Of a DNA stretch of 64,000 nt, positions 1 through 64,000 are shown in pieces (position 1 is the first letter of the stretch; each line of letters starts with the position of its first letter). Origin of the DNA: Carcharhinus longimanus (lineage: Eukaryota); assembly GCA_030264375.1 (NCBI GenBank), contig JASCQW010000027.1, positions 100,592,214 to 100,656,213 of the forward strand, read 5' to 3'. The notes below the pieces were generated by a model, which was not told the origin of the DNA, searched no databases, and saw only the letters and a list, made by a program, of their open reading frames with translations. The position numbers were made by a program, and so were the translations under genes.

Positions 1-410
1 GATCTTCGAGGAGGTGTTGTTGCCTATCCTTACTGATTGTGGTCTGTGAGTTAGGAAGTTCAGGATTCAGTCGCAGAGGGAGAAGTGAGACCCATGCCAT
101 GGAGTTTGGAGATGAGTATTTTGGGAATAATGGTGTTGAAGGCTGAACCATTGTCAATAACTAGGAGTCTGACATAGGTATCTTTGTTGTCTAGGTGTTC
201 CACGGCAGGGTCAGGGAGTCGGTGTCTGTTATGGACCTTTTGTGGTAGTAGGCAAATTGCAGTGAATCCAGGTAGATTCAGGAGACTGGAATTGATTTGT
301 GCCATGACTAACCTTTTGAAGCACTTGATAATGATGGACGTCAGAGCCACCGACTGCTGGGTTTTTCTCAGGTATTGAGATGATTGTTGTCTTCTTAAGG
401 AAGGTGACCA
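1..410 (-). mobile_element. Rex1/Babar-type non-LTR retrotransposon, degenerate reverse transcriptase fragment
   Basis: Minus-strand translation ALTSIIIKCFKRLVMAQINSSL...EHLDNKDTYVRLLVIDNGSAFNTIIPKILISKL resembles Rex1/Babar RT motifs (ALTxxxMKCFERLV; HLDxxxTYVRxLFxDFSSAFNTI); frameshifted. Confidence 0.85.
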
Positions 411-627
411 TCATCCAGAGGGTTTCTCAATCCATCGATTGGACAGATAAAGTCGAATGTCTCAGAGAGGACCTGTCAAAGAAAATTCAATGTATCATTT
501 ATTTCAGTTCCACCAATAAGTCGACTGTGTATTCTCAGCTCATCAAGTAGACAAAGAGAAGGAAGGTTGTTCATCCATTGTTAGCTCAATTGCTCAATCC
601 CAGCATATTCAACCAACCATGGTTTAT

Positions 628-1270
628 AGCATAGTGGTAATGTTATTGGAATGGCAGTCCAGAGACCTGGACTAATGTGCCGGATATGTGGATTTAAATC
701 ACAATGTGGCAACAGGGGGAATTTAAATTCAATTAATAAATCTGAAATTAAAAAGCTAATCTTATTAATATTTACCATGAAACTAAACTGCTGTCATAAA
801 AATCCATCTGGTTCACTATTACCATTCAAGGAGGAAATCTGCCATCCATTCTCAGCATGACTAAAGACCCAGAGCAATGCAGCTGACCTTTAACTGTCCT
901 CTGAAATGACCCAGTGAGCCACTCAGCTGTATCGACCAAACTGCAGAAAAGCTGAATAAAAATAATATCACATGGGCCACTCAGCATTGACCTAGGGACC
1001 AGAGATGGCAAAGGCTTGCAGCTCAGTCAAGCATACAAAGCCCTCCTTACTAACATATGGGGACTTGTGCAAAGATTGGGTGAGCTGTCCCACAGACTGG
1101 TCAGGTAACAGCCTCACATAGTCATAATCATTGAATACTACATTTTAGCCAATGTCCAAGATTCCTCCATTGTCTTCCCTGGATAGGTTGTGTCTCATTG
1201 ATAGACTAGACCAACCAAAGGTGTTGGCACAGTACAATCAGGAGGGCATGAACCTGGGAGTCCTCAACAT
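628..1270 (+). mobile_element. 5' part of an L2/CR1-group LINE: tRNA-like head followed by degenerate APE endonuclease
   Basis: A-box-like GCATAGTGGTAA at ~629; from ~1038 translation KALLTNIWGLVQRLGELSHRLVR*QPHIVIIIEYY...GVLN resembles an APE endonuclease N-terminus; in-frame stops. Confidence 0.7.
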
Positions 1271-1345
1271 GGTGGTGAGTGAATGGAATCGGCTGCCGTC
1301 AGTGGTGGTGGAGGCGAACTCGCTGGGGTCTTTTAAAAGACTTCT
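1271..1345 (+). mobile_element. CR1 (HER1-like) LINE 3' fragment running into an N gap
   Basis: VVSEWNRLPSVVVEANSLGSFKRL = CR1 ORF2 C-terminal motif. Confidence 0.85.
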
Positions 1346-1621
1346 NNNNNNNNNNNNNNNNNNNNNNNNNNNNNNNNNNNNNNNNNNNNNNNNNNNNNNN
1401 NNNNNNNNNNNNNNNNNNNNNNNNNNNNNNNNNNNNNNNNNNNNNNNNNNNNNNNNNNNNNNNNNNNNNNNNNNNNNNNNNNNNNNNNNNNNNNNNNNNN
1501 NNNNNNNNNNNNNNNNNNNNNNNNNNNNNNNNNNNNNNNNNNNNNNNNNNNNNNNNNNNNNNNNNNNNNNNNNNNNNNNNNNNNNNNNNNNNNNNNNNNN
1601 NNNNNNNNNNNNNNNNNNNNN

Positions 1622-1806
1622 ACCACTGACGGCAGCCGATTCCATTCACTCACCACCCTCTGAGTGAAAAACTTACCCCTAACATCACTTCTGAACTTGC
1701 CTCCCCACACCTTAAATCTGTGTCCTCTCGTAGCGACCATTTCAACCCGGGGAAATGGCCTCAGAGAATCCACCCTATCTATTCCTCTCAACATTTTATA
1801 AACCAT
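1622..1806 (-). mobile_element. CR1 (HER1-like) LINE 3' fragment
   Basis: VYKMLRGIDRVD...TRGHRFKVWGGKFRSDVRGKFFTQRVVSEWNRLP, typical CR1 ORF2 C-terminus. Confidence 0.9.
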
Positions 1807-1834
1807 TGTGCTCAGTGTCAGTCAAGACGCCTTA

Positions 1835-2020
1835 AAAACTAAAGCAATCTTTGCCTGCCTGCAGCAAGGCATGGGCAATATTCAAGCTTGGGCTGATGAG
1901 TGACAAGGATCTTCATGCCACACAAGTGTGTGACAAAGACCATCTCTGTCCAGAGAAAGTCTCACCATCTCCCCTTGACATTCAATTGCATTGTAATCAC
2001 TGAATCTCCCAGTATCATTA
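1835..2020 (+). mobile_element. Degenerate RT C-terminal fragment, probably of the same L2/CR1-group LINE as 628-1270
   Basis: Translation LQQGMGNIQAWADE*Q followed by HLPLTFNCIVITESP-like sequence (QxDLDxIxxWAxxWQ motif). Confidence 0.65.
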
Positions 2021-2650
2021 CCTTGACTCCATTATCATGTCCAAAATTCCATTCCACATTTTGATCAGTGTGTGTGAAAAGAATTTACTAACATCAGCCC
2101 AACACTCCATTATTATCATTCTTTAGCAAATGTTTGGTGCATAATAACTCATTCATGAGTTGAAATATGATGGAAACATAGAGCTACAATGCCACTATTC
2201 TAAAATAAGAATCTTGTTCTGGAGAATACTGTTGAAATTCCAATTTAAACTGATAACACTTTGGTGAATACATGATAGCCAGGAAAGAATAATTCTTGCT
2301 TTAGCTAATATATGTGCATACCTTCTTTATCTGGTTCAATACAGATTCCATTTGTACAGCACCCTAGCCAATTTCTCTCTCTGCTCCTTGCCACGATTGC
2401 ATGTTGCTGGAATGTAATGAGTTCTAAATTCATGCAGATGGATCACAAGCAGAATATATCTTGTAACCTCTTTCTTGTGTGCAAGGTACCAAGGAAACTG
2501 AGTTTTGAGATCCAGGATGCATACTTGAGAAGTTGAATAAGAACTAGTTCATTTTTGGAAGCAACTGCATTATGGGCAACCAGATGAATGGAATGTAATT
2601 GATTTCAATTCATTTCAGTTCGTCTTCAGTGATTAAATCATAAAGGTAGA

Positions 2651-2689
2651 GCTTTCCTTAAAGGAGGTCATGCCCCCTTTAAGGAAAGC
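2651..2689. repeat. Short inverted repeat (hairpin)
   Basis: GCTTTCCTTAAAGGAGG-tcatg-CCCCCTTTAAGGAAAGC: 17-bp arms, 1 mismatch, 5-nt loop. Confidence 0.9.
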
Positions 2690-5261
2690 CTGTCTGGAGT
2701 AGCTGATCTGTAATTATCACACTTGGGATTATTCAGCTCTGTCATGATCTGTTGATCTTTATTTATTCATTTCCCCCCTTGGTGGACTGAGCTTTCCTTT
2801 CCTGGTCATCTAAAAAGTACAACAACGTGGAACGAACATGATTGTAAAATTTCAGATTGTCTTTGGGCATTGTACTTTTAGCAAGTAGGGATTGATAAAT
2901 AAGATACATTTCTTACTCACACACATGGTTATAACAATTTCCAGGTTGAAGATTAGCTGATTTAAGTAGAAAACTAATGTTGGCACAAAATATGAAATTG
3001 CTCAGTATGATCTTTAATATTTGATCGCGTTGTATTCAAGATATTCATTTATTTTTCATCAATTATCTTCCATTCCTTTGCTGAAGACCTGCTCCCAGAA
3101 TAGCATCCAAAAAACAGTCAATTGCTAAGAAAAAGCAGGTTTTATTTCTTGCTCCTGAACATTGCTGCACGTGAACTTCCTTTGTAGCTTTTTTGCTGCC
3201 TGAATCAAACATGCAAATGAATATCAGAGACATCTGCACTCAAGCTTTGTCGAACAACACCAGATAAAATTGAAGGAAAATTTATGCCCAGAAAATCCCA
3301 CTGTTAATGATTGCAAATCTGAAACAGTCTCACCTAAAACAAAATTAAAACACGATCAAGATCAGTCAAGCAAAACTTTCAAAGTTGTCTGTGATAGATT
3401 TTTATGAGGCAATGATATTCTGAAATATGAAACCGAGGTCATTAGATGGAATTAAGATCCAAGTCAGCCATGATTCTAATTATACAGCAGAGTAGGCTCG
3501 AGGGCCTGAAGGAGTCCAAGTTCACAGGGTTGCCTTGCAGGAAATGGACCATAGTGCACAACTAGTAACATTGAATCAGCCACCTGTCTACATCTTTTTA
3601 GTTTTTATTATGGAAGCCAATTCATAATCAGGAGGGAGGTTTGACGGATGGCCAGCGCAACACGTCCACTTTTCACCATCACCCAAGTTATAATGACTTC
3701 CTGCCTGTCCAGGAAAAGTCTTTTGGAATAACAAATGATTTTGCTGATTCTAGACTAAGTTTTGAATGATGCTATTTCTTTCCAATTGATGACGGAGACC
3801 GTGTTCAGTACTGTTCTGCTTGCCAGTTTGGAGTGCGGCTTGTTTGGAGGCTGACGAGAAAACTACCACAGGACGCAACCCAAACTCTGACGATTTTGCC
3901 TGGCTCTTTTCTGAGTTACAAAAAAATGGTTTCACAAAGGCCAAGTGGAAAACCCCATTGCCCTTTTGATTTATTGGTGACCTAGTTCAGGCCATGCAGA
4001 TTAGAAAGACAGGTCTCACATGTACCCTGCTCCAACCCCCTGCTGCTTAGCACTACAATAACAATCTCCAAAGTAAACTGTAAAAAGATCCAGACGTTGA
4101 ATAGTACTGCAATGGCACAGCAGCACACTCCTTTTGCAAGAGGTGAAACTTGAAATAATATAACCAGACCAATGTAATACACAGCTTCTGACACATACAT
4201 CAATTAAAATTACTCGCCTTCATTAGAAATGAGTTATAGTTGTGCCTGACTTGCTGCTTAAAAATAACATTCTGCCTCTTGAGTGGGGCTTTAACTGTGT
4301 CTGGCTGTTTAAAAGTCCAGCATGCACCCAATGTTTCTTTCTGGATGTGTGGATACCTCAGGTCAAACATGTACCACGGAACCGCTCCTTTAATTAAATC
4401 GGACCTGAAACTTATTTTGGTCATGCTACTCCCGGCACTGAGAGCAGATTGTGGCTCGCTCACTAAATGCTCCCAAACAGCATTGGGAAAATAACTTGAC
4501 TGGCTCTTGTTGGAGTGCATTTCCTCAGTCCTCCAATACCTCATGGAGTCATTCATTAAATTCAAGCTTCAGTAGCGGACATATAATTGAATGTATAGCA
4601 CAAAAACAGTCCACGAAGCATTTACCCCACATGAACCTCTTCCCATCCTTCCTAATCTATCAGCAAAACCTTGTCTTCCCTTGTCTGGTTATTCGTTCTC
4701 TTAATTAAATGCACCAATATTATTTGCCTCAACCACTCCTAGTGGTAGCAAATTCTATTTTTCATTGCTCTCAGGAAGAAGGTTTCTTTTCTAAATTCCC
4801 TATTTGATTTATTGATTTACATTTCATTTTGATGGCCTTTCATATTGCTCTTCCTCACGAGTAGAAAAACTCTCCACGGGCAGAATTTACTTCTTTTTGG
4901 CTTGTATGTCAACTCAGGCAAGAAAAGCAGTGTGCAGCCCACTGGCTGTACTGCTAGCTTTTTTCCACCATATTTATTGACAGTCAAAAGAAATCCTGGA
5001 GGTGGGTGTCATGTCACGCTGGTGGATTGGTCTCATTCACAGTCTGATCTCATTCGCAGTTTGCTCTGCCTGCAACCTTGGGAAAGGATGCACCAAACTG
5101 GAAAAAATAAGAGTAAAGAAAGAATTCATCCTCTCTCATGGACACAGCCCTCTCTTCTCTCCCGAACCCCTAGACACAAAACATCCCCCTCCAAACCTCC
5201 CTTTATTTAGTTGTACTTACCTGTGTGTTCCCAGTCGGTGCTCTCTGCCAGGTACTCATTA

Positions 5262-5330
5262 GTAAGAAGTCTGACAATGTCAGACTTCTTACAGTGTTTA
5301 CCCCAGTCCAATGCTGGCATCTCCACACCA
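5262..5330 (+). mobile_element. Collapsed copy of palindromic Penelope-like non-autonomous element
   Basis: Perfect 15-bp inverted repeat GTAAGAAGTCTGACA-a-TGTCAGACTTCTTAC plus tail CCCCAGTCCAATGCTGGCATCTCCACA; flanked by direct repeat CAGGTACTCATTAGT (5249-5263, 5331-5345). Confidence 0.75.
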
Positions 5331-5632
5331 CAGGTACTCATTAGTCCAGACACCTTGTAATTCTCACTGATGTGATATCACATTAGCTGGGGATGGAGGG
5401 GAACTTTCTCACCTGGGGGTGATGCAGCAGGGAGGTCCACTGATGACATTTTACAGGATGTTACAGTCTTTGCCTGTTTAATAATGAATTTTTTGTCTCC
5501 ACAGGCATTTAAGTCCACCTTGTTGACCAGCANNNNNNNNNNNNNNNNNNNNNNNNNNNNNNNNNNNNNNNNNNNNNNNNNNNNNNNNNNNNNNNNNNNN
5601 NNNNNNNNNNNNNNNNNNNNNNNNNNNNNNNN

Positions 5633-5705
5633 GACAATGGGACGGCGGCGCGGGCTCGTTGGGCCGAAGGGCCTGTTTCCCGTGCTGTGTTGTTCTTTGT
5701 TCTTT
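5633..5705 (+). mobile_element. CR1-type 3' tail emerging from an N gap
   Basis: GGGCTCGTTGGGCCGAAGGGCCTGTTTCCCGTGCTGT followed by TGTTCTT repeats. Confidence 0.75.
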
Positions 5706-8139
5706 ATTTTCATGTACGATATGGGTTTCCCGAACTTGAATATGTGAACCTCCTTTATGTCATTGTCTAGGGTGGGAACTATCTTAGCCAGAATTCCCGC
5801 TGGCACAAATGCCATTTTGGGACTCGCATTCTCCAGCTTCACCAGCATTCCTGCCTGCCAAGAACAAGGACAGAAAATCCCACCGATTTGTTTATTCTCA
5901 CAAATCCTTATATCATTTTAAAGATCTCTGTTAGGTCCGTCCTTAGTCTTTTGGTTTCAAGGGAAAACAGACCTAGCCTGTTCCATCATTTCCTGATCAG
6001 AGAAGCATTGCATTTCCAGTATAAAAATTGATTTTTTTTTACTCCAAAACCTAAATAGTGCTGAGATCTTGTGAGACAAACTTTCCATCTACTGCTACTC
6101 TGAATGACACCTTATGGAAACGTAGCTAATTACATGTACAATTGAATATTGATAGACTGATTCAAATACGTCCTTTGTTGATAAGGGCAAGTGCCCACCA
6201 GTTAGCAGTCAGGACTAAGAGCCATAGCTACCCCATCCCCACCCCCAACTCACTTCCCTTAACCAAGGGGAAAAGCCAGTTGTAATATTCTTCGTGCTGA
6301 ACAGGTTTGGTAAATTCATCTGCTATCACGTAGTTATGGCTCATGTTACTTAGCAGGGGTACCAAATGTCGCCTTGGATTCATATCCCAATATAGGAGTC
6401 AACAAAAGAGGGAAGAAAGTTATTCAGTAAACAGTGGTGTGTTGGGGAAAAAAATAATTATAAGGTCACTGAAACCTTTAAGATTAGTTTATGCCATCCT
6501 GGAGGTAACCCATTAAACCTTGAAGAAATGTATCATTCATGTCTCGAATATTGGCTTTTTGCCTGCTCCTCAGCAGCTCAAAGGAGCAGAAGATTTGAAT
6601 GACCTGAATGAAGATTTCTCAATGTGTTCTCGCCATGCACTGCAGTGAATGACCAGCAAGCAAGCTTGACACAAAAGGTCTTCTGACAAAAGAGTTGGAA
6701 GCCATTCTGCTGCTATTAACTCACAAACAGCAGGACCTCTTTGTGTTTTAACACGAAGGTGAACAGATCTATGACTAAAACTGTGCTATTGTGCACAAAC
6801 ATAAAGTACTGAGGAATGATTATGAATTTAATGAGGGTATTCTATTCCAATGTCAGTCTCCTTTCCCAAGAGGGGGCAGTGGGGAATAAGGTATGCTGTG
6901 TATTATTAATGTCAATATTAAAATATTGAATGTGGTGTTACAATCCCTGTTATTTTGTCCAGTGACAATTAACAGCTGATTTTACANNNNNNNNNNAAAT
7001 GTGCAGATTAATATTTATGTACATTTATGCTACTCCACTCACCTTGGGATTCAGTCGAGGAAGTATGGTGTGGAAGTGAGGGAAACAGTGACAAAGGTCT
7101 CTGATTTAGTTTCCAGATAGTTGCTGAGACAACTGGGGCCAGGCTTCCACGTGGAAATGGCAGAAGAAACAGGTATAGGGGCAATCTGAAAATCAGATTA
7201 GCTATTCTTGAAGGGTAGCACTGGATCTAGGCCACAGGAGAANNNNNNNNNNNNNNNNNNNNNNNNNNNNNNNNNNNNNNNNNNNNNNNNNNNNNNNNNN
7301 NNNNNNNNNNNNNNNNNNNNNNNNNNNNNNNNNNNNNNNNNNAGGAGAAGCTTGCACACCCATGGATTGTGTCATCGACTATTATAAGCCCAAGACAAAT
7401 TTGTGAAAACTTGTCCTTTTTATAAAAACATTGTAATTTTTTGAAAGACCACTGAATCTGTAGTATGTGATCTTCAAGACTGATTCGTAGCTGGTGAGTT
7501 CCAAACTAATTCTGCTGAAGCCAGCTCAAATTGATATTTTCTCGCTTCGAGTGCACCTTTGCTGGAATGGTGCATTTGTGAACAGACATCCTTGTCCTTG
7601 TCCTTGTTATCGTATGTATTGTGTGGCTACAATTGATGCATCGTTTCAAATTTGATGGGGTTGGGGTGAGGAGGGAACTGGGGAGTATTGGGGGTTGAGG
7701 GGTGCAGGAGGAGAGAAGGGGGTGATGGGTGTGGAGTGAACAATAATCCACTGGCTGCCATCTACTGAGCAGTAAGCTCGAAAAGGAACTTGTTTCAGGC
7801 ATGTGTGGTCAGGAACAAGATTTTCAGTCTTTATCTTTGCATGCCCAAAGAATCGGTGCACGTTTATGTGCAGCTATTGGCGGGAACATTTGAAATTTAA
7901 TTTTTGTTCATTAAAATAGAAATTTGATGAGGCAGCTGACACCAGATTGCGAACTGTACTTGAAGTCTGAATGCTTATTTCCTTCAGTTTTCAGCTCCTG
8001 ATCTTCTCAGGAGCTGGATGCTCGAGTAAGAGCAGCAGCGACAGCCCCCGTCATGGCTGCCAGCTGCTGAAGACATTCGGGCAGCTCCTGCAGCCCTCAC
8101 TGGGCATTGAGCTCACCCGCTTAGCCAATTCTCCTTTGT

Positions 8140-8310
8140 CTTGCGTTTGCTGCCCCAAGGTGGGTCTAACCCACAGCACCACAACCTCCGCCATATGGTA
8201 AGGAAAGGTGACAGGTCCTGAATCCTTTCAATCAGAATGGGGATCGAACCCCATACTGTGAGCACCAACCTGACCAGGGATTCAGCCAATTGAGCCAACA
8301 TAGTCCCCAC
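8140..8310 (-). mobile_element. Degenerate tRNA-derived SINE
   Basis: Minus strand TTGGCTCAATTGG (A box-like) ... GGGGTTCGATCCCC (B box-like). Confidence 0.5.
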
Positions 8311-8419
8311 CCGGAGGAGTCCGAGTTGTGATTTCAGAAGCACTTCTCCCTACATATTATTATCTGGAGCAATGAATAGTGATGATAGATTCCATTTTCT
8401 TTCTATCACATGGCTGACC

Positions 8420-8607
8420 AGGAATCTAACCCGCTCATAATGCCTGCCATTGGAATATTTTGGTAAGATTTTCAGCTTGTTCATCAACTTGATTTGGCCA
8501 TGCTGTGAATATTCCTGTCTTAACCATCAAATGCTGGAGTTGGACTTGAACTTGGAGCTTCTGGGTCCAAGGCGGGGACGTTAATCACTGTACCACACGA
8601 CCTCCTC
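8420..8607 (-). mobile_element. Degenerate tRNA-derived SINE
   Basis: Minus strand GGAGGTCGTGTGGTACAGTGATTAACG...AAGTTCAAGTCC, A/B box-like head. Confidence 0.5.
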
Positions 8608-9410
8608 CTGGCTAATGAGACTATTTAAGTTTTGAAATGGTGTCACAGTAGTTGGACAGCTTGGGCGCAGGATTCGGAGACGGATTTCTAGTGGGTGTTG
8701 AGTTTCTGAGCCCATTTTGAAAATTTGGCCCAGTAATGTAATGGCTAGGTTTGCATTAAGATTTTATATTTCTAACCTGGGGAGGAATCGCTGCCCAGTT
8801 GCTGCAGCTGGAAAGTTCCATTCAGATGTCTGATGAGCACAGGATTGATTATTGGTTATCACCTTTATCGTCAATAAGGTGCTAGATTCTGGTGTCAAAT
8901 GAGCACAGCTCCAGCACACACGCAGTCAAACTGCAGTTTTAATCAGAAGAGAAATAGAAAACAGAAGTACCCCAGATACTGTTCAATACCAAAAAAAATC
9001 TACAAAGACCTAATTTTCTTGAAACAGCAGCTACATTTAAGATCCAAGACCTTTCGGCAATGGATAGAAACAGCAGCCAGTAGGGGAAAAAAAACTTGCT
9101 TCTCCTTTCTTTCTATTTCAATTCAGGTCTGTAAATTAGTGATACTAAAGGAAACGTATTTCACAGTTTTGCAAGAATTAGGGATAAGGCAGGATAGGCC
9201 ATCAGCCGCTGTGAGCAAAGTGGGAATGTAAGCTAGTCTGTGCTGAAAGGGAACGCCATATTCATGAAAAGAATATTTGGCAATCCTTTCTTTTTTTTTG
9301 CAAATACATGGTATTTTGCGATATTTTGTTGAGCTGCTCCTTGCGACACTTGTACCTGACGGCACTATGCACATCTCCTATCGTTGTGGAAAACGTTTTG
9401 ATGAAGACAG

Positions 9411-9638
9411 TGGGTGGGTTAATTCCACGCCTTTCCTGCCCAGCCTCTCAGCTTTTTTTCTCTGCTGGCAGATGCAGCTCACTACTGTTGCTCGCAGGAT
9501 CTTCCAGCGCTGCTGATTTCAATGTTTTGCATGGCTTGCTTGTCATGCTGCAAGAGATCGAGGGGTGTGTGGGGGAGGTGTCACCTTCAGCAACACTGGA
9601 AGATCCTGCCAGCAGGAAGGGCTGGAAAGTCCCACTCA
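9411..9638. mobile_element. MITE-like non-autonomous element with internal inverted repeats
   Basis: GCAGGATCTTCCAGCGCTGCTGA (9494-9516) versus TCAGCAACACTGGAAGATCCTGC (9587-9609), 21/23 inverted match; ends GGGTGGG.../...CCCACTC. Confidence 0.65.
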
Positions 9639-9834
9639 ATGTTGCAGCAGTGAAATATATTCTGATTTTGAAATTGAGAGAAAAGAAAATGAACATTTGT
9701 TGTCACCAACCGAAGAGGCTGAATGGAGGGGAGACAGTTAACTCCTCCCTGTCTTGGTCTGTGTCTCATGCAATTCCCTGATGTTCCACGAGTGGTAGTG
9801 GGGTGTCGGAGATTCTACTCCAAAATCCTGGAAT

Positions 9835-9985
9835 TTCGTCCCTTCATCTTTCTCCATGTCCTTTTCCTCCTTTAAGCTGCTTCTTAAAACTTTTTGACCC
9901 AACTTTTGTATGTTTTTAAAATATCTTTTATTGGCTGAATGTCAAATTTTGTCTCAAAATACTCCCTTGAAGCACCTTGGGGTAG
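9835..9985 (+). mobile_element. Old L2-type 3' end fragment
   Basis: CTCCTTTAAG...CTTAAAAC...TTTGACC...TTGGCT...CTTGAAGCACCTTGGG pattern also seen at ~40100-40200 and ~51690-51790. Confidence 0.45.
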
Positions 9986-11644
9986 TTGCTGAAATGACGG
10001 ATAGAATTAGAGCTTTATAATAAACAGCTAATATCTTTTAAAATTACCGTATGTTATTAATAGTTTAATGTTGGTCCTACAATAACAATGCTAAACAACA
10101 GCATTAAGTATATACTTATTTACCAACATCTTACTACCCGTTTTAAGAAGAGTACATACAGGCAATTAAAAATTAGCAAGAAAAGCCTCAAGACAAAGCA
10201 GAAGAGGGTGTGCAAGGGCCCTCTATTCACATCTACTAGACAAGATTTGGAAATTAAGGGATTGCATTACTTAATTCATCTAAGTTGTTTAAGAAGCAAT
10301 GCAATGTTTTTTTAACTGTATAATTATCTCATGGCACAGAAACCACACTAACCTGCATTGTAATTAGATGCATTGCCAAAAATCCTCTTATTCTGTTTAT
10401 TCCATTTGTTAATGCCAATGTGTTTTTGGCACATTGTAAAAGTACAATGTGGAGATTGATTTCACAAAGTGCGAATGTGTCATGAATATGTCATAAAATG
10501 TTGTGCTCCTTCATAGAGTATTAATGATGAATTGAATACAAAAACAGTGCACTGAATCCTAGTCTGTGGTCTGAATTACAAATCGTATTTCTCACAACAC
10601 TCTGTGACGTGAATTGAATTTCTCAACCAGTCACGATCTCTGACCTGAAATGTACAAACTGAAGGCATGTTGTGAAGAGCAGGAACAAGTCTAAGGTCAA
10701 GTCACTGTTCTTGTATTGAAATAATTTACGACAGAAGTCATATAGGATGCCTACCGTGCATGTCCTCCCTTTCTGTTGGGTCGAGAAGCGTATGTTATGA
10801 GACTTGTTGATTGAAGTTAAAGTTGCTTGCAAATTCATTGTGAAAATTCGATTCCACAGGAACAATAAAAATCAGCAAAAATATGATGGTACTACTTCTA
10901 TTAATACAACAAAGATTTGGATTAAACATTGTGAGTCTAGAAGCATCAGGAATCTCAGTTTGAAGTGAGACACATACCTGCTTCTAAATTCCCTTGGAGC
11001 ATTATCATTGACTTCTGTGCAACTGAAAAGGAAAATCAACCAGATTTGTACTCATGACCACAAACCAGTGATAAGGCTAGAAATATTATGTGGTTAGTCA
11101 TGCTTAAATACGGGATTAAAACTTGCCCGTGATTACCTCCTCGCCTCCCCCCAAAAACCCCATGGAGAAGTGACCTGCCACTGCAACCTGTCTGGATTTG
11201 TAAATGCAGAATGATATTTGGCTAATCAGAGAATGCCGTTAGCGTCATAGAATCACTGTCTTGGGGAGAGATAGGGAGAAAAGGAGGAGCAGCTATATTT
11301 AAAAATTATATCTTTTTTATGTTCGGATAGTGCACCACTCATGCAAGTATCTTAATCCAGCATCAGCCTTGGCACTATAGTATCTTTTTTACCCAAGTGT
11401 CTGGATAGCATAGGCTGAAGCTCTGCTTGAGAGATTTAACCACATAATCCAGACTGATATGTAAGTGAAAGGGAGCACCTTTCCTCTTGGAAAAGCCAAT
11501 TTTTGGAGAAGTTCAGTTGAGGGCATTTTCTTCCTCCATGGGAGGAGAGGGAAGGAGAGCAAAAGGAGTTCTCCCGGTCTCTAGGGAAATACTTATCTGC
11601 CAAACAACTTTGCAAAAAGCGATTTTGTATCATTTATTTCATTT

Positions 11645-11785
11645 TCAGAACCTTGCTGTGTGCAAATTGACTACATTATTTCCTAAGCTGCAAAAGTGAC
11701 TGCACTTCAAAATAGTATTCAATTGACTGAGAAGATGCTTTGGGATGTCCTGATAGGTGCGAGGTAAATGCAAGTTATTTCTTTT
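11645..11785 (+). mobile_element. Deu-domain SINE (SacSINE1/AmnSINE1-like) 3' part
   Basis: CCTTGCTGTGTGCAAATTGACT...GTGACTGCACTTCAAAA...GCTTTGGGATGTCCTGA...TAAATGCAAGTT resembles recalled DeuSINE consensus. Confidence 0.65.
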
Positions 11786-12317
11786 TATTGGAAGTATCTT
11801 TCATCCAAATAACCAGGGCAAAGGTATTTAAATTTTGAGGGAAGGTCATTGAGTCCCTGGAAAGACGGGAAAGAAAAAGACGCCAAATTCACTGTGATGA
11901 ACATGGCATCAGTGTACTCCTCAGATCTTGATTCTTCTGTTAAACATAAAGTTAAAGTAGCATCACTGTCATTAATCCAGTCATGTGTTACCAAAGTCGT
12001 TTTGGATTTGGCAGCCTGATTGGTTGGTTGTCAGCGTCCCTTTAGAATGCTTGATCATGTTGTCAAGTTCAGATATGCACGGCTCTTCAAAAGAAAGGAG
12101 TCTTTGCCTTTTCAATTGAGGGTGCAGAGTCAACCAGTTTGTTCCAAATAAAGGAACATTTGCAATTAGATTATTTTCTCTAGGATTGAGGGAGAAATGT
12201 GGTTTGAAATTTATTGATTTGATGTAAGCCTAACTGTTCATTTAAATATCCAGTTAATGACTGCAGTATACTTTTTTTTATAGATCCTGAATTTTCAGCA
12301 AGTCATGTTTTCCTTTT

Positions 12318-12520
12318 AAAGGTAAAGGCTGCTCTCCCCTTTGAGTGGGAGAGCTGACTGCCGACGATTTTTACCTGAGGATCACCACACATTAGGCAAG
12401 GGGCAAGGTTGAGAAAGCAGGGCCTTGATGAATAATCTCAGCCGGTGCAGGAATTGAACCCATGCTGTTGGCGTTGCTCTGCGTCACTAACCAGCCATCC
12501 ATCCGACTGAGCTAAACTCA
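12318..12520 (-). mobile_element. tRNA-derived SINE ending in CCTTTACCTTT
   Basis: Minus strand TAGCTCAGTCGG (A box) ... GGGTTCAATTCC (B box) ... GGGGAGAGCAGCCTTTACCTTT. Confidence 0.7.
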
Positions 12521-12834
12521 GTTAAAGCTCAGTGGTCCATCCACCGAGCTGAGAGCTTCCTCATGTGACAGTCCAAAAAAGCCTCCAAATTGAAGCCTCT
12601 GTTCCTTGAATTTATCCTCAGTGAACGGAAGTGGGTCGCCAATTCACATCCTGGCCTCGCTCTGAGAAACATCATCATTGATGGAAACGTGTCTGGAAGC
12701 CATCCTGACACTGTTCCTTGCATTTTTCCTGAAGCCCAGCCCAGCCCTCCCCCCACAACTCCCTCCTCTCCCAAAAAATCACCACTACAGGGTCAGAAAG
12801 ATTCAGTTCAAAGTGTTCATCGACTCAGAAAATA

Positions 12835-13011
12835 CCAAGTGTGCAGAAGAAGGCCATTCAGCCCATCGAGCCTGCACCAACAAATATTCCACCCAGGCTC
12901 AATCCCTGTAAACCAATGCATGTAGTTTGCTAATCCCCCTGACACTAAGGAACAATTTAGCATGGCCAATCCATCTGCCCTTGACTGTGGGAGGGAACCA
13001 GAGGAAACCCA
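12835..13011 (-). mobile_element. HE1-type V-SINE, 5'-truncated, CR1-like tail
   Basis: Antisense GAAGGCCATTCAGCCCATCGAGCCTGCACC...AATTTAGCATGGCCAATCC. Confidence 0.8.
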
Positions 13012-13762
13012 TGTCTCATTTAATTGTTAACATTTCTTGTTTAAATCCAGACTACCGTTTGTATCTAAAGACTGGTCTCTGTCAGGTACTGTTTCACAAC
13101 ACAAGTTCGCAATCAGCAGCAATTTATTTTTCAGTAACTGGCATCATGCATGTGGCGTGATTATTGACCTTACTTTAATCTGCATGAAAGCCATGGTTAA
13201 ACAGCAAGAAGTGTGGATCTTGGTTCAAGTGTGCCTCGAATGGGCCAGTAAAAAAGTTACTATAAATCAACACAACTTCTAGCTTCATGGATGTCCGTCA
13301 TTTAATTTAAACTTCACTAGTCCTTTAATGGAGCATGACATCAGAATATTATTAAATGTGTAGCATGAGAAGACAGACTTGATGGCATTCTGACCCCTAT
13401 TTAATGTCCTGTCAGATTTAATAAGCTGCCATTGCTGAGCCAAAGAATTCACAATTGCCATGTATTTCAGTGGAGCATTAGGCCACCCATGATTTATGAC
13501 ATTTCCAGAAGAACATTCCATTCGCCTTTTTAGAAACACATCTTGCTGCCCATCCCCACACCATTCCACAGTGTAGATTTTTTACTGACCTCATTCACAC
13601 AACTTAGTGATTATCAGAACTTTTTTGAACAGGAGTTGAAAGTCGCATGTACTGTAACTGCAACAGAAATGGTGCAATGAAAATATATTAGAAATGAACT
13701 GTTTTGGCATCTAGCAATCATCAATATATTTAATAATAGATAAATAATGAGGCAGCATATGA

Positions 13763-14180
13763 GTGGCGTGGTAGCACAGTGGTTAGTGCTGCTGCCTCAC
13801 AGTGCCAGGGATCCGGGTTCAATTCCAAGTGTCTGTGTGGAGTTTTCACTTTCTCCCCTTTGTCTGCGTGGGTTTCCTCCGGGTGCTTTGGTTTCCTCCC
13901 ACACTCCAAAGATCTGCGGGCTAGGTTGATTGGCCATGCTAAATTGACCCTCGCGTCAGGGGGATTAGCATGGTAAATGTGTGGAGTTTCAGGAATAGGG
14001 CCGGGGTGGNNNNNNNNNNNNNNNNNNNNNNNNNNNNNNNNNNNNNNNNNNNNNNNNNNNNNNNNNNNNNNNNNNNNNNNNNNNNNNNNNNNNNNNNNNN
14101 NNNNNNNNNCGGGATTGCGGTCGGTGCAGACTCGATAGACTAAATAGCCTCCTGCACTGTAGGATTCAATGATTCTATGC
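13763..14180 (+). mobile_element. HE1-type V-SINE with CR1-like tail (contains an N gap)
   Basis: GTAGCACAGTGGTTAGTGCTGCTGCCTCACAG...GGGTTCAATTCC...V-domain GGGTTTCCTCCGGGTGCT...GGTGCAGACTCGAT...GATTCTATG. Confidence 0.9.
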
Positions 14181-14289
14181 CGTGTTTGCACTTTGTGAAC
14201 TACCTCTCTGAGATTGACTCTGCATAGCCTCAATGTGGACTAAGCAGAAAAAGGAGCATCTGATTTATACCAGCCCGATAATGTGAGGG

Positions 14290-14880
14290 AGAATCAGCTT
14301 GGAATATAAATGTGCAGAGGAGAAATGGAAAGGAAATAAGAAGGCAAAAGGGACAGTATGAATATAGATTGATGGCTAACATAAAATGGACCTAACAGTA
14401 TTTGAGAGACATATTCACAGCAAAAGGCATGTCAGATTCCAGGCCAAAATTAAGATCTACTTATGGATGTGGAACACATGATTGAATGACTGAATAAGAA
14501 GCCAGCATTAGTATTTATCAAGGAGGAGGATTTTGCGAAGATTGTTGGTTTACTGAAGGAGATAAAAATGGAGAAAGAGGAACTCCTCAAAACGCTGACA
14601 GCAGTTCATGTGGTCATGTCACCCCATCCAGAAGGAATACATCTTAAATTGCTGAGGGAGTAAGTGTCAAAGTTGCAGAGATGCTTGCCACAATCTGACA
14701 ATTCTCCAGAAGACAGGAAGATTACAAATCATTGTTCAAAGAAGGATGAACCTGGCAATTACAAGTCCGTCAGTTTAACATTGATGATGGTGAAGCTTTC
14801 AGAAGGAACGATCCAAGGGAGAGTTAACAGCCATTTGGACAAGCATGGACTAATAAAAGACAGTCAGAGCAAATTTATTG
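14290..14880 (+). mobile_element. Old CR1 ORF2 internal fragment
   Basis: KKDEPGNYKSVSLTLMMVKLSE...HLDKHGLIKDSQ resembles CR1 RT motif PGNYRPVSLTSVVGK...SQHGF. Confidence 0.8.
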
Positions 14881-16534
14881 GCCTGGTCATTCCCCCATCA
14901 TTGGATTGCATTCAACTTGAACATTTCCTCATCTCAATGCTGTTCCACATTGCTTGTCAGGTCTTCCAAGCCTGATTTCTCCAGGAATCTCCTTGGAGAA
15001 CTCCTTCGCAACACTGTCACATCATGAGGAAAATAGATCCACATCCCCTTTATGGGGCACTAGCTGCTGTAAGGTAAGTTCAAAGGTCCATTGTGAAGGT
15101 TCCTGAATGGATGAATTTTGGTGAATAGGTGAGTGGCCAAATGTGTGAAAGGATAGGGTGGTAGGATGGGTGATGTAAGTGTGGCAGGTAGGTAGTGTAG
15201 CGAATGGATTCAGGAGATGGCGATCGAGTCAGGAGAAATAGTCACGTCGGGCCTGGTCAGGTAGAGTAGATTTAATTATTGTGCTACAGTGTTTAATCTT
15301 TTGCTGGTTAATGTTTAATGCAAGTTGAAGAGGAATTGTTAAAAAAATCACATCTAACAGGAACAAAACAATCCTTAATTACTTTTACCATTGAAACTTC
15401 GGTTGCTGAGAAGGAAATTGAATTAATCACACTTTTGTTGATCAGAATCAAGCTCCAGCTTTGAAGCTTGGATGTCCCTGTCCATTGGACTCTGATCCCA
15501 GTTCTCTTGTGTATAGTTAGTTTAAGTAGAAATACCAACTTGATTTCAGGGGCAATTTAGACACACAAGCCACAGCAATCCGAGGACACGTACTACAATA
15601 CACTTGATCACTGCTCGTTTATCAAAGCAAAGAGGTTTAAATGTAATACTTACATTGTTCAGGTCCGATGACTGGTGTTTTGATACCAAATGCATGTTTA
15701 TGTTGCTGCAACAAGATTCCCTCAGGCAAAACCTTCAACTCACATGTTATACATCAATACTTCCAAAGGCCATGGCATAGTGTCACTGTTAAAGTTTCAA
15801 CATAAACAGAAGTTGTTGATGATAAAGGAATTACTTGTGATAGGCAAACGTGAAGTCAGAGTACAAAGATATGGTCATCTCCTGGAACACAATCTATTGA
15901 GTCATTAATTGTAAAAATGCCAGGTGACCTGACTGATGTTTTTCCTTCTGCCAGCATGTGTTCCCTAGTTTGTTCCTCAGGGGTTCATATTCAGTCGGGC
16001 CCACTACTGGCAGCAGACCGGAGGAGAACACATTGCTGCCAACGGGGAGGCCACTGAGTTAGCTGAGAAAAAAATGGAGTCAATCCCATGGCTGAAGATT
16101 GTATATCAGCTCTTTGAAGAGCAAGGTGGTTGTGTTTGCCCTGATTGAGGACGATAGCAACAAATGTAGCCCTTGGGTGTGGATCATATGGACACAGTGG
16201 CCCCAAGAGGAGAATTAATTATCTGCTGTGACTGGTATTACACAGCCTTTTCTGAATTCTGAATGTAACTAGTACCTATGACCATTATGAGACCCAGCAG
16301 TATCCATGCCTGCTAACAGGAGCCATTGGACTGAATTTGCTGGGGTATCCTGAGAACAGCCAGCAACAGCACATGGGATTAATTTTTCTAACTTTTGACT
16401 GTCTGCTTGGGCTGATCTCCTGGTTGCAGTTTCTGGTGCAATAGTTTCTTTGTTTGAACAGACAAAACTGAAGAAGAAGGCATCCGCCAGAGTATTGGCC
16501 TGCATTAATAGATCTGCTGTTGGCAGAATCTCCA

Positions 16535-16787
16535 AGGTGATGTTGAGGGGGTTGAGCTATGAGGAGAGGCTGAATAAACTAGGCTTGTACTCGTTAGAGT
16601 TTAGAAGAATGAGGGNNNNNNNNNNNNNNNNNNNNNNNNNNNNNNNNNNNNNNNNNNNNNNNNNNNNNNNNNNNNNNNNNNNNNNNNNNNNNNNNNNNNN
16701 NNNNNNNNNNNNNNNTTATTGAATGGCGGGGCAGGCTCGAAGGGCTAGATGGCCTACTCCTGCTCCTATTTCTTATGTTCTTATGTT
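16535..16787 (+). mobile_element. Young CR1 3' end (contains a gap), TTCTTATG tail
   Basis: LRGLSYEERLNKLGLYSLEFRRMR; tail GGCCTACTCCTGCTCCTATTTCTTATGTTCTTATG. Confidence 0.9.
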
Positions 16788-17349
16788 ACAGTTGCCTGAG
16801 AGCAGCACACAGGCCTCAGTACTAAAAACATATGCTAGCTGGGGAGACATGAAGGGAGAAGGTAAGTTAAAGAACTTGCATTCACTGGTAATAAATTTAA
16901 GCATTTAAGAATTGATCATGGCATTTACCTTCTTGTGGGGGAAAAAACACTATATTGCAAATAGCAATGCAATACAGCAATGAACCCTTAGAGGACACCT
17001 TTCTATGCCATAACGATGTCACAGACTCCCTGTAATACAAGTATCTTTCTGTATCTCAATCAGATTTTCAATCCTACATATGTTTTTATTACTCTTATTT
17101 TATTTGCTTAGTGTGCAATGTGTTATAGGTGCTGAACAGCAATTCTGTGGAGTCAAGGTGTCATCTTCACAAGCACAGGTACATATTAAGGTCAACATTC
17201 ATCCTCGTTTGGCACTTGGTTTTTAAAACTGCAAATCCAGCTTCATTTCGCTTAGGTTGAACAAGGTGGGGCAAAGAATTCCAATAAAACAGATGAAGTA
17301 CCGTTTTACTTATTGAAGCATTGGAAGCCGGAGTCATCACTGTCTCCTG

Positions 17350-17490
17350 AATGTTCTCTGCCTGTGCTACCCAAAGCCCCCAGTGCATGTTATCCTTACT
17401 GCGTGCGTTACTCAGAACTGTCACTGCCTGCAATACCCCAAACCCTTGCTGGCTGCGTTACCCGTAACCCTCGCTGGCTGCGTCGCCCGC
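17350..17490. repeat. Degenerate ~25-bp minisatellite
   Basis: Units AACCCTTGCTGGCTGCGTTACCCGT (17441-17465) and AACCCTCGCTGGCTGCGTCGCCCGC (17466-17490); more diverged units upstream. Confidence 0.6.
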
Positions 17491-17499
17491 CGGCGCAGC

Positions 17500-17600
17500 T
17501 GGCTCTATTCCCTTAGCAGAGATGCTGTCAGACCTGCTGAGATTTTCCAGCATTTTCTGCTCTTGTTTCGATGCCAACATCCACAACATTTTGCTTTTGT
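17500..17600 (+). mobile_element. Fragment of a second Penelope-like terminal-repeat family
   Basis: CAGAGATGCTGTCAGACCTGCTGAGATTTTCCAGCATTTTCTG shared with 54360-54403. Confidence 0.55.
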
Positions 17601-18026
17601 CAACATTTTAATCTCATTGACTGTGGGCAGGGTGTACTGATATCACTGAGGAGATTCCTGTGAAATGCATCAGCTAGCCACCATTGATCGCCGGCCAGTT
17701 GTTCTATTTGTAGGAATCGATCAGGAGATGTATTTTTGTCTTTAATACTGTCCCAACAGAGGTACAACATCAACACAGTAGCTTATCTGGTCCATATTAT
17801 AAATTGCTTTTAAACTACATGTTTTAGTGCAGAAACCTATAAAGCACAGTAAAACACTTAATTTTGCAAAAGCTGCTGCATTTATTCAACCAATAAACAT
17901 TTTGCAGCCCTTGATGTGCTCCTGCAGACTCCAACACAAGCCTTTCTCCAACCTTGCCGTAACTCAATAATGTAAAAAGAAAGAAAATAAAGGCCTAGGT
18001 TTATATGCCATCATTAATGGTGTCTG

Positions 18027-18398
18027 AAGTCTCACAACACCAGGTTAAAGTCCAACAGGTTTACTTAGTCGCACAAGCCACTAGCTTTCGGAGCGCCGCT
18101 CCTTCATCAGATGAGCATGAGGTGAAGTCATGAAGGAGTGGCGCTCGAAAAGCGAGTGGCTTGTGCTACCAAATAAACCTGTTGGACTTTAACCTGGTGT
18201 TGTGAGACTTCTTACTGTGTTTACCNNNNNNNNNNNNNNNNNNNNNNNNNNNNNNNNNNNNNNNNNNNNNNNNNNNNNNNNNNNNNNNNNNNNNNNNNNN
18301 NNNNNNNNNNNNNNNNNNNNNNNNNGTTGGACTTTAACCTGGTGTTGTGAGACTTCTTACTGTGTTTACCCCAGTCCAACGCCAGCATCTCCACATCA
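18027..18398. mobile_element. Palindromic Penelope-like non-autonomous element (inverted pseudo-LTR pair)
   Basis: ~80-bp inverted arms 18027-18108 and 18129-18210, then ~40-nt unpaired tail ending CATCTCCACATCA; N gap 18226-18325. Confidence 0.8.
18079..18113 (-). ncRNA. Minimal type I hammerhead ribozyme motif
   Basis: Minus strand CAT-CTGATGA-A-GGAGC-GGC-GCTCC-GAAA-GCT-A-GTG: conserved CUGAUGA and GAAA core, 5-bp stem II, palindromic AGCU stem III, UH site (CUA), short stem I. Confidence 0.7.
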
Positions 18399-18839
18399 TT
18401 ATTGATGGCACCATAGGGCTTTACGACCAGCGAAGTGCGTCCCTGTTGTAGGATGTTTCCAGCCACTGAAAAATCATTCTCCAATGGACTAAGTCTGCTC
18501 ATGTCTGAATTCTCCTTGTTTTAATGAGATGTAATTGCAAGCATGGGGAGCAAGAACTGGAGCAACTGAATGTGCATGTTTGCAACTTGAAAGTAAATGC
18601 TAATTGGCAATTTTACATTTGAGCGGTTGCTTCCAAGTCACGTTGGCGAGGCTGTCGAGGTTTTGGTTGTCAGCCAGATCATGCAAGGAGGCCTGCACTG
18701 CCTGAGAAAGTGGTGCATCCTGCTCCTCTTTGCACACCACATTTCCAATGGGTATTCTCCTTGTCCATTTATATTGAATTAAGTTTTGTTCAATGAGCCT
18801 CCACTCACATGGAATTAGATTGAATCTGCCTAAACTAAT

Positions 18840-19012
18840 TTTATGATGGATCCCAGCTGATTTTATGGAAGAGTCCAAAACTAGAAGTTATAGATGTAAA
18901 ATATCGTCATTAATAAATCAAATAAGGATTTCAAGAGCAACTACTTAACCTAAAATTTGGTCACAATGTGGAACTTACCCGCTCAAGGATTAGTTGTGGT
19001 GAACAGCATAGA
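18840..19012 (+). mobile_element. Degenerate CR1 3' fragment
   Basis: GAGTCCAAAACTAGAAGTTATAG...AATGTGGAACTTACC...GTTGTGGTGAACAGCATAGAT (TRGH...WNxLP region). Confidence 0.55.
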
Positions 19013-19410
19013 TAGAATCATAGAACCAAAAGAACGTTTGTGGCAGAAAGAGGCCACTTGGCCCATCGTGTCTGTTCTGGCCAAAAAATGAGCCACCCGT
19101 CCTAATCCCACTTTCCAGCATTTAGTCCACAGTTTTCAGAATATGACACTTGAATTGCACATTCAAACATCTTTTAACTGATTTGAGCTTTTCTCCCTGT
19201 AAAACCCTTTCAGGCAGTGTTTCCACAACCATCTGGGTGGAAACTATTTTCCTCGTCTCCCTTTAATCTTTCTGTCAATCACTTTACATCTCTGCCCTCT
19301 AGTCACTGACCTCTCTGCTATAGTAAATTGGCCCTTCCTATTCGCTCTATTTTCTTGTACAAGAAAATCTCCCCTGAACCTCTTCCATTCCATGAAGAAC
19401 AAACTCATTT
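19013..19410 (-). mobile_element. CR1 3' fragment
   Basis: Antisense tail AGAATCATAGAA...GAGGCCACTTGGCCCATCGTGTCTG...ACCCTTTCAGGCAGTG. Confidence 0.7.
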
Positions 19411-22400
19411 GAAGATACTTCTGAAGAAATGCTTGCTAAGTACATAAAGGAGAAAGTAACAGAAGGACATGCTGATAGATTTCAATTGAGTCAGGTGGAA
19501 CAGAAACATAGATAGAGGCTGAAATGTAAGTCATCCAGACATGGACAGAAACAAAAGTGGAACAGTACTGACACATCCTAGAGTGCTTAGCATGTGTCTG
19601 AATTCATTTGCAAACTTTCCTCTTGATGCAGGAGGAGAGATTAGTTATGTCTAGTGGATTGCTATATTGCCACATTGTAGTCTGTGGTCAAGAAACTCGT
19701 CCCAATCACAACAAGTAAATGGATTTCCATTTAAAAACAAAATGTATTGGCTAGATTTTCTTCCTCAAGATGGATAACAAGATCTGGGAGAATTCCCAGC
19801 CATGCCTCATTATGTACTGTCGGCTGAGAGTCAGTTGGAGTGCTTAAACATTTGACCCCAGGGAAAATGTTGCTTGACAGACAGCTCTGGTTCTCTGATC
19901 TCTTCTGTCAATTGCACAGTGGTTAGTTGCACAAGATAGAGATGTTTCAAGTGCTTACAGTTTAACATATTGATGCAAGGCTCTCAATGACTGACACTTT
20001 TATTGGCCTGTCGTAAAAAGGAGCATCTTGAAGAAAGTGAGAAGTTATTCATTAATTACTTTTTGAATTTTTTCAAACATTCTATTGTCACGGTAAGTCC
20101 AGTGAAGAGTGGGTAAATGGGCATGGAGGTGCTGTAGCATGTTATACATTGGCATGGGGTTTTGAAGGGCTGTAAAGGATAGGTGGGGCAGTATACCTTA
20201 GCATGGAGGACACAAGGAAAAATAATTTGTACGTGCCTTTCAAAAAGTTTCCTTGTGCAACTATGGTCCATGACATTTCTGAGGTGTAGTGAACAACAAA
20301 TTTGAAAAGCTGGCATGTAGAGCAGTAGGACTTGCCTATCCATACATTGAACCAGCTAAATCAGGATCACATTTGGTGATCCCAAGCAGCCGGGACTCTC
20401 AAAAGGCACTCCTGAAATTCAGAAACCTCAGGAATGCAGTCAGCAATCATGGAACTGGGTCCTGGCTGTCTTTTTCACCCCTCCATCAAGTGTTCCCAAC
20501 TCTGAGAATCCAACCCTGTTTCTTTGCCACAGTAGTTAAAACTTTGACATGTGGAGTATATTAGGTGCATCCTACTCTTTCTGCAAACATGTTTTTGTCC
20601 TGCCCTCCGGCACACGGGAAATCATAGTGCTATATAAAATGTGGCAGCTTTCCTAGGTTCATCCATAGAACAGAAATGCTATAAAAAGTGAATGCATGTA
20701 TTGATCAAGAGGAAAATAGCTCTCACTTTAATTTGCATTTGCTGCTAAACTGTTTTATGACATTCCGTTGCCCTGTGGTGTCTATATTTTGAACAGAACA
20801 TTGAGATTTTGCAATATCGAGGTATCACCAAACCTCTGACTCGACTGCATTTGTTTTCACAGCTCAGCTGTGATTAGTATGGATAGAATCAACTACCACT
20901 CGCCCTTATTTCACTATAATCCCTCAGGCACTTTATTATTTCTGCTACATTGCCGGACAGCATAGGAGGAGCCTCCCTGTCTGCTCCTGAAACTACTATT
21001 AACTGTCACAATCACCAAAACGTTATAATGAAGTGCCACAGGACTCACTCAGGTGGAGATGATTTATACCTCAGCGAGTGCGTCATTCATTAAGACTATC
21101 ATAACACTGACATTACAGTCTCTTTCCTTTGACATTTATATTGGTGTAAATCTGGCATCCACTTTTAAATATAATAGTACTTATATGCATGCTTTACATT
21201 AACATGAAGATTGCCACTGCTTCTCAGTGAAAATTGGGTCATTCATCATGATTTATAGAAGTTAGAAAAGGGATGTTTCTGATTACAAATAGATTAATAA
21301 TTTTATGACCATGAGTGTGATAACAGTATTGATTAAAACATTGATTTTGTTCGTGTAAGTTGAATAATGCTTGCAAATAATCGTGTATCACAAGAGTTGA
21401 AATTTAATGATGCTAAACTAGCAGAAGTAGCTGAATGAGGTTATTAGTTATCCAACACAAGTCCAACCAACAGTGGAGATTCCTGTGATTTCTGGCATTT
21501 GTTGCAGGACATTTAGAACAGCATGAAATCCTCAAATCTTCCTCCATGTGGAAGCCCAGGGGAACAAGTTGAGGCAACGGCATGTATCACTGTATTTTTA
21601 AGTGTTCCAACCTTGGTCTCATTGACAAACTTTCTTTTGATTCCTAAGGATGAGAGAGAAAACATAGTCCTTACGACATTTTGTTCTAAGCTTTTGCTCA
21701 GGAATCTTGGTTTGAATCTAACCTAGACAATGGAACAGAGCTTTCCTTTCTCTGCTGGCTGTAAAAGTCCAGCAGGGGTTGGTTTTGTACACCCAAAAAT
21801 CAGGTTCTCATGGATATGAGTCTAGAAATTCCCTCATTTTTCTTTTAGGCGAACTATAACTTGTAATATGAGCGCCGAGAGAGGCTAAAATGTGGTTGTG
21901 TGAAAAACTTAAAACAATAATCAGCTGTGCTGTCTTCACATTGGAGTTAAGGGCTTAGTCATGAATCCTGAACTCAAAATGGTTGACCCTGACACTGTTG
22001 TGTAGAAGTGAGAAATGTTGCAGCTCCAACAATTGCATTGGACAGTCAAAAGAAGTCATGTTGTAGATCGCTAACAAGGGAGTTTGAGATCATAAGGGAA
22101 ATGTAATGGAGGATGGATTTAGTGCTACATATAAATTACACAGGAATTGTGAGAATAGTGAGTAAAATCTCTGGGTTCAATTGCCCAGATGGGTCAACAT
22201 TGACATTTCCAGAGTTCCATTTCCCTTAGCAATTTGGAGCTTTTCTTGAAAACGTCTGGTTGTGTGGGAGGAAGTAATGCTCAATCCAACAGAATTGTTT
22301 TGCAGACTACATAGACTAACCAGTCTGCTTCGGTCCACCATTTACGGAGGGTTGTATGTTCAACACAGTCAGGTAAATTTGGATGTTGTGCAATTATATT

Positions 22401-23145
22401 AAAGGAATGATAGTGAATTGCCAGCCTTTTTACTTCTCTCCCAATTCCAGGAGAGATAGAGAAAGGGCTGACTTACACCATTGCACAAAGTCAAAATTAA
22501 TCCAGTTTAGTGGGAAGATGAGCAATTATGAAACTGTGCATAGGCAGATTATGAAGTGCTAATAATTGAATAGCTGATGACTTTTGGCGCCTATTCAACT
22601 TAAAACATTAACTTTGAGAATGTAATCATCATTAACAAAAATGACTTTGTGTTATGGGTTTTCTGTAAATTTGTCTCTAATCTTGCTGGTTTGTACATGC
22701 ATGATAAGAAAATAATGAATGCCCAGGAGTGATTACGAGGCAGTAATCTAATCAAAGGGTTCAGATCACATTATAAGATGCAATGAAAAAGTTTGAACTT
22801 TACATAATCTTTACCTTGAGATTGAATTCTTGCTCATTCCAGGGCAACAGTTATCCTGACAATGTGTATTATCACTAAGCTACTTATTTTATTTCATGTC
22901 TGTATTGAACAATAGTTAAAGTGAATCTCTGGTTTTATGTAACTTTGACCTGACTCCCACATGCTTTTTTTCTTCATACTCAAACCTTCATTAACTGGAC
23001 TATGTCATGCAAATGATCTTTTTTAAAGAAAAGGCATTGTTAACATTTTACCATTTTCAAAATATTCTCACTGTCATTTTTTCACATGTATGAAAATTTA
23101 GCTTTCTCTGTTGGCTTTACAATATTATGTTTAACTTATTGATTC

Positions 23146-23420
23146 GTGTCACAAGTAGGTTTACATTAACTCTGCAATGAAGTTACCGTGAAAATCCCCT
23201 AGTTGTCACACTCCAGCACCTGTTTCAGTACACTGAGGGAGAATTTAGCAAGACTAATGCACTTAACCAGCATGTCTTATGGACTGTGGGAGGAAACTGG
23301 AGCTAACTCATGCAGAAATGGGGAGAACGTGCAGACTCCGCACAGACAGTGACCCAAGCCAGGAATTGAACCTGGGTCCCTGGCATTGTGAAGCAGCAGT
23401 GCTAATCACTGTGCTACCCC
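23146..23420 (-). mobile_element. V-SINE with HE1-like head and alternative (non-CR1) tail
   Basis: Antisense GTGTCACAAGTAGG...GCAATGAAGTTAC...CCCTAG...; head GCAGCAGTGCTAATCACTGTGCTACC. Confidence 0.85.
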
Positions 23421-23724
23421 AATATGAACTCAAAGGCATGTTACATGTGATTTTCATTGCATAAAAACCTGATGCATTGGCAGAGTAACACCTTTTTCAT
23501 GAAATTTATTCATTCTTCGTCCCTCTGACCCAAAGGGGGATGATCGATCTAATAATCCTGTAAACTTCTGCAACACATTTTCATGGTCGATATCTTAAAT
23601 TAATAGAAGTGACTGAGAGAAAGCCAAAATGTTTTTTCAACACTGATGGAACAAGTAATTGTGAAGAAAATAGACAGGCCTTCCTGCTTTTCCTCCTATT
23701 AAAGTAATTTTAAAATTAATTTCA

Positions 23725-23870
23725 TCTTGGGGATTAAGCCTGCATTTATTTTCTTCTCTCTTGAGAGAATGGCAGAAGTCCTCCTTCTTGAATTGCTGTA
23801 ATCTGTGCACTGAAGAGATTCCCATTGTGCTGCTTGGTGGAGAATTCAAGGATTTTGATCCGGTGATGGA
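23725..23870 (-). mobile_element. 3' end of L2/CR1-group LINE
   Basis: Minus strand KILEFSTKQHNG and LQQFKKEDFCHSLKRE frames resemble the family end SWNSLP...LQRFKKAAHHHLLKG. Confidence 0.6.
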
Positions 23871-23875
23871 ATTTA

Positions 23876-24216
23876 GGGCGGCACGGTAGCACAGCGGTTA
23901 GCACTGCTGCTTCACAGCTCCAGGGTCCTGGGATCGATTCTCGGCTCGGGTCACTGTCTGTGTGGAGTTTGCACATTCTCCTCATCTCTGCGTAGGTTTC
24001 CTCCTGGTGCTCCGGTTTCCTCCCACAGTCCAAAGATGTGCGGGTTAGGTTTATTGGCCATGCTAGGAAATTGCCCCTTAGTGTCCAGGGATGCGTAGGT
24101 TAGAGGGATTAATGGGCATAATATGTCAGGATATGGGGGTAGGGTCTGGGTGGGATTGTGTTCAGTGCAGACTCGATGGGCCGAAGGGCCTCTTTCTGCA
24201 GTGTAGGGTTCTATGT
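23876..24216 (+). mobile_element. Near full-length HE1-type V-SINE with CR1-like tail
   Basis: GGGCGGCACGGTAGCACAGCGGTTAGCACTGCTGC...GTGTGGAGTTTGCACATTCTC...GTGCAGACTCGATGGGCCGAAGGGCCTC...TTCTATG. Confidence 0.92.
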
Positions 24217-24490
24217 ATTAATCTGGACAAATGCAAGGTGATGCATTTTGGTAGATCCCAGTTCAGGTGGGAACTATAAAATAAATGGCTGAACCATCAA
24301 GAGAATAGAGACAGAGAGATCTGGGGGTTCAGGTCCATAGATCCTTAAAAGTGGCAGCACAGGTGGAAAAGGTGGTGAAGAAAGTGGATGGCATGCTTGT
24401 CTTCATCAAATGGGGCGTTGAGTACAAAAGTTGGCAAATTATGTTACATATGTTATGTGTCCAATTCTGGTCACCAAACTACCAGAAGGC
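24217..24490 (+). mobile_element. CR1 RT fragment
   Basis: NLDKCKVMHFGRS, followed by degenerate DLGVQVHRSLKVAAQVEKVVKK. Confidence 0.85.
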
Positions 24491-26529
24491 CCTTGTGAGG
24501 CTATAGCCTCAGTTGCCCAGTTTTTCTCAGCCCTGGCTGGGTTTCAAGTTGTCCCTGTTCACTCAACAATCTCACTGTCCTGCTGCCTCCCTGGCTATCT
24601 GGCATTCCCAACTTGCTGTTGGCTCATTGCCCAGTCCTCCTCATCCCCGCTGGCCTTGCTGAGTCAACAATTGCCACCACCCTCCTCACATCTCACTTCT
24701 GCTCGACAAAACCTGTCGGAAATATGCCGGCTCACTCATTCACTCCCTGCCTTGCCTGCTGCCTGGCTGGCCTCCTCGTCTCACCCTCAATTTGTTGCTC
24801 ACCGACCCTCTCAGCCTTACCGCTGGCCTGGTTGAGTTATCCCAGTGGTCCCCTCGATGGAGCCTACTCAGCTCTTGCACCCGAGGTAAATCGCTGTTGG
24901 CTCAGGTTTCTCAGGCCTCCTTAGACCCCTGGCTCTGATCAGAAATTGGTGATCTCTTCTTTAAATTAGGTTGTCTGACCACCCCCCTCAGCCTATGCAT
25001 GAGGGTCAAGAGTCACTGCGCTGCTTCCCTCCACAACTGCTCTTGCCCTCTTTGCTTGGCCCTCACAAATTCACAGCCCCCTATTGGCTGAGGTTGCATG
25101 CCTGGCTTTCGGCCCTCTCATCCCTTGTTGGAAAACCTGGGCTGCTGCTGTTTCAGAAATATTTTTTAGAGATTCTCATTACTGCTGCTCTCTCGCCTCC
25201 AAAGTCACCAAACTCTCAGCAATCTTCCATAATGTTTTCCTGCTCGAAGGGATCTCCACCAATCAGAGGTTGATGGTGTTCTGCATTGGACGATTGACCA
25301 CTTAAGGGCTTCAATTGGTTAAGGATGGTAAGGCTTAGCACAAACTTCCCCACAACTTGCTTAGTCAAAAGAATCATTAAGGCAATGGACTTTCCATTCC
25401 CACCCAATCTTGTGGGCACCCCCACCACCCAACCCACTCCCACTCTATCCTTGGAGTTTTGGGTACAATTGTAGTCGCCACAGTACAGCTTTTGAAAGGA
25501 TACAGAAGAGAGCAAGCGGAATGATTGATTAGGTGGAGCGATTGGATTATGAGAAGTGATTATGTAAATAGGGCGGTACTGGAAAGCAGATGACTGATAT
25601 ATGACGTGATTGCCTCTCTTCAGATTCTGAAGACACCATGGTAAACTTTCACTTATTGTAGAACAGTGAAACCAGAGGAATGTACTAGTGGAGGTATATT
25701 CAAGGCTGTGAAATCTGTAGAAACACCAGTTATTGAATGGTTTATCTATGGAACAGACTCCCGAAGGAGACAATGGATGGAGATAGGATTAATTCAATCA
25801 AATACAAAATAGATGAGTTTTAGAAAATAATACTTTGGATAGAGTATGTGTTCAGTTTGCAGCATGACATGAGCATGTGTCAGATGCTTGAGAAGAAGAA
25901 GTGACTTTGGACTTATCCAAAGCTTTTCATTGCAAAGATGTTCCTGTCTTCATGTCTGGACAAATTGATAAGGATTTATTGAATTGATTCAACAGCAACT
26001 CTGTTCTCATTGTCTCATTCAGCTTTGTGGAAAATGAGTCTTTCTCTTTTCTCAGGTAGCATTTCCTTTGATTTTTAGTGTTTATTTGTGGGATGTGGGT
26101 ATTGCTGGTTAGGCCAACATGTATTGTCCATCCCTAGTTGCCCCTCCAGAAGGCAACTGGAGTACCGTGTACAAGCACTATATCAGAGATCTGTCGCTTA
26201 TTTTGAAGTGTCTGGCTGGGATGTAAATTATTTGATTGGCCTTTGCTTTTTTTCTGCCGATGCCTTGTTTTAACGTATCAATCATCTGACATCTGTCCCT
26301 TGTTCGGACTAATTGTTCATGCGTTGTGTCTGCACTTTATACTTTTCCCTTTTCTTTCCTTGTCCAGTGATGGAAAAGCTTAAAAAGCTTTTAAAAAGCT
26401 TGTGATTTTCTTGTTTCTATTAAAGCATAATAACCTATTGGCATGTTGAATTCATGAGTATCGTGAAGGAGTCAATCGTACATTATATTTTAATAGAACA
26501 CCTATATGCTGAGTAGCTATATCAAGAAT

Positions 26530-27030
26530 AGATACTCCTACCTTCCAAATCTCCCGCTGGTTGTTGGGAGGCCTGTAGTACTAACCTATCAAAGTGATTG
26601 CACCCTTCTTATTCCTGAGCTCTACCCATGTGGCCTCATTGGACGAGCCTCCAAGGCATCCTCCCTCAGTGCAGCTGTGACATTCTTTCTAATCAGTAAC
26701 TTCCCCCATATCTTTTACATCCCTCTCTATCACATCTAAATCCTAGAATGTTAAACTGCCAGTCTTGTCCCTCTCTAAACCAAGCCTCTGTAATAGCTAC
26801 AACATTGTAGTTATATGTATTCATCCAAACTCCAAGTTGATCGGTGTTACCTGTCATACTTCAGAACACCAGTCCCACCATGTTCAGTAACCTCTCACTG
26901 TCTATTCTTCCTCTTAGCCATACTGGCCTTAGTCTCTGATTCCCCCTCAATCATTTCACTTAGTGGCTACTGCTCTAGTTCCCACCCGCCTGCTACACTA
27001 GTTTAAACCCTCCCGAGTGACACTGGCAAA
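26530..27030 (-). mobile_element. CR1 ORF1/ORF2 junction and endonuclease fragment
   Basis: Minus strand YNVVAITEAWFREGQDWQFNILG and YYRPPNNQREI motifs; GGGAGGGTTTAAACTAG typical of the CR1 ORF1 end. Confidence 0.75.
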
Positions 27031-30000
27031 CATATTTGCTCTTTGTACTTGAAGTTACGTACTTAGGTATCAGATCCGTGGGGTAATTGATAAGCTGTGA
27101 CTGGAAGATACAATTTTTTTTGTATGACAGTCACGCACACTTTGGGTAACACTGTAAGTCGTTTGTTAGTTTAATGTTCTCTAATATTATTAACTTTGGT
27201 AGCGTTTTCTGCAAAGTATTCATGACAGTAGATCTGGTAAGATGGAAACACAATCATATGGTTTTGGTGGTGGGTTATCACACGAGTTTAATCAGCAACA
27301 TCTGACACAGCATGTGGTTTACTGCATGATTGCGCTGTCATGTTTGGCATGAATGATGAATTGCTGCTCAGCACAGACCTTCAATACTTATATACGTTGT
27401 AGATATTCAACTAAATTGTGTGCTACTGCAACAATTCAGTGAGCCCTCTCTCCATAATTACAAGTTTCCAGGTGCTACCATGCAGTCTTAGTGCTGCAGA
27501 TATTGATCAGCTTCTAAAACTCTGTCTCTTGGGATGTTTAATGCATTCCTTTCAGCTCGTAATTGCTGTCTGATGTGAAGCTAATACAGTAAATAGAGAC
27601 TTAACAAGATCGCTGTTCCAATCAGTTGTACTTTGCTAAAAACGAGCAAACAGCCTTTACTTAAATTTCCTGCTTCATTAAAAAGAAATAGCTGTTGTGA
27701 CTATTTGCTGTTCAATGCTTGTCTTTTGTGCACTAAATAGCATGCGTCCTAAACTTTGTGTGGTGGAAGCGCCGACTCGTTACAAGCTGGAAGTGTGCTG
27801 CCTGCTATTTTGGTGAAAATAAAGCAATTAGCATGCTGGGTCCGTTCCTGACTTGGACAATGTCCTATTTTCATATTCAAATAAGAGTCCTGTATGATTG
27901 ATTCCATCTCCAATATTGATTAGAAAAAGCAGTTCCATGTATCGCCAAACAGACAGATCTTACAAGAGCGCACTGCAGGCAACAACCAGGGTGGAGCTGG
28001 GAGGAGTTAGGAGTGACGCTCCTGACCCCACCCTCACAACATGTATACCAGTGTAGGCCACAGTTCTCTCACCATCCTCCCCAACTCCCCTTCCCAGCCT
28101 TTGCCTTCCTAGATTACCGTCAACTATTACTCTCACTGTCTGCTACTGTGGACCTCGCAACCTATTTGTCTATCATCCAAGCCCAGTTGCCACCCATATC
28201 TAAGTCTCTTTTAAGTAATGACATGAATCTTGTTTTTAGCGTGACAACAGCCTGAACTTTCCTTTCTCTTTTCTCACAAGAGGCTTGGAGATACTGGTTA
28301 TGTTTAATGAGGTGCAGCTTATCGATTGGATGATGACACATTCTAAGGACCAATATCGGGTAGACTTTGAGCAAGCCAATTCAGGCATAATGTGTGTTTC
28401 CTGCACCCTTCATAAAACCAAAAGTAAGCATGCTCAAAGACCAAAACACATTGGAGCTTGATTGAGCCTTTTGCACCCACTTATTCTCATAAGTTAAAAT
28501 TTTCCTTGAGCTGTCATAATTTAAGGAGTTCTGTTGCTCTCAAGAGTCTGGGATTAGCCAGAATGCTGTCCCCATGAACCTGCCACCATGAACGACGAAT
28601 CTGAAATAAAAAGAGGAAATGCTGAGCAGATCTCAGTACTTTCTGTTTCGATTCTGCATCTTATTAATTTTTTTCCACTTTGCGCCCGTGGGCGTACAAA
28701 GTGCTATTTCAGTTGTTGCTGCATCCTTTTGATCCTGTGCCACCACTATCTAAGATGGTAGTAAGTGCATTCGTACACTTTGCAAGTTCTCATTGCCTTT
28801 GAAAATAATTATGTGGAAACCTGATGTTTTCTGTGATGATTGAGCTATTCACATTAGCTACTCTCCAAATTATGAACATGTCAGGACCTTCATTGTGTAG
28901 GTGCTCCCATTTGAAGGCATTTGTACCGTGCTGTTTTATGACATCTTTTTCTGTCTAAGTAATCTTGATATTTTGCCAGCATTTGTTCAGCAACATTCAT
29001 CTAATGCTGCATTGAAATTCCAATATATTCATGGCAGGCACAACGCAAATGTTATTAGTCCTTTAAATCAAAAACACCCCTTTCATTGCAAGACATCTAT
29101 NNNNNNNNNNNNNNNNNNNNNNNNNNNNNNNNNNNNNNNNNNNNNNNNNNNNNNNNNNNNNNNNNNNNNNNNNNNNNNNNNNNNNNNNNNNNNNNNNNNN
29201 NNNNNNNNNNNNNNNNNNNNNNNNNNNNNNNNNNNNNNNNNNNNNNNNNNNNNNNNNNNNNNNNNNNNNNNNNNNNNNNNNNNNNNNNNNNNNNNNNNNN
29301 NNNNNGGGGTAGAGGCGCCAACATTTTTGCATTGGCGCATATCGGGAGGATTTGTAGGTTGATACTCAACCTATTTGGTCACATTATGAATGCAGTCACT
29401 TTGGGTCGCCCTCCTCAAATTATGGAACAACATCCTTACCTTGCCTTCGGATATCTAAATCAGTAACCTGCTCCTGAACATGGCTGGTTGGCTACCCTCT
29501 GCTTACAAGAAAAAGTTCATGGTATCTTGAGTAATGTTGGAAAGAATACCGGATCATTTTGAAATCACTTGAGTCTTCATTGCCTGTGTATTCTGATTTC
29601 CGCACTGCACAGCACTGTTTCTTCTGAAGTTTTGGTGATTAATCAACTCTATAACTGCTTGAGAAGTGTGACGACGAACATCAGAATAGGGATACATTTA
29701 GACGAAGCAAAAGCATTGAGTTCATGAGATGGAGGTATGGCCCAATACTCCTGTAAATTTGATAAAGAATGCTACTGACAAACAGAACATGAGGAGGTCA
29801 GTTGGTAAGAATGTCTCTGTTATGGTCCGGTTTGCTTCAGTAAATATCCCCCAAACATATTAGATATTAAATGGGCCAGTGGTGTAGAAATGCTGGGTTC
29901 CCAAAGGCTGACAACAGAAGACTAGTAAGAAACAACATTTTATTCACAAACTGAACAGCTACCCTATGCTTGTACCCTGCCCACGCTCCAGGGAGAACTT

Positions 30001-30239
30001 GCATGTTCCGATCAAATGAGGCCATTAGTAGCCGTTTCATTACGTAACTGCTACAAGTGGAATTGTCAATTTTCAAAGTGAAATATTGAAGAGTTTTTTT
30101 TTAACAATCACAAAGGGTGTACTTGATATACACATTGCTATCACCTCTGCAGTCAGTTAATTTTGTTGCAAAGAAACCGAACACCAATGCAGAGGTTCAA
30201 GCGCCACCAAAAGAGTTAGAGAGTGATGCTGCTGGGTCA

Positions 30240-30522
30240 ATACGGTGGCACAGTGGTTAGCACTGCTGCCTCACAGCGCCAGGGACCCGGGTTCAATTCC
30301 CAGTTTGGGTCACTGTCTGTGTGGAGTTTGCACGCTCTCCCCGTGTCTGTGTGGGTTTCCTCCGGATGTTCCGGTTTCCTCCCACAGTCTGAAAGATGTG
30401 CTGGTTAGGGTGCATTGACCTGAACAGGTGCTGGAGTGTGGCAACTAGGGGAATTTCATAGTAACTTAATTGCAGTGTTAATGTGAGCCTTACTTGTGAC
30501 TAATAAATAAATAAACTTTAAA
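30240..30522 (+). mobile_element. V-SINE with alternative tail
   Basis: ACGGTGGCACAGTGGTTAGCACTGCTGCCTCACAGCGCCAGGGACCCGGGTTCAATTCC...GTAACTTAATTGCAGTGTTAATGTGAGCCTTACTTGTGACTAATAAATAA. Confidence 0.92.
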
Positions 30523-30704
30523 CTGTTGCTTTTGGAAACAGACTTCTGTCTGTCTTCAAGCTGATGGGGGCAGATCAAAGCATGGAAAGAGTTGGCTTAA
30601 ATGCACAGCTCTTTGACTAGATAAAAGTACCACGATGAGTGGGTCAAAAGTGATGAGAACATGACAGCACAAGAGTGGGCTTTAAGTGCTTGAAATGTGT
30701 GTTT

Positions 30705-30745
30705 TACAGTGTGCACAGTCTACAGTGTGCACAGTCTACAGTGTG
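30705..30745. repeat. 16-bp tandem repeat, about 2.5 copies
   Basis: TACAGTGTGCACAGTC x2 plus TACAGTGTG. Confidence 0.9.
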
Positions 30746-31346
30746 TTTTACCCTGCACATAAAGCTCAATAAGCTTTCTTGCTTCTATAAGCCCTTTGCT
30801 CTGGGGTTTATTTTCTCTCCCACATTTCAGCAATTACTGGACTTCTGCAAAATTGAAAAGAGTGTTCATAAATCCATTAATGATTTTTTAATGAAATGGT
30901 AATAGACTCTGATGATTGTCCAGGTTATTGTTTTCAGATTTCAATATCAGAAATAATAAAGGTACAATCAAGTTGTGCTTCTGCAAATTTGTTTTCCTTT
31001 AGATTGGAAATATACGCTGCAGGTAGTGTCACATCAGAGCTTTACTTAAGATTGGTAACCATATTTGTAACACTTGAAATATTAATGCTCCTGTTTCTCG
31101 GGAACTCCTGTTTTATTAAATAGCAATTGTCACTCAGCTTTCACACCTTTTTAAAGAGTCGGTGGCTGAGACAATCTAGGTAGCCTTCGGGATGTGAAAA
31201 TGGCTGTGGGCTCACCCCGGTGCCAAGATGGGGATACATTAGACATGACTCCCAGACCTGGTTGTGTCTGTGGATTTTGGGTCATGAGGCAGTTTAAAGC
31301 TTATGTGCACAATAAGGGCAGCCACTTGAGTAAATAACTGGAGAAG

Positions 31347-31630
31347 TTAGAACATAGAACGTTACAGTGCAGTACAGGCCCTTCGGCCCTCGATGTTACG
31401 CCGACCAGTGGAACCAATCTAATGACTCTCTAACCTAAACTATTACAATATTATCCATACGCCTACCGACTGACCATTTGAATGCCCTTAAAGTTGGCGA
31501 GTCCACTACTGCCACAGGCAGGGCATTCCACACCCTTACTACCCTCTGAGTAAAGAACCTATCTCTGACATCCGTCCTATATTTATCACCCCTCAATTTA
31601 AAGTTATGTCCCCTCGTGTTAGCCATCACA
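31347..31630 (-). mobile_element. Young CR1 3' end
   Basis: [35 protein letters not shown]; antisense tail AGAACATAGAAC. Confidence 0.92.
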
Positions 31631-32712
31631 GTGGAGCCATATTCCAGTGGAGGTAACATTGAAAAGAGCAAAGAAAAGTCTGTAAATATATTGAAAAAAA
31701 ACACAGGTTTCCCATTTACCCGCAGAGTGAAGTCCAAGTAATCTGCTCTGTGAGAGTTGATTCAGTGACTGTAGTATGTAAAGAGGGCTCGATTCCATTA
31801 TTTTTATTTGAAATTAAAGGCTGCAGGCTGAGATACCCAGCGCTTGGGAAGTTCAGCAGCTAAAGAGAGGTGGAAATTGGCAGCTATAGTGGTGATAGAA
31901 GGTAGTGGGCATTTGGGATAGAAGAGTCGCAACTGAGAAGTGTTTGGAAGTAATGTCTGCACTTTGGGGCAGTGAGAGGTCAGCAGCAGCAATTGAAACT
32001 GGGGGACACTGAAGGCTTCCTTGAAGGGGTTGGGGCATCGGCGAAGCTATCCTGATCCATCGGGAATGAGAAAATACTTATGTAGCTTGTAGACAATTTC
32101 CCTTTCACTGCTGGGTTTCCCAAACCTTGGAAACCTACACAGTTGCAATTTTAAATCTGGCTTCCAATTGCATGCTGTGGAAAATTTAAATATGTTAATG
32201 AAAAGACCCACCTCTCTTCAAGGGGCACGCCAATTTCAGGCACTATAAACTTGGCAACGCGGCTGGTTCAAAGGCGGGGTCATCTTACCTGCAATTCATT
32301 ATTTAATCCCGTCCACCATGTATCTCCTGCCCATCATGTTGGGGGAGAGGTGGGAAGCTGGTGTGGAGGGAAATTTAACATTGAAGCCAAGAAGTTTGAT
32401 TAGTTTTCTGCTGTTTCTAGATATTGGGACCATCAGCCTTTCAGCTCAGATATCAAAACCTGTAGTTACGATTCCACCCTTGTTCTATCCACTGTCTTTT
32501 TCAGTGACATTTGTAGTGTAATGCATTCTGTAATGCTACAGGAATTCGCTGTGGTATCATAATCAAGCTTAGTGTAGAAACAGGAGAGGGGCCAAAAATC
32601 AGATTCTCATTCTTGAAAGTGCCAGCATGTGGAGCCTTTGGAATTCAAGATTTCCACTTTCACTTCTTTGAAAGTGTTCTGCTTGATTTTGCTTGTGAAT
32701 AGTCTTGTTTTC

Positions 32713-33064
32713 TGTCGCAGTTTAGAGGCAACTCAGTGTGACTCCAACAAACAAAGGATTTATGAAACTAGTAAACTATACACAAGATAAAGGTCTGACA
32801 GAATGTATGCATGAGTTAACTCTGTTCTCCTCTCTGGCTCCAACTGAAGGTTCTCCCCATTCTCGGATGTGCACCCTCACTCCCGATTTAATCCAGTTTC
32901 CCGTGCAGTCATTGCATCGGGTCCAAACTGATCACAAAGGCGCAAAGGATTGCCCCTTTAAAAGGGCCAGATTACCACACTCCTTTCATCCCCTCTAACT
33001 CCACCAATGAGCAAAAGTAAAAGTGAAACTTCATTGCACCAAGGCACACGGACATGATATCACA
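32713..33064 (-). mobile_element. Candidate solo LTR
   Basis: TGT...ACA termini, flanks TTTC/TTTG (3/4 TSD-like); TATA-like TTTTAAAA near 32956 and, downstream of it on the minus strand, an ATAAA polyA-like signal near 32760. Confidence 0.4.
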
Positions 33065-34727
33065 TTTGGGACACCATTCACCAAGTCGATTGGTCCAAAG
33101 ACTTCTGAATTCTTGTGGAGCACTGCAACTCTGTAGAAGGTTCTTCAGCAAGCAATGAATTCAGCCTGGCGGTCAAAAAAGACAAACTCATCACCTTAAG
33201 ATTGATGTCTTCCCCTGTAGTTTCATCCCCCATGGCTACAGAAGCTGGAGGTTTCCTCAGCTCCACAAATCCCTGATTCCACAGCATCTTTACGTCTGCC
33301 TTCTCGTTTTAAAATTTTAAACACCTTTCATCAGCTCACTCTTTAATCTTCTATATTCATGGTAATGCGAGCCATGTTTCTGCAAACTGTCCTCATTATT
33401 TAATTATCTAAGTCCTAGTGGATCTCCATTATATCCTCTCTGAGGCAAATATACTCTGGCACTGAATGCAGTTCTCAAAATGGAGTCTGACCCATTCTCT
33501 CTACAACTAAACCAGCTTTACCTGCTCTTTGTATCTCAGCCAGCCCTTGAGATAATGGCGCACGTTCAGTATGACTTTTTGATTGACAGCTTTCCTGTTT
33601 CCATGGATATAATTGCAATCATCATCATCATCTCTCAACTGTCATGTGTAGTTTAGCTGCAGGGAATAATCTGCTCCATTTTGTCATTCTGTTGGGTAAA
33701 AGCCCAAGGGAGAAATGGTAAATGCTGCATGAGTTTTCATTCAGTTGAGGAACCATAGTGAAAGATTAAGTCCTATGTTGCAGAATACAACCAATGTGAG
33801 AAAATTGAGAATGAACTGAAGATGCATCAATAATTTCTTGTCAGGAGGATAGGATTTGAAACACTAGAACTGATGGAAAAAGAAAAGTCTCAGGGAGGTA
33901 ATGAAGACCACTCTTGTGGTCTTGGGAAAGCATAGTCAAGAGTAGTAGATGGAATTCTTGCTTTTGGTACCAGGAGGAGCGTAATTATACAGCTTGTATT
34001 TGGAAATCAAGGCATGAGATGTACATTCAAAAAAAATCAGTGACTACAAGTAGTGTACAGTTTCAGTGTATTGAACACACATTAAATTTAGTCCATTTTG
34101 TGTCGCACTGTTTTTCAGCAAGTTATGTTAATTACTTTAAAAATTACTTTGGCTCATGTTGGGTTTAACAGCTTGCTCTTGCCACTAACTATATAATGTT
34201 GCGAGGACATTGCATTCCATAAAACAGCATGAAAGTGGTGAGTTGGTCTTCCCTCACTTCAGATTTTAATGGCACCCAAAATTTCTGTGAAGTAACACAT
34301 TGACACACTTAAATGACTTGGCTTCAATAGAAATGGATGGAGACGGACTTTGGCTGTTAAAATTTTCTACTTAGCCACTTGCATTTCAGTCAGATTATAT
34401 TTTCCATAAAAGCTTCTGACTGTTGTATATTTGCCCATTTTAAAATAAGACATGGCCACCTTTTATTTTGCACTAAAAATGTAACTCTGGATATTGACAT
34501 GTTTTAATTTCATGCAGAGGGTAATTTGGATTTTATACTTCTCCCTTGCTTCATTTAATTTGCACAGTTTCCCAGAGAACATTTTCTGACAGGTGAATTG
34601 CCAAGAGTACTGTGTTCTGTTCAAGTAGGAATCATACACACACAATGCTGACAGAAGCAAGTTCTCCGCGTGGTTCAGTTTTGCACCACACAGAATGGAT
34701 AACTGTAGAGTGTTTAAGCAAATCCCA

Positions 34728-34793
34728 TTTTGATTTGATCGATTTGATTTGTTATTGTCACATGTATTCATACAAAGTGAAAATTATTGTTTC
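34728..34793 (-). mobile_element. Rex1/Babar-type 3' tail
   Basis: Minus strand ...CATGTGACAATAACAAATCAAATCGATCAAATCAAA, homologous to 49360-49414. Confidence 0.6.
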
Positions 34794-35109
34794 AGAAAAT
34801 CCTATTTGGACAGCAGCTTTCTATTTGATTAATAATGGCGATTGTAGGCTGAATTTTATCATGTGGGGGCGAATGGATGTCGGAACAGGAAAAGAATCTA
34901 AACAGGAAAATTGATAACAAGTCAGGAAGCCAGCTTGTTAATTCCTGCATTCTGTAGCACATTAGATTCTGATTCTTTAGAAAAGGTGAGTTGTCAATTT
35001 CAAGATATTAATTGGTCAAATTGAGCAATACTGACATGGCTTTTGCAACTTAACTATGGATCAATGGGCTTCCAGGAATCTACCACTGAAAGCAAAATGA
35101 AAACACAGC

Positions 35110-35347
35110 CACCAATGCCTCTACTTTCTCAGGAGGCTAGGGAAGTTTGGCATGCCTGCTACAACTCACCAACTCTTACAGATGCACCATAGAAAGCATC
35201 TTTTCCAGATGTATCGCAGCTTGATATGCCTCCTGCTCTGATCAAAGCCATAAGAAACTATAAAGAGTTGTAAGCTTAGCACAGTCCATCACGCAAACCA
35301 GCCTCTCATCCATTGACTCCGCCTGCACTTCCAGGTACCTCGGAAAG
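35110..35347 (+). mobile_element. Rex1/Babar ORF2 C-terminal fragment
   Basis: Translation LYFLRRLGKFGM...YRCTIESI...QSITQTSLSSIDS, typical of Rex1. Confidence 0.85.
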
Positions 35348-35349
35348 AG

Positions 35350-35622
35350 CACCTTAGCCAGGCCTACCCGGCCTTGCCCTATTCCTGTAACTCCATGGAT
35401 TTGTCATGGCTAATCCGCATATCATGCACACCTTTGGACACTAAGGGGAAATTTAGCATGGTCGACCCACCTAATTTGACATCTTTGGAGTGTGGGAGAT
35501 AACCGGAGCACCCGGAGGAAACCCAAGCAGACATGGGGAGAACATGCAAACTCCACACAGTTGCCAGAATTGATCCCTGGTCCCTGGCACTGTGAGGTAG
35601 CAGTGCTAACCACTGTGCCACA
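35350..35622 (-). mobile_element. HE1-type V-SINE
   Basis: Antisense CCGGAGCACCCGGAGGAAACCC...GCAAACTCCACACAG...GCAGTGCTAACCACTGTGCCAC. Confidence 0.9.
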
Positions 35623-35669
35623 ATCCTCCACTCCAGTAACATGGATTGCTACTATTTTATCGATCCATT

Positions 35670-36090
35670 TATGATTCATGGGCATCGCTGGCAAAAACAT
35701 TTATTGCCCATCCCGAATCATCCTTGAAGGCAGTAGTGAGCTACCTTTTTGAACTGTTGCAGTCCATTGCGTAAGTCCACCAGCAGTGCTGTTAAATGGA
35801 TCAGTGGTATGAAAGAACCAAGATACATTTCCAAGTCAGGGTGGTGTGTGACTTGGAGATAATGGTGTTCCGTTGCATCTGCTGCTCTTGTCCTTGTAGG
35901 CAGTGATGTTGTGGGTCTGGACGGTGCTGTTGAAAGAATGTTTTCATTGCGTTACTGCAAGTGCATCTTGTACACGGTATTAACTTCTGTTGCTGTGTGC
36001 CAGTGGTGGAGAGAGTGAACGTTAATGGTGGTAGGTGGGATGCCAATCAAACAGGTTGCTTTGTCTTGAATGTTGTTGGAGCTGCACACC
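35670..36090 (-). mobile_element. 3' end of L2/CR1-group LINE
   Basis: Minus strand IQDKATCLIGIPPTTINVHSLHHWHTATEVNTVYKMHLQ; tail GGGATGGGCAATAAATG. Confidence 0.75.
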
Positions 36091-36116
36091 CCAAGGAGTA
36101 GGGAAAACTGATCGTT

Positions 36117-36290
36117 TCCTGTCAATCAAAGCAGTTTAAAGAGGCTTCAGAGCAGCTGGGGCTTCTGAGAAAAAGCAAGGGAATCCTTCTATTGAAACTA
36201 ATATCTCCTGTCAATCAGAGTACTTCAAAGTGGTCTGATCGTAACTGGGGTTCTTGAAATCAACCAAGGGCAATCCCTTCTGTAGAATGG
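36117..36290. repeat. Degenerate tandem duplication, period 89 bp
   Basis: TCCTGTCAATCA..CTGGGG..CAAGGG..CCTTCT recurs at 36117 and 36206. Confidence 0.65.
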
Positions 36291-37179
36291 AGGACTGCTT
36301 TGAATTGAAAGCTTCCAGGTGTTTGGGGCGTATGAATATTCATGTGACCAGGCCACTTCAAAGCTTTATAGAACACTGACAAAAATAAAAAGTTTTAACA
36401 GAAAGTTTCCCAAAATTACCATGCTGAGCGATCTCCACATTTCCTGGGCAAGAAGGGGAAGTCCAGCCACAAGACCCCCATTCTGGGAAGAGTCCAAGGG
36501 TCAACATCGAGCCCCAACACACCTCTTTGGGAACCCTCCCTCTGCAACCTGGCAGCAGAGAGAGGTACATAGGCATGGTACTTAGCTCCTTGCCCCCCTC
36601 TGAGTCCAAGTTGCCAGGTCCATGCTTGGTGTATTGTTTGGTGCTCACTGGACCTCCCAAGGGGGGAGATCCTCGAACCCAATGATGACACTGAAGTGAT
36701 CATTCATTAATATTCATTATGTTTCCAACCACTCTAGACGAGAACCTGATGGAGGCCAGCAGAGTGGGCCGAAAGACTCACAACAGGCTTGACGCCTGGT
36801 GAGAATCCCATTATGGTTCTCATGCTTGTTTCAAAAGACCATTGGGAATTCCATCTGCAGCTAATGGCCCTGAGAATCACCCCCAAAATCTTGTGTAATT
36901 ATTGCTGCAGTGGATGGAGAATTTGCTGGCTGCCTTCGGCTCAAAGTTCTAGTCACTTAACTTGGAGACTGATTGCCGACAGTGTCCCATGGGGATAAGT
37001 GTTAGGATTTTTGCTGTCTCCTATTTAGATTGAGTTAGATGTCCATAAAGGGAGAGTATGATCTCCAGGTTTATTACTGATATCAAGTTGATGCTCATAT
37101 TAGGATTATAGAGGGTGCTCACCTGCTACAAAGCAAACTCAAAATTTTGATAGAACGGGACCCTCTTTGGTAAATGACA

Positions 37180-37680
37180 TTTAAATTGGAAAGCTGCAGT
37201 GCTATATAGAATGTAGAAAAGACTTACAAAAATAGTTCCAGGGATGAAGAACTTCAGTTATGAGGATAGAGAGGAAAGATTAGCAATATTCCTCTTGGAT
37301 TGGAGGCAGCTCAGAGGATATTTGTATAGATGTTCAAAAATGAGAGGCCTGGACAGAGTAGGTAAAGAGAAACTGTTCCCACTCTCAAAAGGATCAAAAA
37401 TGCAAGGACACATATTTGAAGCAGTTTGCAAAAGAAGCAAATGCGAAACAAGATAAAACTTTATCTCAGAGCGAGTGGTTTGGGTCTGGAATGTACTGCC
37501 TGGAAATGTCCTGATGGACAGATTCCATCAAGGTGTCCAAGAGGGCATTAGATGATTATTTGAAGAGAAACAATATACAGGGGTATGGGGGAAAAGACAG
37601 GAAGATGGCAATAAGTCATGATATTTATTTGGAGAGCTGATGCAGACATGATGAGCGAAATGCCTGTTTCTATGATTCTG
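37180..37680 (+). mobile_element. CR1 3' fragment
   Basis: MKNFSYEDREERLAIFLL...RGLDRVGKEKLFP; TTCTATGATTCT tail. Confidence 0.85.
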
Positions 37681-39097
37681 AGATCNNNNNNNNNNNNNNN
37701 NNNNNNNNNNNNNNNNNNNNNNNNNNNNNNNNNNNNNNNNNNNNNNNNNNNNNNNNNNNNNNNNNNNNNNNNNNNNNNNNNNNNNATCTATGTATACAAG
37801 TCTAATATTACATTTAAAGCCACTTAACTGTGAACAGAATTGAAACTGATGATGGAACCAAAAAATCTGTTTGTGATAGTGCAGTACTCTAAAGATGAGC
37901 GATCAATGGCATGAAGCTGTCTCAGAAGTTAAATGGGTTGCATTCAAATGAGAATTAACTACAGAGCAAAGCCATTTTGTCCTTGTACAAGATCATTCAG
38001 CTTTGATGCACTCACATGATGGGAGGGCGCTGAAACTTTGGAAAATATACAAAAGGAGACCACGAGATTGATTTCCAATTAAAACCTTTATCTACCCAGA
38101 TAAGTTTTGGAAGACCTGAAGCTTGAGAGCGTATTTTGATCAAGGCTTCGAGAACGATAAAGTCATTAGGATCGTGTTTACATGGACGTATTCCTTTTGC
38201 ATAAGTGGGACCACAATTAGAAGTTATGCAAGCACAGAACCAAGTTGGGTATTAGGCAATTCATCTTTTCCCAGAGATTGATGGAGCTGTGGAAAAAGTC
38301 ACTGACTCGTGGTCAATGTTGATTCTCCGCATACCCGATAAGGAGAGAGAGGAAGATTTGACTGGAGTGGAATCGCCGCAGAGAAGACACTGGCATCCTC
38401 TAAATCTGAGTCAATGTGATCTCCTGGACTAGCTTTAATCACTTAGAGGGTTTCAAAGGGATTTTCAAAGCTTTCGTTCCTGAATTACCATGGGCTTTTA
38501 ATTGGCTTCACACCTGCGCAGGCTGTTGCAGGGCTCTGGGTCAGTAGGGAGAATCCGTGCATTGATGAATAAGAATGTATTGAGGCAACCTTTTGGTCAG
38601 TTTCTGACATTCCCTTGTGCTCCTTGCATTGAGCTCCATTCATAAGCAAGGCACAGAAATCCCTTTCAACCTTGTTCTGCTCATGTGCAGCCACTCTTTG
38701 CATCTGTCTGCTCCTGCACTTGTTTTCAAAAAAAACTTTATTCAGAGTGTCTAACAAGTTTTAACATTCGTGATAGAGATATGCATCAATTTACATTTTA
38801 TCAGAAACAAAGTTTAAAAAAAAATCAATTCGAAACCTCTGAGTGATTCATAGCTTTTCTTTATCCAAAATCATGGACTTTTGCCCAAACACTGCCTTTC
38901 CCTCTGGATTGTTGGTGAACACATTTTTCTATTTTGATTACCACAGTCAGTGTATCCTGCTGATCTTCTTCAGTACTTTGTTCCCTCACTACATCGGCAT
39001 GTATTAGTAATAGTTAGACCATCACAGAAGGAAGTTCAAAGCAATGATCCTAGCTGAGACCGGGTAATTCACACAGGCCAAAGATCAAACTTTTCAG

Positions 39098-39395
39098 TAA
39101 GAACAGTACAGCACAGGAACAGGCCCTTCTGCCCTCCTAGCCTACGCTGATCATGATGTCTGCAAAAACTAAAACCATATACACTTGTGGAGTCCACATC
39201 CTTCCATTCCCATCCTATTCATCTAGTTGCCCCTTTAAATGCTGCTATCGTACCTGCTGCCGCCACCAATCCTGGCAGCGGGTTCCAGATGTTCACCACC
39301 CTCTGTGTTGAAAAAAAACCTGCCTCACACATCTCCTCTAAATTTCTCCCCATGCACCTTAAATCTATGTCTCCTAGTACTTGACAACCCTAGGA
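39098..39395 (-). mobile_element. CR1 3' fragment
   Basis: Antisense GAACAGTACAGCACAGGAACAGGCCCTTC...GGCAGCGGGTTCCAG...ACCACCCTCTGTG. Confidence 0.8.
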
Positions 39396-39419
39396 AAAAG
39401 ATAAGCTTCAATAGGAAAC

Positions 39420-39594
39420 CATAACATAGAACATTACAGCACAGTACAGGCCCTTCGGCCCTCAGTGTTGTGTTGAGCTATGTGCAATCCCAAGATCCTC
39501 CCGATAATTCTGGAGTTCTCCATGTGCCTATCCAATAACCGCTTGAAAGTTCCTAAAGTGTCCGACTCCACTATCACAGCAGGCAGTCTATTCC
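39420..39594 (-). mobile_element. Young CR1 3' end (same subfamily as 41610-41910)
   Basis: NRLPAVIVESDTLGTFKRLLDRHME. Confidence 0.9.
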
Positions 39595-39694
39595 NNNNNN
39601 NNNNNNNNNNNNNNNNNNNNNNNNNNNNNNNNNNNNNNNNNNNNNNNNNNNNNNNNNNNNNNNNNNNNNNNNNNNNNNNNNNNNNNNNNNNNNN

Positions 39695-39900
39695 ACCACA
39701 ATCCAACCCAGGCTCTATCCCAAAGCCCCATGCATTTACCCTCGCTCGTCCCTCTAACACAAAATTTAGCACAGCCAATCACCCCCAACCCAAATGTCTT
39801 TGGGCTGTGGGAGGAAACTGGATTACCCACAGTGACCCAAGCCTGGAATCAAACCCAGGTCCACGGCACTGTGAGGCAGCAGTGCTAACCACTGTGCCAC
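39695..39900 (-). mobile_element. HE1-type V-SINE, internally deleted
   Basis: Antisense CACAGTGACCCAAGCCTGGAATCAAACCC...GAGGCAGCAGTGCTAACCACTGTGCCAC. Confidence 0.85.
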
Positions 39901-40254
39901 CCCCAGCACCACAGCCCAGTCTTTACTCAGATTCTAGACTCCTGAGCCTCCTCCATGAGTACCTGTACCCTCAGGTACCCGCCCAGGCCCCAAGCACATC
40001 CGTAGCGTTCCCAATCACTTGTATCCAGAGTTAGCCAGCCCACCCACCCCCTCTCCTCCCGTAAGCACAGGAACTCATTTCCTTCTTGTTCCTCCAAATC
40101 ATTTTTAAACCTTTAAATCTACCTCTTTGACCAAGTTTTGGGTTACCTGCTCCAATATCCTGCTATACTTGGTTTTATAAAGCTCCTGTGAAGTACCTTA
40201 GTTTTAGTAATGATGTTTTTATCAGTTTGTCATTTATAACTCATCTGGTTGAAG

Positions 40255-40520
40255 GGTCAGTCACAGGGAGACATGTTAAAAGTGAGGGGCAGGAGGATGT
40301 GAGGAAAAAGCTTTTTATCCGGAGGATGGTGGAGGTGGGTTGCCTCATCCTTTTAAAAAAAAGTATCTGGGTGAGCACTTGGCACATCATAACATCACAT
40401 CATATTCAGGGCTATGGGCCAAGACTGGCACATGGGATTAGGTGGGCAGGTCAGGGCCTTTCACCTGTTGACACAGACTTGATGGGCTGAAGGGCCTCTT
40501 CTGCACAGTAGTATTCTGTG
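40255..40520 (+). mobile_element. CR1 3' fragment
   Basis: VTGRHVKSEGQEDVRKKLFIRRMV; tail GATGGGCTGAAGGGCCTCTTCTGCAC. Confidence 0.7.
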
Positions 40521-40577
40521 TATTATGGGATGTTTCATTATTTTACAAAGAAATAATTCTGGCTGTGGGACTTTTCC

Positions 40578-40874
40578 CACACAGTGGTACAGTGCTTAGC
40601 TCTGCTGTCTCAGCTCCAGGGACCCAGGTTCAATTCCAGCTTGGGTCACTGTTTGTGCAGAGTTTGCACGTTCTCCCCCATGGGTTTCCTCTGGGTGCTC
40701 CAGTTTCTTCCCACAGTCCAAGAGACTTGCTGGTTAGATGCATTGAGGGAGAATTTAGCACAACCAGTGTAGTGAGGTGGTGCTGGAGTGTGGCAACTCA
40801 GGGATTAGGTGGGCTACAGTAACTTCGTTGCAGTGTTAATGTAAACCTTACTTGTGACACTAACAAACTAACTT
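40578..40874 (+). mobile_element. V-SINE with alternative tail
   Basis: HE1-like head; tail CAGTAACTTCGTTGCAGTGTTAATGTAAACCTTACTTGTGACACTAACAAAC. Confidence 0.88.
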
Positions 40875-41609
40875 TGTCCGTCCACTCCAGGGTGGGGATC
40901 ATTAATTGCAGCATTTGTTTGAGAGCAGGGAAAACAAGGAACAAAAACAGGATGAAGGAAGATCTACAACTCATCAGGAAGGGGCGAAGTGGCCCAATAG
41001 ATTGGAAAGAATTTTCCAAATGCGGGGGGGGGGGGGGAAGAAAAACAGGAAAATGGGAGACAGTGGTAAATAGCAATTGTATTGAAGAGAAACGAGCCAA
41101 CAACCCAGAATAAAAGGTGTGATTGGTGAATTGAAAAATTTCCCAATTGTGCGTACGCGACTCGGGAATAAAAATCCAGGCTGCAAATATTGCCGTACCT
41201 CAAAAAGAGAGCAAGACAAGGCTGGACGCAGGGAGTGTAAATGATCAAAAGACTGAGAGTTATTGCTTAAGAATATTTGCATTCCTATCTAACTTTGAAC
41301 TCTTCCGCTGTTCACAGCCGCCCATCTGAACCCTGATTCCATTCAATCTAATCCCATCGGCATAAATGGACAGAACAGAAATCTAGCTAAACGTGGAGTC
41401 GCAATTCTAGGAATTGTTTATATTCCTCTAAATGGGAACTGATTATTTATTTTAGAAGAATATGACTTGAAAGGAATTTATAAAGAAAATGGCCTTTATT
41501 GTGACATCTAAAGCTTAAGACAAACAGAGAAGGATAATTGAAGTCCAAGCATCAAAAATATTTCCATTGGAAATTCTCACAGAAGCAATAATTTCCAAAT
41601 TCTAAAACA

Positions 41610-41910
41610 CAGAATTATTACAGCACAGTACAGGCCCTTTGGCCCTCGATGTTGTGCTGAGCTTTGTCCAATCCCAAGATCAAGCTATCCCACTCCCTAT
41701 CATTCTGGAGTGCTCCATCTGCCTATCCAATAACCACTTCAGAGTGCCTAAAGTGTCCGACTCCACTATCACAGCAGGCAGTCTATTCCACACTCCAACC
41801 ACTCTCCGAGTAAAGAATCTACCTCGGACATCCCTCCAATATCTCCCACCGTGAACCTTATAGCTATGCCCCCTAGTTACAGCTACATCCACCCGAGGAC
41901 ATAGTCTCTG
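41610..41910 (-). mobile_element. Young CR1 3' end
   Basis: TRGHSYKVHGGRYWRDVRGRFFTRRVVGVWNRLPAVIVESDTLG. Confidence 0.92.
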
Positions 41911-42509
41911 CATAACTTTGTACGTTAGGTCACCTTAAAAAAATCTTGAGGCAAAATGGTAAAAATACACAGTGATTTGCTTTCCCGATCATGTTTAATC
42001 TGAGAATCCATCTGCATTTAGCAGTGGTGGTTAACCTATTGCTGTTTTATCACATAAGAAGAAAAGCTGTTTGCCTTCAGTATTGTGCCCAGCATATTGT
42101 GACATTGTAGTTTCTGCACCAAAGGTCCACAAAATCAGAGAGAGACCAGCACATCGGGGATTTATTGTTTGAGTGCCAGTTCAAACCCACTGTAATTATA
42201 GGCTTTAGACCACAGGCAACTCTCTCCGAGGCTGTTCTTGCAGCCTGACTTCACTTTGGCTCTAAACAGCCTAGTAGGGTTTTTCAGTATTTAGTCACAC
42301 GTACAAACGTCTGTGTATCAGATAAATAATTATAACTCCAGGATACTTTTAATGGAATTTGGGGAAGCCTGCATTGCAAACAATTAATCTGGAGAAAACT
42401 CTTAACATCAGCTGTGCTGGAGTGGAGCACACTGCAATAGAAATAAATAACTATAATTTAATCTGCGGTATGCTGCAATATCCTTGTACTTGCCTAATAT
42501 GTTGCCATG

Positions 42510-42692
42510 CTTTCACTGTCGCTGGGTGAGAAACATGGAATTCCCTTCCGAGCAGTACTGCGGGTCATACTCGCAGCAGATGGACGCTCACAGAAAAAGG
42601 CAGCTCACCAACACCTTCTCGAGGGCAATGAGTGATGGACAACAAATACTCACCTTGTCAGCTGCGCTAAATCCCGTGAAACAATGAAAAAA
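42510..42692 (+). mobile_element. 3' end of L2/CR1-group LINE
   Basis: FTVAG*ETWNSLPSSTAG...KKAAHQHLLEGNE; GAGGGCAATGAGTGATGGACAACAAAT. Confidence 0.7.
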
Positions 42693-42910
42693 GTCAGAAA
42701 ATCTAGGTGAACGAAGTACATTAAAGGAACATTGGAGTGGATATTGACTTTGTGTGCTCATCTAAAATGGTTGCAAATGATCGGAAACCCATTTTATATT
42801 TCTCCTGATGTTTATTTTTATTGACTTCAACTCACTATCATCCATTTTACACGTTCATATAGAGTCAAGCTTGTGATATAATTTAGGACCAAACACTGAC
42901 ACATACACAT

Positions 42911-43043
42911 AGGGTGGGCAGGTTTTCCAGTCGTGCTCGCCCCCGAGACCAGACAATACCACCTGAAGTCAACAGACTTTGGCATGGTCCATATCCCACC
43001 CACGCCAATTCCTGTGGTAGGCATGATTGCAAATTTCCACTCT
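42911..43043 (+). mobile_element. ~130-bp MITE-like family copy
   Basis: Resembles the reverse complement of 58097-58216 and 59210-59311; ends GGGCAGGTTTTCC / AAATTTCCACTC. Confidence 0.45.
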
Positions 43044-43409
43044 TGGAGTTCTGCTGCCCAACTGAGCTGGTCTTTTCTGGTTTTGGTTTCGAGACAAATA
43101 CACACAAATGGCCACAAGGGGTGCTATTGCACTCTTCTGCCCCCCCCGGCCCCCGCCCCCCAATGAAAACATTACGCAACATTCAAATTCTATACAGTGT
43201 ATATACATTTTTTGTTTCCAATTGCAAAATTTTTGCAAGACAAAAGGAAGTCAATCAACTCATTAAGTCTGCACTGACTTCCTGAAAAGGCATTCTACTC
43301 ATCTCATTTCCTTGCCCTGTTACCCTGGCATTCTTTTCAGATAGCAATCCAGTTCCCTTCAAAGTATCTTGATCAAACCTGCCTCCACTATTTATCCTGT
43401 CTTCTTGTA

Positions 43410-43690
43410 GGGTGGCAGAGTGCCACGTTAAGCACTGCTGCCTTACCACATCAGGGACCTGGGTTCGATTCCTGACTTAGGTCACTGGCTGTGTGGAGTT
43501 TGTGCATTCTTCCCGTGTCTGCATGGGTTTGTTCCAGTTTCCTCCAACAATCTGAAAGGCATGCGTTGCTCATATTAAATTCTTCCTCATTGTACCTGAA
43601 GAAGCACTGGACTGTGGCGACTAGGGGACTTTTCATCGTAAGTTCATTGCAGTGTCAATGTAAGCCTTTTTGTGACTAACAAGTAAATGT
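43410..43690 (+). mobile_element. V-SINE with alternative tail
   Basis: AAGCACTGCTGCCTT...GGGTTCGATTCC...GTGGCGACTAGGGG...CATTGCAGTGTCAATGTAAGCC...GTGACTAACAAG. Confidence 0.85.
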
Positions 43691-43699
43691 TATTTTACT

Positions 43700-44870
43700 C
43701 ACATGCAAGTCCCCTTTTTATCTTGAATTAACCCTACTCTTTAGTTTAACACCCTTGTTATTTATATGCTTACAGAAGACTTTAGGATTTTTTCTTATGT
43801 TAGCTGCTGGCCTCTTTTCATGTTCTCTCCTTGTTTTTCTTATTAATTTTTTCACTTCCACTTTGATCCTTCTATATTCTTACTTCCTTACTTCTCATTG
43901 AACTTTCTACTGACATCTACCAAACACCCATTTCTTCCTTTTCAGCTTTGCCTCTGTCTCTTGTGTCACCAAGGTCACTTTGGCTTTATTTGTCTGACCT
44001 TTCCCCGAAAAGCGAATATACCAAAATTGCCTGTAATTTTGTTTTTGAAGGTGGCCCACTGTTTGACCACCACCCTTTCTGCCTACATTTGATTTCAACA
44101 CACTCAGCTTGGATGCATTCCCATCCCATTGAAGTTGAATCTCCCCACCAACACCCCTGCCCCCTGTTAATTATCTATGCTCTGGATTGTTCCTTTTCCT
44201 TTTGTACAGCTCAACCTGTTGATATAATGTTTACCATCCCTAATTGCTTACTCACTGATATTTAATCCACGTCTGCCCTCTCACTGGACCAGAAAGATAC
44301 AGCTTCAGAAAATTATCCTGAACACATTCCAGGAACACTTGCCTCTCTTGCCCCTTTGTGCTATATTTCTATCCCAGTCTATATTTGGGTAATTAGAGTT
44401 TCCTCATAATTACTCTATAATTCTTGCACCTCTCTGTAATTTCTTTGCACAGTTGTTTCTTTATCTCCCTTCTATGTTGTTGCATCTCTTTCATTCCTGA
44501 CAAGCCAGATAGATTCTGTCTTTGATCTCTCTGGAACATCCTGTCTCTCCAGTACTGTAATGCCATCTTTAATCAATACTGCCACTCTCCCAGTTCTCCT
44601 CTCCCCACTTTTCTTCCTTTCCTGTCCTCATTGCAGTTTGCACCCAAAAATATTTAACAGCCAATCCTGCCGTTGTAATGATATTCCATTTGTCAATCTG
44701 TGCCTGTAGTTCACGAGTCTTATGAGCTACACACCATGCATTCATAAAGAGCCACATTAGTTCTGATTTTTACTTTCCCTCTTTTTCTGATCTCACCTAA
44801 TGAACATTGCTTCTCTAATTCTAGCAAACTCTCCAAGTATTCTCATTCCTTGATACGACTCTCTGATAAC
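43700..44870 (-). mobile_element. Old CR1 ORF2 N-terminal (endonuclease) region
   Basis: LFMNAWCVAHKTRELQAQIDKWNII resembles CR1 YxNARSIxNKxxELxAxI; pyrimidine-rich antisense CR1-like sequence throughout. Confidence 0.65.
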
Positions 44871-44874
44871 ATCT

Positions 44875-45165
44875 GTTGCCCATTTTTAATTGCCCTGGAG
44901 AAGGTTAAGAAGCAATCACATTGCAATGGGTTTAAAGTCATTGGTAGACCAGACCAGGCATGGAAGGCAGATTTCTTCCCCTGAAGGACATGAGTGAACC
45001 AGGTGAAAATGGCTTAATGGACATCATTAGTTAGTCTATCTTTCAATTACAGATTTATTAATTGAATTTAAATTCTCACAGCGTAATTTGAACCTCTGTC
45101 CCCAGAATATTGGTCTGAGCCATTGGATTACTAGTCTGGTGACATTACTGCTCTGCCATCATTTC
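44875..45165 (-). mobile_element. tRNA-derived SINE sharing its head with the LINE at 628 and its tail with that LINE family's 3' end
   Basis: Minus strand GGCAGAGCAGTAATGTCACCAGACTAGTAATCC...GAATTTAAATTCAATTAATAAATCTG...CTGGTTCACT...GAAATCTGCC...CAGGGCAATTAAAAATGGGCAAC. Confidence 0.7.
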
Positions 45166-46884
45166 CCCAGAAAGATGTGAATAATTCAATGCAAAGTTCA
45201 CAAAGATTAAAATTCCATGAAATTTCTGTCCAGTGCCTAAAGGCAGCCAAAAAATTCCAGAAGAGCAACCCAAGAATGCAGCCCACATTATTCAACTCTG
45301 ACTTTTGTATGGTTAAGGGACTGTTGTAATCCATGGAGTATTTGATTATCCATGCCATTGTTTCTCCTTATAACCTTCAGTCCTCTGCNNNNNNNNNNGA
45401 TGTTCATCCAGCTCTTTATTCGTGGAGTCAATCAACGTGCGATTAATTACTTATGATGTGATTCTGTTCCACATATCAACTGCTCTGTAGGGGAAACAAT
45501 CTAATTTCTAATCTAATTTAATGCTTGTTAATCTTGCGCTGTGTCATCTCGTACTGCAATCACCGTCCAAGTTAAATAACCTAATTCCGTGTACATAATG
45601 TGTCTTTCAAGTGTTTTACAGACCTGGATCATGTCCTCTCATAATCTTATTTTCCTCAGTGAAAAGTTCAATTCTGTCAGCCTTTATTTGATCACATGAG
45701 AGCACTCCCTTCAATGCATGAGCATCCTTTGAAAGGTAGCATGCTATGAACGATACATTTTCTTATTCCCTTGCTTTGATGTAAAAGATTCAATTTTAAA
45801 TGATTTGTAGATTCACGTTGACTCCCAGTTTTACCTGCCACATGGCATTTAAGTGTAGAAAGAGGGAAAGATGCTCCATTCTTTCAGATGTGGTAAATCT
45901 AATGAATTAGTCTAGGTTACAGAAACCATTTTCAACTTGTAATTCAAAGCTGATGTGCTGCATCCAGGTCCTTGATTACCTTCTTAATAGCAACCTCATA
46001 CTGTATGGAGACTTGTAATGAATGATTGTTAGTCGCATCCAAATACTTGGCTGTGTTTGCTGCCAATGCCATATATGCGCAGCTGTATACTGTTGACAGA
46101 CCCAGGTGAACGGCCATAATATTTTTAGATGAGTAATGTGGAGCAGGGCGCATTTCTAGTTATCATTGTCAGCAGGCGGAGAGAATGTTATTTCTATCCT
46201 GAAATGACAGTAATGGACTTACAGGGCATTGGAAGGGAAGGAAAAATTAAAATCCATTTCTTGTAGGATACTTTGCTGAAGTCATATTGGTCAATGTTTC
46301 TACACTCTGCCTTACTATCTCAATAATGTCAGTGGATTGTAGGATACTAAGAGTGTTAGGCTATATTGTTTGTCCAAGTGTCACAGCAACCTGCAAATCC
46401 ACTTGCATTCCTGGAATAGTGAGAAGAGTTTACAAGGAAATAATTGCAGTTTCCCATCTACAAATCTTTCCCCCTGTCTTTGACCATGCTGTGTTGCAGG
46501 CTACAGGCTCCAGTTGTGAATTCATTGGATTTCTGCACATGCTCAGATCAGTGTGCGTATGCAGATGGGTATTAATAGCCATCTTGCAAGAACATCTTTC
46601 TTTGGCAGCAGACACAGTACAACTACTTAATCATTTTCTACTTTTTCCAGTCAAACCATTCACTTAGTATGCATGGTTACTGTTTCCTAATTGCATCCCG
46701 ATTTCTAACCATTATTTTAGTTATCTTTAATGAACCTTTGTCAGCCTACCATTTTTTGTAGTTCTGATCTATTGTGACTGAATTATCTGTGATCCTGTTT
46801 TGCTGATGTAAATATAGTGGTATGGGACTTCAATGACCTTTTGTCTGCACCATTCTGCACAGAAAGCCCATGGGCCATCATAAA

Positions 46885-47055
46885 AGGAAGGAATAATCTG
46901 AATTGCTATAGCAGCTTTATGGCCTCGTAATCCTGAAGCACTTCACAGCCAAAGATGTACTACTGAAGTACCATTACTAATGTAGTGCACAGAATTGTTT
47001 GCTAATAATTTGCACACAGCATAGTTCCACACATATCAGTCAGACAACGACCAGT
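46885..47055 (-). mobile_element. Deu-domain SINE 3' part
   Basis: Antisense GAAGCACTTCACAGCCAA...TACTGAAGT...AATTTGCACACAGCA, homologous to 11645-11785. Confidence 0.55.
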
Positions 47056-48573
47056 ATTTCAAGGTGACCACTATCTCAAGAATGCTTCCTACTCATATCT
47101 AGCCATTTCTATGGCATGAATTTCCCCTTGCCTGATGCCAGTTTAAATGTGGGGCAAGTCAAAGGGATCTCGAGCTGTCCTGCAATTGTGACATTATCAA
47201 GCAGGATAAGCAGCTAATCACATAGATGCATTCTCATAGACAACAAACCAGGGAGCAAAATTCTCTGACTGTCCTTTATTTTGAATCATGCACAGTGGAA
47301 TAAATGCTTATGGATTTAACAAAGTAAAATCTTTCACTGTAATGGAGAACTCGACATTCAGTAAGTACAAAATTAGAATTTCAAATTCTATAAAAGTTCA
47401 ATAAGTGTGTTGAACAGTTCAACATTTAAAATCCTGTTGCATAATATTTAACTCCAATTTCAAGAGTTTTTACAGCGTGATGAGAAGTGTGGAAGTGCAA
47501 GGTTTTGACAGTTCACTGATAGCATTGGAATTGTACTCTGGGAACTTTATGGAGAACTGTCGAGTCACTGACAGCAACTCCCTGGATTTCCATGTTTAAT
47601 TACACACGCGCAGACTTCAGAAATTTCTGTCAGCTTCTGATGTCTAATGATGTTGAACACACAGTTTCTCTACCATTATACTACTGCAAGATCCAGGTCC
47701 ATGTTAATTATAATCTGCTTGTCAAATGATGGAAGGTTGTGCAACTTGGAAATGGGTGAACACATGATAACAGTTGTCTTCAAGGCAGTGCTTCAGGCCA
47801 CTTAGTTCCATTTGCAAGTGGTCTAATGAGTGTCTCTATTATGGGCCCTCTGCTTATCCTATCATGATTCATAATAATCATACCTCCTACTAACACAGGT
47901 GCAATGCCTTCTGTGCTGCCTTGTTTGAGAATAGGACACTTTTTCTTCAGTAATAACTTTCTGGGTGCATTTTTGGAATGGTTAATTTTAATGACATTTG
48001 CAGTCATTTTTGAATGCAGCTTATAAGCAGGGGGAAGTATGCAATTTTTCCAGATAGCTTTCACCAGGAGTTTATAAATTGGTGTGAAAGAGTAATTGCT
48101 CAAGTTAAGACTTCAGGCCAGGAACATTTTCCTGGTTTGGAGGCTTTAGATGTTTATAGCTTTGAACTTAAAACTTTTACGAGATGCTAAACACTTGAAA
48201 ATTGTGTGCTGGTGGCAAGTTAGCTCTTAAAGAGGAACAGAATCCTTTTAATGAACTCAAAATCAAAATGATGGGTAGATTTGATGTGTCTTGCAAATAT
48301 GTATCACATGCTTCATTCTGCAAAAGAAAAACTGCCTATCCCGTAATAATGCTCTCAGATGTCTGCATCAGTTGATATGACTGATGAAACTTATTGAATG
48401 TTACCAACAATTAATGTTAAACTTGTGAGTCTATAACTTGTAGATTCCAACTGTTTCCTGGTTAATATTTAGGCACAATTTGGGATCCTCTCCTGTCAAT
48501 GGGATCAATCTGAGACTTTAACAAATTCAGTAAGGCAGCCCAATGGATTTAATTCTAATCTCACATCAATCTT

Positions 48574-48850
48574 TGATGTGGAGATGCTGGTGTTGGTCTG
48601 GGGTGGACACAGTAAGAAGTCTCCCAACACCAGGTTAAAGTCCAACAGGTTTACTTGGAATCGGAACACTGCCCCTTCATCAGGTGACTCCCATTTCATT
48701 AGTTGGGACTCGCACAGTAACTTCATTGCAGTGTTAATGTAAGCCTACTTGTGACACTAAACAAACTTTAAATAAACCTGATGAAAGAGCAGTGCTCCAA
48801 AAGCTTGTGATTCCAAATAAATCTATTAGACTTTAACCTGGCATTGTGAG
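48574..48850. mobile_element. Palindromic Penelope-like element with a V-SINE tail nested in its loop
   Basis: Same arms as 18027 element; degenerate hammerhead CTGATGA-A-AGAGC-AGT-GCTCC-AAAA-GCT-T-GTG at 48778-48809; SINE tail ~48712-48775; flanks ACATCAATCTT / ACATCTATCTT. Confidence 0.8.
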
Positions 48851-49279
48851 ACATCTATCTTCGGTTTTACATCATCAGGATAGAATGATACCCACTGATC
48901 ATTCAGCTATATTTATGCAAATGAGCTCTAGAAGAAACTCTCAGGCACATCATGTGGCTCTTGATTTCTTTCTGACTCTTAACCAAAAACAGCCTTGTTT
49001 TTGCTGCCAAACATAAGGACAGAGGCAGAATCAAAATAGGGAAAAAGGACATCAATGATAGGGAAGAAACTAACCGAATTCACTGGAACTGTCCTTGGCA
49101 AATCCTTGGATACACTTTTATATTTAGTGTCATACGTCATGATCCCAAGGTTTCAAAATGGCGGCAGAGCGTGGCAAATTCTTGCAAACTGTGCCCAGCA
49201 CACCTTCTAATCCTATCTTTTACTCTCATTTTATGCTTCTAAAACTTTATTCTCACACTTTTAAACTCTCTAACAATGC

Positions 49280-49414
49280 TTCAATTCTATGACTGTAACA
49301 CAACATTGTGCACTCTCTCCCTTCCTTCTCTATGTACAGTATAATTTGTCTGTAGCATACAAGAAACAATATGTTCCACTGTATACTAACTCGTGACAAT
49401 AATAAATCAAATCA
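49280..49414 (+). mobile_element. Rex1/Babar-type 3' UTR and tail
   Basis: CTGTAACAC...CAAGAAACAATATGTTCCACTGTATACTAACTCGTGACAATAATAAATCAAATCA. Confidence 0.6.
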
Positions 49415-49802
49415 TATAAGGGGGGAAAATTGACCTTTTTCAAACAGTGGGTAGTGGCATATCAGCCCGTTTTAAATCTGCTTGATATTTTTTCCATTGA
49501 AGTCAGTGGGCTGCCTATAAATTTTTGCCCATTTTATGCTGCTACTGATGATCAATTTCACCCCTTAATATTCGGAGTTGATGTTGTGGTATTGCTCAGG
49601 GACCAAAGAAAATGAATATCTCCTCCTGCAGCTGTTCATCCATCTCCTCAATGCTTTGGATCTGTATTGGTCCAGTGTAATTTTATTTTGGTGAGAAGGA
49701 AAGGAGGTCACGTGTCCTTTAAACTGCATGCCTACTCATCTCTTTTCTTAGTTAGTTTGACCTGTAGATTGCTTTCTATCCTGAGTAAAAGACAGCAATG
49801 CT

Positions 49803-50097
49803 TATTTATTAGTGTCACAAGTAGGCTTACATTAACACTGCAATGAAGTTAGTGTGAAAATTCCTTAGTCACCACACTCCGACCTCTGTTCGGGTACACT
49901 GAGGGAGAATTTAGCATGGCCAATATCCCTAACCAGCACGTCTTTTGGATCGTGGGAGGAAACTGAAGCACCCAGAGGAAACCCACACAAACACATGGAG
50001 AACGTGCAGATTCTACACAGACAGTGACCCAAGAGGAGAATTGAACATGCGTCCCTGGCACTGAGGCAGCAGTGCCAACCACTGTGCCACCGTGCCA
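49803..50097 (-). mobile_element. V-SINE with alternative tail
   Basis: Antisense TATTTATTAGTGTCACAAGTAGGCTTACATTAACACTGCAATGAAGTT...CACTGTGCCACCGTGCC. Confidence 0.92.
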
Positions 50098-51034
50098 TCC
50101 CTTTTCAAGGCAGACAGTGACCTTGCATTTTTTACTGTTATTTGATGTGCTAATTGTTTCCCAATTGTAATTCACAGCCAACTAAAGATTTGAGATATCC
50201 ATTTTTGAGTAAGTGCAAGCAAAAAACTTCACAGCAGCTTTGATATTTATTGCTTGCTTGTGCTCTTCAAATTTTTCTCACTTGCCTGTGTTTAAGCAAA
50301 TCTGTAGAGGCAGTTTAGTCGATAATAGATGCAAGCGTAATAGGATGTGTTCTGATAATGGACAATTTTCCTAATGTCCATGGACACGAGTTTGATGCAT
50401 TTCATTTCATAACATGTCTTAGCACCACTCCAAAAGGGGGGGAAAGTTATAAAGAAATGTAAACTACTGGACTAGAAAAAAAAAGCCTCTTTGCCATGTT
50501 TTGCATTAAAATTATTGAATTATTTATTATTTCCAATCAATATTTCACCATCTTGTCCCAATTATATCTCGGTTAATTTTGCTGCGCAAATAGAAATGGG
50601 GTGGTTCAATTGAAAATCAGCCATCTTAACACAAGTAATGTTGACCCAAGTTGAAGAAGCAGGGTGAACCATATTGGATGCTCACTGTGCTCTTGGAGAA
50701 TTGTCTATAAAAGATTTAGGATGACCACCAAACAAAAGACAATTAACTTTGTCCATAATGGGCTTATTGCACAGATGGTCCAATTATTGCACACTTACTG
50801 AACCTAAAACATGAGTTAATCCTTTTATTAATTGAAACTCATGCCTTCTGATTAAATGCCAAAGAAAATAGAACGAAAGGCAGTTCTTCCATTATACCTG
50901 AAGTCAGCTGCATGTGAATAAAGGAGCCCTGTAATTCAGACAGTGGGGTTCCACTGAAATATCCATTAATCAGTTTGCCTGTAATCACTGATTGCGTATT
51001 GCAATGGTCAGTTGAAATATTTGGAATGAGAATT

Positions 51035-51161
51035 GGGACAGGATCTTACGGCCTCTCTTGAGCAAGACTAGAAATTCCCATCCGGGGCTATCAGACATTT
51101 CCGTTGCCCACCCCTCCCCTGCTGCAATTCTGTAGCGAGCAGGGTGGTAGAATTTCCGTCC
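51035..51161 (+). mobile_element. ~130-bp MITE-like family copy
   Basis: GGGACAGGATCTTACGGCCTC...GTAGAATTTCCGTCC, similar to the reverse complement of 58097-58216. Confidence 0.5.
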
Positions 51162-51229
51162 TCACGGTCACAAAGACTGCTTACTTTCACCTCCCTCCAT
51201 CAGGAGCCAAATCTCCTGTGAAGTGGCAA

Positions 51230-51820
51230 TGACCGTCGGATCATCCAGGATAGGACTACCTGAGGGATGGAAGATCAGGGTCGATGTTATCTATCACTAT
51301 CTGTCACTTCCAAGCTCCACCCTTGTAACTCAACACTTTTTACTGTCTATTTTTGCTGCACCACAGCAGTCACCTTGCTTATTAACCTTGACCTCACTGA
51401 CTGTTCTTGATACCTGGTCTGCAAATATGCCAACTTTAAATTTCTCATTCTCATGTTTAACTTTCCTCTTAACCTTACCATCCCCTATGCTTGCTATCTT
51501 CTCTAGTCCAACAGTACCCCTTCTCCCCCTGTTAACTTTCTACTATTATGTCTTTCTGGCCACCTGTGCATCTCTTCCACTTCACCCCATTATTGGGGCC
51601 ATGAATTCAGCTCCCTCAATCCTATCTCGAAACTTGCCCCCTTCTCTAATTCCATTCTCTTCCCTTCCAACCTTCCATAATGTTCATCCTTTTGACCAGA
51701 TTTTTTGCCACCCCTTCTTAATATCTTATTTGGCTCAATAGCCTTTTTAATCCTTCCCTTTTAAATCAGTGAAACGCTTTGGGGCATTTTTCTACACTAA
51801 AGATGGTTTATGAATGCATA
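51230..51820 (+). mobile_element. Old L2-type LINE 3' region
   Basis: Pyrimidine-rich degenerate sequence ending TTTGACCAG...TTGGCTC...GTGAAACGCTTTGGGGCATTTTTCTACACTAAAG. Confidence 0.5.
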
Positions 51821-52361
51821 TTACTCTTTTTTCCCTTCCCCCAAGCACATTGGGTTTCTCAAAAATTGTCATTTAACCAGTCCTTAAAGAGCAATATCTT
51901 TTTTCTGGCGATATCCATACACTACATTTAAGCAATATAGCATATCATTTACAGAAAACAAATCACTTTTAAATTCACTCCTCAGCTCATCACCGACTTG
52001 TCATTTGAAAAAAATGCTCTGCACAGAAGAAAAAAAAAGACACTTAATTAGCTTGAAACTTTGTCATTCCCATATTCTTCTGTATCACCATTTTCCTGTA
52101 TTGAGTAGGCAAATTACCACAATGGTGTGTGCTGAGTCACAGAAATAGATTTGCACTGAACTTTTATTATCTTGTGCTGTTGCTTTTTGGGAGACTGTTT
52201 TCACGCAGGTAAGTACATAATTCTTCACTCGTTGGCTTTAGTCACAAGAGAACATATAAACCATCAAACCTTTCTTACAACAATTGTTGGAATAAGTCTC
52301 ATCTTCTTCGGTGAGTGAATCCATGGGTCTAGATATGGGAAGCTTACAAAGCTATTCTTAT

Positions 52362-52645
52362 TAGGCTTGTACTCGTTAGAGTTTAGAAGTATGAGGGGAG
52401 ATCTCATTGAGACGTATAAGATGATGAATGGGATGGATAGGATAGAGGTGGAGAGACTCTTCCCGCTNNNNNNNNNNNNNNNNNNNNNNNNNNNNNNNNN
52501 NNNNNNNNNNNNNNNNNNNNNNNNNNNNNNNNNNNNNNNNNNNNNNNNNNNNNNNNNNNNNNNNNNNCAGCCATGATCTTATTGAATGGCAGGGCAGGCT
52601 CGAAGGGCTAGTTGGCCTACTCCTGCTCCTATTTCTTATGTTCTC
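52362..52645 (+). mobile_element. Young CR1 3' end (contains a gap), same subfamily as 16535
   Basis: YSLEFRSMRGDLIETYKMMNGMDRIEVERLFP; tail GGCCTACTCCTGCTCCTATTTCTTATGTTC. Confidence 0.92.
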
Positions 52646-53766
52646 AAATCAGATAAGAATTTTTTTTTTGATTGAAACTGAGATGTTGTTTGAAATCAGG
52701 AAAAGCCAGTGACAGCCGAGAACTGCTGAAAATTGTTTTTTATCCTGCAGGGTGGGGATTGGTAGTTGGCGGTGAAGCATACTGAAATTTCCTTTTCAGA
52801 AAACTCTGCTCCTCTAGTAACAGCATTGCAGTATGAAACATATGTTTCATCAGCTCTTTCTGCACCCCGAACTATTTTAATCCTATTTTCTTTTAATGTT
52901 ATATTAATCGTGAAACCTTGATAATTACTGAGATCGTTGAGGGAAGAGTTAAACATGGTCAAGGTGTAATTTGGATTGGAAGAAGAATGATTTTGTCTCG
53001 GAAGTGTTTTTACCATTGGGAAGCTAATCTGTTTTCTGCTGTGTACATGGTTTCCATTGGCAAGGCCTCCGCCATTTCCAGCTGGATAGGGTTAGGATCT
53101 CAGGAACAAAGGGAAGCCTCAATCTTGATTTTGATCTTTGCTCTTCTACTTTTAGTTTCAGCACCTAAACATGGCAAACTGTTCTATCTATTACTTCGAA
53201 CTTCAGCAAAAAAGTGCGTTTTGGTAGTGCCAAAGACTGGTTTGTGAACCAGTAGAAGATGAGATTCAATCAAACTTGAATTTTGCTGAAGTCGATTTTT
53301 AAATTGGATTGAACTGTGTGTGATGTTGCTAGTTGCAGGCAATTTTCTTTAAGAGTCAGAGAGGAATGTTTTCAATGCATTGCTTTAGTTGTCGGTGCAC
53401 ATTCTCCCTTTCCCTTCAATTAATTTTTCCTTGTGTGAGAGAAATATCATTGTTGACTTTCTCAGTTCTCTAATTCAGGAAAAATTACCGTCATTCTCCT
53501 CTACCTCCACGTTTCTCAGTTACCAGTCTGTCCGATCTTCTATAAATATGAACAGTGCAAGCGATTGAAGTTCTTCCAGCTCATGTTTTCTCTTGCAGTT
53601 GACTGTCATCCAGCTGACTGGCAACATATTCATGTTTTTATTTTCCATTACTTGTACATGGAATTGCATAGAAATTACATCAAATAAATTACTTCCGTTC
53701 AAGCAGTCATGTCTACGTGTTTGGACTGCTTCCATACCTATCCATTTGTCTTATCTTCAAATATAT

Positions 53767-54220
53767 CACAGAATTGTTATTGTACAGAAGGAGGCCATTC
53801 AGCCCATCATGTCATAACCAGCTTTCCAAATGAGCGTCTTGACGTAGTGCCATTCTCCTGACTGTTCCCCATACCCTTGCACATTGTTTCCATTCAAATA
53901 ATCATCGAATGTCATCTTGATTGCCTCGATTGAACCTGCCACCACTGCTCTTCAAGGCAGTGCATTGCAAACCTGAACCATTCTTTGCATGAATAAGTTT
54001 TTTCCTCACAACACATTTGATTACTTTAAATCTGTGCCCTCTCGTTATTAATCCTTTTCCAAGTGGGAGCATTTTCTCCCTGTCTATTCTGTCCAGCGCC
54101 CTCATGATATTGAACACATCTATCAAGTCTGCCCTCAGCCTTCATCTCTGCAAGAACAGACCCATTTCTCCAATCTATCCTTGTAACTGAAGTTTTTCAT
54201 TCCTGAAATAATTCTTGTAA
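53767..54220 (-). mobile_element. CR1 3' fragment
   Basis: IDVFNIMRALDRIDREKMLPLGKGLITRGHRFKVI. Confidence 0.88.
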
Positions 54221-54321
54221 ACAATATCAACATTTCTTAATAAAACTCAATACCTCATTCCTCTCTTTCAGTTAACTACTGATTTCTATGTAATGTTCTT
54301 CATAACCTCATTGTTTACCGA

Positions 54322-54403
54322 CTTTGAGAAAGGGTCATCTGGACTCAAAACATAAACTCTTTCCTCTCCTTGCAGATGCTGCCAGACCTGCAGAGATTTT
54401 GCA
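54322..54403 (+). mobile_element. Second Penelope-like terminal-repeat family with decayed hammerhead-like motif
   Basis: TTGAGAA-A-GGGTC-ATCTG-GACTC-AAAA-CAT followed by CAGATGCTGCCAGACCTGC. Confidence 0.5.
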
Positions 54404-54729
54404 NNNNNNNNNNNNNNNNNNNNNNNNNNNNNNNNNNNNNTCTTTTCCTGAAGACGTTCTTTTCCAAACATCCAATCGCTGTTTGCTAACTCACCACATG
54501 ACTATCTTTAACATCTGAGCGTGTATCTGCAAACTGCGAGAGAGAGGAAGGCCATTAAAGACCCACTTTGTCGTAGCCAGTGTTAACTATTGCATGCACT
54601 TTGTAGCAATAATTCACTGGAGATCCAGGATTCAGTAATTCGAGATCCAGGAGAATTAAAATGACAACTGTTCTAATTTATGACTAACTCTGTTACATGA
54701 TTAAACCAAGCCAATAATTGAACTGCATA

Positions 54730-54764
54730 TGACCTTAAATCCATGTGTAATGGATTTAAGGTCA
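54730..54764. repeat. Perfect inverted repeat
   Basis: TGACCTTAAATCCAT-gtgta-ATGGATTTAAGGTCA, 15-bp arms. Confidence 0.95.
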
Positions 54765-54876
54765 ACAATGCTTTTGTTGACATTTGTTCCCAATTTTGCT
54801 GAGACATTACCTTTTAATCATTTGAAGTTTCCTTCATGCTCCTTAAGTCTCAAGCCACATTGTTCATTTATCAGGA

Positions 54877-55120
54877 TGACAAGTAGGCTTGCAATGAAGT
54901 TACTGTGAAAATCCCCAAGTCGCCACACTCCAGCAGTACGCTGAGGGAGAATTCAGCAGGGCCAAAGCACCTAACCAAGCATGTCTTTCAGACTGTGGAA
55001 AGAAATCAAAGCACAGTGAGGAAACCCATGCAAACACTGGGGGAATATGCAAACTCGGCACAGATAGTGACCCAAGCCAGGAATTGAACCCCGGTCCCTG
55101 CTGCTGTGAGGCAGCAGTGC
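54877..55120 (-). mobile_element. V-SINE with alternative tail
   Basis: Antisense ACAAGTAGGCTTGCAATGAAGTTACTGTGAAAATCCCC...GTGAGGCAGCAGTGC. Confidence 0.85.
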
Positions 55121-56522
55121 CATGTTGAGAACCACATCAAATGTTTAGTTTCCTGCCTTCCAAGCTTGTAACCAGTTCAAAGATCGAAGCTAACTTGTTG
55201 CAAACTACAGTTTGTAGCAAAGTATTAATAAATCACAGACCGCTTTGTTTGTTTCCTAAGACACGGAATCCACACAAGTGCCAAAGATCCAATTGCGGAA
55301 TCTCACATTATTTTAGATAAGTGACAAAGTTTTGATGTTGTTGTCAGTGGAACATTTGGATTGATAGAAGAATGATTTTGTCTCAGCGATGCATTTAAAA
55401 TCCTGTGGGAAGGAAAAAGTGTTTCTTTTGCAGGAAAAGCCCTTGATTAAAGTATTATGGGTTCACTTAAAGCAAGTATAATTTATTTCTATGAAGCTGT
55501 CAGTTTGCAACACATTGAAAATTGAATTGTATGTGGTGAGGTTGCATTAACATTTTATAAATGCAGTTGTCACTTGAGGAATTACGGAGGATTTTTATTA
55601 GAAACAGGCACATTCTTCCTTTTGACATTTACCATTAGTGCTTGCTGTACAATGCAATTTTCTTCCTCAAACATTTTTGAGCAGTTCTGAGTAATTTTCT
55701 GTCTTTTGAGGTTTATAAAACGGCATCAACCGCACCATTTTCCTTCAGCCAATGCACCACCCCCAACCCCATATCATATCTCATTTCCAGAATAAGTTGA
55801 TCACCATTTCCTCATTGACAGCTGAGAGGAGAGGACTGAAAATTCTATCTTTTCTTCATGTTGAGCAGTTCTGTCAAGCAAGCAGCAATATTTTCATCTC
55901 CTTACATGCAAAGCTAGAAACTCCTGAAGAAAAAAGGCACAACATTATCATCAGTAGCTCCTGTTTTTTGAATGCTATGGGCACTGTTTGCGGTCCAGAA
56001 CAGTGTCCACTGCACACTTCCGCTGTGATCCAGATCTGGCTCCACCTTTGTAAAGGACAAGCAAAAAATGTTGTTGACTCATGCCTGACATTGCCTTTGG
56101 TCCATGTGGGTATTCAAATAAGGGACTAATGCTTGCTTCAGGTCCCTGCTGCAACTTTGGTTTGTCTTGAGGCAGTCAGCACTTTTTGCCATGGCAAAAA
56201 ACGATGCTAAACACCAGACAAGCAAATAAAAAATGAATGATTGCCATAATCACTCCTGTTCCAGGCCCCGAGAACTCTGGCATCACCCCAGCCCCTGACT
56301 TCCAGGCCACGCTTCATTGATCTGGAGTTATTTGAGGACCCTGACTTCCGAGCAGCCCCACCCCTTAATGGCACATTCCGTGCTGAGTATCGTCTTATCC
56401 ATTTACCTAATCTACTCCAAAACCTTGTATGCAAATTGGAATGCTAATCTGTGAGGGCTCCTACTACAGTTTGATCGACATAATGAGTTGGAGGCCTGAA
56501 CTCTGGCACTGCTAACTGCTAA

Positions 56523-56570
56523 CAAATAAATAGGTTGGACTAAAACCTGGTGTTGTCAGACTTTTTACTG
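56523..56570 (+). mobile_element. Single-arm fragment of palindromic Penelope-like element
   Basis: CAAATAAATAGGTTGGACTAAAACCTGGTGTTGTCAGACTTTTTACTG; ACTGCTAAC at 56515-56523 and 56567-56575. Confidence 0.7.
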
Positions 56571-58096
56571 CTAACTCCCCCTTTCAACGCTTACTGTTAA
56601 TTCTGTGTAAGTTATGTGTCCAATAGTAATTACATCACACTTTCACAATTGATTTAAGAGACGAGAGACAAGAGGAACCAACAAATCATGTGTTTAAAGT
56701 TACTGTTTAAAAAAAAAGGTGAAGGTCAGGTTTTTAAAAAAAAGTTAACACAAAAAGATCTGGGCCAAGTGAATAAGAGGCGAGAAAGGAAGGTTGGGCA
56801 AGGACATCTGAAATATTGACCAATTAGGATTTCACATTTAACCTTTCAGTTGTGCAACTGGTTTTACTGAACCTCAGAACTGAAAAAGGTTGGCAAGCCA
56901 TCTGGACAACTGCATGTCTTGTGATGAGATGTGGTGATCTTGTTCGGCTCTGTTTTCAGGTTTCGTTGCACCTTTTATGCCAATTCATCATGACCACCAA
57001 TTGGTCAAATTCCTTCCCACCTTTATTATGTCGCACTTGGATGAAAGCAGTTTTGTTGCCAGCTTCTGAAAGCCTGTAGCAGATGTGTTGAGTTTCAATG
57101 GACTTGCACCACAAACTGTAGGCAGCCGGCATTGAACAATTACCTCTAGTTATGCTGAAGACAAATTGCATAATGCAGCCGCTGAAAGCAATTGTATGTG
57201 TAATTATCCTTCCAGAATAGTTACTGTACAGCAAGAATTGTGCAAAAATACAATTGTTTTGCAAACGCATATAATTACTAAACACAATGTTTGTATATGA
57301 TTGAAATAGTATAACCATACAAAGGAAACTGCATTTAACACAAAGATCCATTTAATTGGATAACGTTTAATTGGGTTACGCCTGTGCCAATTTGTAAAGT
57401 TTCATTGGCATCTGATGCCAATAATTCCTGGTTTTTGTTTTCCATTGCAGCCCTGTGATCGGGACGGGCGTTCAGTTATTAATCCTGCTTCTGATTGCCA
57501 TCTAGTGACTTATTTGGAACATGTTCTTGCAGAGGGCCGCTCCTGTTGTTAAATAGCTTGTTCAAACATTATTGTTTCTCGACTGAAGAATGGCGATGCA
57601 GTCCCGGAAGACACCTGACCTGTGTAGATCCATATCCGGTGCTATGTTTGTATCTTCCGAGGACGAGGAGGAACGAGAAAAGAGAGAAAAACAAATGATG
57701 GAAAGATAACCTGAAAGCTGAAGTTATGTCTATTTAGAGATAACTGCCACGTCAATGAGTGGTGTCAGTTTTTCTGTATCAAATGGAACTCCGAGGTAGT
57801 AGCATGGGGTCCTTTTTCAGTGGGCCAATTTTGTGTTGGAGGCAGTGACATTCCATTTAAAATACGTATCATGGAGGCTGACCAAGCAGTCACGTGGTGG
57901 CTGGCAATCATGGGGCATTCTCACGGGGGGAAGAGAAGCAAAAGGAGAGGCATACCTGCTGAATCTCTTTCTGAAATAGTCAGACAATTTATTGGATTGA
58001 GAGACGGGGAAAGAGACAGAAAGGGAGTGGGAAAACAAAATACATATTTTCAGAATCTCCAAGAATAATTAAACTCTGGAGGAATGAGAGTCCATC

Positions 58097-58216
58097 GCCG
58101 GAATTCTACTGCTCCGCCCGCCATGTAATCGGAGCGAGCGAGGGGCGGACAATGTCCGTTGAGCTCGAGCAGGACTTTTTCCATCTCGCTTGAGCGAAGC
58201 CATAAAATCCCACCTC
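58097..58216 (-). mobile_element. ~130-bp MITE-like family copy
   Basis: Shares AATCGGAGC..GCGAGG..GGACAATG..GTCC.TTGA.CTCG..TAAAATCCCACC with 59210-59311. Confidence 0.6.
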
Positions 58217-58849
58217 ACGTGATGATTATTTTTCATCGTCAGTGAATGGGCAGTAATTAATGTTTATAGCATCATAAACTAACTTCGGAATTAAGTGGCC
58301 AAGGCCTAACATTCGGTGGCAAGTTTCCTTTAAACGTAGCATGCAAAGAAAGCAACTTCTGTTGTTCAATTCACCTCACTGATGAAGTCGAGAGCACGAT
58401 AATGCTTTTGTAAAGCAGCACTGCACAAGAAACACTCGACTGCAACTTTTGGATTTCTGTGTTTAACTATGATGCTCACCTCAGCAATTGCACATAAAAT
58501 GAACCAGCACCTCATTGTTCCTGGTAACCAGCTTGCCTCTAATGAACTGCCTGTTCAGCTCTTACAGGAGTTTGTATAAAGACTGGGGAGGACCGGAAGG
58601 TGATTTTCGTTTTGTGGTTCAGTAAAACCAATCTAGTTTCAGGTTAATGGGTGCAATGCGGGGAGCATTACTCTGAGTGGTTTGACCATCTTTTCGCTTT
58701 CAAAAAAAATTGTGTCCAGTGTTCAAATTAGACATTACCAAAAATACAATACAATTCAAACTCTTTTCATTCTTTCACAAAATGAGTTGCATTTATATCA
58801 TAATTTTCATGAGGTCTTAAATTCGCAAAGCACCTCACACCCAGTGTAC

Positions 58850-59175
58850 CATAGAATCCCTGCAGTGTCCAAAGAGGCCATTCAGCTCTTCAAGTCTGCA
58901 CTGACTCTCCAAAAGCACATCCCATTCAGGCCCTCCACTTTTCCCTATGCCCATAACTCCGCTCTTTACCATGGCTAGCCTACACATCCTTGGGCACCAA
59001 GGGGCAATTTAGCATAGTCAATCCACCTAACTTGCAAATATTTGGACTGTGGGAGGAAACTGGAACATCTGGAGGAAACCCACATGGATGTGGGGAGAAT
59101 GCGCAAATTCCATCCAAGGCTGAAATTGAACCCGTGTCCCTGTAAGATAGCAGTGCTAACGCCTGTGCTATCCTG
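58850..59175 (-). mobile_element. HE1-type V-SINE with CR1-like tail
   Basis: Antisense CATAGAATCCCTGCAGTG...GAGGCCATTCAGC...GGCAATTTAGCATAG...TTTGGACTGTGGGAGGAAAC...GCAGTGCTAAC. Confidence 0.88.
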
Positions 59176-59209
59176 CTGCCCCATAAAGTACTTTGAAATG
59201 TAATTGCTA

Positions 59210-59311
59210 CACGGAAATCGGAGCAGGCGAGGAAAGGACAATGGGAAGGTCCATTGACCTCGGGTGGAATTCTCTCGTTTCGGGACAAGCGAGGCTGTAA
59301 AATCCCACCCC
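59210..59311 (-). mobile_element. ~130-bp MITE-like family copy (partial)
   Basis: Homologous to 58097-58216. Confidence 0.6.
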
Positions 59312-62300
59312 TTGTATGTGGTCTAGCATTGTAAATTGAGAGTATTTTGTGTATCTGCCAAATTATAAACAAGTCCCCAACAGTTGTAATCGCATAATAA
59401 ATGGTGCAATGGAACTAAACTCAGGGCTTAATTAAAATGATTTTCTCCAATTTTGTTCAGAAACCATTTTCCAGCTTAGTCTTTCGAACTGAAACAATTC
59501 CCTTCCATCTAATGATGAGAAATACTTATAACAGCTAAAGTATATACCACAGAAAATGTTGCAAAATGAACCATATTACCAAGTTGAAAAGCTGGACCTG
59601 CCTTGAAGAATCTCTTGACTTTTGTGAATGGAAGCAGAAAACAATGAAACAGCTGAGTCTTTGGTTGGTTAATTTTCTTGAATCTTCAGCTACTGATTTA
59701 ACTACAGTTGCAAGGTTCTTGTTGACTTGTACATTTCTTTGTAGACAGACTTAACCAAGTGCTGAATAAGTATTAATGTGGTGGAATGGTACCATTTACA
59801 CCATAAGAAATAGCACGTTAATCTAAATTGTAACGCTGCTTGACAGACACATTTCTCCAAGTCTGCAGAATTAATTTTGTCAGCCTTGGCTGAGTTCTGC
59901 AAAACACTTTTGGTTGCAGAATGCAAAGGTGACGGATTCAGTAATGCCAACCCTGAGAAGCTCAGGGTCACTGTGGGAACAATGGAAATGTCACTTTTAA
60001 CTAGTGAGCTGTTGGAGAGGACCCTTCTGAGGCTGCAGCTTTTAGACATTGAATCATGAGAGCATTTTCAGAATGCCAAGAAGTACTGTGTGCTCGCTAG
60101 TTGCTGACCTAGATACATCTACCGCAGTGCAACAGCAGACAAAATGGGCAAAAGGAAGCTGCTAAAATAAAGAAAAACTGAGTTTGTAAGTTAATCCTTC
60201 ACTGATGAAAAGATATTTATCATGAGATTGTGTTTTTTTTTTGCTTAAATCGATTTTTCTATACCATACATCGTTCTCAGTTAAATGGGCTAGCAAATAA
60301 ACTGCTCCCATGACCTTGGCAATTCTGACGACTTGGCTGATCTTTCTACCTCATTCCAAATGACTCAGCCAAGATGAGGTGAACCATAAGCACCCACTGT
60401 ATCCAGTTGCATTAGCCCCCACCTCCAGCAGCTACAACTGATGCATCTTTCTTTGAAGAAGTGGATTAATTCATCTAACAGTCGGATTGTTTTCAGTAAT
60501 TTTTTTTTCAATTTCTCTCCATTCTTCAAAATCTCTCAACTGATTGGCTTCTGTTTCAGATCTGCAAAAGGTGCTTGGATGTTTGATAAACTAAACATCT
60601 TTAATGGTTGCAAGTTATTCCATTGGGAAACATTGTATCCATGAGGAAGTGGCTTAAGGGGAGCAAAGCAAAAATGATCACTATTCTACCTGAACTTTGT
60701 TATTCAGTTATTTATTTACTCAAGACTGCCTGCACGTAACAGCTGACTCCGTGCGACATTCTATGTTAATCGACATGAATTAATACTATTTTTTTGGAAA
60801 GCTTGGTTAATCTCCCCAACTTCATGGTAACTGAAGTGGAGATAGGGGCTGGGACAGTAGGATGGGGGTGGGGGGGAGAGCTGTGTCAGGCCAGTGTCCC
60901 AATGCATTTGTGCTGCTGGGTACTGCCTGAGAAGTAGATCACACGGAGGTGGGCAGGCAACTTTAGAAGTTTAGGCTCCAAAATGGGCAATTTTGCACTA
61001 GTGTGGGCATCTTGCTGATGGTGGTAGAGCACCGGCTTGCCATGAGGGGAGGCTGCCAGCTACATAGAAGTACCCTCTCTGCAGCATTCCAAGAGATCAT
61101 TGGAGTCAGAGATTTTGACATTTAAAGGTGGGGTTATGGGCACCATTGATCCAAGTGCTGGTGTTTCCTCTCTCAGCTGAGGGTCCTCCCACCTGAGCCC
61201 CTCTAATTCATTGGGCGAGACTTGCTGCCACCCCCAACAGCAGTGGAGTTGGCCCACCCCGGCTGCTGGTTGGATCTTCCATCCTGCCACTCTTCATGGG
61301 ATTTCACATTGTTTACTTATCCTCTGCTGCTGGGATACGTGTGATGGGGTTGATGAGGTCACTGTCAGTGGGTCTGGAAAATCTCACTCATTAACTTTAT
61401 ACCTCCATGTTGAGGCTTCCTTCTATTCTCAGATCTGCTTTATTTCCACCCACTACTCCCTAGGGGGCTTACTGAGCCTTGAGGGCAGCCAGCATTCTGA
61501 TTGGGCTAGTTTGAAGCCAAGAAACCAGCTCCTGCCTGACTTGCAGACTCGAGACTTTATTTGGCCCCAAAGTTGGTGTTCTGAGGCCCCTCCAAAAATC
61601 TTGCTTGGAATGATTTCTCCTCTGAATGATACAGAAGCGCAGCAATCTCTTCAAATTAGGACAGTTAAAATATAGGTTACTGTAGGGATCTGGAATTTGT
61701 TCATTCACTATGCTTGAGGGTTGAATGGGGCACAGTGGCATCCGTTTGCTGGAGCAGACGAGTGAAGGAGCAGAGAGAGGCAGATAAGAATTTACCTGTT
61801 AAAAACCTGCTTAAAATAANNNNNNNNNNNNNNNNNNNNNNNNNNNNNNNNNNNNNNNNNNNNNNNNNNNNNNNNNNNNNNNNNNNNNNNNNNNNNNNNN
61901 NNNNNNNNNNNNNNNNNNNTTTCTTATGTTCTTATGTTCACTCGCCTGCACCCCTCACCTGTGCCCCTCCCAAAAAACACCAGCTTGCTTGTGGTTTGGG
62001 CTCCACCTTGATCCTGGAACTCCAATGCCTGTCCTTCTGGCAGCAACCATGACCTACCCAGTGGCGCTGCTGAGCACAAGAGCTGCTGGCCTCTGATCTC
62101 TCGATTCCAGGGGAAGGCCCACTGCTAGCCTTGCCAACCCTCGATTAGCATGCTGTTTGACGGGCCTTCCCACAAAGGAGCAGCACGGGTTTCTCACTGG
62201 CTTTCCAGCCAGCAGGCGAGACTCTCATTACCTCAAGAGGATTTCGCCTGATCAGTATCTGAAACAAGAAAAGATTAACAATCAAGCCAAGTGGATGTTT

Positions 62301-63853
62301 TTTGTGCGACGAAGTGAAATGTTAACCTGCATTCCCCTTGCAAACACTGAGTAAAACTACAACTGCTGCTCTTTGAACTTGCAATTTTTTTTTTGTGCAT
62401 CTTTGCTGTGGAATAGCAAATAGTTATTTATTTCAACAAGTATGAAGATTCAGTTAAACAGATATGTACTTGCACTGAGATCTACTTGTGTTCTCTGTAC
62501 AATTTTCAATTACCTTGCCTCAAACAGTGAAGGAGATCCTGATTTCATTTATTGCTGATTTGCTTCAGTCTGATGTCACTGACGCTTGCCTCTCCTGGAG
62601 CCCATGTAGGAACGTTGACCACCTGCTGTTGGCATGACGACCCCATCACTTAAGAACAAGAAGATTGAAAGATGGCAAAATGACAACGGAAAAGACAAGA
62701 TTGATATTAAAAATTAATCAGATGGAATACGAACAAAAAACAGACCTAATTGTTGATGGGAGCTAGGTGAAATGCACAGCCTTTTCCTGGATCCATGCTC
62801 TGAGATTAAAAATTGCTCTGTGTTTTTATAGGGTACAGAGTGACTCCTTTTCTGATGAGGCTGCAAATCATCTCAGCATGGAAATAATGCTGATAAATTG
62901 CTCCAGTTTCTTCTTGCTTTGATCCTCCATCCTTGGACATGCTTTAGGTTTTGAACATAATGCACATACAGACGTAAAAATATAAACTGTACATACTATC
63001 ATCCCATGATGTGCAGCCGGCAAGGTTACCCGTAAACGTACTGATGCAAAAACACTCAAACTCCTGAGGTTTGCCAGGGGAACACCCCATCTCTTCCCTA
63101 TTTGTCTGATGGAAGTCAAGGAGAAATACGTTAACCACAGTTTAAAAACGTGAGGAGTCCAAGAGAATTGAACAACAAGAACTGAAATGTGAAGGATCTG
63201 GGTGGTGGGGCCAGTGGGCAGGGGGAGGAATGGATATATGAAAGGTGACAATAAAAGACAAAATAAATGGGAAAAGCAGAGTGAGACAAGAAAAAAAAAT
63301 TGAGCGGAAAATGGCTGCTTGGTAAATTAATTTGTCTTCATTGCCCACTCAAATTTATCTACCCATTTTTACATATTTGACTGCAGTTCAGCATACATTT
63401 AAGAATCCCATATTGGGCTTAAATAATGGACAACTATATAATTTTCATCCAGTGTAGCATATGCATGAAACTTGACTCTGCAATACCAGTAATTTTGGTG
63501 CCAGTACAGGAGGAAAAAGACATCACACTGACTTTTCCTTTTTGAAGGAATGAACATGTGGATTACTTGTGCGCCAGAACTATTCAGAGCAGGCAGATTG
63601 CGACATGCAAGTCAGTGCCACAGACTGATTAGGTACCCAGCCTGTCACTTTCCAACTCACCGCTCTTGTTAACTTAAATATGCATTGCTGAACGTGCATC
63701 AGCAGTATGAGGGACCCCTGCTCATGTTATTTGTAGGTTTGCATCTAACTTAAAGGTTAGTTTCTTATTAACGTCTACAGACTGTTGCTGAACTTGCAGT
63801 AGTGCTGGTTACACGCACCAGTTGAGAACAGTGGAAAACAATGTCTCGTGGGC

Positions 63854-64000
63854 AAAAAGCAGGACAAATCCATCCTAAACAATTACCGCCCCATCATTCT
63901 ACCCTTGTTCATCAGTAAAGTAATGGAAAGGGTCACCAACAGTGCTATTAAGTGGCTTTCATTCAGCAATAACCTGCTTACTGATGCTCAGTTTGGGTTC
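63854..64000 (+). mobile_element. L2/CR1-group LINE RT N-terminal fragment (runs off the window)
   Basis: Open frame KKQDKSILNNYRPIILPLFISKVMERVTNSAIKWLSFSNNLLTDAQFGF (NYRPI...SKxME...QFGF RT motifs). Confidence 0.88.

Follow-up and report, generated by a model that had tools for sequence, protein, structure and literature searches.

Introduction

Minimal hammerhead motifs have been described in the Penelope-like elements (PLEs) of metazoans, and dual motifs on opposite strands, 100-700 bp apart, have already been reported (PMC4209133). For the Poseidon element PAc of Anolis carolinensis, two internal start sites of reverse transcription that bracket the tail are described, together with cutting and extension of both target strands and an uncut RNA template (PMC11167929). 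A CX2-5CxxC linker between the reverse transcriptase (RT) and the endonuclease (EN) is reported to mark Neptune and Nematis elements (PMC8557442), and the internal promoter of the D. virilis Penelope is described as TATA-less (PMC2377424). In L1, an extra G has been described as the mark of capped full-length insertions (PMC11702581).

We analysed a palindrome in the genome of Carcharhinus longimanus, within a stretch of 64,000 nucleotides (the window) whose coordinates are used throughout. An earlier note, made from the letters alone, had read this palindrome as a non-autonomous, retrozyme-like element built from the pseudo-LTRs (pLTRs) of a PLE.

Results

The earlier note placed at 18027..18398 two inverted arms of about 80 bp around a spacer of about 20 nt, with an unpaired tail of about 40 nt. 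This layout was confirmed. The arms (18026-18107 and 18130-18211) are 82 nt each, 91% complementary and 22 nt apart, and the unpaired tail, ~42 nt long, is on one side only. The hairpin of the palindrome has a predicted energy of -139.5 kcal/mol (z -18.95), and equal stability was reached in 0 of 200 shuffles. The length of 372 bp did not hold. A gap of 100 N lies at 18226-18325 with an identical 45 nt on either side, and exact flank overlaps of at least 20 nt were found at 11 of the 83 100-N gaps examined, this one included. Therefore, the element is most likely ~228 bp long rather than 372 bp. Among the aligned contigs none bridged the gap, and those from the flanks entered the element by 8-29 nt only. 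The features of the locus are as follows.

18009 to 18021, plus strand: left copy of the target-site duplication, 13 bp, decayed (11 of 13 identical to 18394-18406)
18026 to 18117, minus strand: left arm, an inverted pLTR copy without tail, its outer end possibly at 18022
18078 to 18114, minus strand: complete minimal type I hammerhead, read from the sequence
18118 to 18129, no strand: 12-nt junction filler, genome-unique, in which 6 nt are antisense to the stem I / core edge
18130 to 18225, plus strand: right arm, a dead pLTR copy that breaks off within the hammerhead core and carries AATAAA at 18172-18177
18212 to 18225, plus strand: first part of the tail, within the right-arm feature
18226 to 18370, no strand: 100-N assembly gap followed by a second copy of the 45 nt at 18181-18225, which was most likely duplicated falsely
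18371 to 18398, plus strand: remainder of the one-sided tail, ending where the element has the start codon of its ORF
18394 to 18406, plus strand: right copy of the target duplication, whose first 5-6 nt double as the tail end (microhomology)

The decayed target duplication flanking the unit had been missed by the earlier note; a match of 11/13 has a chance of 0.0015 (8x8 offsets, 20,000 random pairs). No coding exon stood out between 15,000 and 21,500 of the window, where frames were judged from the sequence alone. The AATAAA that follows the hammerhead in the right arm is altered in the left arm (18060-18065), and a GU-rich stretch lies downstream of it, like an LTR R-U5 border. Elsewhere in the window, at 48574-48866, two further arms of this family were found, again head-to-head, with a tail on one arm and a filler of ~111 nt between them. 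Further short pLTR fragments lie at 5271-5330 and 56511-56590, namely a tail-only piece and a diverged copy. The end of a different, very high-copy repeat (contig depth >10^6) lies at 17520-17575, ~450 bp left of the element. Assembly-wide, the exactly duplicated flanks at 11/83 100-N gaps were 24-77 nt long; such duplicated flanks will give readers of sequence alone false tandem repeats.

Given the adjoining 100-N gap with its 45-bp duplicated flank, the palindrome itself might have been an artefact of assembly. We consider this barely credible and rejected it. The arms differ at ~9% of sites, and an independent 88-nt contig of run X8 (organism C) covers the junction with 3 differences; the organism C flank has 14 differences and one insertion in 537 nt. 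The insertion is thus older than that split and is no assembly artefact. Only the 45-bp repeat is likely to be one.

Each arm is the pLTR of a PLE, putatively of Neptune type. The arm search of the genome gave 1370 first-look candidates, 40 of which were scored. The arm lies downstream of GIY-YIG coding DNA, in the same orientation, in 24 of 30 EN-selected loci, and the order RT, EN, arm was found within the flank examined in 9 of 30 RT-selected loci, the query locus counted. In locus L012, GIY-YIG coding DNA lies between inverted arms, and in L088 the tail continues into the ATG, the N-terminal region and the RT. The linkage of the arms to RT and GIY-YIG coding DNA anticipated by the earlier note is therefore real, as is its reading of an inverted PLE pLTR with a tail and a minimal type I hammerhead. 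On read-through translations with X, Pfam RVT_1 matched in L039 (E 3.9e-7) and GIY-YIG in L012 (E 1e-3, below the cut-off). Two short EN pieces had no Pfam match, the RT piece gave no PDB sequence hit below E 0.26, and the Atlas search returned RVT_1 clusters of a generic kind only. Many copies carry a C-x4-C-x2-C linker upstream of EN; by this motif, which Nematis also has, the element would be of Neptune type.

The EN+ architecture (RT, then a C-terminal GIY-YIG, in one ORF upstream of the pLTR) was thus found in related loci and is absent from this insertion. All copies seen were broken, and no intact full-length ORF was found among them. The pLTR overlaps the 5' end of the next unit together with a tail, as L088 and the bimodal 3' ends described below show, and the locus is an inverted, 5'-truncated copy with a flanking, decayed target duplication. 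In 80 arbitrarily spaced 10-kb stretches of large contigs (705 kb without N), we counted 61 arms in 42 insertions, of which 15 were head-to-head, 1 tail-to-tail and 3 direct. This extrapolates to ~140,000 insertions genome-wide. Two exact 28-mer cores had 1082 and 388 genome matches. In a single case (L074:2720-2810), an ORF end is fused, with a 2-nt microhomology, to sequence that starts at the predicted hammerhead cut; this joint could be either a deletion or a jump to cleaved RNA.

The complete hammerhead core that the earlier note saw in the left arm, on the minus strand, is present. It comprises CUGAUGA at 18110-18104 (C3 at 18110), an extra A at 18103 and GAAA at 18089-18086. Stem II has 5 bp, stem III is a loop-less AGCU, and stem I has 4 bp, 2 of them G-U pairs. 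A17 is at 18082, and cleavage is predicted between 18082 and 18081. The motif has the features of minimal PLE hammerheads: an intact core, an extra nucleotide after A9, G10.1-C11.1, and a palindromic, loop-less helix III. An Rfam scan at E up to 10, the check suggested earlier, gave no hammerhead family and chance matches only. The right-arm motif had been called decayed. It is indeed altered at G12 and U16.1, but it is not only decayed: the arm begins near A6 (18130), without C3-G5 and the 5' strand of stem I. The complete hammerhead is therefore confined to the minus strand, contrary to the claim of one on each strand.

We made two predictions by folding. First, the pairing probability of stem II fell from 0.88 in the hammerhead alone to 0.0 in the hairpin (minus-strand transcript), so the masking by fold-back proposed in the earlier note is predicted to occur. 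Second, when two 40-nt hammerhead copies were cofolded, the stem II strands cross-paired and no dimer with an AGCU helix III formed; folding thus lends no support to such a dimer. Pairing in trans, also proposed, is unlikely, since on either strand the sense arm has the antisense arm on its 5' side. The antisense arm is transcribed first in both cases.

Conservation of the core across genome copies was as foreseen, though the search pattern itself demanded a near-core. Among 64 copies not chosen on the core, found with that pattern and including 4-5 rows that look spurious, N7 alone varied freely (T36/C14/A11/G3), and G12 and C11.1 showed CpG-type decay. Such conservation would fit selection on master elements followed by neutral decay. 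In most copies, the antisense of stem I and C3-G5 is a consensus 5' splice donor (CAG/GTGAG), which is altered in this left arm.

We next consider whether the palindrome moves as a unit, as a non-autonomous retrozyme-like element that cleaves itself or pairs in trans. The complete core and the very many similar palindromes (15/42 random insertions head-to-head) speak for this reading. Nevertheless, the junction 30-mer matched the genome once at up to 3 mismatches, with no sign that the unit itself has multiplied, by which the reading is largely refuted. The junctions also vary among 64 distinct head-to-head pairs. No tandem array was found, and the direct repeat at the locus only straddles the gap. 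In place of direct tandem repeats with at least two complete hammerheads, there is one inverted pair with one intact motif; the second hammerhead is dead and the first is predicted to lose stem II in the hairpin. Furthermore, long copies have a TATA-like box 37 nt ahead of the core; the unit lacks this box and, with it, any evident promoter. We regard the retrozyme-like reading as very improbable. The unique junction and the decayed 13-bp target duplication indicate the product of one old insertion event and no family of retrozymes. The insertion has no ORF, and with no TATA-like box and a lone complete hammerhead that the antisense arm upstream is predicted to mask in any read-through RNA, it would be inert.

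The 5' ends of the copies were then compared. From 140 copies chosen on the exact core only, 7 with N at the boundary were left out (n = 133). In this core-selected set, 70 copies start at most 14 nt upstream of C3, with a peak at 5-6, and the rate of 5' ends was 6.8% per nt at 3-12 nt upstream of C3 against 1.2% at 13-44 nt (p 1.5e-14). The left arm of the locus ends 5-7 nt upstream of C3, inside this hot spot. Core-chosen samples cannot reveal ends within the core; in 134 anchors that were not core-chosen, a few of them false, 38 ended in the hot zone, 29 in the core and stem II (~1 per nt), and 6 in the next 25 nt upstream. No enrichment was seen at the cleavage site: 9/134 ends fell within 3 nt of it, of which several are artefacts from aligning a divergent subfamily, and this, too, speaks against a self-cleaving unit. 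In the core-selected copies L171-L310, the share of stubs differed by subtype, with 13/47 for the long-spacer type, to which the locus belongs, and 52/77 for the short-spacer types (Fisher p 2e-5).

The sequence around the hot spot is structured. In 33 of 45 long copies, the distance from the start of a TATA-like box to C3 is 35-38 nt, in most of them 37, which is 31 nt before the A at -6. The base preceding this A was C in 45/45 long copies. The first 100 of 989 non-C matches, counted by eye, comprised 62 with G, 24 with T and 14 with A at this position. Of 70 non-C copies retrieved, 10 were long copies (1 with G); from the other 60 we removed 35 in which the base was templated by the partner and 2 gapped copies. 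The untemplatable base was G in 17 of the 23 remaining short copies (p 2e-6). A control inside stem II gave a raw G:A of 19:12 (Fisher p 0.045 against 62:14), where 18/30 were substitutions in continuing copies and the others were 6:6; an upstream control, with 8 matches only, gave 4:4. Both controls were weak. Of the strand-switch joints in runs X1 and X8, those with the best support lie at -6 to -9. The left arm of the locus has G at -6. The same letter occurs in 3/45 long copies, and the locus G alone is therefore no cap mark. In solo short copies, AAT or T is, as an informal impression, frequent at the end of the flank that precedes the extra G; for PAc a cut preference for ATT, of which AAT is the reverse complement, has been reported.

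The cluster would fit run-off of reverse transcription at the 5' end of an uncut, capped RNA. We also weighed whether it is due to stalling of the RT, to a splice junction or to microhomology in stem I that is preferred in end joining, with no capped start. In the D. virilis Penelope an intron is reported to end at helix I (PMC4209133), and the partner arm can supply the junction G in 24/32 inverted cases. G was, however, also found in 9/15 solo copies, no upstream exon common to the short copies was seen, and the ends fall past the stem II hairpin and not before it. The TATA-like spacing of -31 argues in the same direction. Taken together, these alternatives appear fairly unlikely. As judged from such end distributions, the edges of many stubs likely mark the start of the element's capped RNA, and we infer that most stubs, this left arm included, would be run-off copies of the uncut capped leader.

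The 3' ends (203 ends) were bimodal, at ~6-16 and 43-51 nt beyond the anchor, two classes ~40 nt apart. In 45 of 64 head-to-head pairs, one arm had a tail end and the other a short end; 14/64 pairs were scored as short at both ends. These include the locus pair, whose tail is split by the gap. The tail-less arm reached further 5' in 21 of the 45 pairs, the tail arm in 16, and the two were equal in 8. The duplication score was at least 9 in only 15/28 pairs. At the locus, stem I to G5 is found only in the left arm and the tail only in the right.

A single cDNA that folds back and copies itself into the second arm could also create such pairs. Self-priming on an antisense template has been proposed (PMC3846280), and snap-back has been observed for R2 (PMC11371274). 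The spacer subtype was common to both arms in 41 of 43 scorable pairs, certain junctions are near-perfect palindromes with 0-2 nt between the arms, and the locus filler contains an antisense piece of the core edge, all of which would agree with snap-back. Against it, each locus arm has sequence that the other lacks, and the tail-less arm could not lie further 5', as it does in 21/45 pairs, had it been copied from a tail-bearing cDNA, unless a deletion followed. For these two reasons, two separate primings on the same kind of RNA are favoured, and snap-back seems quite improbable.

Discussion

The locus is probably a single old insertion of two head-to-head pLTR pieces, made by dual priming and run-off of uncut mRNA, and we hold this explanation with good confidence. 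The imperfect target duplication and the TATA-less internal promoter described for the D. virilis Penelope (PMC2377424) weigh against it. The PLE protein would have cut the two target strands at points ~13 bp from one another, and reverse transcription would have been primed at either end. The right-arm cDNA would have started at the tail end, beside the ORF ATG, and stopped, or been trimmed, within the hammerhead core. The left-arm cDNA would have started ~40 nt further upstream and run off where the uncut mRNA begins, probably 5-7 nt before the core and 31 nt after the TATA-like box. Both cDNA ends would then have been joined via the 12-nt filler.

Retroviral minus-strand strong-stop DNA is a short cDNA that starts internally and extends as far as the RNA 5' end. 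A similar reading of the whole family, to which we give even weight for and against, would make the pLTR LTR-like: TATA would lie at -31, the capped start would coincide with the first strand of the hammerhead and be followed closely by AATAAA, and reverse transcription would start before the ATG. Most of the ~10^5 stubs would resemble strong-stop cDNA copied from the uncut leader, and a dimeric RT-EN that uses both target strands as primers would have inserted them in pairs. A jump of such a cDNA to the 3' repeat would produce the long copies; if true, this jump would explain how the pLTR is regenerated, and the LTR-like reading would show that the hammerhead is uncut on the RNA that is copied.

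The locus itself is an ordinary dead repeat, and the mechanism at the family level is the only part worth pursuing. The stub family would be a large fossil read-out of the start of PLE RNA, of uncut copied RNA and of priming on both strands, and it tells precisely what to expect from CAGE and from the in vitro assay that already exists for PLEs. With ~10^5 insertions, one third of them hairpins, the family could also be a notable source of intronic double-stranded RNA.

Comparison with known systems

The layout of inverted pLTRs is already published; the run-off reading was not found in the literature searched. That search, which covered few subscription journals and neither Repbase nor supplements, returned no statement of a TATA/start-site or strong-stop reading of PLE pLTRs, none of a cap-derived G in PLEs, and no paper on this shark family. 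In the text consulted, PMC4209133 names no shark.

One likeness is to Pen2a_Av-type EN+ PLE insertions which, as described, share head-to-head pLTRs, a one-sided tail and a short target duplication, with TATA and an Inr-like motif in the pLTR where we find a TATA-like box (PMC3846280, PMC8557442). Here, in contrast, both arms are ~90-125 nt with no ORF, the copy number is ~10^5, and the tail is ~42 nt and ends at the ATG, whereas the Pen2a_Av-type tail is described as ending inside the ORF. The hammerhead shares with those described for metazoan PLEs the extra nucleotide between 9 and 10.1, the G10.1-C11.1 pair, the palindromic loop-less 15.2-16.2 and a short helix I; its stem II has 5 bp against the 7-8 bp given for schistosome motifs (PMC4209133).

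PAc likewise has two classes of 3' ends around the tail and keeps the hammerhead uncut. Its hammerhead is described as overlapping the ORF start, with reverse transcription starting within the ORF (PMC11167929), whereas here the hammerhead lies in the 5' leader, reverse-transcribed copies end before the ATG, and the Neptune-type Cys linker is present. Animal non-LTR retrozymes are described as non-coding, with a type I hammerhead and kinship to PLE pLTRs, features shared with this locus, but their units, each with a hammerhead, are repeated directly in tandem, where this locus has one inverted pair and one intact minimal motif (PMC7229834; bioRxiv 10.64898/2026.07.22.740005). L1 twin priming, as described, shares priming of reverse transcription from both target ends and the extra G that marks run-off at a capped end (PMC11702581); it copies two different parts of one RNA, whereas both arms here hold the same leader. 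Finally, the primer here would be the target DNA, unlike that of retroviral strong-stop DNA, which is a tRNA.
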